Program-made: the position numbers and the translations under genes
Assembly (NCBI GenBank): GCA_965112735.1
Contig: OZ218965.1
Coordinates: forward strand, 1,798,001-1,862,000
Length of the DNA stretch: 64,000 nt
Direction: 5' to 3'
DNA from: Phaeosaccion multiseriatum
Taxonomy: Eukaryota > Protista > Ochrophyta, other classes
In this document: positions 1 to 64,000 of the stretch, piece by piece
Layout: each line of letters begins with the position of its first letter
Numbering within the stretch: position 1 is the first letter of the stretch
The notes under the pieces: generated by a model
Seen by the model: only the letters and a program-made list of their open reading frames with translations
Database searches by the model: none
Told to the model about the DNA's origin: nothing

Positions 1-85
1 GGGGGGGGAGGGAGAGGAGGAGGAGGAAGGGGAGGGCGAGGGGGAAGGGTCCAAGAGAGAGCCCCTAATCGGTCAAGCGACCACC

Positions 86-3000
86 ATGATGCGCCACTAC
101 TTTCATCACCAGAAGCAGCACTGGGGCAGCAGCGAGTCGAGGGGGGCGGAGGGGGACGGCCACGGCAGCGGCAGTGGTAGTGGTGGCGGCAGTGGATATG
201 ATGGAGCGATAGGGTTTGGCCGAGGGCCAAGAGAGAGGGCACGAAGCAGCAGCAACGGTAGCGGGAGCGGTGGCGGTAATGCCATGTGGGGCTCTCCTCC
301 CGGAGGGTCAGGGTCGGGCTCGGGCAGCTCAGAAGGAGCGCTCGGAGGAGGAGGAGGAGGAGGAGCAGGAGGAGGAGGAGGAGGGGGAAACGGGTACTTT
401 TCACCACTCTCCTCCTCTCCGCCCATGCCGTCACATACGCTTGCTGCGGCAGAGGCGATCGCCAGGGCAAGAGCACGCTCAATGTCCATTGGCAGATCGA
501 CCAACGTTAACGTCCATGAGCACACGTTATTACAACGCTCCAACCGAGGGTCCAGCTTCACGAGCGTGGGAATGGGGGGGGGGAGGTCGGGGCAAGACGG
601 AGGGGGCGGTACTGACTTTGAGCATAAGCGGCGCCATAAGCATCGAGGCTGGCAGAGCCACACGCGGCAGGCACAGGAGAAGACGGAAGTGTTTCTCACA
701 CAGAAGGGCCGATTGGAGAGAGGCATGGAGCCGGATCGGATCATGGAGTCCGTAGGGCTGGAGAGTGCGTACGAGCTGATGGACCAGGGGGTGTTGGGGG
801 AGGGAGCGTACAGCGTGGTCAAGGCGGGTATGCACAGGGCCACGGGGAGACGGGTGGCTGTCAAGATCATCCAGAAGCGCTATCTCTTCTCGGAGGAGGA
901 GAAGGTGAGGGAGGGGAGGGAAGGAGGAGGGGAGGGAGGGGAGGAAGGAAGGAAACGAGGAGGAGGGGAAGGGAGGGACAGAGGGTTACTGTCTATATGT
1001 CTGTATGTCTGTCTGTCTTCCTGCCCATATGCGTCTGTCTGTCGTGGTGGTTGAGACGCTGCCCCCCCCCCCCGAGCCCCCCTGGGCCCCCCTTCCTCTC
1101 CTTTCTGTGTCCCCTCTCTTCGTACTCTGATCTTGCCGCCCTCCTTCTCTCCCCTCCCCTCCCTCCCTCCCCTCCTCCCCTCCCCTCCCCTCCCCTCCCT
1201 CCCCCTTCCCCCCCCCCTCCTCTCCCCTTCCCCCCCCCCTCCTCTCCCCTTCCCCCCCCCCTCCTCTCCCCTCCCCTCCTCCTCTCCCCTCCGTCCCCTC
1301 CCCTCCCCTCCCCTCCCCTCCCCTCCCCTCCGTCCCCTCCCCTCCCCTCCCCTCCCCTCCCCTCCCCTCCCCTCCCGGGTCGTCACGTCCTCTTCCCTTC
1401 AGGCGTGCATTGAGCGTGAGATTGAGAATCAGCAGCGTCTCGTGCACCCGCACGTGGTCCGCCTCTTCCAGGTACGATAATCGATGTCGATTTTCTAATC
1501 GATATCTATAAATATTCGCATGTTCGGTACTTTTACGCACCTCTATTCTCTTTGCTCCCTTAAATACTCAAGAGCAAACTCAAAACTCAAACCGAACCCA
1601 AGCTCCAAGTCCACGCAGCCCGCAACATAACCCAAACGCAAACCTTCATGTTCATTGACTTACTTACTGTCTGTCTGTCTGTCTGTGCAGGTGTACGATA
1701 CGCCTGACACCATCTGCCTGGTGACTGAACGCTGCACAAGGGGCACATTGGCAGAGCTGCTTGCCCTCAGGGGCCGCCTCACAGAGCTGGAGTGCAAGAG
1801 GATACTCAAGCAGATACTCGAGGCAGTCGTGTTTATGCACGCTGTGGGCATTGTGCATGTGAGTGAAGGAGGGAGCGAGGAGGAGGGAGAGAGAGAGCGA
1901 GGGTGGAGGGGGGGGGAGGGAGGGAGGGAGGGAGGGAGGGAGGGAGGGAGGGAGGGAGGGAGGGAGGAGAGAGGCAGAGAAGGAGGGGAAGGAGGGAGGG
2001 AGGGAGGGAGGGAGAGAGGGAGGGGAAGGAGGGAGGGAGGGGGAGGAGGGGAAGAAGGAGGGAGGGAGGGGCTGTTTGGGGCAATTTGCTTTGGCCTTGT
2101 TTTTGAGGGGATTTGTACACGAGTCGTGTCCAACAAAACACTTTTGTTTTGTCTGCCTCTCTCTTCTCACCCCGTCCATCCACTGCCATCCATCACATTG
2201 ATTATTTCATAGTGTGACATCAAACCCGAGAACGTTCTACTCACGGACGAGGAGGAGCAGGAGGGAGGAGCCCCTTGTTCGAGGGAGGGAAGGGAGGGGC
2301 AGGGGGGGGACGAGGACGACGCCATTAACGGGCCGGGCTTGGTGGTCAAGTTGGTGAGTAAAGGGGGGGTGACGAGGGGCGAGGGGTATTACAGAGCAAG
2401 AGGGAGAAGGGGCATGTGCACTTCCGCGCTGACGTGTGCGCGGACGTGTGTGTGCGCAGAAGGGAAGGGAGGCAGCGTGCAGGGAAGTGGGAGTGTGCCT
2501 GCCCCGCCCCGGAGACGACTCACCCTCTTACCCTCTCGGCCACTTGGAGAGGAGGACCCTCCCTCAGCGCAATCGAAGCATTAGAATGGAGTCACGAGTC
2601 TGTAAATGGCACGGAAGAGGCTCACATGTCCCCCCCCCCCCCCCCCCCCCTCCCCCCCCCCCTCTCTCCCCCTCCTTCCCCCCTCTCTCCCCCTCTCTCC
2701 CCCTCTCTCCCCCCTCTCTCCCCCTCTCTCCCCCCTCTCCCCCTCTCCCCCCCCTACCCCCCCTTTCCCCCCCCCCTCCCCCCCCCCTCTCCCCCCTCTT
2801 TCTCTCCTCCCTCCTCTTCTCTCTTTCTGTCTTTCTCCCCATTCCCTCCCTCCCCCCCCTCCCCCCTTTCTCTCCCTCCCTTCCTCCCTCCATTCCTCCC
2901 TCCGTCCCTCCCTCCCTCCCCCCCTCCCTCCCCCCCTCCCTCCCTCCCTCCCTCCCTCCCCCCTCCCTCTCTCCCTCCGTGCCCCTCTCTAGTGCGACTT

Positions 3001-3427
3001 TGGCCACAGCCGCAAGGTGCCGAGCGTTACATATTACAAATACACCGGGGATGTGCACCTCATCCCCTTCCACCTCTTCAAGCACACTGGAACGGAGGTG
3101 GGTGGCAGTAAGGATAGAGGCGGATGGGCAGGGAGGTGTATGGCAGGCAGGCAGACAGGCAGGCAGGGAGGGAGGGAGGGAGGGGGTAGATGGGCAAGGA
3201 GGGAGGGAGGGAGGGAGGGAGGGCGGGAGGGAGGGAGGGAGGGAAGGAAGGGGAGGGAGGGATGGATGGAGGGAGGGAGGGATGGATGGATGGAGGGAGG
3301 GAGGGAGGTAGATGGCAGGCAGAGAAAGAGCAGAGAAAGAGCCCTGCAGAGAGACGGAGGGAAGCAAGCGCGTGTGCCCCCATTTGCGCGAAGATCTGAT
3401 AGTGTTTCTCTCTCTCTTATCTCTCTC

Positions 3428-3468
<41 letters not shown>

Positions 3469-4035
3469 TGATTGTTTGCTTGTGGCAGGGCTTCGTGGCC
3501 CCTGAGGTGCTGTCTGCAGAGGCGTACGGCAAGAAGGTCGATGCGTGGAGCGTTGGCGTGACCGCGTACAAGGTAAGACAGAGTGAAAGTCAAGACTCGG
3601 GGAGGGGGGGTGCCCAAACAGGCCTGCTTGCTTGCTTGCTTGCGTGCGTGGAAGGAGGAGCTGTGGTGGCATCTGACTTGACTTTGGCGCTCACTTCTCT
3701 CTTCCCCTCCTCCTCCTCCTCCGCCTCCTCCTCCTCCTCTCCTCCTCCTGCTCCCCACCCTATAGATGCTCAGCGGGCGCATGCCGTGGATCGGTCGCGG
3801 AATGGTCATGGGCAGCGACCCCGTCGCCTTCAGAGGCCCCGTGTGGGAGTCGAGCATCACGGCTCAGGCACGAAGCGTGGTCAAGGGGCTCCTGTGTAAG
3901 GAGAGAACGGCGCGTATGAGTGCGTCTGAGGCCCTAAAGCTTCCATGGTTCGACATGATGGATCACTGTGCCGTGTTCGAAACCTCCATGGGAAGCAGGA
4001 GTCTTCCTTCCAAGCCGCACCACGGCTTTGGGTAG
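86..4035 (+). CDS. CAMK-group Ser/Thr protein kinase, 7 exons (approx. 86-904, 1403-1471, 1691-1858, 2213-2353, 2993-3097, 3489-3572, 3766-4035). The frame is open upstream of 86, so the true start may lie outside the window.
   Basis: GT-AG-bounded exons join in frame to give LGEGAYSVV, VAVKII, HPHVVRL, HCDIKPEN, CDFG, GFVAPE, DAWSVGV and RMSASEALKLPWF. Confidence 0.93.
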
Positions 4036-5663
4036 ATAGTAAAAGAGGCTTTGGGAGGAAGGATGGCAGCAAATGGCAAGGGCAGCAGCCAGGCGTTGGA
4101 TTGGATGGTGAGGGTTGAAGGTTTCCGAGGTCAAACAGGGCACACACTGCTTGGCACTGCACTGTTTACACAGTTTGTACAGCTTACAACTGGCGTGTGG
4201 GGGGGGGGGTCCGGCAGGGAGGGATCCCATGGACGCCGAGAGGGTATGTTACGCCAGAATCTTTTTTACCGACTGCTTGAATGTTTAAATTTAACCTCTT
4301 ACATAAAGTAGAGGGAGAAGGAGAGGGGAAGAGCAAGAGAAGCAAACGAGGCCTTTCTGTGGCGGTAAGAGAGAGAGAGAGAGACCACAGTGGGACCACA
4401 GTGAGACCACAGTTCTGTGGCGGTACGAGAGAGCAAGAGACCACAGGCCGCAGGGCCGGGCTTGGCCAAGCAGAAAGAGATTTGTGTTCGAAAGAGCAGA
4501 GAACAGTGCACCGGCTGTACAAAAAGGAGGCCAACAACGGCCCTTTGCACTGCAGTTTATAAGCGGTATACATAGTAGGGAAGGGAAGGGAAGGGAAGGG
4601 AACGTCATAAACTCATACTCTTTCTCAAAGCCACAGATAAATGAAAAGTTCAAACATTCAATTTGCCTTACAGCAGTCTATACGGCTCTGCTCTCCTCTC
4701 CTCCACTCTCTTTTCTCTTCTCCTCTGCTGCTCTGCCCCCATGTACAACAGGCACGCCCCTCCTCTCCTCTCCTCCCCTCTCCTCTCCTCTCCTCTCCTC
4801 TCCTTTGCTCTCATAAGCTCTAACGAGGGGCCGCACTGTGGCTTGCTTCTCAAGTGCTTCGCAAGTGCTTCGCAAGGAGGAGGGGCGTGCTCCAGCTGAA
4901 TGCCCATATGCTTGGCAGAGGGGACAAATGCCCATACGCCTCCGAGGCACAGCACACACTGCACAGTACATCGGCACACAACAGCAGCAAGGGGGTGGCT
5001 GCAGCTGTATAAACAACTGCCGCATCACTATTTGCTGCCTCTCCTACCGACGCCAAGAGTCTTGCCCCACAGGCAGGGCAGCTATCCACGGGCACGAGCG
5101 ACGCAGGAATGGTAGAAGACGTGGAAGAGGCACAAGAGGAGGGGCCATGAGTGGTGCCTTGAGCCCTCTGACGCCCCGTAAGCACAGCTGTATCACCAAC
5201 AGCTGCAGAGCCCATTTCTGCAGCGACACTCTACCGCCGACAGCCCTACTCGTGGCCTGACCTCCTCCTCTCCTCCTCCTCCTCCTCCTCCTCCTCCTCC
5301 TCCTCCTCCTCCTCCTCCTCCTCCTTCTCCTCCTCTCCTCCTCCTCCTCCTCCTCCTCCTCCTCCTCCTCCTCCTCCTCCCCCTCCCCCTCTCCCCTTCC
5401 TCTCTCTCCTCCCCCTCCTCCTCTCCCCTTCCTCTCCCTCCTCCTCCTCATCCTCCTCGCTACGTGCTCCTGTCCTGTCGTGTTCTCCCTTTCCGACGGC
5501 GTGGAGAGGTTTGCGCTTTGGTGAGACTCCCCCACCTCCTGCTGCTCTGTATCACCAACTGATCGTGCAGCTGCCGCCTCTCCTGCTCCTGCCTGTATAC
5601 GCTGCTGTATTACCAACTGGTCGTGCAGCTGCTTGTGCTGCTTCCGCTGCTTGCCTCTCCTCA

Positions 5664-6669
5664 TCACTCATCCGACGGGTTCTCCGCGAGGGGTGCACAG
5701 ATGGCGAATACAATATCCCCCGGCTCCACGCGCATCCCGCCGTGCGGATTGCTTATGCTAAGGCCGTCCTGCGTGCCTGCCTGGACGCTCCGGCACTTTC
5801 GACGAGCCTCATCTTCCTCTTGCTGTGCCTTGTGTGCCTCTGCTCGTGCCTTTTGTGCCTCTGCTTCAGCGGCCATAGTTCCGCGGTTCCCACCTCCCTC
5901 GCCCTGCTGCCCCTTCCCTCCCGGCCGCTCCTTGAAGGAGTGTTTGTGCACAGACTCCAAGAACCGTCGTCTCTGCAATCCGACGCACACGGCATCCTGA
6001 TTGGTGAGTGGAGGGGAGGGAGGGAGGGGGTGATGTTAGCGGCCCTCACTCTAACCATTGAGCACTGGCACTGAAACTGGAGGACACATGCTGGGGGAGT
6101 TCATACTGCACTGTGTCCCTCCCTCCGTCCCTCCCTCTCTCCCTCCCTCCCTCCGTCCCTCCCTCCGTCCCTCCCTCGCTCCCTCCCTCCCTCCCTCCCT
6201 CCCTCCCTCCCTCCCTCCCTCCCTCCCTCCCTCCCTCCCTCCTCCCTACCCTCACGCACGCACTCACATGCTTGTCCAGTAGCCACAGAAAGAGCCTGCG
6301 GTAGGTGGGTGCGTCGGGCTTGACGTCGCCAAAGAAGGCCTCTGGCACACGGACGCGGTTCACGCAGGGCGGGCGTTCGATTCTCTGGGCCCCCTTCTCC
6401 TTTCGGGCCCCCTTCTCTTGCGACCCATACGCCTGCTCGTCCTTGACTCGGCCGCTCGCTGCGCCGTCGGGTGGTGTCATCTTCTGCTGCTGTATCACCA
6501 ACTTCTCTTCGGGGATGCTGACATGCTGCAGGCCTTGCTGATCGTCTGTGAACAAAGCGAAGAAAGTCCCACGAGTAGCGAGCAGCGAAGAGCCAATTGG
6601 AGGAGAGGGGAGGGAGGGAGGGGGGGGGGGGGTTTCAATGCCACCAGCACGATGCAGAGAAAAAGAAAG

Positions 6670-6710
<41 letters not shown>

Positions 6711-7230
6711 GGAATCAGAGATCGATAACGAAACGAAACCGTCGAAACCGTCAGGGATCAAATCGAGTCTGAGGGGCCACAATCCGGGGCCCCGAAAGCA
6801 GTGCCTACTTACGCTTCTTGCCTACGGAGACGGATGGGCCCCTCTTGGGCTTGGGCTTGTCGGTGGATGACGATGACGATGATGATGATGATGAGGATGA
6901 GGAGGAGGTGGCGGAGGGGACGTCGAGCAACAGGTTGACGACGTCGCCGATTCCCCGGACGAGGTAGGACTGAAGCAGAAGCAGCTCGGGGACGTTGACC
7001 AGGAGGATGTCGCCACTCGAGAAACCGCTCTTGAGAGGGAAGCTGTAGGGGGTGGGGTAGGGGTGGGGGGTTGGCTCTTGTTTTGCTCGTGTGCAGCCGG
7101 TGTTCCGTGTGTGTGTCTTCAACGCTGTGATTGGGCATTCGGTTCACTCGTTCCAGTGCAAATCCCGCTGCTCTTGTCTCACACACACACACCCACACCC
7201 ACCCCCGCACCCACCCGCACACACACGCAC

Positions 7231-7288
<58 letters not shown>

Positions 7289-8672
7289 GTTGTAGTACGA
7301 GGGTTTCTGCTCCCCGACGGGCACTCGGAAGAACTCCACAGGAGTAGCGAGATGGCTGGCCCCGACCCGCTTGGAGTGCGCCGCTGCCCTCACGAAGTGC
7401 TCAGCTGCCCTCTCCGCCTCCACCTCGAGCAGGTGTGGCAGCATCCCAATCTCTGCTTGGTTGGCAGCCGCTTGCTCTTGGCGGGTCTCCTCCGCACTCA
7501 GAGTCGAAGTGTCGGTCGCGACGCCGCCGCCTACAGAGGCGCCCCGTCTGAGCCCTTTGAGTGTCCCCAGCCCCCCCGGGGAGGAAGCGGCGAGAGGGGC
7601 CTGCATCCTCTGCATCTGCGTCTGATGGACTGAGTCGGAGGAAGCCCTCGCTGTCGGGTCAGGCTGGGCAGATTTCATGCTGCCCAAGACTGAAGGAGGA
7701 GCCACTGATGCCGCAGTAGCGGGCGAGGCAGGTGATCCCGGTGATCCAGGTGAGGATCCAGCAGCAGCCGGAGTGGGAGGAGGAGAGCGGGAGGCCTCGG
7801 TCGACTTGCTCCTCCTCTGACGCAATCGGTTCCTCACACCTTGCCCGAAAGACACTCCCCGCTTCGCCCCGTCGTCACTCCCTCCATAGTCGCTCGCAGG
7901 CAGCCCCAGCATCACCGCAGCTTCCCGATCAGCCTCCTCGCCCTCCGCCCCTCTGTGGCGTCCCGCTGCCCCCAAGTCTGAACTGTACGACCGACCTCGA
8001 GCCGCCGAGCTCGCGCCGTTCTCACTCTCCTCTCCTCCTCCTCCTCCTCCTCCCGTCAACCCCGGCCATTTCGGCTTGCTGAGGCGAGAAGCCCCACCGC
8101 TTGGCATGGTATCCTGGCGGCTGCGACGCCCCTCAGCATCATCTCCGGAAGTGCCAAAGGGAGGGCTGTCAGCGCCGCTACCGCTCGGGAGGATACGTTG
8201 AAACTGCTGCTGCAGAGAGGAGGAGCCCTTACGCTGCTGCTGCTGCTGCTGCTGCTGGAGCTGTCGCCATTGCTGCTGATGTATCGCCAACTGCAGAGCC
8301 TGCTGCTCCTCCTCCTCCTCCTGCTGCTGCTGCGCCATGAACCGGGTCCTCTTGTCCTTTAACAACCACATCCTCCTCACCCTGGAAGTCAGGACCTGAT
8401 GTTGATTGGCCGCGTTATCCGTCTTGAGGTCGGTCATGACCCTCACTGACGCCCCCACCACACTCAACACTAAAAGCACCAGGCGTATCGTCTGTGCGTC
8501 AACTTCGTTGTCGCTGCAGGTGTCAACACCCCTGCCGCCCGTCTGACTGCCTCTGCCGGTATGACTGGCACTCATGTCTCCGGCGGACACGCAGATGAAA
8601 GCGGCGGAGCGGAGAGTGTGCTGGAGCTTCTCGTTGTCGTCGATGGCGCCGCGATACACGAACACATCTAGC

Positions 8673-8715
<43 letters not shown>

Positions 8716-11700
8716 GGGGGCGGGGGGAGGGGGGGAAGGGTTTCAGTTTCAACTACATGAGAGGCCAGAGCCTAGCGGTTGTATTCGGGTGATTGGGTGT
8801 GGACGTCATCGCCGAGATACCCAATCAAGCCAACCGAGCCAACCAACAAACAACAGCCAGACCCGCATCCCTAACCTCAGTCATCCACTCACTCACACAC
8901 TCACTCACTCACTCACTCACTCACCCACTCACTCATTCACTCATTCACTCACCCACTCACTCATTCACTCACTCACTCACCCACTCACTAACCCACTCGC
9001 TCACTCACTCACTCACTCACTCTCTCACTCTCTCACTCTCTCACTCACTCACTCACTCACTCACTCACTCCCTCCCTCCCTCCCTCCCTCCGTCCCTCAC
9101 TCACTCACCCACCCACTCACTCACTCACTCACCCTTGCCCCATGCCGTTCTGCGGATGGATCTCCCCTCAATCGCGGCCCGTTCGGCGCACTCCAGCTCC
9201 GGACGCCGGTCATGAACGATAATGACAACTCTCCTCGACACCACCCTCTCCACCTCCTTCTTCTCCTTCTTCTCCTCTCCCTCCACCTCCTCCCCCTCAT
9301 CCTCCTCATCCTCCTCATCCTCCCCCACCACCACCCCCTCTCGCTCCTGCTGCTGCACGGCTTTTGCGAGGCCCATGATGAGCTTCATCACCCCCTCCAT
9401 ACTCCCTGCCACAACGACAATGTTCCCGGGGGGCTGCCCCGCAACATACAATCGCGTCGAATTGCGATCCGGGTGACTCTGCGTCCGCTCTCGCTGCTGC
9501 CGGTCCTGTATCACCAACTGCTGCTGTTGTTCACTGCTGGCACTGGGCTCTGCTCGATGGTCCCTTAAGGGCGACCCCACTTCAAGCAGGTCGATGCCTT
9601 GGACGTCTTCCATCACGTCAGGGGCCACTTGAGCTGCTGCTCCTGCCTCAATGCCGTTCTTCTCCTCCGCGACACCTGCCCCAGACCCTCCCTCTTGTTC
9701 TGCTTGGGCCCCCATTTGTTGGGCATCCCCTGCCTCCTCCTCCTCCTCCTCCCCCTCCCCGCCCTTGGTCCTGTCTCCGTTGGCCCGCTCCCCAGCCCCG
9801 ACTGTTACATCTCCCATGTTCATTATCGCCCCGGACCTTCGGCGAAAGTTTCTCTTGAAGAGGTACTCGGAGCAGTACCGGGTAAGCTGAGGGCATAGGT
9901 AGGGTAAGTCATCAGCACGCGCCACAGAGGCCGAGGCGGTCAGAGGCAACAAATGAAGGAGGGAAGCAGACAGACAGGAACAGAAGCACAAGAAGAAGCA
10001 CAAGACGAGGGGTGAGACAAGAGCTTTGCTGTGCGAGATGAGAGAGCTGCGGTGTTGTATCTCTCACTCACGCACTCACGCACTCCACTCCGTACCCCGT
10101 CGACGGAAGGTGCTAATCCATCCTACCCTCTCTTACCCTCTCCCTCTTGCTCTCGCTCACCCACCCACCCTTCTCACTGTATCCACTACCCTCTCCCTCT
10201 TGCTCTCTCTCACACACCCACCCTTCTCACCTTACCCACTACCCTCTCCCTCTTGCTCTCTCTCACAAACCCACCCTTCTCACCTTACCCACTACCCTCT
10301 CCCTCTTGCTCTCTCTCACACACCCACCCTTCTCACTGTATCCACTACCCTCTCCCTCTTGCTCTCTCTCACACACCCACCCTTCTCACCTTACCCACTA
10401 ACCTCTCCCTCTTGCTCTCGCTCACAAACCCACCCTTCTCACCTTACCCACTACCCTCTCCCTCTTGCTCTCGCTCACCCACCCTTCCTTCTCACCTTAT
10501 CCACATCGGTCCTGTCGGCCGCAATAAAGTACGCGACATCTTTCTTCTTGAGCACATAGGTATGGCCGGGGTAGAGCACACGTTCCACCGAAGTTGTTCT
10601 CTGACCCCCCTCCCAGGCCTCCCCACTCCCCCGCCCGCTCTCCTCCACGCCCCCATCTCCCTCTTGCTCTCTCTTCTCTCGCTGCGTCGTCAGCGCGAAG
10701 AGCACGACCCCTCCACACTCAATGTAGAGCCTTCTTGCCACGCGACGCAGCGACGCCCCCTCAAAGAAGAAGCCCACTTCGAAGCTTATAATGGCGTTGC
10801 CAAGGTTGCTGAGGTACTCCTTCTCCTCCTCTATTAAGGCGTGCTCCCCGATGAGCTTCTTCCTCCTGCCCGCCCGCCACCGCCCATAAAAGTCCATTCG
10901 GCGCTTGAACTCCTTCCACGTGTCGCCTCCACCTCCTCCTCCTCCCCCTCCTCCTCCACCTGCACCCCCACCCCCCCGTCGCCCCTCGGCCGTCCCCTGT
11001 CTCTTGCTTCTCCCTCGCCCGATGCTACTGATCGCACGACTCAACCGCCTGCCTCCCCCGATGTGCTTATCCCCCTCCTCCTCCTTCACTCTCTCCCTCC
11101 CCGCTTCGTTTCCGCCGTCGCACTCGAACGCGTCTTCACTAAAATCATCATCGCTGCAGGCGTCATCATACCCATACTCCTCTAAATCCTTCTCCTCCTG
11201 CTCCCTCCTCTCCAAGCCAAGTTCCTCTCGGACTGCCCCGATGACCCGAGTCAGCTCGGGTGCGGTGCTCAGCAGGGTACCCAAGATGGTCGACAAGCCT
11301 TCTCGGAGACAGGCCTGCAGCAGCAGCTTCTTCCAGAGGACATCGCTGGCGATGACATGGTGGGGTTCAAGGCCCATGTCCAACAGGTTCTGGCGACTCT
11401 CGGCGTGTGTCACCAACACGTATAGGCGGATGGACGGGTTGTACTCCTGTGGAAGAGATGGGCAGTGAATGGGAATGTTGTCAGAGGTGTCAGGACGGTG
11501 GGTAATTACGGTTTCAGTGGAGGGGTGGGGAATGGATGTGTCAGAAAGTGAGAAACAAATAGGTGCATGATCATCGTAGAGTCCTACCCCCCAGGCACAA
11601 GCAAATATGTGATCATCGCAGAGTCCTACCCCCCAGGCACAAGCAAGTATGTTACCATCATAGAGTCATACCCCCCAGGCACAAGCAAGTATGTGATCAT

Positions 11701-13685
11701 CATAGAGTCATACCCCCCAGGCACAAGCAAGTATGTGATCATCATAGAGTCATACCCCCCAGGCACAAGCAAGTATGTTACCATCATAGAGTCATACCCC
11801 CCAGGCACAAGCAAGTATGTGATCATCGTAGAGTTATACCCCCCAGGCACAAGCAAGTATGTTACCATCATAGAGTCATACCCCCCAGGCACAAGCAAGT
11901 ATGTTACCATCATAGAGTCCTACCCCCCAGGCACAAGCAAGTATGTGATCATCATAGAGTCATACCCCCCAGGCACAAGCAAGTATGTTACCATCATAGA
12001 GTCATACCCCCCAGGCACAAGCAAGTATGTTACCATCATAGAGTCATACCCCCCAGGCACAAGCAAGTATGTGATCATCATAGAGTCATACCCCCCAGGC
12101 ACAAGCAAGTATGTTACCATCATAAAGTCATACCCCCCAGGCACAAGCAAGTATGTTACCATCATAGAGTCCTACCCCCCAGGCACAAGCAAGTATGTTA
12201 CCATCATCGAGTCCTACCCCCCAGGCACAAGCAAGTATGTTACCATCATAGAGTCATACCCCCCAGGCACAAGCAAGTATGTTACCATCATAGAGTCCTA
12301 CCCCCCAGGCACAAGCAAGTATGTGATCCATCATAGAGTCATACCCCACCCACCTGCACGGTGATGGTGCGCATGAGCGTGTCCTTGTCATGCCTTCGTG
12401 TGGTCTCCTCCTCCCCACTGTCCAGCATCATCATGGCGGACGTGGCCAAGGATGCAGAGGAAGCGGCCAACTCCATCGATGGAGCCGCATGGGCCAAGGG
12501 ACGGCCTCTGCTGGACAGCACGAAGCACACATGTGCCGACTCGACACGCGCACGCTCGAGATCCCGTGCGTTCTTGAGATCACCGTGCAGGAAGGTGAGG
12601 TTGTCCAGGTACTTTAGAATGAGGGCGTTCCATTGCAGCTCACTGCCCTCCCCGTGCCCTTCGTTCTGCGGCACCATGAGGACCACATGCCGGGGTTTTT
12701 CTCGCTTGGCGAAGATGAGCTCCTCGAGGAAGGCGTCGACACGCTGCACCTCGGAGGACTCGCAGCCAATGACGATGTGGTCCCGACCGTTGGTCTTGCT
12801 CACTGACCCGCCGTACTTGGGGCGGATGGAGAAGAGGTAGAAGAGGCGGCTGGTCTGGAGGGGTAGCAAAATGAAGGCCGTGAGGATGACCACCGACATG
12901 ACGATGCGCGATAGCGTGGCGACGGGAGAAATGTCGCCGTAGCCCACGGTGCTGAGTGTGACAATCACAAAATAGAGGGCGTCATGGAAGGGCATTTGCA
13001 CCTCGCCGTCATTGTAGCTCCAGTCCTCGCGATTGACCAGGATGGAAATGAGCATGCTCAGCACCACCAGCAGCACAGAGGCCTTAATGAAGAAGGTCAT
13101 GAACTGCGTGGAGAGGGCGCTTTGGAAACCTGGCGAGCCGTGGTCCCTCGCCGCCCGCTTACTGGCCCACATGGAGTATGTCTGAATCAAGAGAAAGAGC
13201 CTGCAGATTCGCAGCAGCCGATACACGCGAAGGTAGAGGGCGTTGGATCCGAGAGCGATGGCCACAAGACTGGGCACCACCGAGAGAAGGTCAATGATGG
13301 CCATCCAAGATAAAATAAACTGGACTTTGAGCGGCGCAATGTACAACGCCAGCAGATACGCCAGCAGAAAAAACGCGGTGCAAAATGAGTCCACAGAGAC
13401 GAACCCATTTGCCCAACCGTCGCCGCTTTCCGTAGATCCGCTCCCGGCTCCCGGGTAAGTGTCGAGGATGAGAAGCAGAGCCGAAAGGATGCTGAGCGTC
13501 GCGTTGACCATCTCCAGCGAGAACGCGTACGTGCTGCTGGGGAACCATAGTCGGAGCCTCTCCACGAAGGGAAAGCCCGGCCTGTACGGGGGCACCCTTA
13601 TAAAGAGCCAAACGAAGACGGGGATGAAGACACAAAGACCAAAAACAAGTCCCTGCTCCCCAGCCGTCATGTGCACCCCCTTCAT
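5664..13685 (-). CDS. BK/Slo-family potassium channel with RCK domains, 7 exons (approx. 13685-12354, 11446-10496, 9886-9133, 8667-7287, 7042-6813, 6545-6268, 5996-5664)
   Basis: Multiple TM helices, S4-like RVYRLLRICR and the pore motif TLSTVGYGDISP. RCK1 shows HIVIG, FLHGDLKNARDLERARVESA and GLSTILGTLL. RCK2 shows VYRGAIDD and FSSGDILL, and the C-terminus has NP...GDIVFAI. Splice junctions keep phase. Confidence 0.92.
10130..10495. repeat. Intronic pyrimidine-rich minisatellite, ~53 bp unit (ccactaccctctccctcttgctctctctcacacacccacccttctcacc...)
   Basis: About 7 near-identical tandem units inside a channel intron. Confidence 0.85.
11567..12345. repeat. Intronic 42-bp minisatellite (atcatagagtcataccccccaggcacaagcaagtatgttacc), ~18 copies
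   Basis: Tandem units with variant positions (gttacc/gtgatc, cata/ccta), inside channel intron 12353-11447. Confidence 0.95.
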
Positions 13686-13956
13686 CGTAGAAAGCTGGCC
13701 CCTGTCGTGTGGGCTCCTGTGTCAACCCTTTGGCCGTTCTGCTCTCCCTGTCAGCTCCCTCCTGCCCACACCTTAATATACAGAGCGTACCGCTGCTGTT
13801 ACTGTAGCAGCAAGCGATAATAATGAGGGGATTTATTTTTTATGAGGCGTGCGTGCGGCGGAAAGGAAAGAAAAATGAGAGCCAGCCGGAGAATGTGAAG
13901 AACCAACACGCAAACTTCGTCGGTTGGGGGGAACGGGACAAATCAACGAAAGTAGA
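13686..13956. promoter_or_regulatory. Probable bidirectional promoter between the K+ channel and the IQANK1-like gene
   Basis: Divergent start codons 271 bp apart with a relatively AT-rich core (13820-13880). Inferred from geometry only. Confidence 0.5.
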
Positions 13957-16900
13957 ATGGGCGCCGCGGCGTCCGTCTCACCGCATCCCGAGGGCGTTGC
14001 TGGAAGCGTGACATGCGTGCTTCGTGGCTTGCCGGAGGCTCTCCAGCACGCCATCTACGTTGAGGAGAGATGGCCCGTGGTTCTGGACGTTAGTGGACAG
14101 GTACACTTCCTTTGATTTGTGTCTGCCAACGCCTGGCCTCTCTCAGCCCCCCCCTCCCCACCCCCCCCACACACACAAATACACCTATGCACCAGGCGGC
14201 GAGATTCCTGCGATATCAGCGAGGAGCTTTCCTGAGTGGAGACAACCCCCTCGACGTAACCAGGGAGAACCTCCGAGCGAGGCTTGTGGGCTGCCTCAAC
14301 CATGGTGGCAGTGAGTAATAACCCCGTGATACAGCAGAGAAGAAGCTGGGATGGGAGGGGGGAAGAGAGGGAGGCTAGAAGACCTGATGATCCACCAAGC
14401 TCTCACTCCTCTCACCTCTTCTCCCTTCGTATTATCACGAGCTCCAATAATCAAGTGGCAAACCTCTGTAGCTCCCCCCTCGATGCTTTGCTCCCCTGCA
14501 CCTCTGCTTCTCTGCTCGTCACAGCCCTCGCCGTTTCCTTCGTGCACGGCCTCAAGGGCGTGGATTTGGAGAGGCACTTCGACAAAGACTGGTTCCCCAG
14601 GGCAGTGCTGGACAGGTCAGAAGGACCGAGCTGTTGCTCAACTACTATGGCGTGCTCTGCTCTACTCTGATGTGCTCTGCTCTACTGCTCATTGCATGTG
14701 TCTTACTCACCCCACGTGCGGTCCTCTTACCACTGCTACTTCTCTACTCTACCGCCCCTTCTTCTCCTTCTTCTCTCAGGCAACAGCTCTTCAAAGAGGA
14801 GACATGGGCGCCTCTGTTGCGCCCCGAAGAGGGCGATCCAGCAGCAGACAGCTTCTTCCCCCGAGACGACTTCTCCTTCGTGCTCATCACGGGGGGGGAT
14901 GAGGATGAGGCAGCGCTACCAGAAGAGATTCGACTTCGTATGGTGGTGAGTGAGTGAGTGAGTGAGTGAGTGGGTGGGTGGGTTGGTGGGTGGGTGACTG
15001 AGTGGGTGAGTGGGTGGGTGAGTGGGTGAGTGAGGGAGGGAGTAAAGGAACGAATGAGTGAATGAATGAGTGGATGCGTGAGTGAGTCAGTTAGTAAGTG
15101 TTACGCTGGAGAAGGAAGCGGAAGAGATACCCTGCCTCCCCCCCCCTCCCTCCCCCCTCGGTCGGCCCACATCCTCCTCCCCCACAGCCCATCAGAGTGG
15201 TAGAGTCGACAACAGAGGCGTCTGCCGACAACACTGACCCCGACAAGAAGGAAGAAGGCGTGGCGGAGGAGATAGCAGGGCTGTTCGGCGCCAAAGAGGT
15301 TAAGATAAACAGTCTGCAAATGGTGGAGGCAGCTTTCGACGGAGAGATTGAAGATGTGCGGCTGTGGCTCGAGAAGGGTGAGTGGAGTGCGAGAGAGCGA
15401 GAGAGAGAGGCAGGACGGCGGCACAATGGACGGATGCGTCATGTCTGGTTCCTCACGCGGGCAGGGGAAGGAGGAGGATTGCCGATTGCGATCGAGACGT
15501 AGGGGGGTTTCTGGCGCCCGGGTGGTGGGTGGGGTGGGATTGGGAGGGAGAGTTAGGGGGGAGGCACCCCTCGCCAGCACGGCTCACTCACCAACACTCT
15601 CCTCCCAACTCATGCCCCTCTCCCCCTCTCTCTCTCTGCCCCTTCTTGCCTTGGCTCTTGCCGGTTTGTTCTTTGCCTTCTATCGCTAACCCTACCTATT
15701 AAGGCTACTATGTGGACAGCGTTGACGGGCGCAAACACACCGCTCTCTCAGAGGCTGCGGCCCAAGGTGAGAGGCCCAGGCTATGATAGGAAAGCTTTGT
15801 CTTTTTACCCATCTTCTACTGCCTTCAGCTGCCTTCTACGCCTACTGCCTTGTTGGTTGCTCCCTCGAGTCCCCTCCCCTCCTTGTGCTGCATCCCCCCG
15901 CACAGTGCCACCCTACCTCCCGGCTGTTGTTGAAGTGCTTCTTCTTCTTCTTCTTCTTCTTCTTCTTCTTCTTCTTCTTCTTCTTCTTCTTCTTCTTCTT
16001 CTTCTTCTTCTTCTTCTTCTTCTTCTTCTTCTTCTTCTTCTTCTTCTTCTTCTTCTTCTTCTTCTTCTTCTTCTTCTTCTTCTTCTTCTTCTTCTTCTTC
16101 TTCTTCTTCTTCTTCTTCTTCTTCTTCTTCTTCTTCTTCTTCTTCTTCTTCTTCTTCTTCTTCTTCTTCTTCTTCTTCTTCTTCTTCTTCTTCTTCTTCT
16201 TCTTCTTCTTCTTCTTCTTCTTCTTCTTCTTCTTCTTCTTCTTCTTCTTCTTCTTCTTCTTCTTCTTCTTCTTCTTCTTCTTCTTCTTCTTCTTCTTCTT
16301 CTTCTTCTTCTTCTTCTTCTTCTTCTTCTTCTTCTTCTTCTTCTTCTTCTTCTTCTTCTTCTTCTTCTTCTTCTTCTTCTTCTCTCTTCCGCTCAGGGCA
16401 CGCTGACCTGGTGTCTCTGCTGCTCAAGGAAGGCGCCGATCCCAACCTCTGCAACGACACAGGTCAGTAGGCGGGTAGTCGAGCAGTCAAGCAGTCGGGC
16501 AGGCAGTCGAGGAGTCAAGCAGTCGAGGAGTCAAGCAGTCGAGGTGTCAAGCAGTCGAGGAATCAAGCAGTCGAGGAATCAAGCAGTCGAGGAGTCAAGC
16601 AGTGGAGGGGTCAAGCAGGCGAGGAATCAAGCAGTCGAGGAGTCAAGCAGTCGAGGAATCAAGCAGTCGAGGAGTCAAGCAGTCGAGGAGTCAAGCAGTC
16701 GAGGAGTCGAGGAATCGAGGAGTCAAGCAGGCGAGGAGTCAAGCAGTCGAGGAGTCGAGGAATCGAGCAACAACAGGCCCCATCCACCCAACTTGCAAAC
16801 AAAGAGTGGACCCTCAATTGCAGGGTAGGGCCACACGGGGGGAGTGTCGTGACTGAGCGGGCCTCTGAGCGAGCGCCACTCACCTTGACACGTTGAGCTC

Positions 16901-18130
16901 TTGAGCTCTGCCCATTGTGCATGTTCGAGTATACGGGTCATGTTCGGGTGTATGGGTCATGTTCAAGGGCGTGCGTCAAACTATAACTATTCCCCCCCGC
17001 CCCTCCCACATTTCCTCCCCTTCCTCCCTCTCTGCGCTGCGTGTGCACAGGCAGATCCGCTCTTTGGCGTGCCGCCTACAACGGGCATGCCCCCACCCTC
17101 AGCCTTCTCCTTGAGGTAAGTCAGAGAATGGCTGACTTAGTACGGAGCAGGACTGCCCTTTCATCTCCCCCTCTTTGGCCGATGCCTTTTCCTATGCTCC
17201 ATCTCGGCTCCTTGGGAAGTCTCGAGTGTGTTAATCCGACTGCTGCCGCCGCCCTTATCACACGCAATACTGCTGCCGCCGCCCTTATCACACGCAATAC
17301 TGCTGCCGCCGCCCTTATCACACGCAATACTGCTGCCGCCGCCCTTATCACATGCAACACACGCTGCTGAGGGCAGTCCGGGGCCGATAAAGAGTGCCGT
17401 GACAAGACGAGCCACGAAAATGCCTTCGATGTGGCCAAGGATGACGTGATTCGGGAAGCCCTCAACAACTGGGACGTCGCCAAGACAGAGAAGGTACTTC
17501 CATAAGGGGCGTGGACTTCTCGGCGTGCGTACCTCCCTGGCCGGTATGCCCGTATATCCGACCGAGCATGACCCGTATACCCGTACATGCCTTTATTCCC
17601 GTCTGCCCATCTGCCCCGTGTTCCCGTGTGCCGAATACGTGACCCTGTACTATTGTTTCCATCATGCCATCGTATTGACCCACAATACCCGTATGCTTGT
17701 ATGCCTATATACCTGCTACCAGCTGAAGGAACAGCGCAGAGAGGCCATGCGCAAGAGGCTGGAGGAACGCCTCACCACCGCAGCAGAGAGGGACGCGCAC
17801 GCACGCACACTCATCCGGGACGAACTCATCGCGCACGCCGTGGAGGGCAGGCAGGAGGAGCTGAAGGGGCAGCTACTGGATCTAGCGGATGGTGAGGGAG
17901 AGGGAGGGAGGGAGAGAGGGAGGGGGAAAGCGGGGCTCACACATGCTCCGAAGCAGTTCTGCGTACAGATGCAAGTAGCTGATGCAAGCAACTGCCTTAG
18001 TCTGTCTTCACTCACTCCGGATGCTGCCCTCGCCTCGTCTCGTCTCTTGTCGCTTGCCGCACGGCCGTGTCATGTCCATTTGTGTGTGTGTGTGTGTGTG
18101 CGTGTGCGTGCGTGTGTGTGTGTGTGTGTA

Positions 18131-18166
<36 letters not shown>

Positions 18167-20754
18167 CATGTGCGTGTGTGGAGGGCAGAGGCTGACGCCA
18201 CGGGGCAGAGACCGAGAGGCATCGCCGACGTACGAGATGAAAAGGTACGCACGTACCGTACGCGCACACACTCACGCACGCACACATGGACGGACGCGCA
18301 CACTCACGCACGCACGCACGCACGTACTGTTGACTTCTGAGTGGTGGTTGCGCTGTGCTGGAGGCAACCCTCTTGATGCCCCGGTGTGTCCACTCTTGGG
18401 GCACGCCCTGCCAGCCTCTGAAAGGTGCCCTCCTCAGTTGCCCTCTTCATGCCACCTCGTTCGAAGCTAGGCCTTCTGTAGGCCTTCTCGTCAGTGACGG
18501 TCTCTCCTCTCCCCTCTCCCTCCCCTCACCCTCCCCTCTCCCTCCCCTCTCCCTCCCCTCTCCCTCCCCTCTCCCTCCCCTCTCCCTCCCCTCTCCCTCC
18601 CCTCTCCCTCCCCTCTCCCTCCCCTCACCCTCCCCTCACCCTCCCCTCTCCCTCCCCTCACCCTCCCCTCTCCCCTCCCCTCTCCCTCCCCACTCCCTCC
18701 CCACTCCCTCCCCTCTCCCTCCCCTGATGAATGGTGCCCGGTGCCGGTGCCTGCTGCTATCCGCTCTCTGCGGTCCTCCTTTACCTGGTGTCATCCATCA
18801 GGGGCAGACGCTGCTCAGCTTAGCTTGTCAGCACGGCCGTGTGGAGGTGGTGAAGTTCCTGCTCACGCACTGGAGAAAGGCGGCAGGGCTTGAGGAGGGA
18901 CAGGCTGTGGACAACCAGGTCAGGCGGGGTAGGGCGAGATGGAGTGAAGTGGGGCTGTACATGGGAAGTACAGTTGTGGTCTTGGAGGTGCAATGCAGCC
19001 CAGGGATGACAGGGAGGTAGGATGCGAACTGCTGTGGGTCTGTTCGGGGCCTTATCCTAAGCAGTCCTTCATTCCCTCCCCCCCTCCCCCCCCCTTTTCG
19101 GTTTCTTTCGGTTTCCGTGCCCAGATGTCGTCCAGCATGTCCTGGGAGGCGCGAGTCACACGGCCCAACATTCACTCGCGTGATCTCAAGGTGAGCGTGC
19201 AATTTCACTCAGTTTCCAGTTTCAAGGGGCAACTTCACTCAGTTTCCAGTTTCAAGGGGCAACTTCACTCAGTTTCCAGTTTCAAGAGGCTGCTTTTCTA
19301 CCTTCTCAGGGGGTGCTTTTCGCACCACAGAGTAGCCCGAGTAAGCCTCGACTGCGAGGGTGTCGAGTGTTAAAAAGAGGGAAGGCGGAGTGTTCGAATG
19401 TATGTTCGTTTCCTCTTGCGCCCGCGGAGCTTGTCGCCTCTCTCCCTCTCTCCCTCTCTCCCTCTCTCCCTCTCTCCCGATCAAGAGTTGACTTTGGAAG
19501 GCACGTTGGAAGGAACTCCATAGGAGGCTCTTTTGCTTGCTGTCGCTACTGCTGCCGCCCCACGCACGGCCTCTCCCCTGCTCTACTTTACTCTGCTCTA
19601 CTTTATTCGACTCTTCTCTGCTCTACTTTAGTCGACTCTTCTCTGCTCTACTTTACTCTCCTATTCCCGATGCTATACCTCTGCTACGCCCCATATGTGC
19701 TGCCCTGGCCGTATGCCTCAGTCCTGCTCTTCTCTACTCTGCTCTCTGCTCTGCCCTACCCTTGCAGGGGTGGAATCTGCCCGCCATTTGTGTGTTCCAC
19801 AACAGCAAGCAGTGCCTGGAGCTAGTGCTCAGGGCGGGAGCCGACCCCTACGTCAAGAGCTCCTATAACAAGGTCAGAGCAGTGCCGCGCAGGCATCGAC
19901 CTCGAGACGAGAGGGAGGGAAGGAAGGGCATCCTCGAGGCGAGAGGGAGGGGAGGGGCATCGTCGGCATCTGTCTATGTCTATCCGTCCCATCCGCTGTG
20001 CTGTACATGGTTCGGGGCTGTGCCTGTTTTAAACTGGGTGACCATTGGTGATTCGTCAGAACTGATTGTTCCCCTTTGGCGATTCTTTGATTGGCTGCGG
20101 TGACGTCAGAGCGCGTGGGACCTGGCCCAGGACGAGCTTGACGCGGGACTCAAGGTCGTCAAGAGCAAAGCGGAGATTCGGGTAAGGGAGGCAGGCATCC
20201 AGGGGGGGAGGGGGGGTGCAGAGGTTGTGGAGGAGCGCTCCCCAAGTGGAATGGAATGGAGGGCAGGGCCCGGGACGTATCCTACTGTATCTCTTGTTCG
20301 ACAATAGAAACGCCCACCCCTCCGCCCTCACTACCGCCACCGTACGAACATCACACAATTCTCCGGCCTGTTTGTCTCTCTCTGTCTCTCTCTCTTCCTC
20401 TTTATCCACCCCCCCCCCCCTCTCTCTCTGTATGTATGTGCACGTGTCTGCCCTTACGTCAAGAGCGTCATCGAGCGATGGGAGCAAGAGAGAGGGGGCT
20501 CGGGTGCTCCGCTGGCGACGCGCGGATGTGCAATCGGGGTAGACGGAGTGCCCCTCGGGCAGCCGCCAGAGGGAAGTCCCGCGATGCTAGCGGCCGAAGT
20601 GGCCAGAGAAGGTGTTAGCGCACCAGCAAGAGGGCCCAAGGGGGGCAAGGGGAAGGCAGGAGGAGCGGGAGGGGCCAAGGGGGGCAAGGGCAAGAGCAAG
20701 GCCGTCACCGGAGCGGGGGCTGGGGCGAAGAAGACCCCCGCCAAGAAGAAGTAA
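13957..20754 (+). CDS. IQANK1-like ankyrin-repeat protein, ~16 exons, with an N-terminal MGAAAS putative myristoylation motif
   Basis: Exons give [19 protein letters not shown]...LVGCLNHGG and LLRPEEG. Ankyrin repeats follow ([21 protein letters not shown]...[44 protein letters not shown]), then a Lys/Gly-rich tail ending KKK* at 20754. Confidence 0.85.
15938..16381. repeat. Pure (CTT)n microsatellite, ~148 copies, intronic
   Basis: Uninterrupted triplet run ending ~15 nt before the acceptor AG at ~16396. Confidence 0.97.
16478..16770. repeat. Intronic 8-mer mosaic repeat (gtcgagga / gtcaagca / atcaagca)
   Basis: Alternating 8-bp units. Short gtcaagca runs recur at ~22550 and ~40775. Confidence 0.85.
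17241..17360. repeat. 30-bp intronic tandem repeat x4 (tgctgccgccgcccttatcacacgcaatac)
   Basis: Direct tandem copies just upstream of the acceptor at ~17376. Confidence 0.9.
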
Positions 20755-21073
20755 GGAGGAGAAGCAGAGTTCGTTGGTTCGTTCGTTCGTTCGCTTACTC
20801 TCCTCAAACCGTCGCAGAAGTGGAGAGTATTTAATTCTTAATTCGGTAGTGTACCGTAGCACCAAGACACGAGAGTCTATTGAGTACCTCTTCTTAGATC
20901 GTGCTCTTCGAAGCAGCTGCTCGGGGGGGGGGCGTCGCTCCCTGGCACTTATGTCAACGAGTCCCCCCCCCCGGGGACTCCCCTCGGGGACTTTTGGCGG
21001 CCTGATCCCACTCAAAATCTCCTCTTGTGCAGCCTGCAAGACCTCTCTTGTGAGCCAAGACCAACACAGGACC

Positions 21074-22266
21074 ATGCACAAGAGCGTTGCCCTCCTCTCC
21101 TCCCTCTTCCTCACGGGGACCCTTGTCGGTGAGTAGCAGCGTGGCCTGCGGTGTGCGCAAGTGGCGGCATCGTTGAGAGCAGTTTGGCCGTTGGGCCATT
21201 TCATCTGCAGAGCTCCGCAGATGCTAAGCATGGCCCATAGAGGCTGCAAGGGGCTGAGAAGGGCCGAGTTGGGGTGGTTTAGCTTGCCTGTACAGGCTAT
21301 GTAGGCGCTCATGAGAGCGGCTGCTGTGGCTGGTGATGCTACAGTCTTCTTCTCGAGTGATTCGCCATTCTCGCCAACAATTTTTCTGCCTGCTCTCATC
21401 CATTGTGGCGCCGTGGCCTATATTCACCTCCGCCTTGCGGCGCAGGACGATGAATCTGCGCCTTTCCTCACAGTGTTCCTCGCTCCCGCTCCTCTTTCCC
21501 CAGGTCTCTCAAGCGCTTGTGAGACGGACGCGCAATGCGTTGAGCTGGTCAGTACACAAACAACTCTTGATCCCCGCAAGAGTGTGATCTGCGACCCCTC
21601 GTGCTCCCCCGCGGGCGTCCTCTGCAACTATGCTGGCGTTGACATTGCCTGCCGGGGCTGCTTCTTGAGTGAGGTAAAGAGCGTCGAGACGCACGCGAGA
21701 GCTTCTTCTTCGATCACATCATACTCATCACATCATACTCATCACATCATACGCACACACACTCACACGCACACTTCTTGTTTGTCGCTCTGCACCTCTC
21801 TTCTTCTCGCCCCCAGGAGGACTTGCTGGATTATGCCAACGAATTCTCCATCCCCGAGGCAGAGTACTCGGGATTCAGTGTCTGCCCCACATCCGCACCT
21901 ACGGTGGCCCCAACAGTAGCCCCGGTCGCACCGGACATTACTCGGGCTCCCACCACACCTCCCACTATCCCTCCGACTTTCCCTCCCACCACACCTCCCA
22001 CCACACCTCCCACCGCAGCTCCCACATCACCTCCCACTATCCCTCCGACCACACCTCCCACTATCCCTCCCACCATCCCTCCCACCATCCCTCCCACCAC
22101 ACCTCCCACCGTAGCCCCCACCACGGCTCTCACCACACCTCCCACTATCCCTCCCACGACAACCGCCAGCACAGCTCCCACGATTCCTCCTACTTCAGCC
22201 CCTTCTTACCCTCCTTCTAGAGCGCCTACATACCCTCCGACTCCACCTCCTTGCTTCACATCCTGA
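21074..22266 (+). CDS. Secreted Cys-rich + Pro/Thr-rich protein, paralog 1 (exons 21074-21128, 21504-21673, 21817-22266); C-terminally truncated, possibly a pseudogene
   Basis: Signal peptide MHKSVALLSSLFLTGTLVGLSSA, a Cys-rich domain and PPT repeats. It stops just before a remnant of the paralog's SDDLVW|gtgagt junction. Confidence 0.75.
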
Positions 22267-22916
22267 TGACGGAGTCCCGCAGCGACGACCTCGTGTGGTG
22301 AGTCAACCAATCGTGTGGCTGTCCTTGTTCTGCTGGCCTGGCCTGTCTGGCCTGCCTTCATCAGCAGACCTCGTAATAAGCCTTGCTCATGCCCCCACCT
22401 ACTCTCTTCTCACACGCGCCCACAGGTTCCCCAGCCCCACTTGATTACATGACCCCCTTGGGCATTCCTTCTGACCCCCAAGACCTTCGCCCCCTGTGGC
22501 CTTCCGCATCGAACGATGACTTGATCCTCTTCGGGAGGGCCGTGTGGCGAGCCAAGCAGTCAAGCAGTCAAGCAGTCAAGCGAGTAGGTGGAAGGACATA
22601 CGTACATAGAGCGGTGGACTAGCACCGAACCTGTTCCTTGAGCCCGCGATGAGGGTGAGAGCCACCATACTTCCCATGAGAAGAGTGGCTTGGCGTTTTT
22701 GTAGCTGGAAGCCGATTTTGTAGAAAGCCCTTCAGTAAATGAAACACTGAATAACTCAGCTCACCACGCCAAGGGAAGGTAGAAGCAAGGGAGGGGAAAG
22801 CCAACCACCCCCACTGGAAAGTCAGCCAACCCCCCAAACCTGGGAATATGGGGATACGGAGATTTGCTGCGAGACGAGACTGGGTATCGCCGATCCTAAT
22901 GGATCCTACTTACAGT

Positions 22917-25900
22917 CCCTTGTATGTCAATTAACCGCCCTGGATGTCAGTAGAAGATCAGTAGAATCAACATTTTGAGTGGGCTCAGGAAAAGAGGTAT
23001 TACGCACGCTACAGAGCACCACAGGCAAAGCTCTTCGGAAGATCTGAGGCAAAGACAGTATTCTAGATGTTGAGCAGCTTAAAGTCTGATTGTTGCGTCT
23101 GTATAGAGCGATTTAGGAGGTGAAATGTGCTGCTATGTTGACGAGATCTTGGCCCCTGAACAAGGGAGAAAGAGAGAGGCGTAGCTCACACAAGAGGTGA
23201 TAATCTTCGGGCAGAATACGGATTATGTAGTCAAATAGCCGATGTGAAGCTGGGAGCGCGGTCTTAGTAGATAGTGGGCTAACATGTGGAGCTGAAATGT
23301 CCGTTGCTTTGGCGGGAATTTGGGCCTCAAACAAGGGGGGAGTGGGGGAAGAGCGTGTGCGAGCAAGAACCCATGAGGGAGGAATGGTTTTGAGCAGACT
23401 GCGACCCACATATGGAAGTCGACGTTGAGCAGCTAAGAGTGCGATTGCAGGTGCTGTGGAGCAGAAGGGGTGAGGCGAGATGGAAACACTTATGGCAGCA
23501 GTTTTCACCTCAAAAATGGTGAGGAGAGGGAGGAGCGTGTGCGACCAGCAGACCACGAGATATGAAACCCTTGAGAAGCCTTGAGGGATACATAGTCTGC
23601 TGAGTGCTGGTCAGCTCGAAGTGTCCTTTCAGGAGCTACAGAGTGAGGGAGAGAATTTACAAGTGTGAAGGGCCCCTTTTCGTCGTCATCCTGACCCTCG
23701 ATCGAGGGGGAAGAGAGGGTATGACGATAGAAATGGGCCAGATACAACGCGAGGCTATACCTCATGACCATGCGCCGATTTGGTATTCTTTACATGCTCT
23801 CCTTGGCGAGGATGCGATTTACAACGCTATCTATGTGTATATTCGTCATTTTAACCCAATTTCACGGATGGGCAGCTCCAACTGTACACACACTGCCCCT
23901 CCTCCCCTTATCGGTGCTGCTACGGCTACTACTACTATAGATGCTGCACGAGGCTCCGTCTTACCTGCGAAATCCGTCTCGGTAGCCCGCCAAGCCCTCC
24001 TCTGGCAGCTCCTAACCCCCCTGCCACGGCCTCCACCCCACTTTCTCTGCATACAGGGCGGTCAGCGACTTGAGTATGGCCTTGCGGCTCATCGTCCTGT
24101 CGCCCCTGAGTCATTCTCGCTTTTCGACCATGTGCCACGACGAACACCACCACCCACAGCAACAGCACGCTACCCCCCCCCCCCTTTCTCCGGCTCAGCT
24201 CCCATGGCCGCCTCGGCAGCCGATGGCGCGTCCAGCTGCTGCTTGATTGAGCTTCTCTCACTCGTGGCTGGTAGGCTTCAATACGAGCACGCTCATCCGC
24301 AGTAGCCAGGAGGAGCTGCAGCTGATCGTGCAGCAACGGCGTCCCCGGGGTGGACGACGAGGCGGATAAGCTTGACTTCTATCTGGACGCCTGCTTCTCT
24401 TCCCCCCGCTCGTCTGGCCACTGCCGCTCGTGAACCCCTTGCTCCTTACCTTCTCGCTCCCTGAAGAGAGGCAGGATGGTAGCCGCAGTCGTTCTCCTGC
24501 CCCGGTAATGACCCTCGTGATGACCTAACCGAAGGGGCCAAAATTAGGGAGGTGGACACGAGGTGATTTCCCATGTCTGGTTAAGCTCGCTGAAGCTGAA
24601 AGTTGGACATCTGACAACTCACACACTAGATGCCACAACATACCTTGTGTCGCCCTTGACTCTGCCGGGAAGGTTCCTTCCCTTTCCTCTCCACCCTCAT
24701 ACTTCGCCACCTGTGCAGTGACCTCGGGAGAAGATGTCGAAGTCCCCCCGATAGCCCCACCACCCACGTCCCGCAATAACAGGGGGCAGGGGAGTTAGTA
24801 TTACGCCCCTTAAGCAAGACCGATGCTCTGACAGGGCGTGGGATCGGCTGCTCATGACCTCACAAAAAGGACCCTTCAAAGGCAAAAGAGAGGGGAGTAC
24901 ACGTATGCGATTTTGCACATGGGATTATGACCTTTGAAGCTAAAACTTGGTCACAAGCCAGGCTATATATGAGTGATGTTGATCCCTCTTGCCCCGCTCG
25001 TAACTGCCAGGCGAAGCCTTCCATCTCACGCCCTCTCCCCCTCTCGTGCGCCCTCACCTTTTCGGCCACCTCGGGTGACGACCTGCCATAGACCTCTTGC
25101 CCTCCGCCCATGGACAGCAGCGGTACGGGGGTCATCAGACGTGTCCTGCGGACGAGATGGCGCACTCATGGGCCCTGAAAATCGGTAGAATAGAGCAGTG
25201 TCCACGTCTCAGAGACATCCAACTGTGAAGGTGGAGTACCCTAACTTCAGGGGCAAAACTGCCGACGAGCTGGAGGCGGAAGAGCAAGGACTGCATATGA
25301 AAAGTTTCGCATACTCCTGGAGAAGAGATCCTATCTTGCCCACGGCTGATCTCTATGGGTATACCCCCCTCCGTCCTCTCTCTCTCTCGAAACCAAAGTT
25401 GGCGAAAAACGCACCTTTGCCGCTCACCCGCTAATTCTTGCCACAAAGCTGCTGCGAGCACGCTCTCAGCTGCCTAATCCCGAGTTCACTGTGTTTTACT
25501 CAAGCTTGCGCAAGCGCTTCGTCTGGGATAGTCCTTGTATCTAGTATTCATCTCCTCCCTCACGCGCCCCAGCCGATGAAAAAAAATGACAAAAAAATTT
25601 CGATCCTACTGACATCCCTTGTATGTCAATTAACCCCGATAAATGTCAGTAGGACCGAAATTTTTTGGGCATTTTTTGGATCGGCTGGGGCACGTGAGGG
25701 AGGAGATGAATACTAGATATACGGACTATCCCAGACGAAGCGCTTGCGCAAGCTTGAGGAAAACACAGTGAACTCGGGATTGGGCAGCTGAGAGCGTGCT
25801 CGCAGCAGCTTTGTGGCAAGAGTTAGCGGGTGAGCGGCAAAGGTGCGTTTTTCTCCAACCTTAGTTTCGAGAGAGAGAGAGGACGGAGGGGGGTATACCC

Positions 25901-28372
25901 ATAGAGATAAGCCGTGGGCAAGATAGGATCTCCTCTCCAGGAGTATACGAAACTTTTCATATGCACCGCATGCTCTTCCGCCTCCAGCTCGTTGGCAGTT
26001 TTGCCCCTGAAGTTAGGGTACTCCACCTTCACAGTTGCATGTCTCTGAGACGTGGACGCTGCTCTATTCTACCGATTTTCAGGGCCCATCAGGGCGTCAT
26101 CTCGTCCGCAGGACACGTCTGATGACCCCCGTACCGCCGCTGTCCATGGGCGGAGGGCAAGAGGTCTATCGCAGGTCGTCACCCGAGGTGGCCGAAAAGG
26201 TGAGGGCGCACGAGAGGGGGAGAGGGCGTGAGATGGAAGGCTTCGCCTGGCAGTTACGAGCGGGGCAAGAGGGATCAACATCACTCATATATAGCCTGGC
26301 TTGTGACCAAGTTTTAGCTTCAAAGGTCATAATCCCATGTGCAAAATCGCATACGTGTACTCCCCTCTCTTTTGCCTTTGAAGGGTCCTTTTTGTGAGGT
26401 CATGAGCAGCCGATCCCACGCCCTGTCAGAGCATCGGTCTTGCTTAAGGGGCGTAATACTAACTCCCCTGCCCCCTGTTATTGCGGGACGTGGGTGGTGG
26501 GGCGATCGGGGGGACTTCGACATCTTCTCCCGAGGTCACTGCACAGGTGGCGAAGTATGAGGGTGGAGAGGAAAGGGAAGGAACCTTCCCGGCAGAGTCA
26601 AGGACGACACAAGGTATGTTGTGGCATCTAGTGTGTGAGTTGTCAGATGTCCAACTTTCAGCTTCAGCGAGCTTAACCAGACATGGGAAATCACCTCGTG
26701 TCCACCTCCCTAATTTTGGCCCCTTCGGTTAGGTCATCACGAGGGTCATTACCGGGGCAGGAGAACGACTGCGGCTACCATCCTGCCTCTCTTCAGGGAG
26801 CGAGAAGGTAAGGAGCAAGGGGTTCACGAGCGGCAGTGGCCAGACGAGCGGGGGGAAGAGAAGAAGCAGGCGTCCAGATAGAAGTCAAGCTTATCCGCCT
26901 CGTCGTCCACCCGGGGGACGCCGTTGCTGCACGATCAGCTGCAGCTCCTCCTGGCTACTGCGGATGAGCGTGCTCGTATTGAAGCCTACCAGCCACGAGT
27001 GAGAGAAGCTCAATCAAGCAGCAGCTGGACGCGCCATCGGCTGCCGAGGCGGCCATGGGAGCTGAGCCGGAGAAAGGGGGGTAGCGTGCTGTTGCTGTGG
27101 GTGGTGGTGTTCGTCGTGGCACATGGTCGAAAAGCGAGAATGACTCAGGGGCGACAGGACGATGAGCCGCAAGGCCATACTCAAGTCGCTGACCGCCCTG
27201 TATGCAGAGAAAGTGGGGTGGAGGCCGTGGCAGGGGGGTTAGGAGCTGCCAGAGGAGGGCTTGGCGGGCTACCGAGACGGATTTCGCAGGTAAGACGGAG
27301 CCTCGTGCAGCATCTATAGTAGTAGTAGCCGTAGCAGCACCGATAAGGGGAGGAGGGGCAGTGTGTGTACAGTTGGAGCTGCCCATCCGTGAAATTGGGT
27401 TAAAATGACGAATATACACATAGATAGCGTTGTAAATCGCATCCTCGCCAAGGAGAGCATGTAAAGAGTACCAAATCGGCGCATGGTCATGAGGTATAGC
27501 CTCGCGTTGTATCTGGCCCATATCTATCGTCATACCCTCTCTTCCCCCTCGATCGAGGGTCAGGATGACGACGAAAAGGGGCCCTTCACACTTGTAAATT
27601 CTCTCCCTCACTCTGTAGCTCCTGAAAGGACACTTCGAGTTGCCCAGCACTCAGCAGACTATGTATCCCTCAAGTCTTCTCAAGGGTTTCATATATCGTG
27701 GTCTGCTGGTCGCACACGCTCCTCCCTCTCCTCACCATTTTTGAGGTGAAAACTGCTGCCATAAGTGTTTCCATCTCGCCTCACCCCTTCTGCTCCACAG
27801 CACCTGCAATCGCACTCTTAGCTACTCAACGTCGACTTCCATATGTGGGTCGCAGTCTGCTCAAAGCCATTCCTCCCTCATGGGCTCTTGCTCGCACACG
27901 CTCTTCCCCCACTCCCCCCTTGTTTGAGGCCCAAATTCCCGCCAAAGCAACGGACATTTCAGCTCCACATATTAGCCCACTATCTCCTAAGACCGCGCTC
28001 CCAGCTTCACATCGGCTACTTGACTACATAATCCGTATTCAGCCCGAAGATTATCACCTCTTGTGTGAGCTACGCCTCTCTCTTTCTCCCTTGTTCAGGG
28101 GCAAAGATTTCGTCAACATAGCAGCACATTTCACCTCCTAAATCGCTCTATACAGACGCAACAATCAGACTTTAAGCTGCTCAACATCTAGAATACTGGC
28201 TTTGCCTCAGATCTCCCGAAGCGCTTCGCCTGTGGTGCTCTGTAGCGTGCGTAATACCTCTTTTCCTGAGCCCACTCAAAATGTTGAGTCTACTGATTTT
28301 CTACTGACTTTTATCGGGGTTAATTGACATACAAGGGCCAGGGCGGTTAATCGGTTAATTGACATACAAGGG
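22917..28372. mobile_element. Outer non-autonomous TIR element (22917-25615 + 28338-28372) with 37-bp TIRs; its right TIR is split by a second copy
   Basis: Left TIR is cccttgtatgtcaattaaccgccctggatgtcagtag. Its reverse complement is rebuilt by joining ctactgacat (25606-25615) to ccagggcggttaat[cggttaat]tgacatacaaggg (28338-28372). Confidence 0.8.
25616..28337. mobile_element. Inner copy of the same ~2.7 kb TIR element, in inverted orientation
   Basis: TIRs cccttgtatgtcaattaaccccgataaatgtcagtag ... ctactgacttttatcggggttaattgacatacaaggg match at 36/37. The body is the reverse complement of 22944-25615, with mirror ORFs such as 23604-24305(+) and 26955-27650(-). Confidence 0.85.
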
Positions 28373-28373
28373 C

Positions 28374-30325
28374 TACAGAAGATTCATTGACTTACGAACC
28401 AGAATGCCAGGGGCATTCTGTACGATAGGGGGCATTGACTGTAGAGTTACTTAGCTGTGTCTACTCCACGTGGGGTCATTGCGCACGTGTTGACCTTTTC
28501 ACGTGCGATGGTTCTTTCCTAGCAGGAGATCTTACCTCCGTAAGTAATTTACTCGGTTTTTCACCAAGGCTTTTTCTCGTCTGCCGGCTCTCCTTCCGTC
28601 TACGCTTGCCAGCGCTTCCTTCTCTCTTTCCGAACTACGATACGTTTGTAAACGTACTATTGGTACAGAATGCCCCTGGGCCAGGGCGAGAGGTTGGAGT
28701 CTGGGCTTGCCAAGCCCCCGGCCAGGACGAGCGCGACGTGCACGGCCGGCGCCACCACCTCCGTCTCAAGAAGGCCCTCTACGGCTGCCGTCAGTCTTCT
28801 GCGCGTTGGTGGGTGACTCTCCGCGACTTTCTTGTCGAGCTCGGCTTCACCCAGAGCCTCTCCGACGCGTGTGTCTTCACTCGTACTGGCGCTGACGGCA
28901 TCACCATCATCTTCACCTTCATCAATGACCTCCTCATCATGGGCCCTTCTGCCCCGGCTATCGACGCAGCTGCCATGAGATCGGCTCCAACTACATCCTC
29001 AATCCGGTCACCACCTTCCTCTTCCTCGGATTCACTCTGGAGCACCAGCTTGACTCCATCATCATTCACCTCTCCAACTACATCTCCGACACATTGCCGC
29101 GCTTAGGCTTTGTCGGCTGCCCTCCCACCTACCTGCCTGCGGTGCCTGGATCGGTCCTCTCCAAAGCCAAGGAGGGAGATCAGCTCCTCTCTCTCTCGGA
29201 ACTGGAGCAGAACCGCACCAACGTCGGAGTGCTGCAGTACATCAGCGGAGTGTGCCGACCCGACATCACCAACGCCGTGAGGGCTGTGTCTGAGCTGACG
29301 CACGCTCCCACAGTCGCACACCAGCAGGCGGTCGCAACCATCTTCAACTACCTCGCGACCACTTCGTCCCTCGGCATCACGTACTCATGTGCCCCCTTCT
29401 CTCCCTACGACTCTGCTCCCTCCTATCTCAGTGACCCTCTGCAGCTGGTGGCCTCGGACGCCTCCTACGCCTCCTGCCCTGACAAGCGCCTCTCCATTAC
29501 GGGGCTCTCTCTTCATCTTGGCGGAGCAGCTGTGCAGTGGAGCAGCAGCAAGCAGTCTATCGTCGCTTGCTCCTCCAGCGAGTCGGAGTACGTGGCGGCA
29601 AGCAGTGCCACCAAGGACATTCTTAGCATGCGTTATACGCTGCGGGACTTCGAGTGTGAGCAGCTCTTTGCCATCTTTCTCCTCCAGGACAACAAGGCGG
29701 CTATCAACCTGGCGGAGAACGAGCTCGGGCCGAGGAGGACCAAGCACATCGACGTGCGCTACCATCACATCCGGCAGCAGATCAAGTTTGGCACCGTCGC
29801 CATGGAGTATGTAGAGACGACTCACCAGGCTCCGACATCCTTACCAAGAACCTGGACACTGTGCGTTCGAGCGCCACCGTAAGACGCTTATGGGACTGTG
29901 ATTTGCGGTGTGGGGTGAATGGTGTTTCGCCTTTCATTCAAGTATGTCACGGGAGCCCTTTTTCTTTCTTTTTCTTAGTCTTTTCTTCTGACTGTTAACT
30001 ATAGTTTGTGTGCGACTACAGTCTCTGGTCTTTGTCGCAAGGGAGGATATCATAGTGTGTATGACAGCAATTGTACAAGAATTCATTGACTTCCGAACCG
30101 AATACCATTCTTCTAGGGGCATTGACTGTAGAGTTACTTAGCTCTGTCTACTCCACGTGGTCATGGTGCGCACGTGTTGACCTCTTCACGTGCGATAGTT
30201 CAGGAGATCTTTCCTCCGTGAGCAATTTTCTCGGTTTTTCACCAAGGCCTTTTCTCGTCTCCCGGCTCTCCTTCCGTCTACGCTTGCCAGCGCTTCCTTC
30301 TCTCTTTCCGAACTACTTGAAGTAC
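28374..30325 (+). mobile_element. Internally deleted Ty1/copia LTR retrotransposon remnant with two diverged LTR-like repeats (~28374-28660, ~30050-30325)
   Basis: A direct repeat attcattgactt...ctctttccgaactac occurs at both ends. A purine tract aagggagga (~30039-30047) precedes the 3' repeat, and RT/RNase H fragments lie between them. Confidence 0.88.
28700..29900 (+). pseudogene. Frameshifted copia RT-RNase H fragment (no gag, protease or integrase)
   Basis: LKKALYGCRQSSARW and SDACVF are present, and FINDLLI replaces YVDD. RNase H motifs: SDASYA, WSSSKQSIVACSSSESEY, DNKAAI, RTKHIDVRYHHIR. Confidence 0.92.
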
Positions 30326-30790
30326 AACACGTCCCAGAGGTTCAGACCCACAGGAAGAGCTGATGCAGCACCTGTGTATCGTGCCTTTCCACCCCAGCGT
30401 TGACTGCACATAGCACGCATATAGAATACGCAGCTCTGCCATGACGACAACCATCGTCCGCCCACGCTGCATGCTTGAGCCGCCCTGGGCATCGGCATCA
30501 TCACGCTCCGCAAAGGCCCACACTCAATCACGGGCCAAGGGAAGGCACTTTGGAGCTACCTTCCCTCCATCCAGGCGCTGCTGCTTCTTTGAAGCGGCCC
30601 GGCGGGTGCCCCACTTGGGACCCAACCTTGCCCAAGCAGAGGCACGAGCTGATTTGGACCTCAAAATCCTTATTTCTCCCTGTCGCGCTCGATAGTCCTC
30701 AGACCCAATAGCGTCAAGCTTAAAGCTACTTGCGCGCCAGACGGAGTGGGGGGAAGGAGGCGAGCAGCGCCCACTTCCGATTTCAAGAAA

Positions 30791-33700
30791 ATGGAGGCCG
30801 GGTCTCAGCGCGGCGATGAGGGAGAGCAAGGCGTGGCGCCTGCTGCTGCTCAGGTGCTGCATGTGGACCTGCTCGCCCTGAGTGACATCGTGGGGACGCA
30901 AAAGGACGCGCTCGTCGACGCCTTCAGGTGATGAGATGGACGGGACACAGCACACTTCCTCTCCCTCCCCCTGATTTGCTTGTGCTCTTGCTGGTGGCGT
31001 CGATGGGATGATAGCGGCCTTTCCGGGCCTCGCCGAGGAGGAGAGTGAGGACGGAAAACATGTGGGCACGATGAGACTCATCATTGAACCTCCACTTCGT
31101 CTCCGCCCCGCTCCCGGACCGCTCCCCCGCACCTCTCGTGCAGGAATGAAGCGCTGGGAGGTATGTCGGTGCTGCCGAGCCAGCTCGCCGGCGAGGACCT
31201 TCGCTTCCGCGTCATGGACGCAGGGCTGGTGTCAGAGGACGGAGCCCCTCAGGTCTCTCCAGCCGTCAAGCGGGCCTTGCTGGTGTGCTGGGCTCGCCCA
31301 AGAGCCGCCACAATGGACACACAGGGCAACCTGTTGCCCTCGAGACTGCTCAGGAAGCTCGAAGGGGAGGCAGGGATGAGCGTCCTGAAGGCCATGCTGT
31401 ACAATCTTGTGCGGGCCGGGCTTGAGGAGGTGACCATCATCGCCGGTGCGGCGGACGGGCTGGAGGAGCATGTGGACGACTCGTTTCTGCAAGAGCGGTT
31501 ATGTATCAGGTGAAGCAAGCGCGCGCTCACACCGCCTAGGCCTACATCCAGCCCTCACCCTCCTTTATCCACCTCTCTTATTGTCTTTCTTTGGTGGTTA
31601 AGGGCGAGGGGGTTTGGTCCCCCGTGGCGAGCTGCAGTGAAAAAGGCTTCTCTCATTGATTAGCTTGTTTCTAAGCCGCCCTGTCGCTCTGCCCCCCTCC
31701 CCACCATTGTACAGATGGCACTATCTTCCGGAGGAGTATTACGGCTTTCATGCGAGCGCCATTCTGGATGCCAAGGACGTGATGATGGTCGGAGACGAGC
31801 CCTTCTTGCTTCTCACGTCAGACCATCTCTTCCACCCGCTGGTGCTTCACGAACTTGGTAAGTCAACGATACATGAGGGAATAGGAAGAGCAACTCGATC
31901 CCCTCCCTCGCCGGAAGCCTCTGTCTACCTCCTCTCTCTGCCTCCGCTTTCCGTCGGTGTCTTCTCCATCTCCTTGTCTCTCTCTTTCTCTCCCATCCCT
32001 TCCCTCTTCTCCCTCTCTCCCCCCCCCCCTCCATCGCCCCCTCCTCTCTAACCCTCTCTCTCTGCCTGTCTCCTCTCTCCACCTCTATCCCTCTCTCCCT
32101 CCCAATAGTATTACGGCTTTCATGCGAGCGCCATTCTGGATGCCAAGGACGTGATGATGGTCGGAGACGAGCCCTTCTTGCTTCTCACGTCAGACCATCT
32201 CTTCCACCCGCTGGTGCTTCACGAACTTGGTAAGTCAACGATACATGAGGGAATAGGAAGAGCAACTCGATCCCCTCCCTCGCCGGAAGCCTCTGTCTAC
32301 CTCCTCTCTCTGCCTCCGCTTTCCGTCGGTGTCTTCTCCATCTCCTTGTCTCTCTCTTTCTCTCCCATCCCTTCCCTCTTCTCCCTCTCTCCCCCCCCCC
32401 CTCCATCGCCCCCTCCTCTCTAACCCTCTCTCTCTGCCTGTCTCCTCTCTCCACCTCTATCCCTCTCTCCCTCCCAATATCCCCCCTTCTCCCCTCTGCA
32501 CTCTACAGCCATGGAGATGGTGGGTGCTGAGCAGATCAGCGACGGCGTGGTGATGTGTGAAGAGTCCTTGACCACACATGAAGTGGGCCTACTGCCCCAT
32601 CAGGGCTACGCCGTCTTCCTAACCAAGGCACCAGCCCCCAACCCTGACGGTTTCGTTGAAACCGTCACAGCCGTCACGGTTCAAGGAGGAGGAGGAATGG
32701 CGAAGGGAGAGGTGAAGGAGGGAGAGGGGGGCGACGAGGAGCAACAGGAGCTAAAGTGCCTGGAGATGGGTGCCTTTGTGCTATTGCCGTCTGCGCTGTT
32801 CGAGGCGCTGACGGAGGTGTCTCAGGGCAGAGCCTACTTCACGCTTGCCATGGCGCTGGACCGCTTGGCCAAGCAGGGCCGCTTACGGTGAGGGTTGTCG
32901 GACTGGCTGCTGGATGGATGGTTGGTTGGCTGGCTGGCTGGCTGGCTGGCTGCGGGGCTGTGGATGGAGTTGGGGGGGGAGCACAGCAGGCTGAGGCATA
33001 CTTGCTTTCTACTCTCCGCCGAAGGAAGACATGGCATGGCGAGCTTAGTTCTTGAAACAGGCACTCCACGTGCGCTCCTCTGCACGCCCCATGACTCTTC
33101 CCACCCCGTCACACGCACACACGCACGCACGCACACACACGAACGCACGCACACACGCACACACACACACATGCACACACACGCACACACACACACACGC
33201 ACACACACACACGCACACACACACACACACACGCACGCATACACGCACGCACACACACACACACATGCATCCCCCAGGTGCAAGTCGGTGCAGGCGCGAC
33301 ACTCTCTCGCCTTCGGTTCTGCATCGCCGGGGCAGGTGAGCCCCTCTGTGATGTACCCCTTCTGAGAGGAGGCAACCAACGAGCACTCTCTCTCTCTCTC
33401 CTGTCTTTGTGCGCTGCACCGACCTGACCCCGAGTGTGCCCGTGTCATGCTGCTCCCCCCCTCCTGTCCTCTGCGGCCTGTCCCGCCTTGTCGTGTGCCA
33501 CCCAAAAGGGCGAGCCCAAGCTGCACCACATCCACCAAGAGGTAAGGCGCAACTCGGCTGGCGACTGCGTTTCACCCCTTCCCTCTCCCTGTTGCGCGCA
33601 TGTCCACTGCCTCTCCCCACCACCTCTCTCGCCCCACGTGGATGGCATTGGATGGCATTTGGAAGTAGCATGGCCGGCACAGGACCGCTTGCTCCATCTC

Positions 33701-35125
33701 CACCGCGGAAATGGCAACTTGTGCCACCTCTCATACCCACACGCCACGTTTTGCTTGAAGCCTCTCATGCCTGCCCTGCTGCCTCTCTCGTGTCGATGAC
33801 CTCAGGCGGGGATGGACGAGGGTGGCAGATTAACGGCGGGCGTTGTGCCGCTCATTCCGTGCACCCAGTCTCTGCTGCCGGCGCGGGGAGAAGCCCCCGT
33901 CGAGCTCTCTCTCTCGCCTTCCACGTTGGCAGAAGAGGTGCCGGAGGAGGTGTCTGAAGCAGCAGCAGCAGCAGCGGCAGCAGAAGGAGAGGCAGGGGCG
34001 GCGGGCGTCATCTCAGCCCCGCCTTCCCCTCCCCCCTTCTTCCCTCGCCTGGCTCGTCCGCACTCTCCCGCACAGAGCCGGACAAGCTCTTCCTCACTCC
34101 CCCCAAGGCCGCCTTCACCACCCTCCGCACCACCCTCCGCAGCGCAGCAGGGGAGCGAGGACAGTGTGCTATCGCTGCTCGTACCCACGGGTCCGGTCGA
34201 CACGAGGCTTGTGGAGAGTGCGGCGACGGGGGCGCAAGAGGGGGTCGGCGCGACAGGCGAGGCACGCTTCTTTGTGGTGCCTGTGGGCGGAGAGGAGCAG
34301 GCGGCGCGGACGGGAGCTGGCGAGTCCACGAAGGAAAGCGACGAAGGCTTTCAGGTACAGCATACGCAGCTACTGGCCTACTCCTGCGTGGCTTTCACGT
34401 TGCTCACATAGTGAGAAGCCGTGTTTTTCTTCTTCTCCCCAACGCGCTCCCTCCCCATGCCATTTACTCGCTTCTGAGGCCAGCCAGGCTCTACAGAGGC
34501 CCTCCTCCCTCCTCCCTCCTCCCCCCTCCCTCCTCCCTCCCCCCCCCTCCTGTCTCCCAGTAACGGCGCTCCCTCTCAGCTCCTACCTCACCTCTTTGCT
34601 TGTTGTCTCTACCCTCCTCCCCCCTCCCACCCCAGCCGCCCCCAGGTTTAGCCCCCACTGTCTCGGCCGCAGCCCCAAACGTCGCCGCCGTAGACGTGGC
34701 CTTCAGTGACATATTCACCTCCCAGGGAGCGGCCCAGGACGGGGCGATGCTCATCCCTATGCCTGCGGTGCGCGAGGAGGCAGTGCCGGACACTCTCCCA
34801 GAGGCCGGGGAGGGAGAAGGCGGTGAGGGGGTTGAAGTTGAAGGGAGCGCTTCACATGCCGACAATTACGTCTTCGCCGTGGATCAGTACGCAGGCAGTC
34901 ACGTGAGCCAACTGAGAATGCCCTCGGACATTCAACACATACACCTGGAGGCTGTGGTGTCCGAAGCGGATCCTGCGAGGGTGGACATTAGCATCGTTGT
35001 GGACAGCAAAACGCCCTTCATCGCATGGGTCATTGTGGGCGTTGCTCTGATTGGCGAGGCCACCGCTGGGCCGATTGCCAAGTGAGTTTTTCGGTTCTGA
35101 CACACGCACACACACACACACACAT

Positions 35126-35182
<57 letters not shown>

Positions 35183-37583
35183 TAGGATGGACCCCAAGCC
35201 CCTGCACCTCTCCATCTGCCAGCCCTCAATCATTCACTCTCAAACGCCTCCCCCGTTGCCCGTGTTCTGCTACCCCTCCCTTCCCCCGGCTGCAGGCTGA
35301 CGGACATTGTTCTGGGTAGGAAAGACGTGTCCGGCATCACACTGAGCCTATGGAGGTACAGTGCCTCCGCTCTACTCAGCACCTTCCCCTTTCTCGTGCG
35401 GGCTGCGCTGGACCCGTCGCTCGTCCATAGGCAGCTCACGGACAGGCAGATGGTCTCGCAGACTGCATTGGCGGGCCTGGCGTCCTCAGGTGAGAGAACT
35501 TGGGCATCCGGCTGGCGATTGGGTCTCCGTCGATTTGCCCCCACTGAACGAAGCCCCCTTCCCCAACATGATGTGCCTCTGTCCCCTCCCTTTCCTTCTT
35601 TCCTTCCTTCCTTCCTTCCTTCTTTCCTTCCTTCTTTCCTTCCTTCCTTCCTTCCTTCCTTCCTTCCTTCCTTCCTTCCTTCCTTCCTTCCTTCCTTCCT
35701 TCCTTCCTTCCTTCCTTCCTTCCTTCCTTCCTTCCTTCCTTCCTTCCTTCCTTCCTTCCTTCCTTCCTTCCTTCCTTCCTTCCTTCCTTCCTTCCTTCCT
35801 TCCTTCCTTCCTTCCTTCCTTCCTTCCTTCCTTCCTTCCGTCCGTCCGTCCCGTCCAGTGTGGGGCGTGTGTTTCTACTCCTCCCTGCTTTTCACAACGG
35901 TGTCCAAGGCGTCTCTGCTCTCTCAGACCACCCCTGTGCTTATATGCCTGTGGAAGCTGCTCAAGCGCGAGCCGCTGGCCCCCAAGGAAGTGAGCGGCCT
36001 CACAACTGCCATGCTGGGTGCTGTCTTGGTGAGCGTGGCGCAGAACGACGCCTCAGAAACCTCCTCTTCTTCCCCTACCAGCCAGCTTCGAGACTTCTTC
36101 GGAATGGGCCTCGCACTCACTTCAGCGACGGCCAACGCGGTCTTCTACAGGACAGCACACGACCTTCGGAGGCAGATGGACCCCTCGGTGTTCTTTTGGA
36201 CGCAGGTGAGTAACAAGAAGAAAGGAGAGAAAGAGAGAGAAAGAGAGAGGAAGAGAGAGAGAGAGGCAACGAAGAGCCGTAGGGCGCTAAGGCTTCCCTC
36301 TCTTTACTTCGCCCCGCCCCACTGTCGCCCTTCACCGCAGCGCGTCATCGTGTCGATATACACAAGCATCGTCTTGTGGGTGGCTGGGGAGGTACACACC
36401 TTCAGAGAGCTTCTCGTGGGCCCCTCGGGCATCTTTGGCTGGATGTTTACGGTGCGTCATGGGCGCAAAGCGCTTGTGTTGGGCCGCGCGTGGGTGGGTT
36501 AATGGACGGGCTGCCTCACTCAGTCAGGAATGACGGAATGGAAGGAACGACTGAGTAAAGGAAAGCCTGCGGCGCACTCCCTCACTCACTCACTCTGAAG
36601 GAAGAAAAGCCTCCTTACGCCCTCACTTCACTCATTGACTCGCTCAACGTATGCACTCACTCACGCACCGAATTCCTCCCTCTCTCCTTGCTGACTTCAG
36701 GCTGGGCTCGGTCTGATTGTGCTGCAGATGACGAACGCGCTCTTGACGGACTACGTGGCCATCATGGGCATGTTCCTAACCTTCAAGTACATCAGCGCAC
36801 TCGTGCTCAGCGTCATCTTCCTCACCTCACCCGTTCTGACCGTCCTTACGGACCTCCTGCTGGGCCTGGAGGAGCTACCAGGTATGACGGGATCCATCCC
36901 GCGAAGGGACGTTTTCCTCCTCCTCCTGCTTCTCCTCCTCCTTCTCCTCCTCATCCTCCTCCTCGTCCTCCTCCTCCTCCTCCTCCTGCTTCTCCTCCTC
37001 CTTCTCCTCCTCCTCCTCCTCCTCCTGCTTCTCCTCCTCCTTCTCCTTCACCCAAACGATCGTCCATCATGCTACGCCCATCCAATCGAACCCAGGGCCC
37101 CTGTTCCTCATCGGCTCGGTGATGGTGCTACTCGGAGCTGCAATTGTGTGTGTAAGCAGCGCCGAGGCCCGCCACGAGACACTCGACGCGACGGCCGCAG
37201 TGAGGCAACCCATGGACATACTGGGCACGCTGGATGGCAGCGGCAGCGGCAAGAGCAAGGACTCGGATGAGGGCGAAGAAGGTGAGGAGGTTGGGGGGGT
37301 TGATTGGGGTGCTGTGGGGGGGGGGTATTTGATGAGCCGGGAAGTGGGGGGGATTGGTGTGTGTGTCGCGTCTGGTCCGTCTGGTGGGAAGGGCAGCAGC
37401 GGTGGATGGGAGCGTCTTGCTCCTTCGGCGCTCGGGCAGAGCTCTTTGGTACCAGAGGTGTCGGCTTTTGATTCGACTGCTAACACTCCCGTACCGCCAC
37501 CGCCCCTCCTCTTGTAATGACTCGTTTGCTCGCTCGAGTCTTCTCTGAGCCACCCTCTTTTCGCTGCCATCTCTCTCTCTCGC

Positions 37584-37649
<66 letters not shown>

Positions 37650-37788
37650 CGCAGGCGATTGGGTATCTGGGCAGCAGCTGGAAGACCTGCCCCTCCTTGG
37701 CAGCCGCGGCGGTAGCGGCTCTTTGGCCCCCGCCTACGGGACTGCGCCGCCGGAGCTGCGGCATCGGCGGGACGGCTCCACGGTCTGA
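30791..37788 (+). CDS. Fusion of an NTP-transferase-like (LicC/MobA-type fold) domain and a DMT/EamA-family transporter; ~14 exons, with junctions in 33340-34730 uncertain
   Basis: N-half: [43 protein letters not shown] and [18 protein letters not shown]-half: ~10 TM segments ([63 protein letters not shown]). The last exon 37655-37788 is in phase. Confidence 0.72.
31735..32478 (+). repeat. 372-bp tandem duplication of part of an exon plus the following intron
   Basis: 31735-32106 appears identical to 32107-32478; duplicate ORFs are offset by 372. Confidence 0.93.
35590..35840. repeat. (CCTT)n intronic microsatellite, ~60 units
   Basis: Run immediately upstream of the acceptor at ~35858. Confidence 0.95.
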
Positions 37789-38747
37789 GCGCAGCACTGT
37801 CGACGGGGGCGGGGGGGAGGGGAGGGGAGAGAGGACGGTGAGAATCAGACGGATGCCGCATCCACAGCCGCCCATGCACCAAAGGAGCGAACTTGTGTTG
37901 TGTGCTTTGGAGTGAGAGGGGCGCTGTCCCCGATAAAGTTCCGCGGTTGGGAATCTCTTCTCTCGCCATACGCAGGCACTCGGAGCGTTGAGCATTTCTT
38001 TCTTCCTTCGACACAGGAGGGAGCGGAGCGGAGTGGAGGGCCGCGCCTGAAGAGGGCTCCCCGGGGATGGCACTGGACGACGAGAAGTGTTGTGTATCAT
38101 TCGACCGGGCTGCGCGGTCCTTCCGTTGTGGGGGCACCCTTGACGCCAGCGCATAAGAGAGAGAGAGATAAGAGAGAAGGCCAATCAACTGACTCAGTAT
38201 CACTAGATGGGCGTTTGGCGGACTAAAGCGGCGCCTTGCTCGGGCTGTCTATACCCCATGAGTCCCCCACACGGCGCTTGCGCGAAGCCGCCTCGCCACA
38301 CCCAAGTGTGGGATAGGAGGGGATTATTTTTGGAGGGCTGAGGGGGGGGGGGGGCGAAAGGGTTTGCTCTTGTTTCGTTCTCGGTCGGTAATACATGATG
38401 ATTCGAGGAGTGCGCTCTTGAGTAGCTGGTCCCGGCCAGCAGGGGCGGGTGCTCCCTCTGCCCCTTTGCGGGGTGAGCCTTTCTCTACACTGCTTGATGG
38501 CCTCGAGGAGGCGGTCGACACGCACCAGGTGGAGAAAGGTGGGCGTCGCCGCCCCAGCCTGTGACCTTCTTCTCCCTCCAAGAGCAAAAACTAGCCACAC
38601 TTGGGAATTTATCCAATTATGTCAACGAATCCCCCCCCCCTGGGGAGCTTCCTCTCCCCTCGGGGACCTTTGGCCCAGTGATCCACTACACAAACCATTT
38701 TACACAATCTGCAAGACCTCTCTTGTGAAGCCAAGACCAACATGACC

Positions 38748-40664
38748 ATGCACAAGAGCGTTGCCCTCCTCTCCTCCCTCTTCCTCACGGGGACCCTTGT
38801 CGGTGAGTAGCAGCGTGGCTTGTGGTGTGCGCAAGTGGCGGCATCGTTGAGAGCAGTTTGGCCGTTGGGCCATTTCATCTGCGGAGCTCCGCAGATGCTA
38901 AGCATGGCCCATAGAGTCTGCAGGGGGCTGAGAAGGGCAGAGTTGGGGTGGTTTAGCTTGCCTGTACAGGCTGTGCAGGCGCTCATGATAGCTTGGCTGC
39001 TGTGGCTGGTGATGCTAAAGTCTTGTTGTAGCCATTCTAGTAAACAATTATTCTGCCCTCATCCGCTGCGGCGCCGTGGCTCATCCGCAGCACTTCACTC
39101 ACTCCACGTGTATGATAGGAGATGAGGAATCACTGCCTTCGCTTACTTCCCCGCTCGCTCTTTCTCTCAACTTCTCTCCCGCTCGGTTTTTCTCTCCCGC
39201 GCCCTCTCTTCTCTCTCCCGCGTCCTCTCTCTCTCCCTGCCTCCACATCTTCGTTCTCTCTCCCTTTCTGTCTTCACACGATCTCTCATTCCCTCTCTTC
39301 TCTCTCATCTCTGTCTCCCTCTCTCCCTGTCTTTGCGCGCGCTTTTCTCTCTCCTTCTACCCCCCCCTCCCCTCCCGTTCCCCCACTTCTCCTCCCCCCC
39401 TCCCCTCTTTCTCTCCCTCTCCCTCTCCAATTCCCTTGCTCTTCATTGCCTCTCTTCCCAGGTATTTCAAGCGCTTGTGAGACGGATGCCGAGTGTGTGG
39501 AGCTGGTGAGCGCCACCAGGCCCATTGACATCCGCAAGACCATCATCTGCGACGCCACGTGTTCTCTCGGGGGCAAGCCCAGCCATTGCAATTTTGCTGG
39601 TGTTGACGTTGACTGCCGCGCCTGCTTCCTGAGTGAGGTAAGAGCGTCGAGGCTAGAAAGCGGGAGCCTCTGGGCTTGAAGCGGGAAAATTTCACCTCAC
39701 TCACACGCACACACACATACACGCACGCACCCATACACTCACGCGCGTTCTCTTTCCGTCGCTCTATCCCTCTCTTGCCCTCACCTCCAGGAGGACTTGC
39801 TGGATTACGCCAACGAGTTTTCCATCCCCGAGGCAGAGTACAGCGAGTACCCCATCTGCCCGACCTCGGCTCCAACTGCGATGCCCTCGGCTGCCCCGAC
39901 CTCGGCTCCAACTGCTATGCCCTCGGCTGCCCCGACGACAGCACCTACCCCAGCCCCGATCGCCCCCGACGTGACTCCTGCGCCGACCGCACCTCCGACT
40001 GTTCCGCCGACCGCACCTCCGACGGCCGCCCCGACTGCTGCTCCGACGGCAGCCCCAACAGCTGCTCCGACGGCAGCCCCAACAGCCGCCCCGACCGCAG
40101 CTCCGACAGCCGCCCCGACGGCAGCCCCAACAGCTGCTCCGACGGCAGCCCCTACGGCCGCCCCGACCTCGGCTCCAACTGCTATGCCCTCGGCAGCCCC
40201 GACGATTGCGCCCACACCAGCCCCGATTGCCCCCGACGTGACTCCGGCACCCCTCGCTCCGGACTCTTGCTGCGACGCGTGCCTCGACCTCAGCCCAGAG
40301 CAGGAGGCCTACCAGGAGATCAAGCAGAAGCAGTTGTACTGTGACGTGGAGGCGTGCTCACCGGAAGAGGGCGGGGCTGGAGACCACTGCAACATGTTCG
40401 GCCTGTGCCAGGACTGCAGAGGATGCATCTACAACTGCGAAGGTGCCGACATTTTCATGAAGGAGTTCCCCAGCGACGACCTCGTGTGGTGAGTCAACCA
40501 ATCGTGTGGCTGCCCTTGCTTTGCCTGCCTGCCCGCCTTCATCCACCGACCTCGTGCGAATACCTTGCTCAGATCGACCCTACCTTGTCCTGCCCTTCCT
40601 CACACGCACCCACAGGTGCCCCGATTCCCTGAGCCCCGAGGAGCAGGCCGCATGCTTCGCTTGA
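38748..40664 (+). CDS. Secreted mucin-like protein, paralog 2: Cys-rich domain, (PTAA)n linker, second Cys-rich domain (exons 38748-38802, 39462-39637, 39791-40488, 40616-40664)
   Basis: Signal peptide, then CDATCS...CNFAGVDVDCRACF, PTAA repeats, and CCDAC...CNMFGLCQDCRGCIYNC...WCPDS...CFA*. Confidence 0.85.
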
Positions 40665-41463
40665 GCAGCCCAGCCCCCATGGACATCCCTTCCGCCTGAC
40701 CCGCTAGCCGTTCGCCCCCTGTGACCTTCTACATCGAACGAGGACTTTCTCCTCTTCGAGAGGGTCGTATGGCGAGTCAAGCAGTCAAGCAGTCAAGCAA
40801 GTAGGAGGAAGGGCATAAAGATACAGAGCGGTGGACTTGCTCCGACCGCGTCATCTCAGCCCATTGAGGAGGGTGAGAATGACACACCTCCATGAATTAG
40901 AATTATCGTAGCTATATATCGATCGAAGTACTCAAGCTATGAGGCAGCTCCCCTGCAACGCTATCGATATATGATTTAGCAACTGAGCGAAGCAAACTCC
41001 CTCGCTCGCTGCCAGCCGTCTGTACCGCCGAACATATCGCCCATGGGTACTTCTCCCCTCGTGCCTGTTGGAGCCCTCTCACCGCCAGATGGCCCAGGGA
41101 AGACACTGGGCTGCAACTCCTCTCCCTTGCGCAGCTGCTGCGTTAAGCCACTTGTGCAGACGTTGACGGCGAGGGGAGAGAGCGGCGGGGGCGGAAGGGA
41201 ATGCACGCAGCTACGGAATCCACATTGCGCGCCCTTCTTTGTCCGCGATATTCCGTCAATCGGAAGCAGCAAGCAGCCCCACAGGTGAACCTTCTCCCTC
41301 TTGAAACCCATAGAAGCAAGCGAACAGGCGAGTCAGTCAGTTGGTCGGTCGCCCTCCCGCCCCCCTTGATGTTCCTTGCTCTCTCGCTCCGCTCCTTCTT
41401 TTGTTTCTTCTCCTTTGCTGCTGCTGCTACTGCTGTATGTTTGCTGCTGTGGTTTGCTGCTCT

Positions 41464-42875
41464 TCACCACTTTAATGAAGTAACCACGTGCGTGGGCCGT
41501 GCCTCTCTCTGTGGGAGATGCTTCTCGAGAAGCTGAGCAGACCAGACGCGCCAAGGCAGAGGAGGAGGAGGAGGAGGAGGAGGAGGAGGTAGTGAAGAAG
41601 GGAGGTCAACTATTGAGGCCGACGCGGTGCACCCTCAGCAAGAACGAAACAAAGAGCGCACCACCACACCCACACTCCGAGAGAGAGAGAGCAGAAAGAG
41701 AGAGAGGGCGAGAGGGACAGACACACACAGCGAGAGAGAGAGAGAGCAGAAAGAGATAGAGGGCGAGAGGGAGAGACACACACTCCGAGAGAGAGAGAGC
41801 AGAAAGAGATAGAGGGCGAGAGGGAGAGACACACACAGCGAGAGAGAGAGAGAGGGCGAGAGGGAGAGAAACACACTCCGAGAGAGAGAGAGCAGAAAGA
41901 GAGAGAGGGAGAGAGGGAGAGAGACACACACAGCGAGAGAGAGAGAGAGCAGAAAGAGATAGAGGGCGAGAGGGAGAGACACACACTCCGAGAGAGAGAG
42001 AGAGCAGAAAGAGAGAGAGGGAGAGAGGGAGAGACACACACTCCGAGAGAGAGAGAGAGCAGAAAGAGATAGAGGGCGAGAGGGAGAGACACACACTCCG
42101 AGAGAGAGAGAGCAGAAAGAGAGAGAGGGCGAGAGGGAGAGACACACACAGCGAGAGAGAGAGAGCAGAAAGAGAGAGAGGGCGAGAGGGAGAGACACAC
42201 ACTCCGAGAGAGAGAGAGAGCAGAAAGAGATAGAGGGCGAGAGGGAGAGACACACACGGCGAGAGAGAGAGAGAGCAGAAAGAGAGAGAGGACGAGAGGG
42301 AGACACACACACACAGCGAGAGAGAGAGCAGAAAGAGAGAGAGGGCGAGAGGGAGAGACACACACAGCGAGAGAGAGAGAGAGACGCGGGAAAGAGATAG
42401 AGAGACACCTGCGTGCTCCAGCCCCATATCCATCCCATGCCATGCCCTGGCGGGTACCCAACACCCAACACCCAATACTCAATACCCACTACCCTCTACC
42501 CAATACCCAATACCCACTACCCACTACCCAATACCCACTACCCACTACCCACTACCCACTACCCAATACCCAATACCCAATACCCCATACCCAATACCCA
42601 ATACCCAATACCCAATACCCAATACCCAATACCCAACACCCAATACCCAATACCCAATACCCAATACCCACTACCCAATACCCAATACCCAACACCCAAT
42701 ACCCAATAGTACACGAACTTGATTGAGTTTGTCATCGTCCGGCCTTGCATCTGCCCCTGGCGCTATGCCCAGCTCCTCGTAGTGCACTCCGCCTGTGGTG
42801 AAGATACTCTTCATTCCAGAGAGGTGCGCCCCCAGGATGTCGTGGCTGCCGGTGCGTGCGTGCGTGCGTGCGTGT

Positions 42876-42910
<35 letters not shown>

Positions 42911-45469
42911 GCGAGGGCGAGAGGGAGAGAACGCCGCAAGAGGGAGGGGAAACAGGCAAGGTCGGGTGTTTCGACGAGTAATGTAGATGCATACATGAAG
43001 TCGGGGTGCTGGACGGAAGGCGAATACGGGAGCAAAGGCGAGGGGGAGGTGCCTACGCTCACTCACTCACTCACTCACTCACTCACTCACTCACTCATTC
43101 ACTCACTCACTCACTCACTCACTCATTATCTCATATCTCATCTGGCCCTGCTCCGCCCCTCTGCCCCCTGCTTAGCTCTGCTGCACTCTCTCTACCCCAC
43201 CGACAAAACATACCTCAGGGAGTCACCGACGCCACAGATTTCCGCGCTGTCGTACTCCCCCTCCCCCTCCCCTCTGTGCGTCTTTAGCAGCGCCATGCAC
43301 TCTTGGTACACGGCTCCGTGAGGCTTGCCCACGTAGTGCACCACACCCCCGCTCTCCGCGTACACTCTGGAGGCAGGGAGGGAGGGATGGATGGGAGGGA
43401 GGGAGGGAGGTATGTTGGTGTGGTTGGGCATCAGAGGCTGAGAGAGACCCAATGAGGCGCGGAGCAAATCAGTCCACAAGGATAGAACGGCCCCCAGACA
43501 AACGAGCCCCCCCTGGGGATGGGGGACGGCAGAGTATAGTGTACAGCTAAGCACAGGCTAAGCATAGGCTAATCACAGTCGAACAACCACAGGCTTTCGA
43601 TTCGAGCCCCACCCCCCCCCCCAAACAAACGCACCTCCCAAGTACACCTGGCATGGCGTCATTTGTTCCCGGCCGGATGACATCGGGATTCGTCACCAGC
43701 ATGGGCAGGCTCCGCTCCAAGGCGGTCTTCAGGGCGGCCTGCACCGCAGGGTGGTCCACGGCGTTGGGTAGGGTGGGGGTGGACTGACTCGAGCCCGTCA
43801 GCGCAAAGACCTAAGGAGTCGCAGAAGCAGAGTAAGCAGAACCAGTGAGGGAGTGAGGGGGGGGTCGACTGAGCTCTTCCGTGGTCAAGGGGGCTTGTGT
43901 TGAGTCGATGAGTCGGTATGTATATCCAAGGTGTCTCTAGTGGCCAGGAGGCATTGAGCGAGTCTGTCTGCCAACAAGTGAGTGAGGTCGTCATTGGTTG
44001 GCATGATGTGCGGTCTGCATACACTTTTTTACACATACCCCTCTCGCCAGGAGAAAGTCCGCATGTTCTGCATCCGCCAGCTCACAGCCGGCGCTCTCGC
44101 AATACTCCTTGTCGTCATCGCCGTTCCCAATGCAGAGCACCTTCGCGGAAGGGATGGGCCCCATGCACATATAAGTAAGTCCACACGGGGTGGGGAGGGA
44201 GGAAGGGAGGCGGAGAGGCGATGGGAGGGGAGGGGAGGGGAGGACATCGCCCAAGGAAAGAGGAAGAGTGAGATGGCGGGATGCGGGACTCAAAGACAGG
44301 AGGCACACAGAAGGCATGAGTCATCGTATGGCGAGGCTCCATCACTCGCGCTGACCTTCGTTCCGAGGGAGGCGAAGGGCTCCGCGTCTCTATTGTGTAG
44401 CCCGTGCCATCCGAGGTCACCTGATTGGGAGTGAGGAGAACGTGGTGCGCAGCACGTAGGCCCAACACATCAAACACAGAGCACAGATCAGGAGTGTCGA
44501 CACCAAAGCAATGGACAGGTACGTACCTGCCTGCCTCTAAAGTGACTGAGGCACCTCCCTGCCCTCTGCACGTACTTACCGCTGGTCACTATGTCCACAA
44601 TGTGCTCGATGTTAAAGCCTGTACACCGCACACGGTACAAGGCGCAGCACGTACCGGAGAGACACAAGCATCGGGTGGTACCGTCAGTCACAGTCACCGG
44701 TCATTATAAACCATCGCTCTCGACGCCCGAGACCGTGACCCAGTGTGAACCATCGCTCTTGGGTCTTGCACACCCCATTACTACTGCCCACCAGCTCCTG
44801 TCTCCTGTCTCACAACCGCCCCCTCCCCCCAAACCAACCCTCACACTTTGCCTCCTCCAGTTCACCACTCACCCATTTTTGTCAAATTTGTGAAGGCCTT
44901 CTCCCTGCGGCAAGTGAAAGGGAGTACACAAGGTAAGACAAGCGAGGCAACAAAGTGAGTGTCTGCTCGGGAGGTGCGCAAGCCTCATGCTTCATGCTGG
45001 CTCAGCGCGTGTGATCCGCCCAAGCTCAAGTGAGTCACTTACTTCCTCTTGCTGGAGTTGCTCAGTAGCACGATCGGCTTCCCCAAGGCAGCGATCTTCT
45101 CGATGCACTCCACAGCTCCGGGGTACGCCTCAGAGCCATTGTGCATCACGCCTGGAGGGAGAGTGATGATCACTAAGAGAGGCTGTGCAGGGAGAATGGG
45201 AAAGATCATCTTACTCTCTTACCCCATTGGTCTATGAGGAAGCATGAATACAGATGGGCGACCTCTCCCATGCCGCTCGCGATGGCGACTCGAGCTGTAT
45301 CCTTGGAGCCCCCCATTGCACGGATCGTGATCGAGGGGCGCTTTGTTGTGCGGGATGCGAGAGGTCCAGGGGCAATGAAAGCCAAAGTTCTTGCACTCAC
45401 AAGGACAAAGAGGGTCAGAAGGGGACACCTGAAGCAGCAGTGGCGTCGGCAACCGAGTGCTACAGTCAT
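41464..45469 (-). CDS. HAD-superfamily subfamily IIA hydrolase (TIGR01459-like), multi-exon, probably plastid-targeted
   Basis: [56 protein letters not shown] and C-terminal [10 protein letters not shown]. The leader has a signal peptide followed by LA-FIAP and a transit-like segment. Confidence 0.9.
41670..42385. repeat. Intronic GA/CA composite minisatellite (~50-55 bp unit)
   Basis: Repeated gcagaaagagatagagggcgagagggagagacacacactccgagaga-like units in the last HAD intron. Confidence 0.85.
42456..42707. repeat. (CCCAATA/CCCACTA)n heptamer repeat, intronic
   Basis: About 35 units at the 5' end of the last HAD intron (TATTGGG on the sense strand). Confidence 0.9.
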
Positions 45470-45670
45470 ACCCGGGTTTTGCCAAGAGATCCTGAGCTTC
45501 CTGCTCCCCCGTGAAGAACCAACAGCTAACCCACGGGCGATGGCACCTGATGGATAATCATTTCTGTCTTCGATTTCTTCTCTTTCTCCCTTTCTCCCTT
45601 TTAGCAACTACACAGCTGGGCTCCGAATCATTCTTTCTATCTTCTTCATCACGCTCTTGCGATCCTGCTC

Positions 45671-46550
45671 ATGCTGCTGCCGCTGGGTCTTGGGGTGCTG
45701 GCGTATTGGGCAAGGAGGGACATATGCAAGACCAAGGGCAGGCTGTTCGTGCTTCTTCTCGTTTGGAATGCCTTCGTCTTCTCCGTTTTCTGCCTCCCTC
45801 TCTTCCTGCCCCTGCTGCTGTTACCACCTTCCCTCCTCCCGCGGCCCCTGTGGAAAGCTTCCAGACGGTTGTACCGGTGGGGGACAGACCTTTTCCAAGG
45901 GCAGTGGACTGCCTTTGTCGTCGCCATGACAGAAGGCGTCATGGGCGTGAAAGTCTCTGTACACGTGATGGACACGGCCCTCGGACCTACCACCAACAGC
46001 TGCCTACTGCCCTTTAACGAAAGCATGATCCTGATAAGCAACCACCATTGCCGGACGGATTGGCTCTTTCTCTGGTGCCTGCTTCTCCGCAGTGGCGGCG
46101 TGCAGCAGCTGGCGACCCTCCGCGTGGTGCTTAAAGCTGCCCTAAAGGCGATGCCTTTCCTGGGCTGGGCAATGCAGTCCTTTCTCTACATCTTCCTGGC
46201 CCGAGATCAGGGCGGAGGCGACATCCCGTGGATGAGGGAGGTGCTGTCCTATATTACGAGGTTCGGCCTCAAGTCGAGTGTGCTCCTGTTTCCGGAGGGG
46301 ACGGACCTGTCTCCCTCCAATGTGCTCAAGAGCCACAAGTATGCCGAGGAGAAGAGTCTGTCGCCGCTGCACCACGTACTGCATCCCAAGGTCAAGGGCT
46401 TCGCGGAGGTGGTGGAGGGCATGGCGGGCGGCGTCGACGCAGTCTACGACGTCACTCTCGCTTATGAGTACCATGAGGATGAGGAGGAGGAGGACGGACG
46501 GAGGGAGGGAGGGGGTGATAAAAAGGGCAAGAAGCAGAAGCAGAAGCTGA

Positions 46551-46581
<31 letters not shown>

Positions 46582-47149
46582 GAGTAAGGAGAAGAAGAAG
46601 GACCTACGCATCTCCGAGACGGACCTCTTGGCTGGTCGCTTTCCTCGGCACGTTCACTTTCTTGTGAAGCGGTTCAGCAGCTCCAGACTGGTGTCTTCCT
46701 CGCGCGAGGAGCTGGAGGGGTGGTGTCAGGCCATGTTTTACGAGAAGGAGGCCGAACTCGCCTATTTCAAGGCTCACGGCTGCTGGAAAGGGGCTTGTGG
46801 CAGTGCTGGTGATGGGGGAGAATCCAAGACCGGCGGGAGGGGTGATGGTTGTGGTGGTGGTGGAGGAGGAGGAGGCAGAGGCAGCAAGGTCTGCAAAGAG
46901 TACGAGAGCCCGGTCAGCGTAAAGCTGGCCTGCTGCGGGGCCGTAGCCTTCTACACCTACGTGTCGCTCGTTACAGTGCTCGGGGTCGTGGCGTTTCCCT
47001 GGTGCCGCTGGTACGCCTTGGCCTCGCTTTGTGTGCTTGTTCTTGTAACCGCAGCAGGGGGCCTGGACCGACTCGAGGTGTTCATGTCTCCCTCCGCAAC
47101 AGAAGAGGAAGCCATGGAAGCAGCGGCGAAGGACAAGAAGAGGCGGTAG
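45671..47149 (+). CDS. Lysophospholipid acyltransferase (AGPAT/LCLAT1/LPAT4-5-like, PlsC family), intronless
   Basis: NHHCRTD catalytic motif, VLKAALK..PFLGW, FLAR, FPEGTD, VLHPKVKGF and YDVTLAY; TM segments at both ends. Confidence 0.93.
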
Positions 47150-47840
47150 AGGAGCGGCTGCTGCTGCAGTGCTGCTGCAGAGGGCGTGGCGTCCTTGACA
47201 TCTTGATGAATCAAAGGTGCAGCAGCAGAGCCCTTTCGTGGCTCTCAGTGTCCTCCCTACCCCGTTTGTATGTATGTAGTTCATGGCTCAGAGAAAAAAA
47301 AAGGAAAGCCATTTTGCAAGTCATGTCAATCTCTTACTCCTTTTCCAAAGTTGATTACTGTACGTACCCTTGCCTCAAGCAACACCCTTAAGACTCAATG
47401 CCCCCCCCTCCTTATGAAGCTAAATTCATCTTCCAACTACGGAGTGCACGAGAGGAGCGGCTTGTTTCTTGGGTGATTCCCTATAAGTCAATAAATCCCT
47501 CCAGGCCAGTCCCCCCTCCCTAACTAACATAACATAAGCTACACCCCCCTTTCCCATCGCTAGCACTACTAAGCTCCCCAAGCAAACTAAAGAAACATCC
47601 CACAAGAAGGGCCACCAAGCAAGGCCCGGAGCCCCTCTTCTACACAGCTCCACCAGCAAACAAAACCCTAGCTGCTGTCTTCCGAATCGAAGAAACCCCT
47701 CTCAAGCCTTCCTTCCCTCTCAGCTCCTATGCGCATGCCACCTCCCCTCCACAACGCCCCTCACAAGGCGCGTCGATCTCTCTCGTGCTCCAGGCCCAGC
47801 ACCAAAGCCCGTCCGCTACCATCCACTCTAGCTAGGCCTC

Positions 47841-49199
47841 CTACTCCTCCTCCCAGGCGCTGTCGAGGCGGGCCACAAAGTCCGTCCCCCAGGGCCCGTC
47901 CACGACGTAGTCCTCGTCCTTGGAGGAGGACAGGATGAGGTTCCTGTCCCTGTCGAGGGAATGCCCAGAGCTGTCGCGTTTCAGGATCTGAGTCTCTCCC
48001 ATGACCCCGCTCCAGCGCTCCACGCCGATGTCATTGGGCTTGTGGATGAAGCCAACGTCAAGTACATGGGCGTACCAGCGCTCAATCTCCTGGCGGTAGT
48101 CCACCTGGAAGGAGTACGTGTCGGTGAAGATGTAAACGCTCGCCCACGACCCGGGCTCCGTGAAGAGATTCCTCTTGACGCGCTTGTCTGCGATCCACTC
48201 TTCACAAAGGGTCCTATCCTCGGCCCTGTGCAGGCGAGACTCCACAGCCAGCAGCGCCGCAAGGTCGTCATCCATTGCCATCTCCGAGAGACGGCGATCG
48301 AGAGTGGAGGCTTTGAGCCTCTCCTCCTCGTTGAGCTCTTCCATCATGTGGATGTCGCGCTTGACCTGACAGGGGCCGTACGCGTTAAAGGCCATGACCG
48401 TGCCGCCGTTGGCCATGCGGTAGAGCCCCGGCTTGACAATGTGCTTGTCCTCGATGGTGACTCCCAGAGAGCCGTAGCCCAGGATTTGCTCGGCACGGGG
48501 TGTGAGCTCCTCCCCCTGGATGTAGTCTGGGTTGAACTTCTCCACGTCTATGACCTCCACCAGCACTCTCGACGACGCAGCCATGCCCGCCCCTCCTAGG
48601 AGAGCGGTCTTGTCATCCCCGTCCAGAGGGGGGGGGAAGGTAAAGGCCAAGGCGGTGGCGTATGTCTGTGTGCGTGCGTGCGGTTGTGTGTTTGCAAAGG
48701 AAAGGTGATGAGGGGTTCATGAGTCAAAGGGGGGCAAGCCAAGGAGTCTGGCTAATGGAAGAGAGAGAAAAGACCGACAAGTCAAGCGCGAGACCGTCAC
48801 CGAGCGAAAAGAGGAGCGAGTGAGGCAGTATGGTGACCGGCCAGTACTTGACCAGGGTGGCACTGGTATAGGGTGCCATCCACATCACCAGGCAAGGCAA
48901 GAGGGTACACGCAGGACTTATACGAAGCACCATGCAAGGAGCCCTCTCCACCGTATCAGTGACTGTCTCGGGAGCTCAGGTGCTCAGATTCGACGACGAG
49001 TCCCCCCAATAACGCCGCATCTCTTCACTCACCGGCTGAGCGCCGTTCTCGCAGGAGGGGAAGACGGACAGCCTCCAGTTCAACTGCAAGTGCCTCTCCG
49101 CCAAGGCAGCGTACCAAGCGTTGTGGGCTCCCTTGAAGAGGAAGATTTGCTGCTTGAAGCCGAAAACCATCGGGTCTCCTTCCATCTGGCCATCCTCGT
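47841..49199 (-). CDS. VWD/root-cap-like extracellular protein (exons 49199-49033 and 48665-47841; 5' exon(s) unresolved, possibly to ~49560 or beyond)
   Basis: GDPMVFGFKQQIFLFKG...WY...NWRL splices in phase to TYATALAF. The C-terminus GVMGET...DYVVDGPWGTDF resembles algal VWD-related proteins (from recall, not searched). Confidence 0.6.
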
Positions 49200-49697
49200 C
49201 TGAAAGCAAGCACCACCACATCCAAATATGTAAGGAATGAGTGAGAGAGAAAGTAAGATGTAAGGAAGACTCAATAGGCAAGAGCAGGGGCGGCTCTCCA
49301 CAACGGGGCCGAGGGCAGGGGAGCCAGCAAGTAATAGCTAAGAGATTTGTTAAAAGGGTCCGAGGTGCTCGCAGTGCGATGAAAAGTAGCAGATATCAAG
49401 CGGGACAGCAGACAAGGAGGGGGCGAGCACAAGGACGGGCCCATGGAAGCGAGAATCTTCCATGGGTTGCACCAAGACCCCCTTGCGCTATTCAGCACTT
49501 TCTCTGCAGGAACATGAACGGATCGTCCTCACCGCATACGGTAACGTTCGGAGGGCTTCGCTCGTGCCGAAGAGTCGCACGAGTTGAGCAGACAGGGGGG
49601 AGGGGGGTTGCGGAGCGAAACAAACCAGACAGAGAGAATAAACGTGAGCTTCCTTGCTTGAAGGGGCGAGTGAAGGAGTACGGTACAGCGCGCAATG

Positions 49698-49749
<52 letters not shown>

Positions 49750-50869
49750 TTGTATGGGCGAGACCAGCAAGGGAGGAAATGACCATCAAGGGATGACCGT
49801 GCCGAGCACGCGCACACTGTATCGAGCTTTGCTTCGGCTTGATGACTTACCACCCGACTCCAGTGCAGCACGCTGTTCCTGTCGTTGTCTCAACCTGAGA
49901 ATACGCAATTCGACAAAAGTAGCTACAACAGTGAGGACAGGAGCTCGATGCAGGCATCACCTTCCCGCAACAAATTGCACAGTCCCCTAAGTCAAATGAC
50001 ACCCGTTACTGGACTCTTTACACCCTCACCCCCTCCTCGCGCACGCACCGTAAGGGGAGACGTAAGAAAGGAAATAACCCCGGTGGCGTCGCAGGAGTCG
50101 GCCACATCACACGTGGCCCGGGAGTTCCCGTACAGCTCAACACTCTGCAGAGGTGACGGATGGGTGCAGCGAGGCCAGAAAAGGCAAGAGGAGGGAGGGT
50201 CGCGGGGGTGGGAAATACACCAGTTAGACTCCTCATTCTAGTGTCCCTCCGGTCGTGCCTTCGATCGCCTCCCGCATGCCCACTTTCATTCCATGTCAGC
50301 CAGCCACATCTTGGCAAGCAAATGCAGCTCATCTCAGCCAGCATCCGTAGCAGGTGCTTTGCGCGTGAGGATCAAAATATGCACAAAGGTTGCGGTAAGC
50401 TGCGCTGAGCGGCGAGCGAGCTTCACAGGTTGACTTGCTTAGCCCCCCCCCCCCCCCCTTGTTTCATTGAAAAGCAACGACTTACTCCGCAAGCACCAGA
50501 AACGCTGCACGTCAGCTCCGCCATGCAGCCCATATCTTCTTCCTGTGGTACCGCTGGGGATCCCTGTGAGAGGCAAACATACGCGCCCTGGTGGTGGCAA
50601 CGAAGTCGAGACAAAGCCGCCGTGCATTGTATGAACACAGATAAGGAGAGGCAAAGCACGCAGGCAGGCAATCATGAGCGGGGGGGAGGATGCATGAGGC
50701 AGACTCCGTCACTCCGAGGCCGGATCAGCCAGCAGGCGTGCAAAAAGTCCAAGCATAGATGCGTTGGCTTGCGCAGACAAGAGCCACAACAAGTCTGTTC
50801 ATGGGAACAAGGGGCAGCACGCGTGTTGAGATGCGGTGCAGCTCGGCCGGTTGTGGGCTTGCCATGAGG

Positions 50870-53800
50870 AAAATAAGGAAGCAAGTCACAAATTCACAGC
50901 AAATAAGCCTCTGGGAGAAGGGGGGGAAGGGCACCACCAGTGATGAGTCTCAGGCGGCAACAGATGGAAAAGGATGCCAGCAGGAGGGTGCGGCGGTGCT
51001 GCTGTGCATGTACAGTCAGCCAGAAGAGGAGAGCGACACTTACAGGGCACGATATAGCAGTTTCGCAGGTAGCACTTGAGGTGCCGAGGAAGGATGCTCT
51101 CTGCGATGTACGGGGTGGTGCGATGCATGCAGAGGGCGGTAGGGGGATGAGTTCAAGGCCAATCACACCGGAAAGTAAAAGTAGCTAAGAGAAATGAGGA
51201 AAAAAATGAAGAACGTAAGCAACTAGTGGTGGTGGTGGTGGAGGAGGAGGGAGCGGGGGGCCACACACAAGTCGAGCAACAACAGCACCTCCACCTACTC
51301 GTCTCCCCCCAAACCCCTCCCCCTGAGACAAGAAGCAAAGAAGCCTCCGGAAGAAAGGGAGGAAGGGCACCGGCAGTGACGAGTCTCAGGCGGCAACACA
51401 TGGAAAAGGAGGCCAGCAGGAGGGTACGGCGGTGCTTGCTACTGTACATGTAAAGTGCAGAAGAGAGCGACACTTACAAGGCAAGCCCCCCCCCCACTGC
51501 AGGTAGCCTTTGAGTCGCCGAGAAAGGATGCTCGCTGCGATGTACGGGGTGGTGCGATGCGTGTAGAGGGCGGTAGGGGGGTGAGTTCAAGGCCAATCAG
51601 CCCACACCGGAAAGTAAGAGAAATGAGGAAAAAAATGAAGAACGTAAGCAACTAGTGTGGTGGTTGAGGGAGCGGGGGGGCCACACACAAGTCGAGCAAC
51701 AACAGCACCTCCATCTACTCGTCTCCCCCCAAACCCCTCCCCCTGAGACAAGAAGCAAAGAAGCCTCCGGAAGAAAGGGAGGAAGGGCACCGGCAGTGAC
51801 GAGTCTCAGGCGGTGGGAGAGATGGATAACAACACGCCAGCTGCTAGGAGGATGCCGCGGTTCACGTCACTGACTCACCAAACATGCGTCGACTTCGTGG
51901 CACTCCACCCGGTCGCAGTTCTGCAAGGCGAGCAAAGAGCAGCAAGCAATACAGATGGAATGTTCGAAAGTCACGAACCAAGCAACGCCCACGCAAAATG
52001 CACTTCGGGGTACTACAGCACACTGGCAGGTAGGCGAGTGGTGACAGTCAGACCAAGCGATGGGCTGACAATGAACCCGCTCCGCACGACACCACCTGCG
52101 CCGAAGCCAACCACGCTTCACTGTTCACCAAGCACCAGGCTTCGTTCACAACAAGTCAAGCTCTACGTACATTAAAGATGGCGTGCTGATACAGCCACAC
52201 GAGCGAGGGTAGAGAGAGCCCCAGGCATGTAACGGCAGAAACAATTGGCACCACAAGCCGTCGCCGAAGAGCAGCAGTCCAAGCGGGGAGGTGCAACAGG
52301 CAGGTACAGGTAGCAGCAACGACAGAGCCAAGGGGACGAGGTAGCGGGAGGGGGGTGGGAAAGAGCAGGTCACGGGAGCACAGACAATCGAAGTTCTCCT
52401 TCGAAGCAACAAGCACATTCTACAGGGCATGGGCGCTGCGAAAGGATGCAAACTGCGATGTGCAGGGGAAGAGCACATGGGTGGTGCGATGCATGTATGG
52501 GCAGGGGGGGGAGTGAGTTCAAGGCCAATCAGCCCACACCGGAAAGTAAGAGAAGTGAGGAAGCCTTCAGCTAGGCTACTAGCTAGGCTAGCCGACAACA
52601 AGTGAAGAATGCAAGCAACTAGGGTAGAAGGAGGGAACGGGACAGCCCACACACGAGTCGAGCAAGTACAAGCAACATGTTGGGGGGGGGGGCAGAGTTG
52701 TTAGGGCTAATCTATTTTACTCGTCTCCCCATCCCCTCGAGATCCAAGAAGTGGCCAGCCAGCAGAAGTGCTCTTTGGATGGGGCGAGCTGGAGAGGGCT
52801 TCACGTCACCGACTCACCGAACATGCGACGTCTTCGTGGCACTCCACCCGGTCGCAGTTCTGCAAGGCGAGCAAAGAGCAGCAAGCAATACAGATGGAAT
52901 GGTCGAAAGTCACGAACCGAGCAACGCCCACGCAAAATACACTTCGGGGTACTACAGCACACTGGCAGGCAGGCGAGTGGTGACAGTCAGACCAAGCGAT
53001 GGGCTGACAATGAACCCGCCCCGCACGACACCACCTGCGCCGAAGCCAACCACGCTTCACTGTTCACCAAGCACCAGGCTTCGTTCACAACAAGTCAAGC
53101 TCTACGTACATTAAAGTTGGCGCCCTGATACAGCCACACGAGCGAGGGTAGAGAGGCCCCCAGGCATGTAACGGCAGAAACAATTGGCACCACAAGCCAT
53201 CGCCGAAGAGCAGCAGTCCAAGCGGGAAGGTGCAACAGGCAGGTACAGGTAGCAACGACAGAGTCAAGGGGACGAGGTAGCGGGAGGGGGGTGGGAAAGA
53301 GCAGGTCACGGGAGCACAGACAATCGAAGTTCTCCTTCGAAGCAACAAGCACATTCTACAGGGCATGGGCGCTGCGAAAGGATGCAAACTGCGATGTGCA
53401 GGGGAAGAGCACATGGGTGGTGCGATGCATGTATGGGCAGGGGGGGGAGTGAGTTCAAGGCCAATCAGCCCACACCGGAAAGTAAGAGAAGTGAGGAAGC
53501 CTTCAGCTAGGCTAGCCGACAACAAGTGAAGAATGCAAGCAACTAGGGGTGGCTGATCGAGGGAACGGGACAGCCCACACACGAATCGAGTAAATACAAG
53601 CAACATCTCGTGGGGGGCGGGCAGAGTTGTTTGGGCTAATCCATTTCTCACTCCCCCTCATTCCCTCCTCGAGATCCAAGAACTGGCCAGCCAGCAGTAG
53701 TGCTCTTTGGATGGGCGAGCTGGAAAGGGCTTCACGTCACCGACTCACCAGACACGCATGATAGTTGCAAAGCACCACGTCGCAGTTCTGCAAGGCGGGC

Positions 53801-56172
53801 AAAGAGCAGCAAGCAATACAGATGGAATGCTCGAAAGTCATGTACCAAGCAACGCCCACGCAAATGCACTTCTGGGTACTACAGCACACTGGCAGGCAGG
53901 CGAGTGGTGACAGTCAGACCAAGCGATGGACTGACAATGAACCCGCTCCGCACAACACCACCTGCGCCGAAGCCAACCACGCGTCACTGTTCATCAAGCA
54001 CCAGGGTTCGTTCACAACAAGTCAAGCTCTACGTACATTAAAGTTGGTGTACTGATACAGCCACACGAGCGAGGGTAGAGAGAGCCCCAGGCATGTAACG
54101 GCAGAAACAATTGGCACCACAAGCCATCGCCGAAGAGCAGCAGTCCAAGCGGGGAGGTGCAACAGGCAGGTACAGGTAGCAGCAACGACAAAGCCAAGGG
54201 GAGGAGGTAGCGGGAGGGGGGTGGGAAAGAGCAGGTCACGGGAGCACAGACAATCGAAGTTCTCCTTCGAAGCAACAAGCACATTCTACAGGGCATGGGC
54301 GCTGCGAAAGGATGCAAACTGCGATGTGCAGGGGAAGAGCACATGGGGTGGTGCGATGCATGTATGGGCAGGGGGGGGAGTGAGTTCAAGGCCAATCAGC
54401 CCACACCGGAAAGTAAGAGAAGTGAGGAAGCCTTCAGCTAGGCTAGCCGACAACAAGTGAAGAATGCAAGCAACTAGTAGGGGTGGCTGAAGGAGGGAAC
54501 GGGACAGCCCACACACGAGTCGAGCAAGTACAAGCAACATGTGGGGGGGGGGGGCAGAGTTGTTAGGGCTAATCTATTTTACTCGTCTCCCCATCCCCTC
54601 GAGATCCAAGAACTGGCCAGCCAGCAGTAGTGCTCTTTGCATGGGGTGAAGTGGAAAGGGCTTCACGTCACCGACTCACCGAACACGCGTCAAAGGAGCA
54701 CTCCACGCTGCAGTCCTGCAAGGCGAGCAAAGAGCAGCAAGTAATACGGATGAAATGACCGAGAGTCATGAACCAAGCAACGCCCACGCCAAGGCACTTC
54801 GGGGTACTACAGCACACTTCACAGTCAGACCAAGCGATGGGCTGACAATGAACCCGCTCCGCACGACACCACCTGCGCCGAAGCCAACCACCCGTCACTG
54901 TTCACCAAGCACCAGGGTTCGTTCACAACAAGTCAAGCTCTACGTACATTAAAGTTGGCGTACTGACACAGCCACACGAGCGAGGGTACAGAGGCCCCCA
55001 GGCATGTAACGGCAGAAACAATTGGCACCACAAGCCATCGCCGAAGAGCAGCAGTCCAAGCCGGGAGGTGCAACAGGCAGGTACAGGTAGCAACGACAGA
55101 GCCAAGGGGACGAGGTAGCAGGAGGGGGGGGGGGGCAAGAGCAGCCACACGTGAGAGGAGGTCACGGGGAGCACAGACAATCGAAGTTCTCCTTCGAAGC
55201 AGCATGCACATTCTACAGGGCATGGGCGCTGCGGAAGGATGCAAACTGCGATGTGCAGGGGAAGAGCACATGGGGTGGTGCGATGCATGTATGGGCAGGG
55301 GGGGGAGTGAGTTCAAGGCCAATCAGCCCACACCGGAAAGTAAGAGAAGTGAGGAAGCCTTCAGCTAGGCTACTAGCTAGGCTAGCCGACAACAAGTGAA
55401 GAATGCAAGCAACTAGGGGTGGCTGAAGGAGGGAACGGGACAGCCCACACACGAGTCGAGCAAGTACAAGCAACATGTTGGGGGGGGGGGCAGAGTTGTT
55501 AGGGCTAATCTATTTTACTCGTCTCCCCATCCCCTCGAGATCCAAGAACTGGCCAGCCAGCAGTAGTGCTCTTTGGATGGGGCGAGCTGGAAAGGGCTTC
55601 ACGTCACCGACTCACATCACACGCGTCTGGGGTGTAGCACTCCACGAGGCAGTCCTGCAAGGCGAGCAAAGAGCGGCAAGCAACACGGATGGAATGCTCG
55701 AAAGTCACGAACCAAGCAACGCCCAGGCAAAATGCACTTCGGGGTACTACAGCACACTGGCAGGCAGGCGAGTGGTGACAGTCAGACCAAGCGATGGGCT
55801 GACAATGAACCCGCCCCGCACAACACCACCCACGCCTAAGCCAACCACGCGTCACTGTTCATCAAGCACCAGGCTTCGTTCACAACAAGTCAAGCTCTAC
55901 GTACATTAAAGTTGGCGTACTGACACAGCCACACGAGCGAGGGTACAGAGGCCCCCAGGCATGTAACGGCAGAAACAATTGGCACCACAAGCCATCGCCG
56001 AAGAGCAGCAGTCCGAGCGGGGGGGGGGAGGTGCAACAGGCAGGTACAGGTAGCAACGACAGAGTCAAGGGGACGAGGTAGCGGGAGGGGGGTGGGAAAG
56101 AGCAGCCACACGTGAGAGGAGGTCACGGGAGCACAGACAATCGAAGTTCTCCTTCGAAGCAACAAGCACATT
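50870..56172. repeat. Satellite-like tandem array: ~4.7 units of ~935 bp (from ~51860) preceded by shorter, related ~425 bp units
   Basis: Anchor ttcacgtcac at 51861, 52801, 53731, 54662 and 55598; anchor gagtctcaggcgg at ~50945, 51381 and 51801. Confidence 0.92.
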
Positions 56173-56368
56173 TGTCGAAACTACCGACAGCTAGCCTCAA
56201 AGCCAAGCTAGAGCAGAGCAGAAGCTGAAGCAAGCACCCGGAAGCCAGCCCACACGCAGGCTGCGCTTCCTTTCTTTTATTACTGATTTACCGTCTAGTT
56301 GGCCCGTTTTCCGGCCGTTACACTACTGATTGGGTCCCCAAGGGACCCCAACTAGGCCACTTCTAACA
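56173..56368 (-). repeat. 3' LTR (196 bp, TG...CA) of the gypsy element, with polypurine tract GAGGGGGA at 56369-56376
   Basis: On the minus strand it reads TGTTAGAAG...TTTCGACA directly after the PPT and breaks a satellite unit at aagcacatt|. Confidence 0.88.
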
Positions 56369-56406
56369 TCCCCCTCACTACACCCCCGCCTCTTCCGCCA
56401 GCTCCC

Positions 56407-59400
56407 TCAGAAGCCGAGATGCGAGCGATAGAATTGCGTCTCGTGCGCCAGCCCGCTGCCCCACTTCTCATGTTGCCGCAGACGGATCGTGCTTTCCCGT
56501 TTAGACCTATGCCCTCTTTTGACATTCACTCCTGGATCAAGGGCAGTGTGCGGGAGGGCGTTCTCGAACGCCTCTATGGCCTTGGCGTGTCCCCGCTCCA
56601 GTAACCACTCAGCCCATTCCCAGGTCTGGAAAGTGCCGCCGTCCGACACCGCCCACCGCACGTTATACTCTCGCCGCAGTGGCAGCCCCGTGGCTTTGCG
56701 CCAGCGGAACTTCACAATCCTCGCCAGCGTGGGCACTTTCCCTTCACTCACCTCGTCCAGCTCTAAGCTACGCTGCTCCTGCATTGCGCTGGTAGCCCAC
56801 TGAGGAGAGCACCAACGGATATGATACCTGGCGAATCCTTCCGGGAGACCGAAGGGTCGCTCGCTCACCCCATCGATGAACGGCTTCGTCAAGTCTCTGT
56901 GGTACGCCCGTTGCAGCTGCTCCACACCATTGCCGCGCACCCGTTTCATAGACAGATACACTGCGCTGCGCTGCATGACCTGGTAGTGCTCTTCACTCAC
57001 CCGCCCATGCTGAGCACAGTAGGCCCCCAGAGCTGGCCAAGGCAAGACTGTATAAGGACCATCCCACGAGTGCTGCAGAGCCTTGAGTTGCGCTGACGGG
57101 GGCCCTTCGAGTTCTTCCCCTTCTTGCTGGGCGGCGGCACCAGGACGATACAACATCACCTTGGTTCCGGGTCGCAGGGGCGTCGGCCAACGGCGTGAGG
57201 CGTTCTTCAGCTGCAATCTCCCGTGGTAGTCGCAGCGCCTCCCATTGACCACCGCCGCAGCCGCAGCCAGACGTGCCCGCAGTTCGTGGACCCATGCCGA
57301 GGCAGACGAAAACGACCCGTCCTCCACTAGCGCCGGAAGCATCGCCTGTAGAGGCACCGGGGGGTGCCGACCGAACAAGGCGTAGAATGGCGCCATCCCC
57401 GTGCTCTCCTGCGAGCGGCAGTTGTACGCATAGGTGAGCCCGGCGACGTAATCTGGCCACTGCTGCATCTGTGACTCCACGGTCGTCGCCAACATGTCCT
57501 TGATCGTGGCCATGAAGCGCTCCACCTGCCCATTGGCCTGTTGGTGCATCGGCGTCGTGAACACTTGCGACGCCGATAGAACTCGCATCACATCGCCCAT
57601 GAGCGCACTGGTGAACTGCGAGCCTTGATCACTCACCAGCACTCGGGGCACACCCAGGGTGGTGACGACATGCCGCACGAAGGCCCGAGCAATACCTTCC
57701 GCCGTATAGTCCTGTGCCCTCAAAGGCACCACCACTGTCCACTTCGTGAACCAATCCTGAAACACCAAGAGGTACTCCTCACCGCCCATGCCCATAGGAA
57801 AGGGGCCAGCCACATCAGCGCCCATGACCGCCCAAGGTCCATCCACCTTGGAAATGGACGACAGCGGCACAGGCTTTGGCTGCCGGCGAGGAGTCTTGCG
57901 TGTCTGGCACGCCAGACAGGAGCGGGCCCAATACAGCGCATGTGCATTCATCTTCTCCCACCATACGCGCTCTTGCAGCGCGTCTAGCATACGTCCCGGG
58001 CCTTGGTGCCCACCTGCGATGGCATCGGTGTGGGCGGCATGCAGCAAGGCTGGCCGCATCTCCTTGGGCACACATACTTGTAGCCGAGTGTGCCGCACCC
58101 GCCACCGAAAGCCCCCAGGAGCCCACTTACGCATCAAGAGCCCGTCCTCATCCACAAAGAACTCACCCCCACCTGCATCCACCACGCCGCCGGTGGGCCC
58201 AGCCTGAACACGGCGACGGAGTGCTTCCAGCTCCGCATCAGCCCGCTGCGCACGCACCCACCACGCGGCCTCGACATGCAGACTGCCACCCAAAGCTCCA
58301 GCCGCTCGTCTGTGCGCCGCGGCAGCAGGCACCGTGCCTGGTAGAGACCACCCAAACTGTCGCTCTGCCTCTCGTCGATGCCCATCAAGCTCGCGCTGCA
58401 AGGTGGACTCCTGCTCCACCGGCTCCTTGGAAACTGAATCCACTGCCTCCTCAGCTTCATTATCCACTGCATCCGCAGCTTCATCACCTGCATCCCCCGC
58501 TTCTTCCGTGACCAGTAGATCTGCCGTACCAGGCTCCGACGGCGACTCCGCAGCAGGCGGCTCCCCAGGGTGGGTGATGCGGCCCTCCTCCGTAACAAGC
58601 TCCTCCGAGGGCAGACGAGACGCATCCTCCTCAAGCTCGGCCTCCCATGCAGCCCACGCATGAGCGGCCGCGGCACCCGTTTGCTGAGCCTCCGCTGGTG
58701 TGCACATCGAGAAGTAGTCACGCGACACCTGACGGACTTGCTTCCATGGCAACTCGATCATGGTATCTAGATGACTGGCCAACGCGCCCACCACCTTCCG
58801 CTGGCGCTTATATGTCCGCGTGAACCGCTCCACCATCTGCATCATTGTCTCCCACGAGCACTGCAGTTTGAATTGCAGTTTGGCCAGGTCGAATACCTCC
58901 AACGTCTTGGAGTGGACACCAAAGATGTAGAGCGGTGACACGTGGTCGCGATCGCCCCAATAACCAACCGCGGCCTGCATGAACCTGCCGACTTGCATCT
59001 CCTCCTGCTCCGCAGGGGTGTGAGCAGGGCTCATCGCGCTAAGCTCCACCCCCGGGCCACCATGGACGAACGGCACACACTCCGCCATGCGAGGCCAGAG
59101 GCGGAGGAGCGCCGCAGCGTCAGCAAACGCGTACTCCCGTTGAGCGGCGGACAGCGGCCGCTTCGTCCAATCGGTGGCCCGCTCCTCCTTGCTAAGGTGT
59201 TGCTCCAAAAACATGCTGACAAGGTCCTGGAGTCCGATGAACTGAGTATGTTCGGGGCACACGCGCTTAAAGAGGTCACTGGTGTCCACCAAGTTGACGA
59301 TGTGCTGGACATGCTCCGCGAGCTCCGGCCATCGGCCCAGGGCACGTTGGTCGTGACTCCAGTGGTGAGCCAGCTTCACAATCGAGGGTTCGGTCCACAG

Positions 59401-62400
59401 GTCCCGCAACACTTGCGCCAGTACCATCATACCCCCCGCCTTCTGAAGCGCGTCTAGATCAATCAAGAGCCCATAGTCACGCGCCACATCCGGCAGCGGC
59501 CCAACCTGCACGGCCAATTGCAGCAGCGACGCGCGCCGTCGGTGACGCGCCCACTCCGAATCCATAGCGACCACTTTGGCTGAGCGCAACTGAGTCGATA
59601 GAGCCTGCACGTGCCTCGGCGTAGACACGTACGTGCACCTCGCTGCGGAAATGTGACTCACAAATGGCGGCATCTGACCCAGCTGCCAGGCCTCTATCAC
59701 AGCCTTCTTCACACCCAGCTGGGGTGCTCGCGTAGGCTGCCATCCACATTGCTGAAGACGCTGTGTCCAAGCACGCCGAGCAGTACCCCTGCGTGACTGC
59801 GTCGCCGCCAAGTCCACCTCTGCAGTCTGCCAGGCTTGTAGGGCCTCCGCTCCGCTCTGCTGCTGGTGGTGGCACCGTTGCTGCTGTTGCTGGGCCGTCA
59901 CGGCAGGCACAGGAATAGGAAGGCGTGTGTCGGCTTCGCCCTGCAGCTGTTGCGCCACTGCGAGAAAGCGAAGCAGTGCGCCCTCCGTGGGCTCCTCCCA
60001 ATGAAGGCTGCACTCGTCCCCTACCATCTCCACCAGGTTCAACTGCACCCCCATCGAAGCACACCAGGTGTGCAAGGGCGACGGCCACTCGCACGCAACC
60101 ATGGCCAAGTCTACCCCCGCATGCGTCTCCCACTCCTGCACCGGAAGCGCGTTGCGAGAGAGGCAGTCAGGCACCACCATTTGCTTCCCGGGACGATGCA
60201 CAAACTGCAAGTGGTGCGTAGAGAGCCGCTCGTACCATCTGAACAGCTTGGAATTGGTATCCTTGTGCCCAGCCAACCACAACAAGGGCTGATGGTCCGT
60301 CACCACTGTGGTGGGGTAGTGGCAGATGTACATGGCCAGTTTGCGCACACACCACACCACTGCCAGCAGCTCCAGCTCCGTGCTGCTCAGTCGCGCCTCC
60401 GTCTCCGTGGTAGCCCGACTGATGAACGTCACCACACGCTCCTCCCCGGTCGCATCTTTCTGAGAGAGCACTCCTGCTAACCCTTCCGTCGAGGCATCGG
60501 TACTCAGGGTGAAAGTCGTCGCTGGCCCGTACTCCGGAAAAGCCAGTGCAGGGGAAGACAACAAGTCGGCAACGAGTCCATCCCAAGCTGCATCGTGCGA
60601 GGCATTCCAGGCGGTGCTCACGTCGACGCCCTTACGCAGCAGCCCATTGAGGGGCCGCACTTTGCGCGCAAACTCCGGAATGAAACGGCGAAAGTAGCTG
60701 AGCATGCCAATGAAACGCCGCACCTGCTTAACTCGATTGACGCCGCCATCCTTCGCAAGCAACCTCAACGGCTTGACCAGCTCTTGCACCGCCGCATGCT
60801 TGGCCGGGTCTGTGCGCACCCCATTCTGATCCAGCAAATGCCCGCAGAACCGCACCTCCGGTGCACCCAATACAGCCTTACTCGGCTCCAACTTGAGCTT
60901 GTGCTCCACCAACCGCGCAAGCACAGCATCCAAATGCTCCAGATGCTGCTCAACCGTAGCCGAAAACACAGCAATATCGTCCACAAAGCATGCCACATGC
61001 TCCTGAAGCCCCTTGAGCACCTTGTTCATAAGCCGCACAAAGACTGCAGGCGCATTCTTCGCGCCCTGCGGCATCACTCGCCAAGCGTAAGTTCCACTGT
61101 GGCACACAAAGGTGGATATGTCCTCTTCCGCTGCTGATGCCATCGGCACATTGAAGTAGCCCGACATGATGTCCATCACCGAGAACACCTTGGAGCCATG
61201 CATCTCTGCCAGCAGATCATCAATCACCGGCATCGCAGGGGCCTCCGTGCGACACGCATCATTCAGCTGAGACAAGTCACACGTCATACGTACCACAGGC
61301 GTCCCATCCTCATGACACTTGGTTTTGCCAGCTGCGTCCGTCTTCAAGACCGCCATCAGCGGAGTAGCCCAGCTGGAAGTGCTGGGGCGAATGATGGCAG
61401 CCGCGAGAAGCTTGTCAATCTCAATCTCAATCCCCCGCCGCAAATGTGGAGGATACCGTCGAGCGGAGCTCCGAATGGGCTGCTGATTCGCATCCTTCAG
61501 TCCCCACTCAAAGAAGAGAGTATCCGTCCGACCGTAGTCACCAGGCCTCTGACAGAATGCTTGCGACCGAGCGCGAAGGATCGCCACCAGTCCCCAGCGT
61601 TGCACCTCCGTCCAGGCACCGTCGCCAATCGTGATAGCGTGCAGGGGCGACGGTAGCTCCCTGAGCCAGAACTGAGCCCTCTCCGTAGTGAGCTTGGCAC
61701 GGCGCCGCTGCTCCACCACAAGCTCTCCTGCATCCCACGACTCCACTCCCCCACCAAGACAGCGACTCTCCTGCAGCACCGTTCGCAATTGGATGAGGAG
61801 CAGCAGCGCATTGGTCATATCCTGCTCCACCTTCTCCTGCTGCTGTAATGGGCGACTAGACCACAACGACAAGAGCTGTTGGGCCCATGCGGCCACAGCA
61901 ACGTCCCCAACGCCGCTCAGACCCGTGCCAGCGGCTTGGTGTACATGGGGGCGCAGGAGCAGTAGCGCGGTCACAGCCCCTTCCTCTGCCGCAACCAAGC
62001 ACTCGCGCAGACGTCCATACACTCGCTCTGACAGGTGAGGGTACCACTCCTTGATCAACTGCACTCCTGCCATCAGAGTCCCACCGGACGTGTCACTCTG
62101 GCTACCGAGTCGCAAGGCACCATCCGCATCCAGTACCCACCCATCACCGCGTAGGTCAGTCAATGATGTGCCCACCGCCGCCGACGATGAACCTGCCTCG
62201 GACCGTAGTGGCGGTTCCTCCGACGCCACTGACGATGCCGCCCCTGGCGCAGGCCTGCTGGTGGAATCATCAGCCCCCGCCACGTGGTGGACCTGCAGCT
62301 GGCCTGTACGAGGCGGTCGGGGCTCCTGCAACTGTGTCTGACGGCGTCGCGCTACCGCCGCCGGAGCCACCTGCTGCTGTACCGCATTGGACCGCTGAAC

Positions 62401-62871
62401 CTGCTGAGCTGCCGACGAATCCGCTCGCTTAAAGAGCTCTTCCCGCTGGGCCTTGTGCCGTCGCTGCAATGCCCACTGGCGTTGCTGCCGTGCCTGCTGC
62501 TGTGCCGCTTGTAACCGCTTGGCCTGCTGCGTTGCCAACCAGGCTGCTGTCTCCTCCTTCGAGTCCACTCGTGGTGTGTCAGCTCGTCTGGCCGGCACTC
62601 GCACTGTCCCCCCAGGAGGGCGCCAAGGGCACGCGACGCTCCCGCGGCACCTGTCGTTGCCCCAAGTCGCTCCCCCAAGCGAGACGAAGCCCTCGGTGAT
62701 GCCAGGCGCAGGAGCCGTCAGCGCACAGCTCCCGTCGCAGCGGCAAAACTTGTCGTCGCACTTGCTCATGGCGCTCCAACACTGCTTGCCGATGAACCTG
62801 GTCCCACAGCACAGGAGACTCCACAAGCATTGATGCCACTCTCCGACGTTGCCGCTGCAACCGCCCAGCAC
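56407..62871 (-). CDS. Gypsy Pol: RT, RNase H, DEDDy 3'-5' exonuclease, integrase, chromodomain-like C-terminus
   Basis: RT: MDIMSGYFNV, MPQGAKNAP, FVDDI. RH: TDAS, ELE, TDH, PDCLSR. Exonuclease: MDSEW, HD, YAFAD. IN: H...H, CLAC, GADVAGP, SDQGSQF, NGQVER. Chromo-like: EYNVRW...TWE. Confidence 0.95.
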   Translation of the reverse strand: MLGGCSGNVGEWHQCLWSLLCCGTRFIGKQCWSAMSKCDDKFCRCDGSCALTAPAPGITEGFVSLGGATWGNDRCRGSVACPWRPPGGTVRVPARRADTPRVDSKEETAAWLATQQAKRLQAAQQQARQQRQWALQRRHKAQREELFKRADSSAAQQVQRSNAVQQQVAPAAVARRRQTQLQEPRPPRTGQLQVHHVAGADDSTSRPAPGAASSVASEEPPLRSEAGSSSAAVGTSLTDLRGDGWVLDADGALRLGSQSDTSGGTLMAGVQLIKEWYPHLSERVYGRLRECLVAAEEGAVTALLLLRPHVHQAAGTGLSGVGDVAVAAWAQQLLSLWSSRPLQQQEKVEQDMTNALLLLIQLRTVLQESRCLGGGVESWDAGELVVEQRRRAKLTTERAQFWLRELPSPLHAITIGDGAWTEVQRWGLVAILRARSQAFCQRPGDYGRTDTLFFEWGLKDANQQPIRSSARRYPPHLRRGIEIEIDKLLAAAIIRPSTSSWATPLMAVLKTDAAGKTKCHEDGTPVVRMTCDLSQLNDACRTEAPAMPVIDDLLAEMHGSKVFSVMDIMSGYFNVPMASAAEEDISTFVCHSGTYAWRVMPQGAKNAPAVFVRLMNKVLKGLQEHVACFVDDIAVFSATVEQHLEHLDAVLARLVEHKLKLEPSKAVLGAPEVRFCGHLLDQNGVRTDPAKHAAVQELVKPLRLLAKDGGVNRVKQVRRFIGMLSYFRRFIPEFARKVRPLNGLLRKGVDVSTAWNASHDAAWDGLVADLLSSPALAFPEYGPATTFTLSTDASTEGLAGVLSQKDATGEERVVTFISRATTETEARLSSTELELLAVVWCVRKLAMYICHYPTTVVTDHQPLLWLAGHKDTNSKLFRWYERLSTHHLQFVHRPGKQMVVPDCLSRNALPVQEWETHAGVDLAMVACEWPSPLHTWCASMGVQLNLVEMVGDECSLHWEEPTEGALLRFLAVAQQLQGEADTRLPIPVPAVTAQQQQQRCHHQQQSGAEALQAWQTAEVDLAATQSRRGTARRAWTQRLQQCGWQPTRAPQLGVKKAVIEAWQLGQMPPFVSHISAARCTYVSTPRHVQALSTQLRSAKVVAMDSEWARHRRRASLLQLAVQVGPLPDVARDYGLLIDLDALQKAGGMMVLAQVLRDLWTEPSIVKLAHHWSHDQRALGRWPELAEHVQHIVNLVDTSDLFKRVCPEHTQFIGLQDLVSMFLEQHLSKEERATDWTKRPLSAAQREYAFADAAALLRLWPRMAECVPFVHGGPGVELSAMSPAHTPAEQEEMQVGRFMQAAVGYWGDRDHVSPLYIFGVHSKTLEVFDLAKLQFKLQCSWETMMQMVERFTRTYKRQRKVVGALASHLDTMIELPWKQVRQVSRDYFSMCTPAEAQQTGAAAAHAWAAWEAELEEDASRLPSEELVTEEGRITHPGEPPAAESPSEPGTADLLVTEEAGDAGDEAADAVDNEAEEAVDSVSKEPVEQESTLQRELDGHRREAERQFGWSLPGTVPAAAAHRRAAGALGGSLHVEAAWWVRAQRADAELEALRRRVQAGPTGGVVDAGGGEFFVDEDGLLMRKWAPGGFRWRVRHTRLQVCVPKEMRPALLHAAHTDAIAGGHQGPGRMLDALQERVWWEKMNAHALYWARSCLACQTRKTPRRQPKPVPLSSISKVDGPWAVMGADVAGPFPMGMGGEEYLLVFQDWFTKWTVVVPLRAQDYTAEGIARAFVRHVVTTLGVPRVLVSDQGSQFTSALMGDVMRVLSASQVFTTPMHQQANGQVERFMATIKDMLATTVESQMQQWPDYVAGLTYAYNCRSQESTGMAPFYALFGRHPPVPLQAMLPALVEDGSFSSASAWVHELRARLAAAAAVVNGRRCDYHGRLQLKNASRRWPTPLRPGTKVMLYRPGAAAQQEGEELEGPPSAQLKALQHSWDGPYTVLPWPALGAYCAQHGRVSEEHYQVMQRSAVYLSMKRVRGNGVEQLQRAYHRDLTKPFIDGVSERPFGLPEGFARYHIRWCSPQWATSAMQEQRSLELDEVSEGKVPTLARIVKFRWRKATGLPLRREYNVRWAVSDGGTFQTWEWAEWLLERGHAKAIEAFENALPHTALDPGVNVKRGHRSKRESTIRLRQHEKWGSGLAHETQFYRSHLGF

Positions 62872-63979
62872 CCACTCGACTCTGACGACACTGACTCCCC
62901 TTCTTGCCGCTGCGCTGCAAATGCTGAAACCGGGCCTTCACTGCCGGCTGAGGCACCAGAGTCGATGGCACCCCCACCTCAGTCCGTGGGTGCGTCAGGG
63001 CCTGCACCTGCACAGCTTGCAGCGGAAGCGCCGTAGCCCCCAGCTCAGCCTCCTCTGGTACCACCGAGCAGCGAACTACAGGCCCCTGCGGTGGGCACCA
63101 GACCGGCTCAGCTCCTGCTTCAGCTTCAGCCGGCTGCTGCGACGCCTCCTCCTCCACCACAGACTCAACCGCCTCCCGCGCCTTGGACCATGGCAGCCTG
63201 CGCTTCACCACACGCCTCACCATCCCGCCAAGAGCACCAAGCCAGGAGGAGGGGGCCGCTGCAGTCTCCGGCATGGTATCTGAAGAAGCCGGCTCAGCGA
63301 GCATGAGCGCGGCCACCTCAGCGCTCGCCTCCGAGTCGAGCAAGCAAGAAGCGGTGCCGATGACCTGCCCAGGAACGACCACAATGACCTGATTGTGGTG
63401 ATTCTGCACTGTGATTCGGTAACTCTGCCCCCCAGCATACACACCATCTTTGTGCGCCACTAGAACCTGCTCGTGCTCCAGCCACCATAGAACGTCCGCC
63501 TCTGCCGCCAAGTGTCCGTGAGCGCCCAGCTCCACCACCGCCTGGACACCCTCAACGATACCCGTAAGCTCGAGGAGAAGGGACCCCGTCTGTCCAGGTC
63601 CCAAGCTCAAAGCCTCCACAGCACGTACCCCCCCAACAGCAGCGTTGCCGTCCACCACTGCCAGCACTTGCACAGCCAAGGCATCGGACGGACGAGCATC
63701 CGACGTGGCCTCCTCCGAAGGAGTCGGAAGTACGTAGAGCTGCTTCGCACGATGATCGACGACTGCCCCTACTTGGGTGAAGAAATCCTGCCCCAAGAAG
63801 ATGGGCCGCGCCAAGTGGTCCACCACATGAAAGGGTAGCACCGGCTGGCACGTCGGCGTGAGTCCCACCTGAAGCCAAACAAGCCCTCTGGACATAGTCT
63901 TGGCACGATTGTCAGCGTAAGACACCTGCACCCCCTTCTGCGTGGCGAGCTCTGACCGCTCCACCGTGCCATCCGCCAC
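62579..63979 (-). CDS. Upstream part of the gypsy polyprotein: aspartic protease C-half plus degenerate dUTPase-like region, offset by one frame from the Pol ORF
   Basis: FHVVDHLARPIFLGQDFF is a retropepsin ILGxDF-type motif. LSLGPGQT...ITVQNHHNQVIVVVPGQVIG resembles the dUTPase-like fold. Confidence 0.75.
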   Translation of the reverse strand: MADGTVERSELATQKGVQVSYADNRAKTMSRGLVWLQVGLTPTCQPVLPFHVVDHLARPIFLGQDFFTQVGAVVDHRAKQLYVLPTPSEEATSDARPSDALAVQVLAVVDGNAAVGGVRAVEALSLGPGQTGSLLLELTGIVEGVQAVVELGAHGHLAAEADVLWWLEHEQVLVAHKDGVYAGGQSYRITVQNHHNQVIVVVPGQVIGTASCLLDSEASAEVAALMLAEPASSDTMPETAAAPSSWLGALGGMVRRVVKRRLPWSKAREAVESVVEEEASQQPAEAEAGAEPVWCPPQGPVVRCSVVPEEAELGATALPLQAVQVQALTHPRTEVGVPSTLVPQPAVKARFQHLQRSGKKGSQCRQSRVGAGRLQRQRRRVASMLVESPVLWDQVHRQAVLERHEQVRRQVLPLRRELCADGSCAWHHRGLRLAWGSDLGQRQVPRERRVPLAPSWGDSASAGQTS

Positions 63980-64000
63980 CAGTTGATTGAAGCAGGCTGT

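Follow-up and report, generated by a model that had tools for sequence, protein, structure and literature searches.

Reverse transcriptases are the textbook polymerases without proofreading and, to our knowledge, DEDDy nucleases had been connected with retroelements solely in bdelloid rotifers, where they form extra ORFs of their own. Coronaviruses, whose polymerase has no proofreading of its own, carry in their replicase a proofreading 3′-5′ exonuclease of the DEDD superfamily, the DEDDh-type nsp14 ExoN, which is linked to their unusually large genomes. Where LTR lineages have an extra RNase H, it follows the native RNase H and precedes the integrase. Such an additional RNase H has been acquired independently by LTR retrotransposons and retroviruses, including plant Tat and oomycete elements (PMC5348765, PMC10508981). 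In bdelloid rotifers, the Juno and Vesta LTR retrotransposons and the Athena/Terminon retroelements encode a DEDDy exonuclease as ORF3 (Rodriguez, Kenefick and Arkhipova 2017, PMC5408684), the only retrotransposon precedent that we found in the literature searched. This agrees with the statement, in a sequence-only reading of the DNA studied here, that bdelloid DEDDy proteins are separate extra ORFs. In Dada DNA transposons of Laccaria bicolor and Ectocarpus siliculosus, a DEDDy exonuclease is fused into the DDE transposase, and the authors proposed that it processes 3′ ends during transposition (Kojima and Jurka 2013, PMC3706591).

We analyzed a window of 64,000 nucleotides from Phaeosaccion multiseriatum and the 12.45-kb Ty3/gypsy LTR retrotransposon (Pol order RT - RNase H - integrase) that runs off its end. 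Like the bdelloid elements, it is an LTR retrotransposon with an accessory DEDDy exonuclease of the RNase D/WRN/Mut-7 type, and in both cases the exonucleases of the elements are more closely related to one another than to their cellular counterparts (PMC5408684). Layout and motif separate the two: in bdelloids, an independent ORF3 located after pol encodes the protein, whose motif reads DEED and for which no departure from neutrality was reported (PMC5408684), whereas the domain described here lies in frame inside Pol, has kept DEDDy and evolves under purifying selection. As in Dada, a catalytically complete DEDDy motif and a DDE recombinase share one mobile-element polypeptide; Dada, however, belongs to class II and its exonuclease interrupts the core of the transposase (PMC3706591), while ours belongs to a retrotransposon, as a separate domain that precedes a retroviral-type integrase by ~340 aa.

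Organization of the element

All features are given in window coordinates and lie on the minus strand. The 196-bp 3′ LTR (56173..56368), with TG...CA ends, is 100% identical to the 5′ LTR, located beyond the window at would-be positions 68429-68624 (C16:1866429-1866624). With identical LTRs, the element is young and recently active, as its intact appearance had already led the sequence-only reading to propose. The target-site duplication, AATG on the element strand (56169..56172), consists of the same four letters flanking both LTRs, its partner being just outside the 5′ LTR, beyond the window. A polypurine tract, a purine-rich run ending GAGGGGGA, adjoins the 3′ LTR upstream (56369..56399). 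No tRNA-type TGG primer-binding site adjoins the 5′ LTR; the nucleotides that follow the LTR (9 nt in family 1 and 8 nt in family 2 of the element) are complementary to a site within the LTR, with compensatory changes, which suggests a Tf1-like self-priming. Targeting of integration to satellite DNA was considered and rejected, the ~930-bp array around this copy being found only on C16, C3 and C6; nor was the TACCCAA repeat retained as a telomere, every array being internal.

Upstream of Pol, a 1172-aa ORF, whose 3′ part (62579..64000) runs off the window, overlaps with Pol, in a different frame, and includes a protease-like FLGQDFF motif. Comparison with other copies explains this difference in frame, since the present copy has two letters fewer than most at 62607..62613; in another copy, one continuous frame of 3274 aa joins the upstream ORF and Pol. 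That Pol is out of frame in this copy counts against the best explanation of the exonuclease given below. A CCHC motif is found in a 556-aa ORF of the element. The upstream ORFs of family 1 have no Pfam matches, and the gag-asp_proteas match in the second family is weak (E 0.008).

The Pol ORF (56407..62871) comprises 2154 aa counted from the first GTG, or 2176 aa from stop to stop, this frame extending to 62937. The sequence-only reading had quoted peptides from a stop-free ORF of that length, with no strand named, and had placed an exonuclease after the RNase H and before the integrase in a gypsy Pol. The ORF and its peptides were found on the minus strand, and the Pfam order, RVT_1, RT_RNaseH, DNA_pol_A_exo1, Integrase_H2C2 and rve, confirms the in-frame position.

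The reverse transcriptase covers aa 532-678 (60838..61278; RVT_1, E 1.6e-27), with FVDD at aa 629, and the RNase H covers aa 755-884 (60220..60609; RT_RNaseH, E 2.1e-28 over aa 784-884; RT_RNaseH_2, E 1.2e-22). The RNase H shows the acidic motifs STDAS, STELE and VVTDHQ, their catalytic role being read by eye. Like the lineages with an extra RNase H, this Pol has an additional nuclease of the RNase H superfamily, but theirs is an RNase H1-type endonuclease, whereas here a putative DEDDy exonuclease accompanies a native RNase H that keeps its acidic motifs. A linker of ~190 aa without Pfam match (59632..60219), 39% identical between the two families and with a dN/dS of 0.35, separates the RNase H from the exonuclease. 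On the other side, a partly acidic region of ~340 aa (58072..59082) leads to the integrase; most copies have in it, near 58605, an in-frame segment of 39 nt that is missing here. A PAP_assoc look-alike after the exonuclease was weak (0.83, low recognition) and unsupported by Pfam, and this region was left without a family.

Regarding the integrase, the zinc-binding domain spans aa 1601-1660 (57892..58071; Integrase_H2C2, E 2.4e-15) and the catalytic core aa 1685-1771 (57559..57819; rve, 27.9 bits, under the cut-off of 32.6). The core motifs MGADVAG, VLVSDQG and NGQVERF were located and assigned by eye to D, D and E. At the Pol C-terminus, a chromodomain-like motif recognized by eye (aa 2049-2094; 56590..56727) lies in a region with 65% identity between the two families; Pfam detected no Chromo domain in Pol, even at E 10, and PF00385 is carried by several of the RT relatives among the nearest Pol relatives. 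No Pfam matches were obtained for the N-terminal 500 aa, the RNase H-exonuclease linker or the C-terminus. With an intact RNase H before the exonuclease and the integrase after it, Pol holds three predicted RNase-H-fold nucleases in a row.

The predicted DEDDy exonuclease domain

The exonuclease domain, aa 1081-1263 (59083..59631), matches PF01612 (DNA_pol_A_exo1) with an E-value of 8.1e-21 and a score of 75 bits, compared with a curated cut-off of 23.6; this match is far beyond chance. Translation of positions 59080-59640 on the minus strand yields VVAMDSEW, ASLLQLA, KLAHHWSHDQRAL, NLVDT and YAFADAAALL, while the plus strand has stops throughout. Alignment with the Rrp6 motifs identified D1104 (59560-59562) and E1106 (59554-59556) of ExoI in VVAMDSEW, D1174 (59350-59352) of ExoII in HHWSHDQ, and Y1247 (59131-59133) and D1251 (59119-59121) of ExoIII in YAFAD. 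The motif is thus complete, as first read from the letters, with the ExoI D-x-E, the ExoII D and the ExoIII Y-x3-D of the 'y' subtype all present. The five residues are invariant in an alignment of 33 sequences, and also across the three element-type sequences (the two families and a metagenomic relative).

An AlphaFold model computed from the 33 sequences, which replaced a two-sequence run with a pLDDT of 55, reached a pLDDT of 93.4 and a pTM of 0.89. Its top Foldseek matches are the Nibbler/Mut-7 EXO domain, Rrp6, WRN exonuclease and RNase D (E 3e-11 to 2e-10), and comparison with the Nibbler, WRN, Rrp6 and RNase D structures gave a probability of 1.00 and TM scores of 0.64-0.73. In a profile search of the PDB, a Mut-7 homologue ranked first (E 2.7e-34). 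The domain therefore has its Pfam family, five residues and fold in common with the cellular enzymes Mut-7/Nibbler/EXD3, WRN-exo, RNase D and Rrp6; unlike them, it forms a separate clade, is only 24-35% identical to its best cellular matches, and is accompanied by none of the Mut7-C, HRDC or helicase partner domains searched with Pfam in Pol. Very probably, it is a genuine DEDDy-type (DnaQ-like, PF01612) 3′-5′ exonuclease kept by selection.

Conservation among copies and selection

The LTR has 41 matches in the genome, with at least eight full-length copies and eight LTR pairs spaced 12.26-12.44 kb; several copies are 99.9-100% identical across 3.5 kb. Inspection of other copies, advised by the earlier reading, showed the exonuclease retained in frame in ~30 of them in the same genome (~20 of family 1 and ~10 of family 2, on many contigs). 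The second family has the same Pol layout, with 59% identity in the exonuclease domain and a PF01612 score of 56 bits. Every Pol of the genome with an RT-RNase H identity of at least 75% has the exonuclease, which is absent from the next gypsy lineages of the genome (31-35% identity). The stretch also occurs in independent public runs that come from a second sample and study; all runs that contain it look like DNA assemblies, and a search of them gave no RNA evidence.

Comparison of the exonuclease between families 1 and 2 gave a dN of 0.37, a saturated dS and a ratio of ~0.20, compared with 0.35-0.44 for the flanking linkers and 0.06-0.08 for the RT, RNase H and integrase core. In a shallow, unsaturated pair of sublineages, 16 synonymous and 12 non-synonymous differences were counted in this domain (ratio 0.24, binomial p 1.9e-4). 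None of 19 copies has a stop inside it. Within a family, pN/pS is only ~0.5, a value that counts against the best explanation given below and is expected if many of the differences post-date insertion. The exonuclease domain is thus under purifying selection at deep and shallow divergence, with a ratio of ~0.2.

Origin and rarity

In the phylogenetic tree, the element exonucleases make up a clade of their own, set off by a long stem, and the host homologue is found elsewhere. The sister of this clade is of the RNase D type, a weak placement (SH-aLRT 90), and the tree does not place the clade inside the Mut-7/Nibbler/EXD3 group, which it resembles only in fold and profile. The DEDDy genes of the host match the element domain with 27 bits at best. 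With such scores and tree positions, a recent host capture was rejected and the proposal of a captured host exonuclease, made from the letters, found no support; the long stem and the distant host homologue imply that any capture would be old.

None of the 120 nearest gypsy-type Pol relatives, in a collection of 5.8 billion proteins, has the exonuclease, in line with the earlier assertion that canonical gypsy Pol lacks such a domain. An exhaustive profile search returned one close relative (P0001/L027), on a 917-bp metagenome contig too short to give any context, with ~45% identity; the long matches of this search, all of them cellular and multidomain (Mut7-C, tRNA_edit, ankyrin), had neither RT nor integrase. 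A word-indexed search of the exonuclease region against Pol-sized proteins found none, in a collection that may simply omit this genome, and a scan of JGI metagenomes found distant exonucleases only, without RT or integrase nearby. The exonuclease-in-Pol layout is absent from the literature and protein databases searched, a scope outside which Repbase, Dfam and GyDB lie.

Possible functions of the exonuclease

As a component of Gag-Pol, the exonuclease would be packaged together with RT and integrase and would act, as a metal-dependent 3′-end nuclease, on the replication intermediates of its own element. We lean slightly towards such an active nuclease. Its substrate could be DNA 3′ ends, from which mismatched or non-templated nucleotides would be removed before strand transfer or integration; this proofreading or trimming is a possibility short of probable, and it is disfavored by the fact that the nearest cellular and structural relatives (Nibbler/Mut-7, RNase D and Rrp6) mostly act on RNA. 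By analogy with the extra RNase H of other lineages, RNA 3′ ends are a slightly less likely candidate, the enzyme then clearing template or primer RNA. A concerted editing of cDNA 3′ ends by the exonuclease with RT or integrase, removing misincorporated or non-templated nucleotides, seems rather unlikely. The element, at 12.45 kb, resembles the nsp14-bearing viruses in being unusually large; those are RNA viruses with unrelated sequences, and a fidelity role drawn from this parallel would be pure hypothesis.

Counter-defense offers a different target: the exonuclease might trim or destroy host small RNAs or their precursors, and thereby weaken RNA silencing directed at its own element. In favor of this, Nibbler/Mut-7, which trim the 3′ ends of small RNAs, come first among the structural and profile matches, the top-scoring cellular matches include the Mut-7 architecture (exonuclease and Mut7-C), and the family is highly successful in the genome. 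Pol, however, has no Mut7-C or other small-RNA-pathway domain, the element clade has no supported place inside the Mut-7 group, and a domain locked into Gag-Pol is expected mostly within particles, so that we regard this role as unlikely. It is more improbable still that the domain is an inert module, binding nucleic acids or serving as a spacer without cutting, like EXD1, Maelstrom or Egalitarian. Inactive DEDD domains that only bind RNA do exist (PMC5408684), EXD1 and Egalitarian are among the PDB profile and Foldseek matches, and the exonuclease is less constrained than the RT, RNase H and integrase core; the five catalytic residues are nevertheless invariant across families at 59% identity and a metagenomic relative at ~45%. 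Inactive DEDD relatives typically lose catalytic residues.

A last reading, in which assembly error, nested insertion or read-through merged a host exonuclease fragment into one copy, is refuted by the conservation of the domain in multiple copies of two families, in frame and at the same place on many contigs. The independent runs and the only distant relationship of the host homologues also argue against it, and its probability is practically nil. It was weighed since the domain is unprecedented at this position of Pol; nothing was found in its favor.

Returning to a nuclease that would act on the element's own intermediates, the locus presents it as part of Pol itself, with complete catalytic residues, selected in two diverged families and in a recently moved element. 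It provides a clean, assayable system for telling apart cDNA editing, RNA clearing and attack on host small RNAs. The domain would represent a third kind of RNase-H-fold nuclease at the RNase H-integrase junction, where lineages repeatedly gained an extra RNase H. If editing of cDNA 3′ ends were true, this would be the first reverse-transcribing element known with its own proofreading or end-editing nuclease, and such editing might explain the upkeep of an almost fully coding retrotransposon of 12-14 kb.

An exonuclease domain between RNase H and integrase

The Pol open reading frame (ORF) lies on the minus strand of the window (56407..62871) and encodes 2154 aa from its first GTG, or 2176 aa from stop to stop. 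All the peptides quoted in the sequence-only reading were found in this frame, while plus-strand reading at the coordinates it gave yielded stops only. Pfam analysis located RVT_1 at Pol aa 532-678 (E 1.6e-27), RT_RNaseH at aa 784-884 (E 2.1e-28), RT_RNaseH_2 at aa 755-856 (E 1.2e-22), DNA_pol_A_exo1 at aa 1081-1263 (E 8.1e-21, 75 bits against a cut-off of 23.6), Integrase_H2C2 at aa 1601-1660 (E 2.4e-15) and rve at aa 1685-1771 (27.9 bits, slightly below its cut-off). This order bears out the proposed position of the exonuclease (window 59083-59631) between RNase H (RH) and integrase (IN). The segment after the exonuclease (aa 1264-1600, window 58072-59082) shows 35-43% identity between the two element families described below, with a dN/dS of 0.24-0.44; it matched no family, and its weak language-model likeness to PAP_assoc was unconfirmed by Pfam.

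In a search against solved structures, the ExoI (D-S-E), ExoII (D of SHDQ) and ExoIII (Y-A-F-A-D) motifs aligned with those of Trypanosoma Rrp6. An alignment of 33 sequences, comprising the two element families, a metagenomic relative and the 30 best matches of an exhaustive search, revealed five invariant residues, D47, E49, D117, Y190 and D194 of the fragment (D1104, E1106, D1174, Y1247 and D1251 in Pol numbering). Compared with solved structures, the profile of this alignment retrieved the EXO domain of a Mut-7 homologue (Nibbler) first (E 2.7e-34), followed by EXD2, WRN and Rrp6. The AlphaFold model computed with the 33 sequences reached a pLDDT of 93.4 and a pTM of 0.89 (pLDDT only 55 with 2 sequences), and its top Foldseek matches were Nibbler EXO, Rrp6, the WRN exonuclease and RNase D (probability 1.00, TM 0.64-0.73). 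On all features testable in silico, the domain is thus predicted to be a member of the DEDDy family, and its initial description as motif-complete holds.

Structure and expression of the element

The element is truncated by the window edge, and neighboring DNA was added to the analysis. It is 12.45 kb long, flanked on both sides by a 4-bp duplication, and bounded by two 196-bp LTRs with TG...CA ends that are 100% identical. The 3' LTR (window 56173-56368) adjoins a purine run; the 5' LTR lies beyond the window on the same contig (C16:1866429-1866624).

The region preceding Pol holds a 556-aa ORF that has a CCHC knuckle and stops at a TGA; a second ORF of 1172 aa, bearing a protease-like FLGQDFF motif, follows in frame. 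Pfam recognised no domain in either. A C follows the TGA of the gag-like ORF, which lies outside the window (L022, a piece of genome sequence, 4098-4100; element position 2525-2527), and a second copy shows the same arrangement. A lone TGA with this following base and the next ORF in frame suggests gag-pol expression through stop-codon read-through. In a contig 1 copy (98.6% identical), the stretch between that TGA and the Pol terminus is one unbroken 3274-aa frame. The window copy is shorter by two letters around 62607-62613, which puts its overlapping upstream ORF and Pol out of frame with each other. The longer form is present in most contigs from public runs. A twin copy on contig 14 has the same 2176-aa frame as the window copy, which indicates that the split-frame form has undergone copying, whether through frameshifting or with the aid of other copies.

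No tRNA-type primer-binding site was seen immediately inside the LTRs (from window 56369 upward; 5' LTR with the primer site at L022:6400-6624; for family 2, sequence pieces L042 and L024). The first 9 nt (family 1) or 8 nt (family 2) after the 5' LTR are complementary to a site within the LTR, about 30 nt downstream of a TATA-like box. The complementary letters differ between the families and the pairing is retained; judging by these sequences, priming looks like Tf1-type self-priming.

The element was inserted within a tandem array with a period of about 930 bp, now split into window 51112-56171 and C16:1866646-1868987 (units 87-93% alike). Related units were found elsewhere in the genome on contigs 3 and 6 only; the array, confined to three contigs, was therefore rejected as a general insertion target. 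The window also carries a GA-rich tandem repeat (41679-42383; 55/108 bp period, 84-91% matches) and 36 copies of the TACCCAA heptamer (42455-42708). The latter was rejected as a telomere repeat: the array recurs at five further sites in the genome, all internal, and at none of the contig ends.

Two families share the domain

The exonuclease domain was found in about 20 copies of the window element's own family (family 1; 89-100% identity) and about 10 copies of a second family (family 2; about 60% identity), most of them in long open frames. Family 2 has the same Pfam domain order, and the copy examined, about 13.9 kb long, carries its own, mutually identical 201-bp LTRs. At least eight family-1 LTR pairs were spaced by 12.26-12.44 kb, several LTRs being identical to those of the window copy, and four copies were 99.9-100% identical to it across 3.5 kb. 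Family 1 has been mobile very recently. All the genome's Pols at or above 75% RT-RH identity belong to families 1 and 2 and bear the exonuclease domain; the next gypsy lineages in the genome (31-35% RT-RH identity) are without it.

A dense cluster of intact and broken copies of both families, with solo LTRs, lies at C14:2.30-2.76 Mb, possibly marking a region rich in repeats or resembling a centromere. Simple repeats of 15 nt and 12 nt extend for kilobases beside one family-2 copy that lies near a contig end (C5:3001-13000, L025). Another gypsy-type RT (C10:8280-9338), sharing 33% identity, is part of an open frame of unusual length, 4622 aa. Among family-1 sublineages (L019, L014 and L016 versus window 57580-61140), synonymous divergence varies about fourfold along Pol, from 0.33 in the RH-exonuclease linker to 0.085 after the exonuclease, which suggests recombination between them.

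The domain is under purifying selection

Between families, dS is saturated (1.1-2.5), so that the dN/dS ratios are rough: about 0.20 for the exonuclease (dN 0.37), 0.35 and 0.44 for its flanking linkers and 0.06-0.08 for the RT, RH and IN core. In an unsaturated pair, a family-1 sublineage and the window copy, the exonuclease differed by 16 synonymous and 12 non-synonymous changes, a ratio of 0.24 that departs from neutrality (binomial p 1.9e-4). None of 19 copies had a stop within the domain. The pooled within-family ratio of about 0.5 is what would be expected if many differences post-date insertion. Rather than evolving neutrally, the exonuclease is constrained by purifying selection, although less strongly than the core enzymes are.

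Distribution, origin and precedents

An exhaustive HMMER search over 1.84 billion representative proteins returned a single close relative, the metagenome protein P0001 (E 2e-41, about 45% identical), encoded on a 917-bp contig whose context is uninformative. The other matches (at most 82 bits) were cellular; some of them showed the Mut-7 architecture and some came from protists, Tribonema among them. None of the long matches contained RT or IN. PF01612 was listed in none of the 120 closest Pol relatives (RT-RH identity at most 39%), and a scan of JGI metagenomes gave no match linked to RT or IN. A tree built from 123 domains united both families and P0001 in a clade (SH-aLRT 97) whose stem measures 1.16 changes per site; its weak sister (SH-aLRT 90) resembles RNase D and carries exo and HRDC domains. 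The host's own homologue, on contig 4, grouped with Tribonema in a large cellular group, and the best match between host DEDDy genes and the element domain was 27 bits. The proposed capture of a host exonuclease is thus unsupported for the present host, and any capture would be old.

In the literature searched, LTR-retrotransposon DEDDy exonucleases occur only as a separate ORF3, in the bdelloid elements Juno and Vesta and in Athena/Terminons, as the sequence-only reading stated for bdelloids, with no departure from neutrality and no assigned function (PMC5408684; PMC6431247). In an opinion paper of 2019, a DnaQ-like exonuclease appears in a list of accessory domains of LTR-element polyproteins (PMC6338049); the works cited there are the rotifer paper, which describes the DEDDy ORF3, Novikova 2008 and Ustyantsev 2017, the last of which makes no mention of an exonuclease. 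In Dada DNA transposons of Laccaria and Ectocarpus, a DEDDy domain lies within the DDE transposase (PMC3706591). No report of the RH-exonuclease-IN order was found in the literature searched, a search excluding Repbase, Dfam and GyDB. Retroelement-borne exonucleases are known; the new and real feature here, in contrast to the separate bdelloid ORF3, is an exonuclease fused within Pol and under selection.

Possible roles of the exonuclease

Judged from its sequence, an active element encodes, as part of Pol, a nuclease domain with complete catalytic residues. The domain would be packaged together with RT and IN and may act on the 3' ends of the element's own intermediates, DNA and RNA being about equally likely substrates. 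On DNA, it would remove mismatched or non-templated 3' nucleotides ahead of strand transfer or integration, a role favored by analogy with Dada, by its place beside integrase and by the large size of the element. On RNA, it would clear template or primer RNA, as its mostly RNA-acting nearest relatives suggest. The extra RNase H gained by other LTR lineages sits at the RH-IN junction, a parallel that also favors the RNA role.

Its likeness to Nibbler and Mut-7 makes it possible that the exonuclease acts on host small RNAs and counters silencing, although confinement within Gag-Pol makes this role less probable. Because its catalytic residues are invariant, the domain is unlikely to be an inert module that only binds. 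The function of the exonuclease is directly testable.
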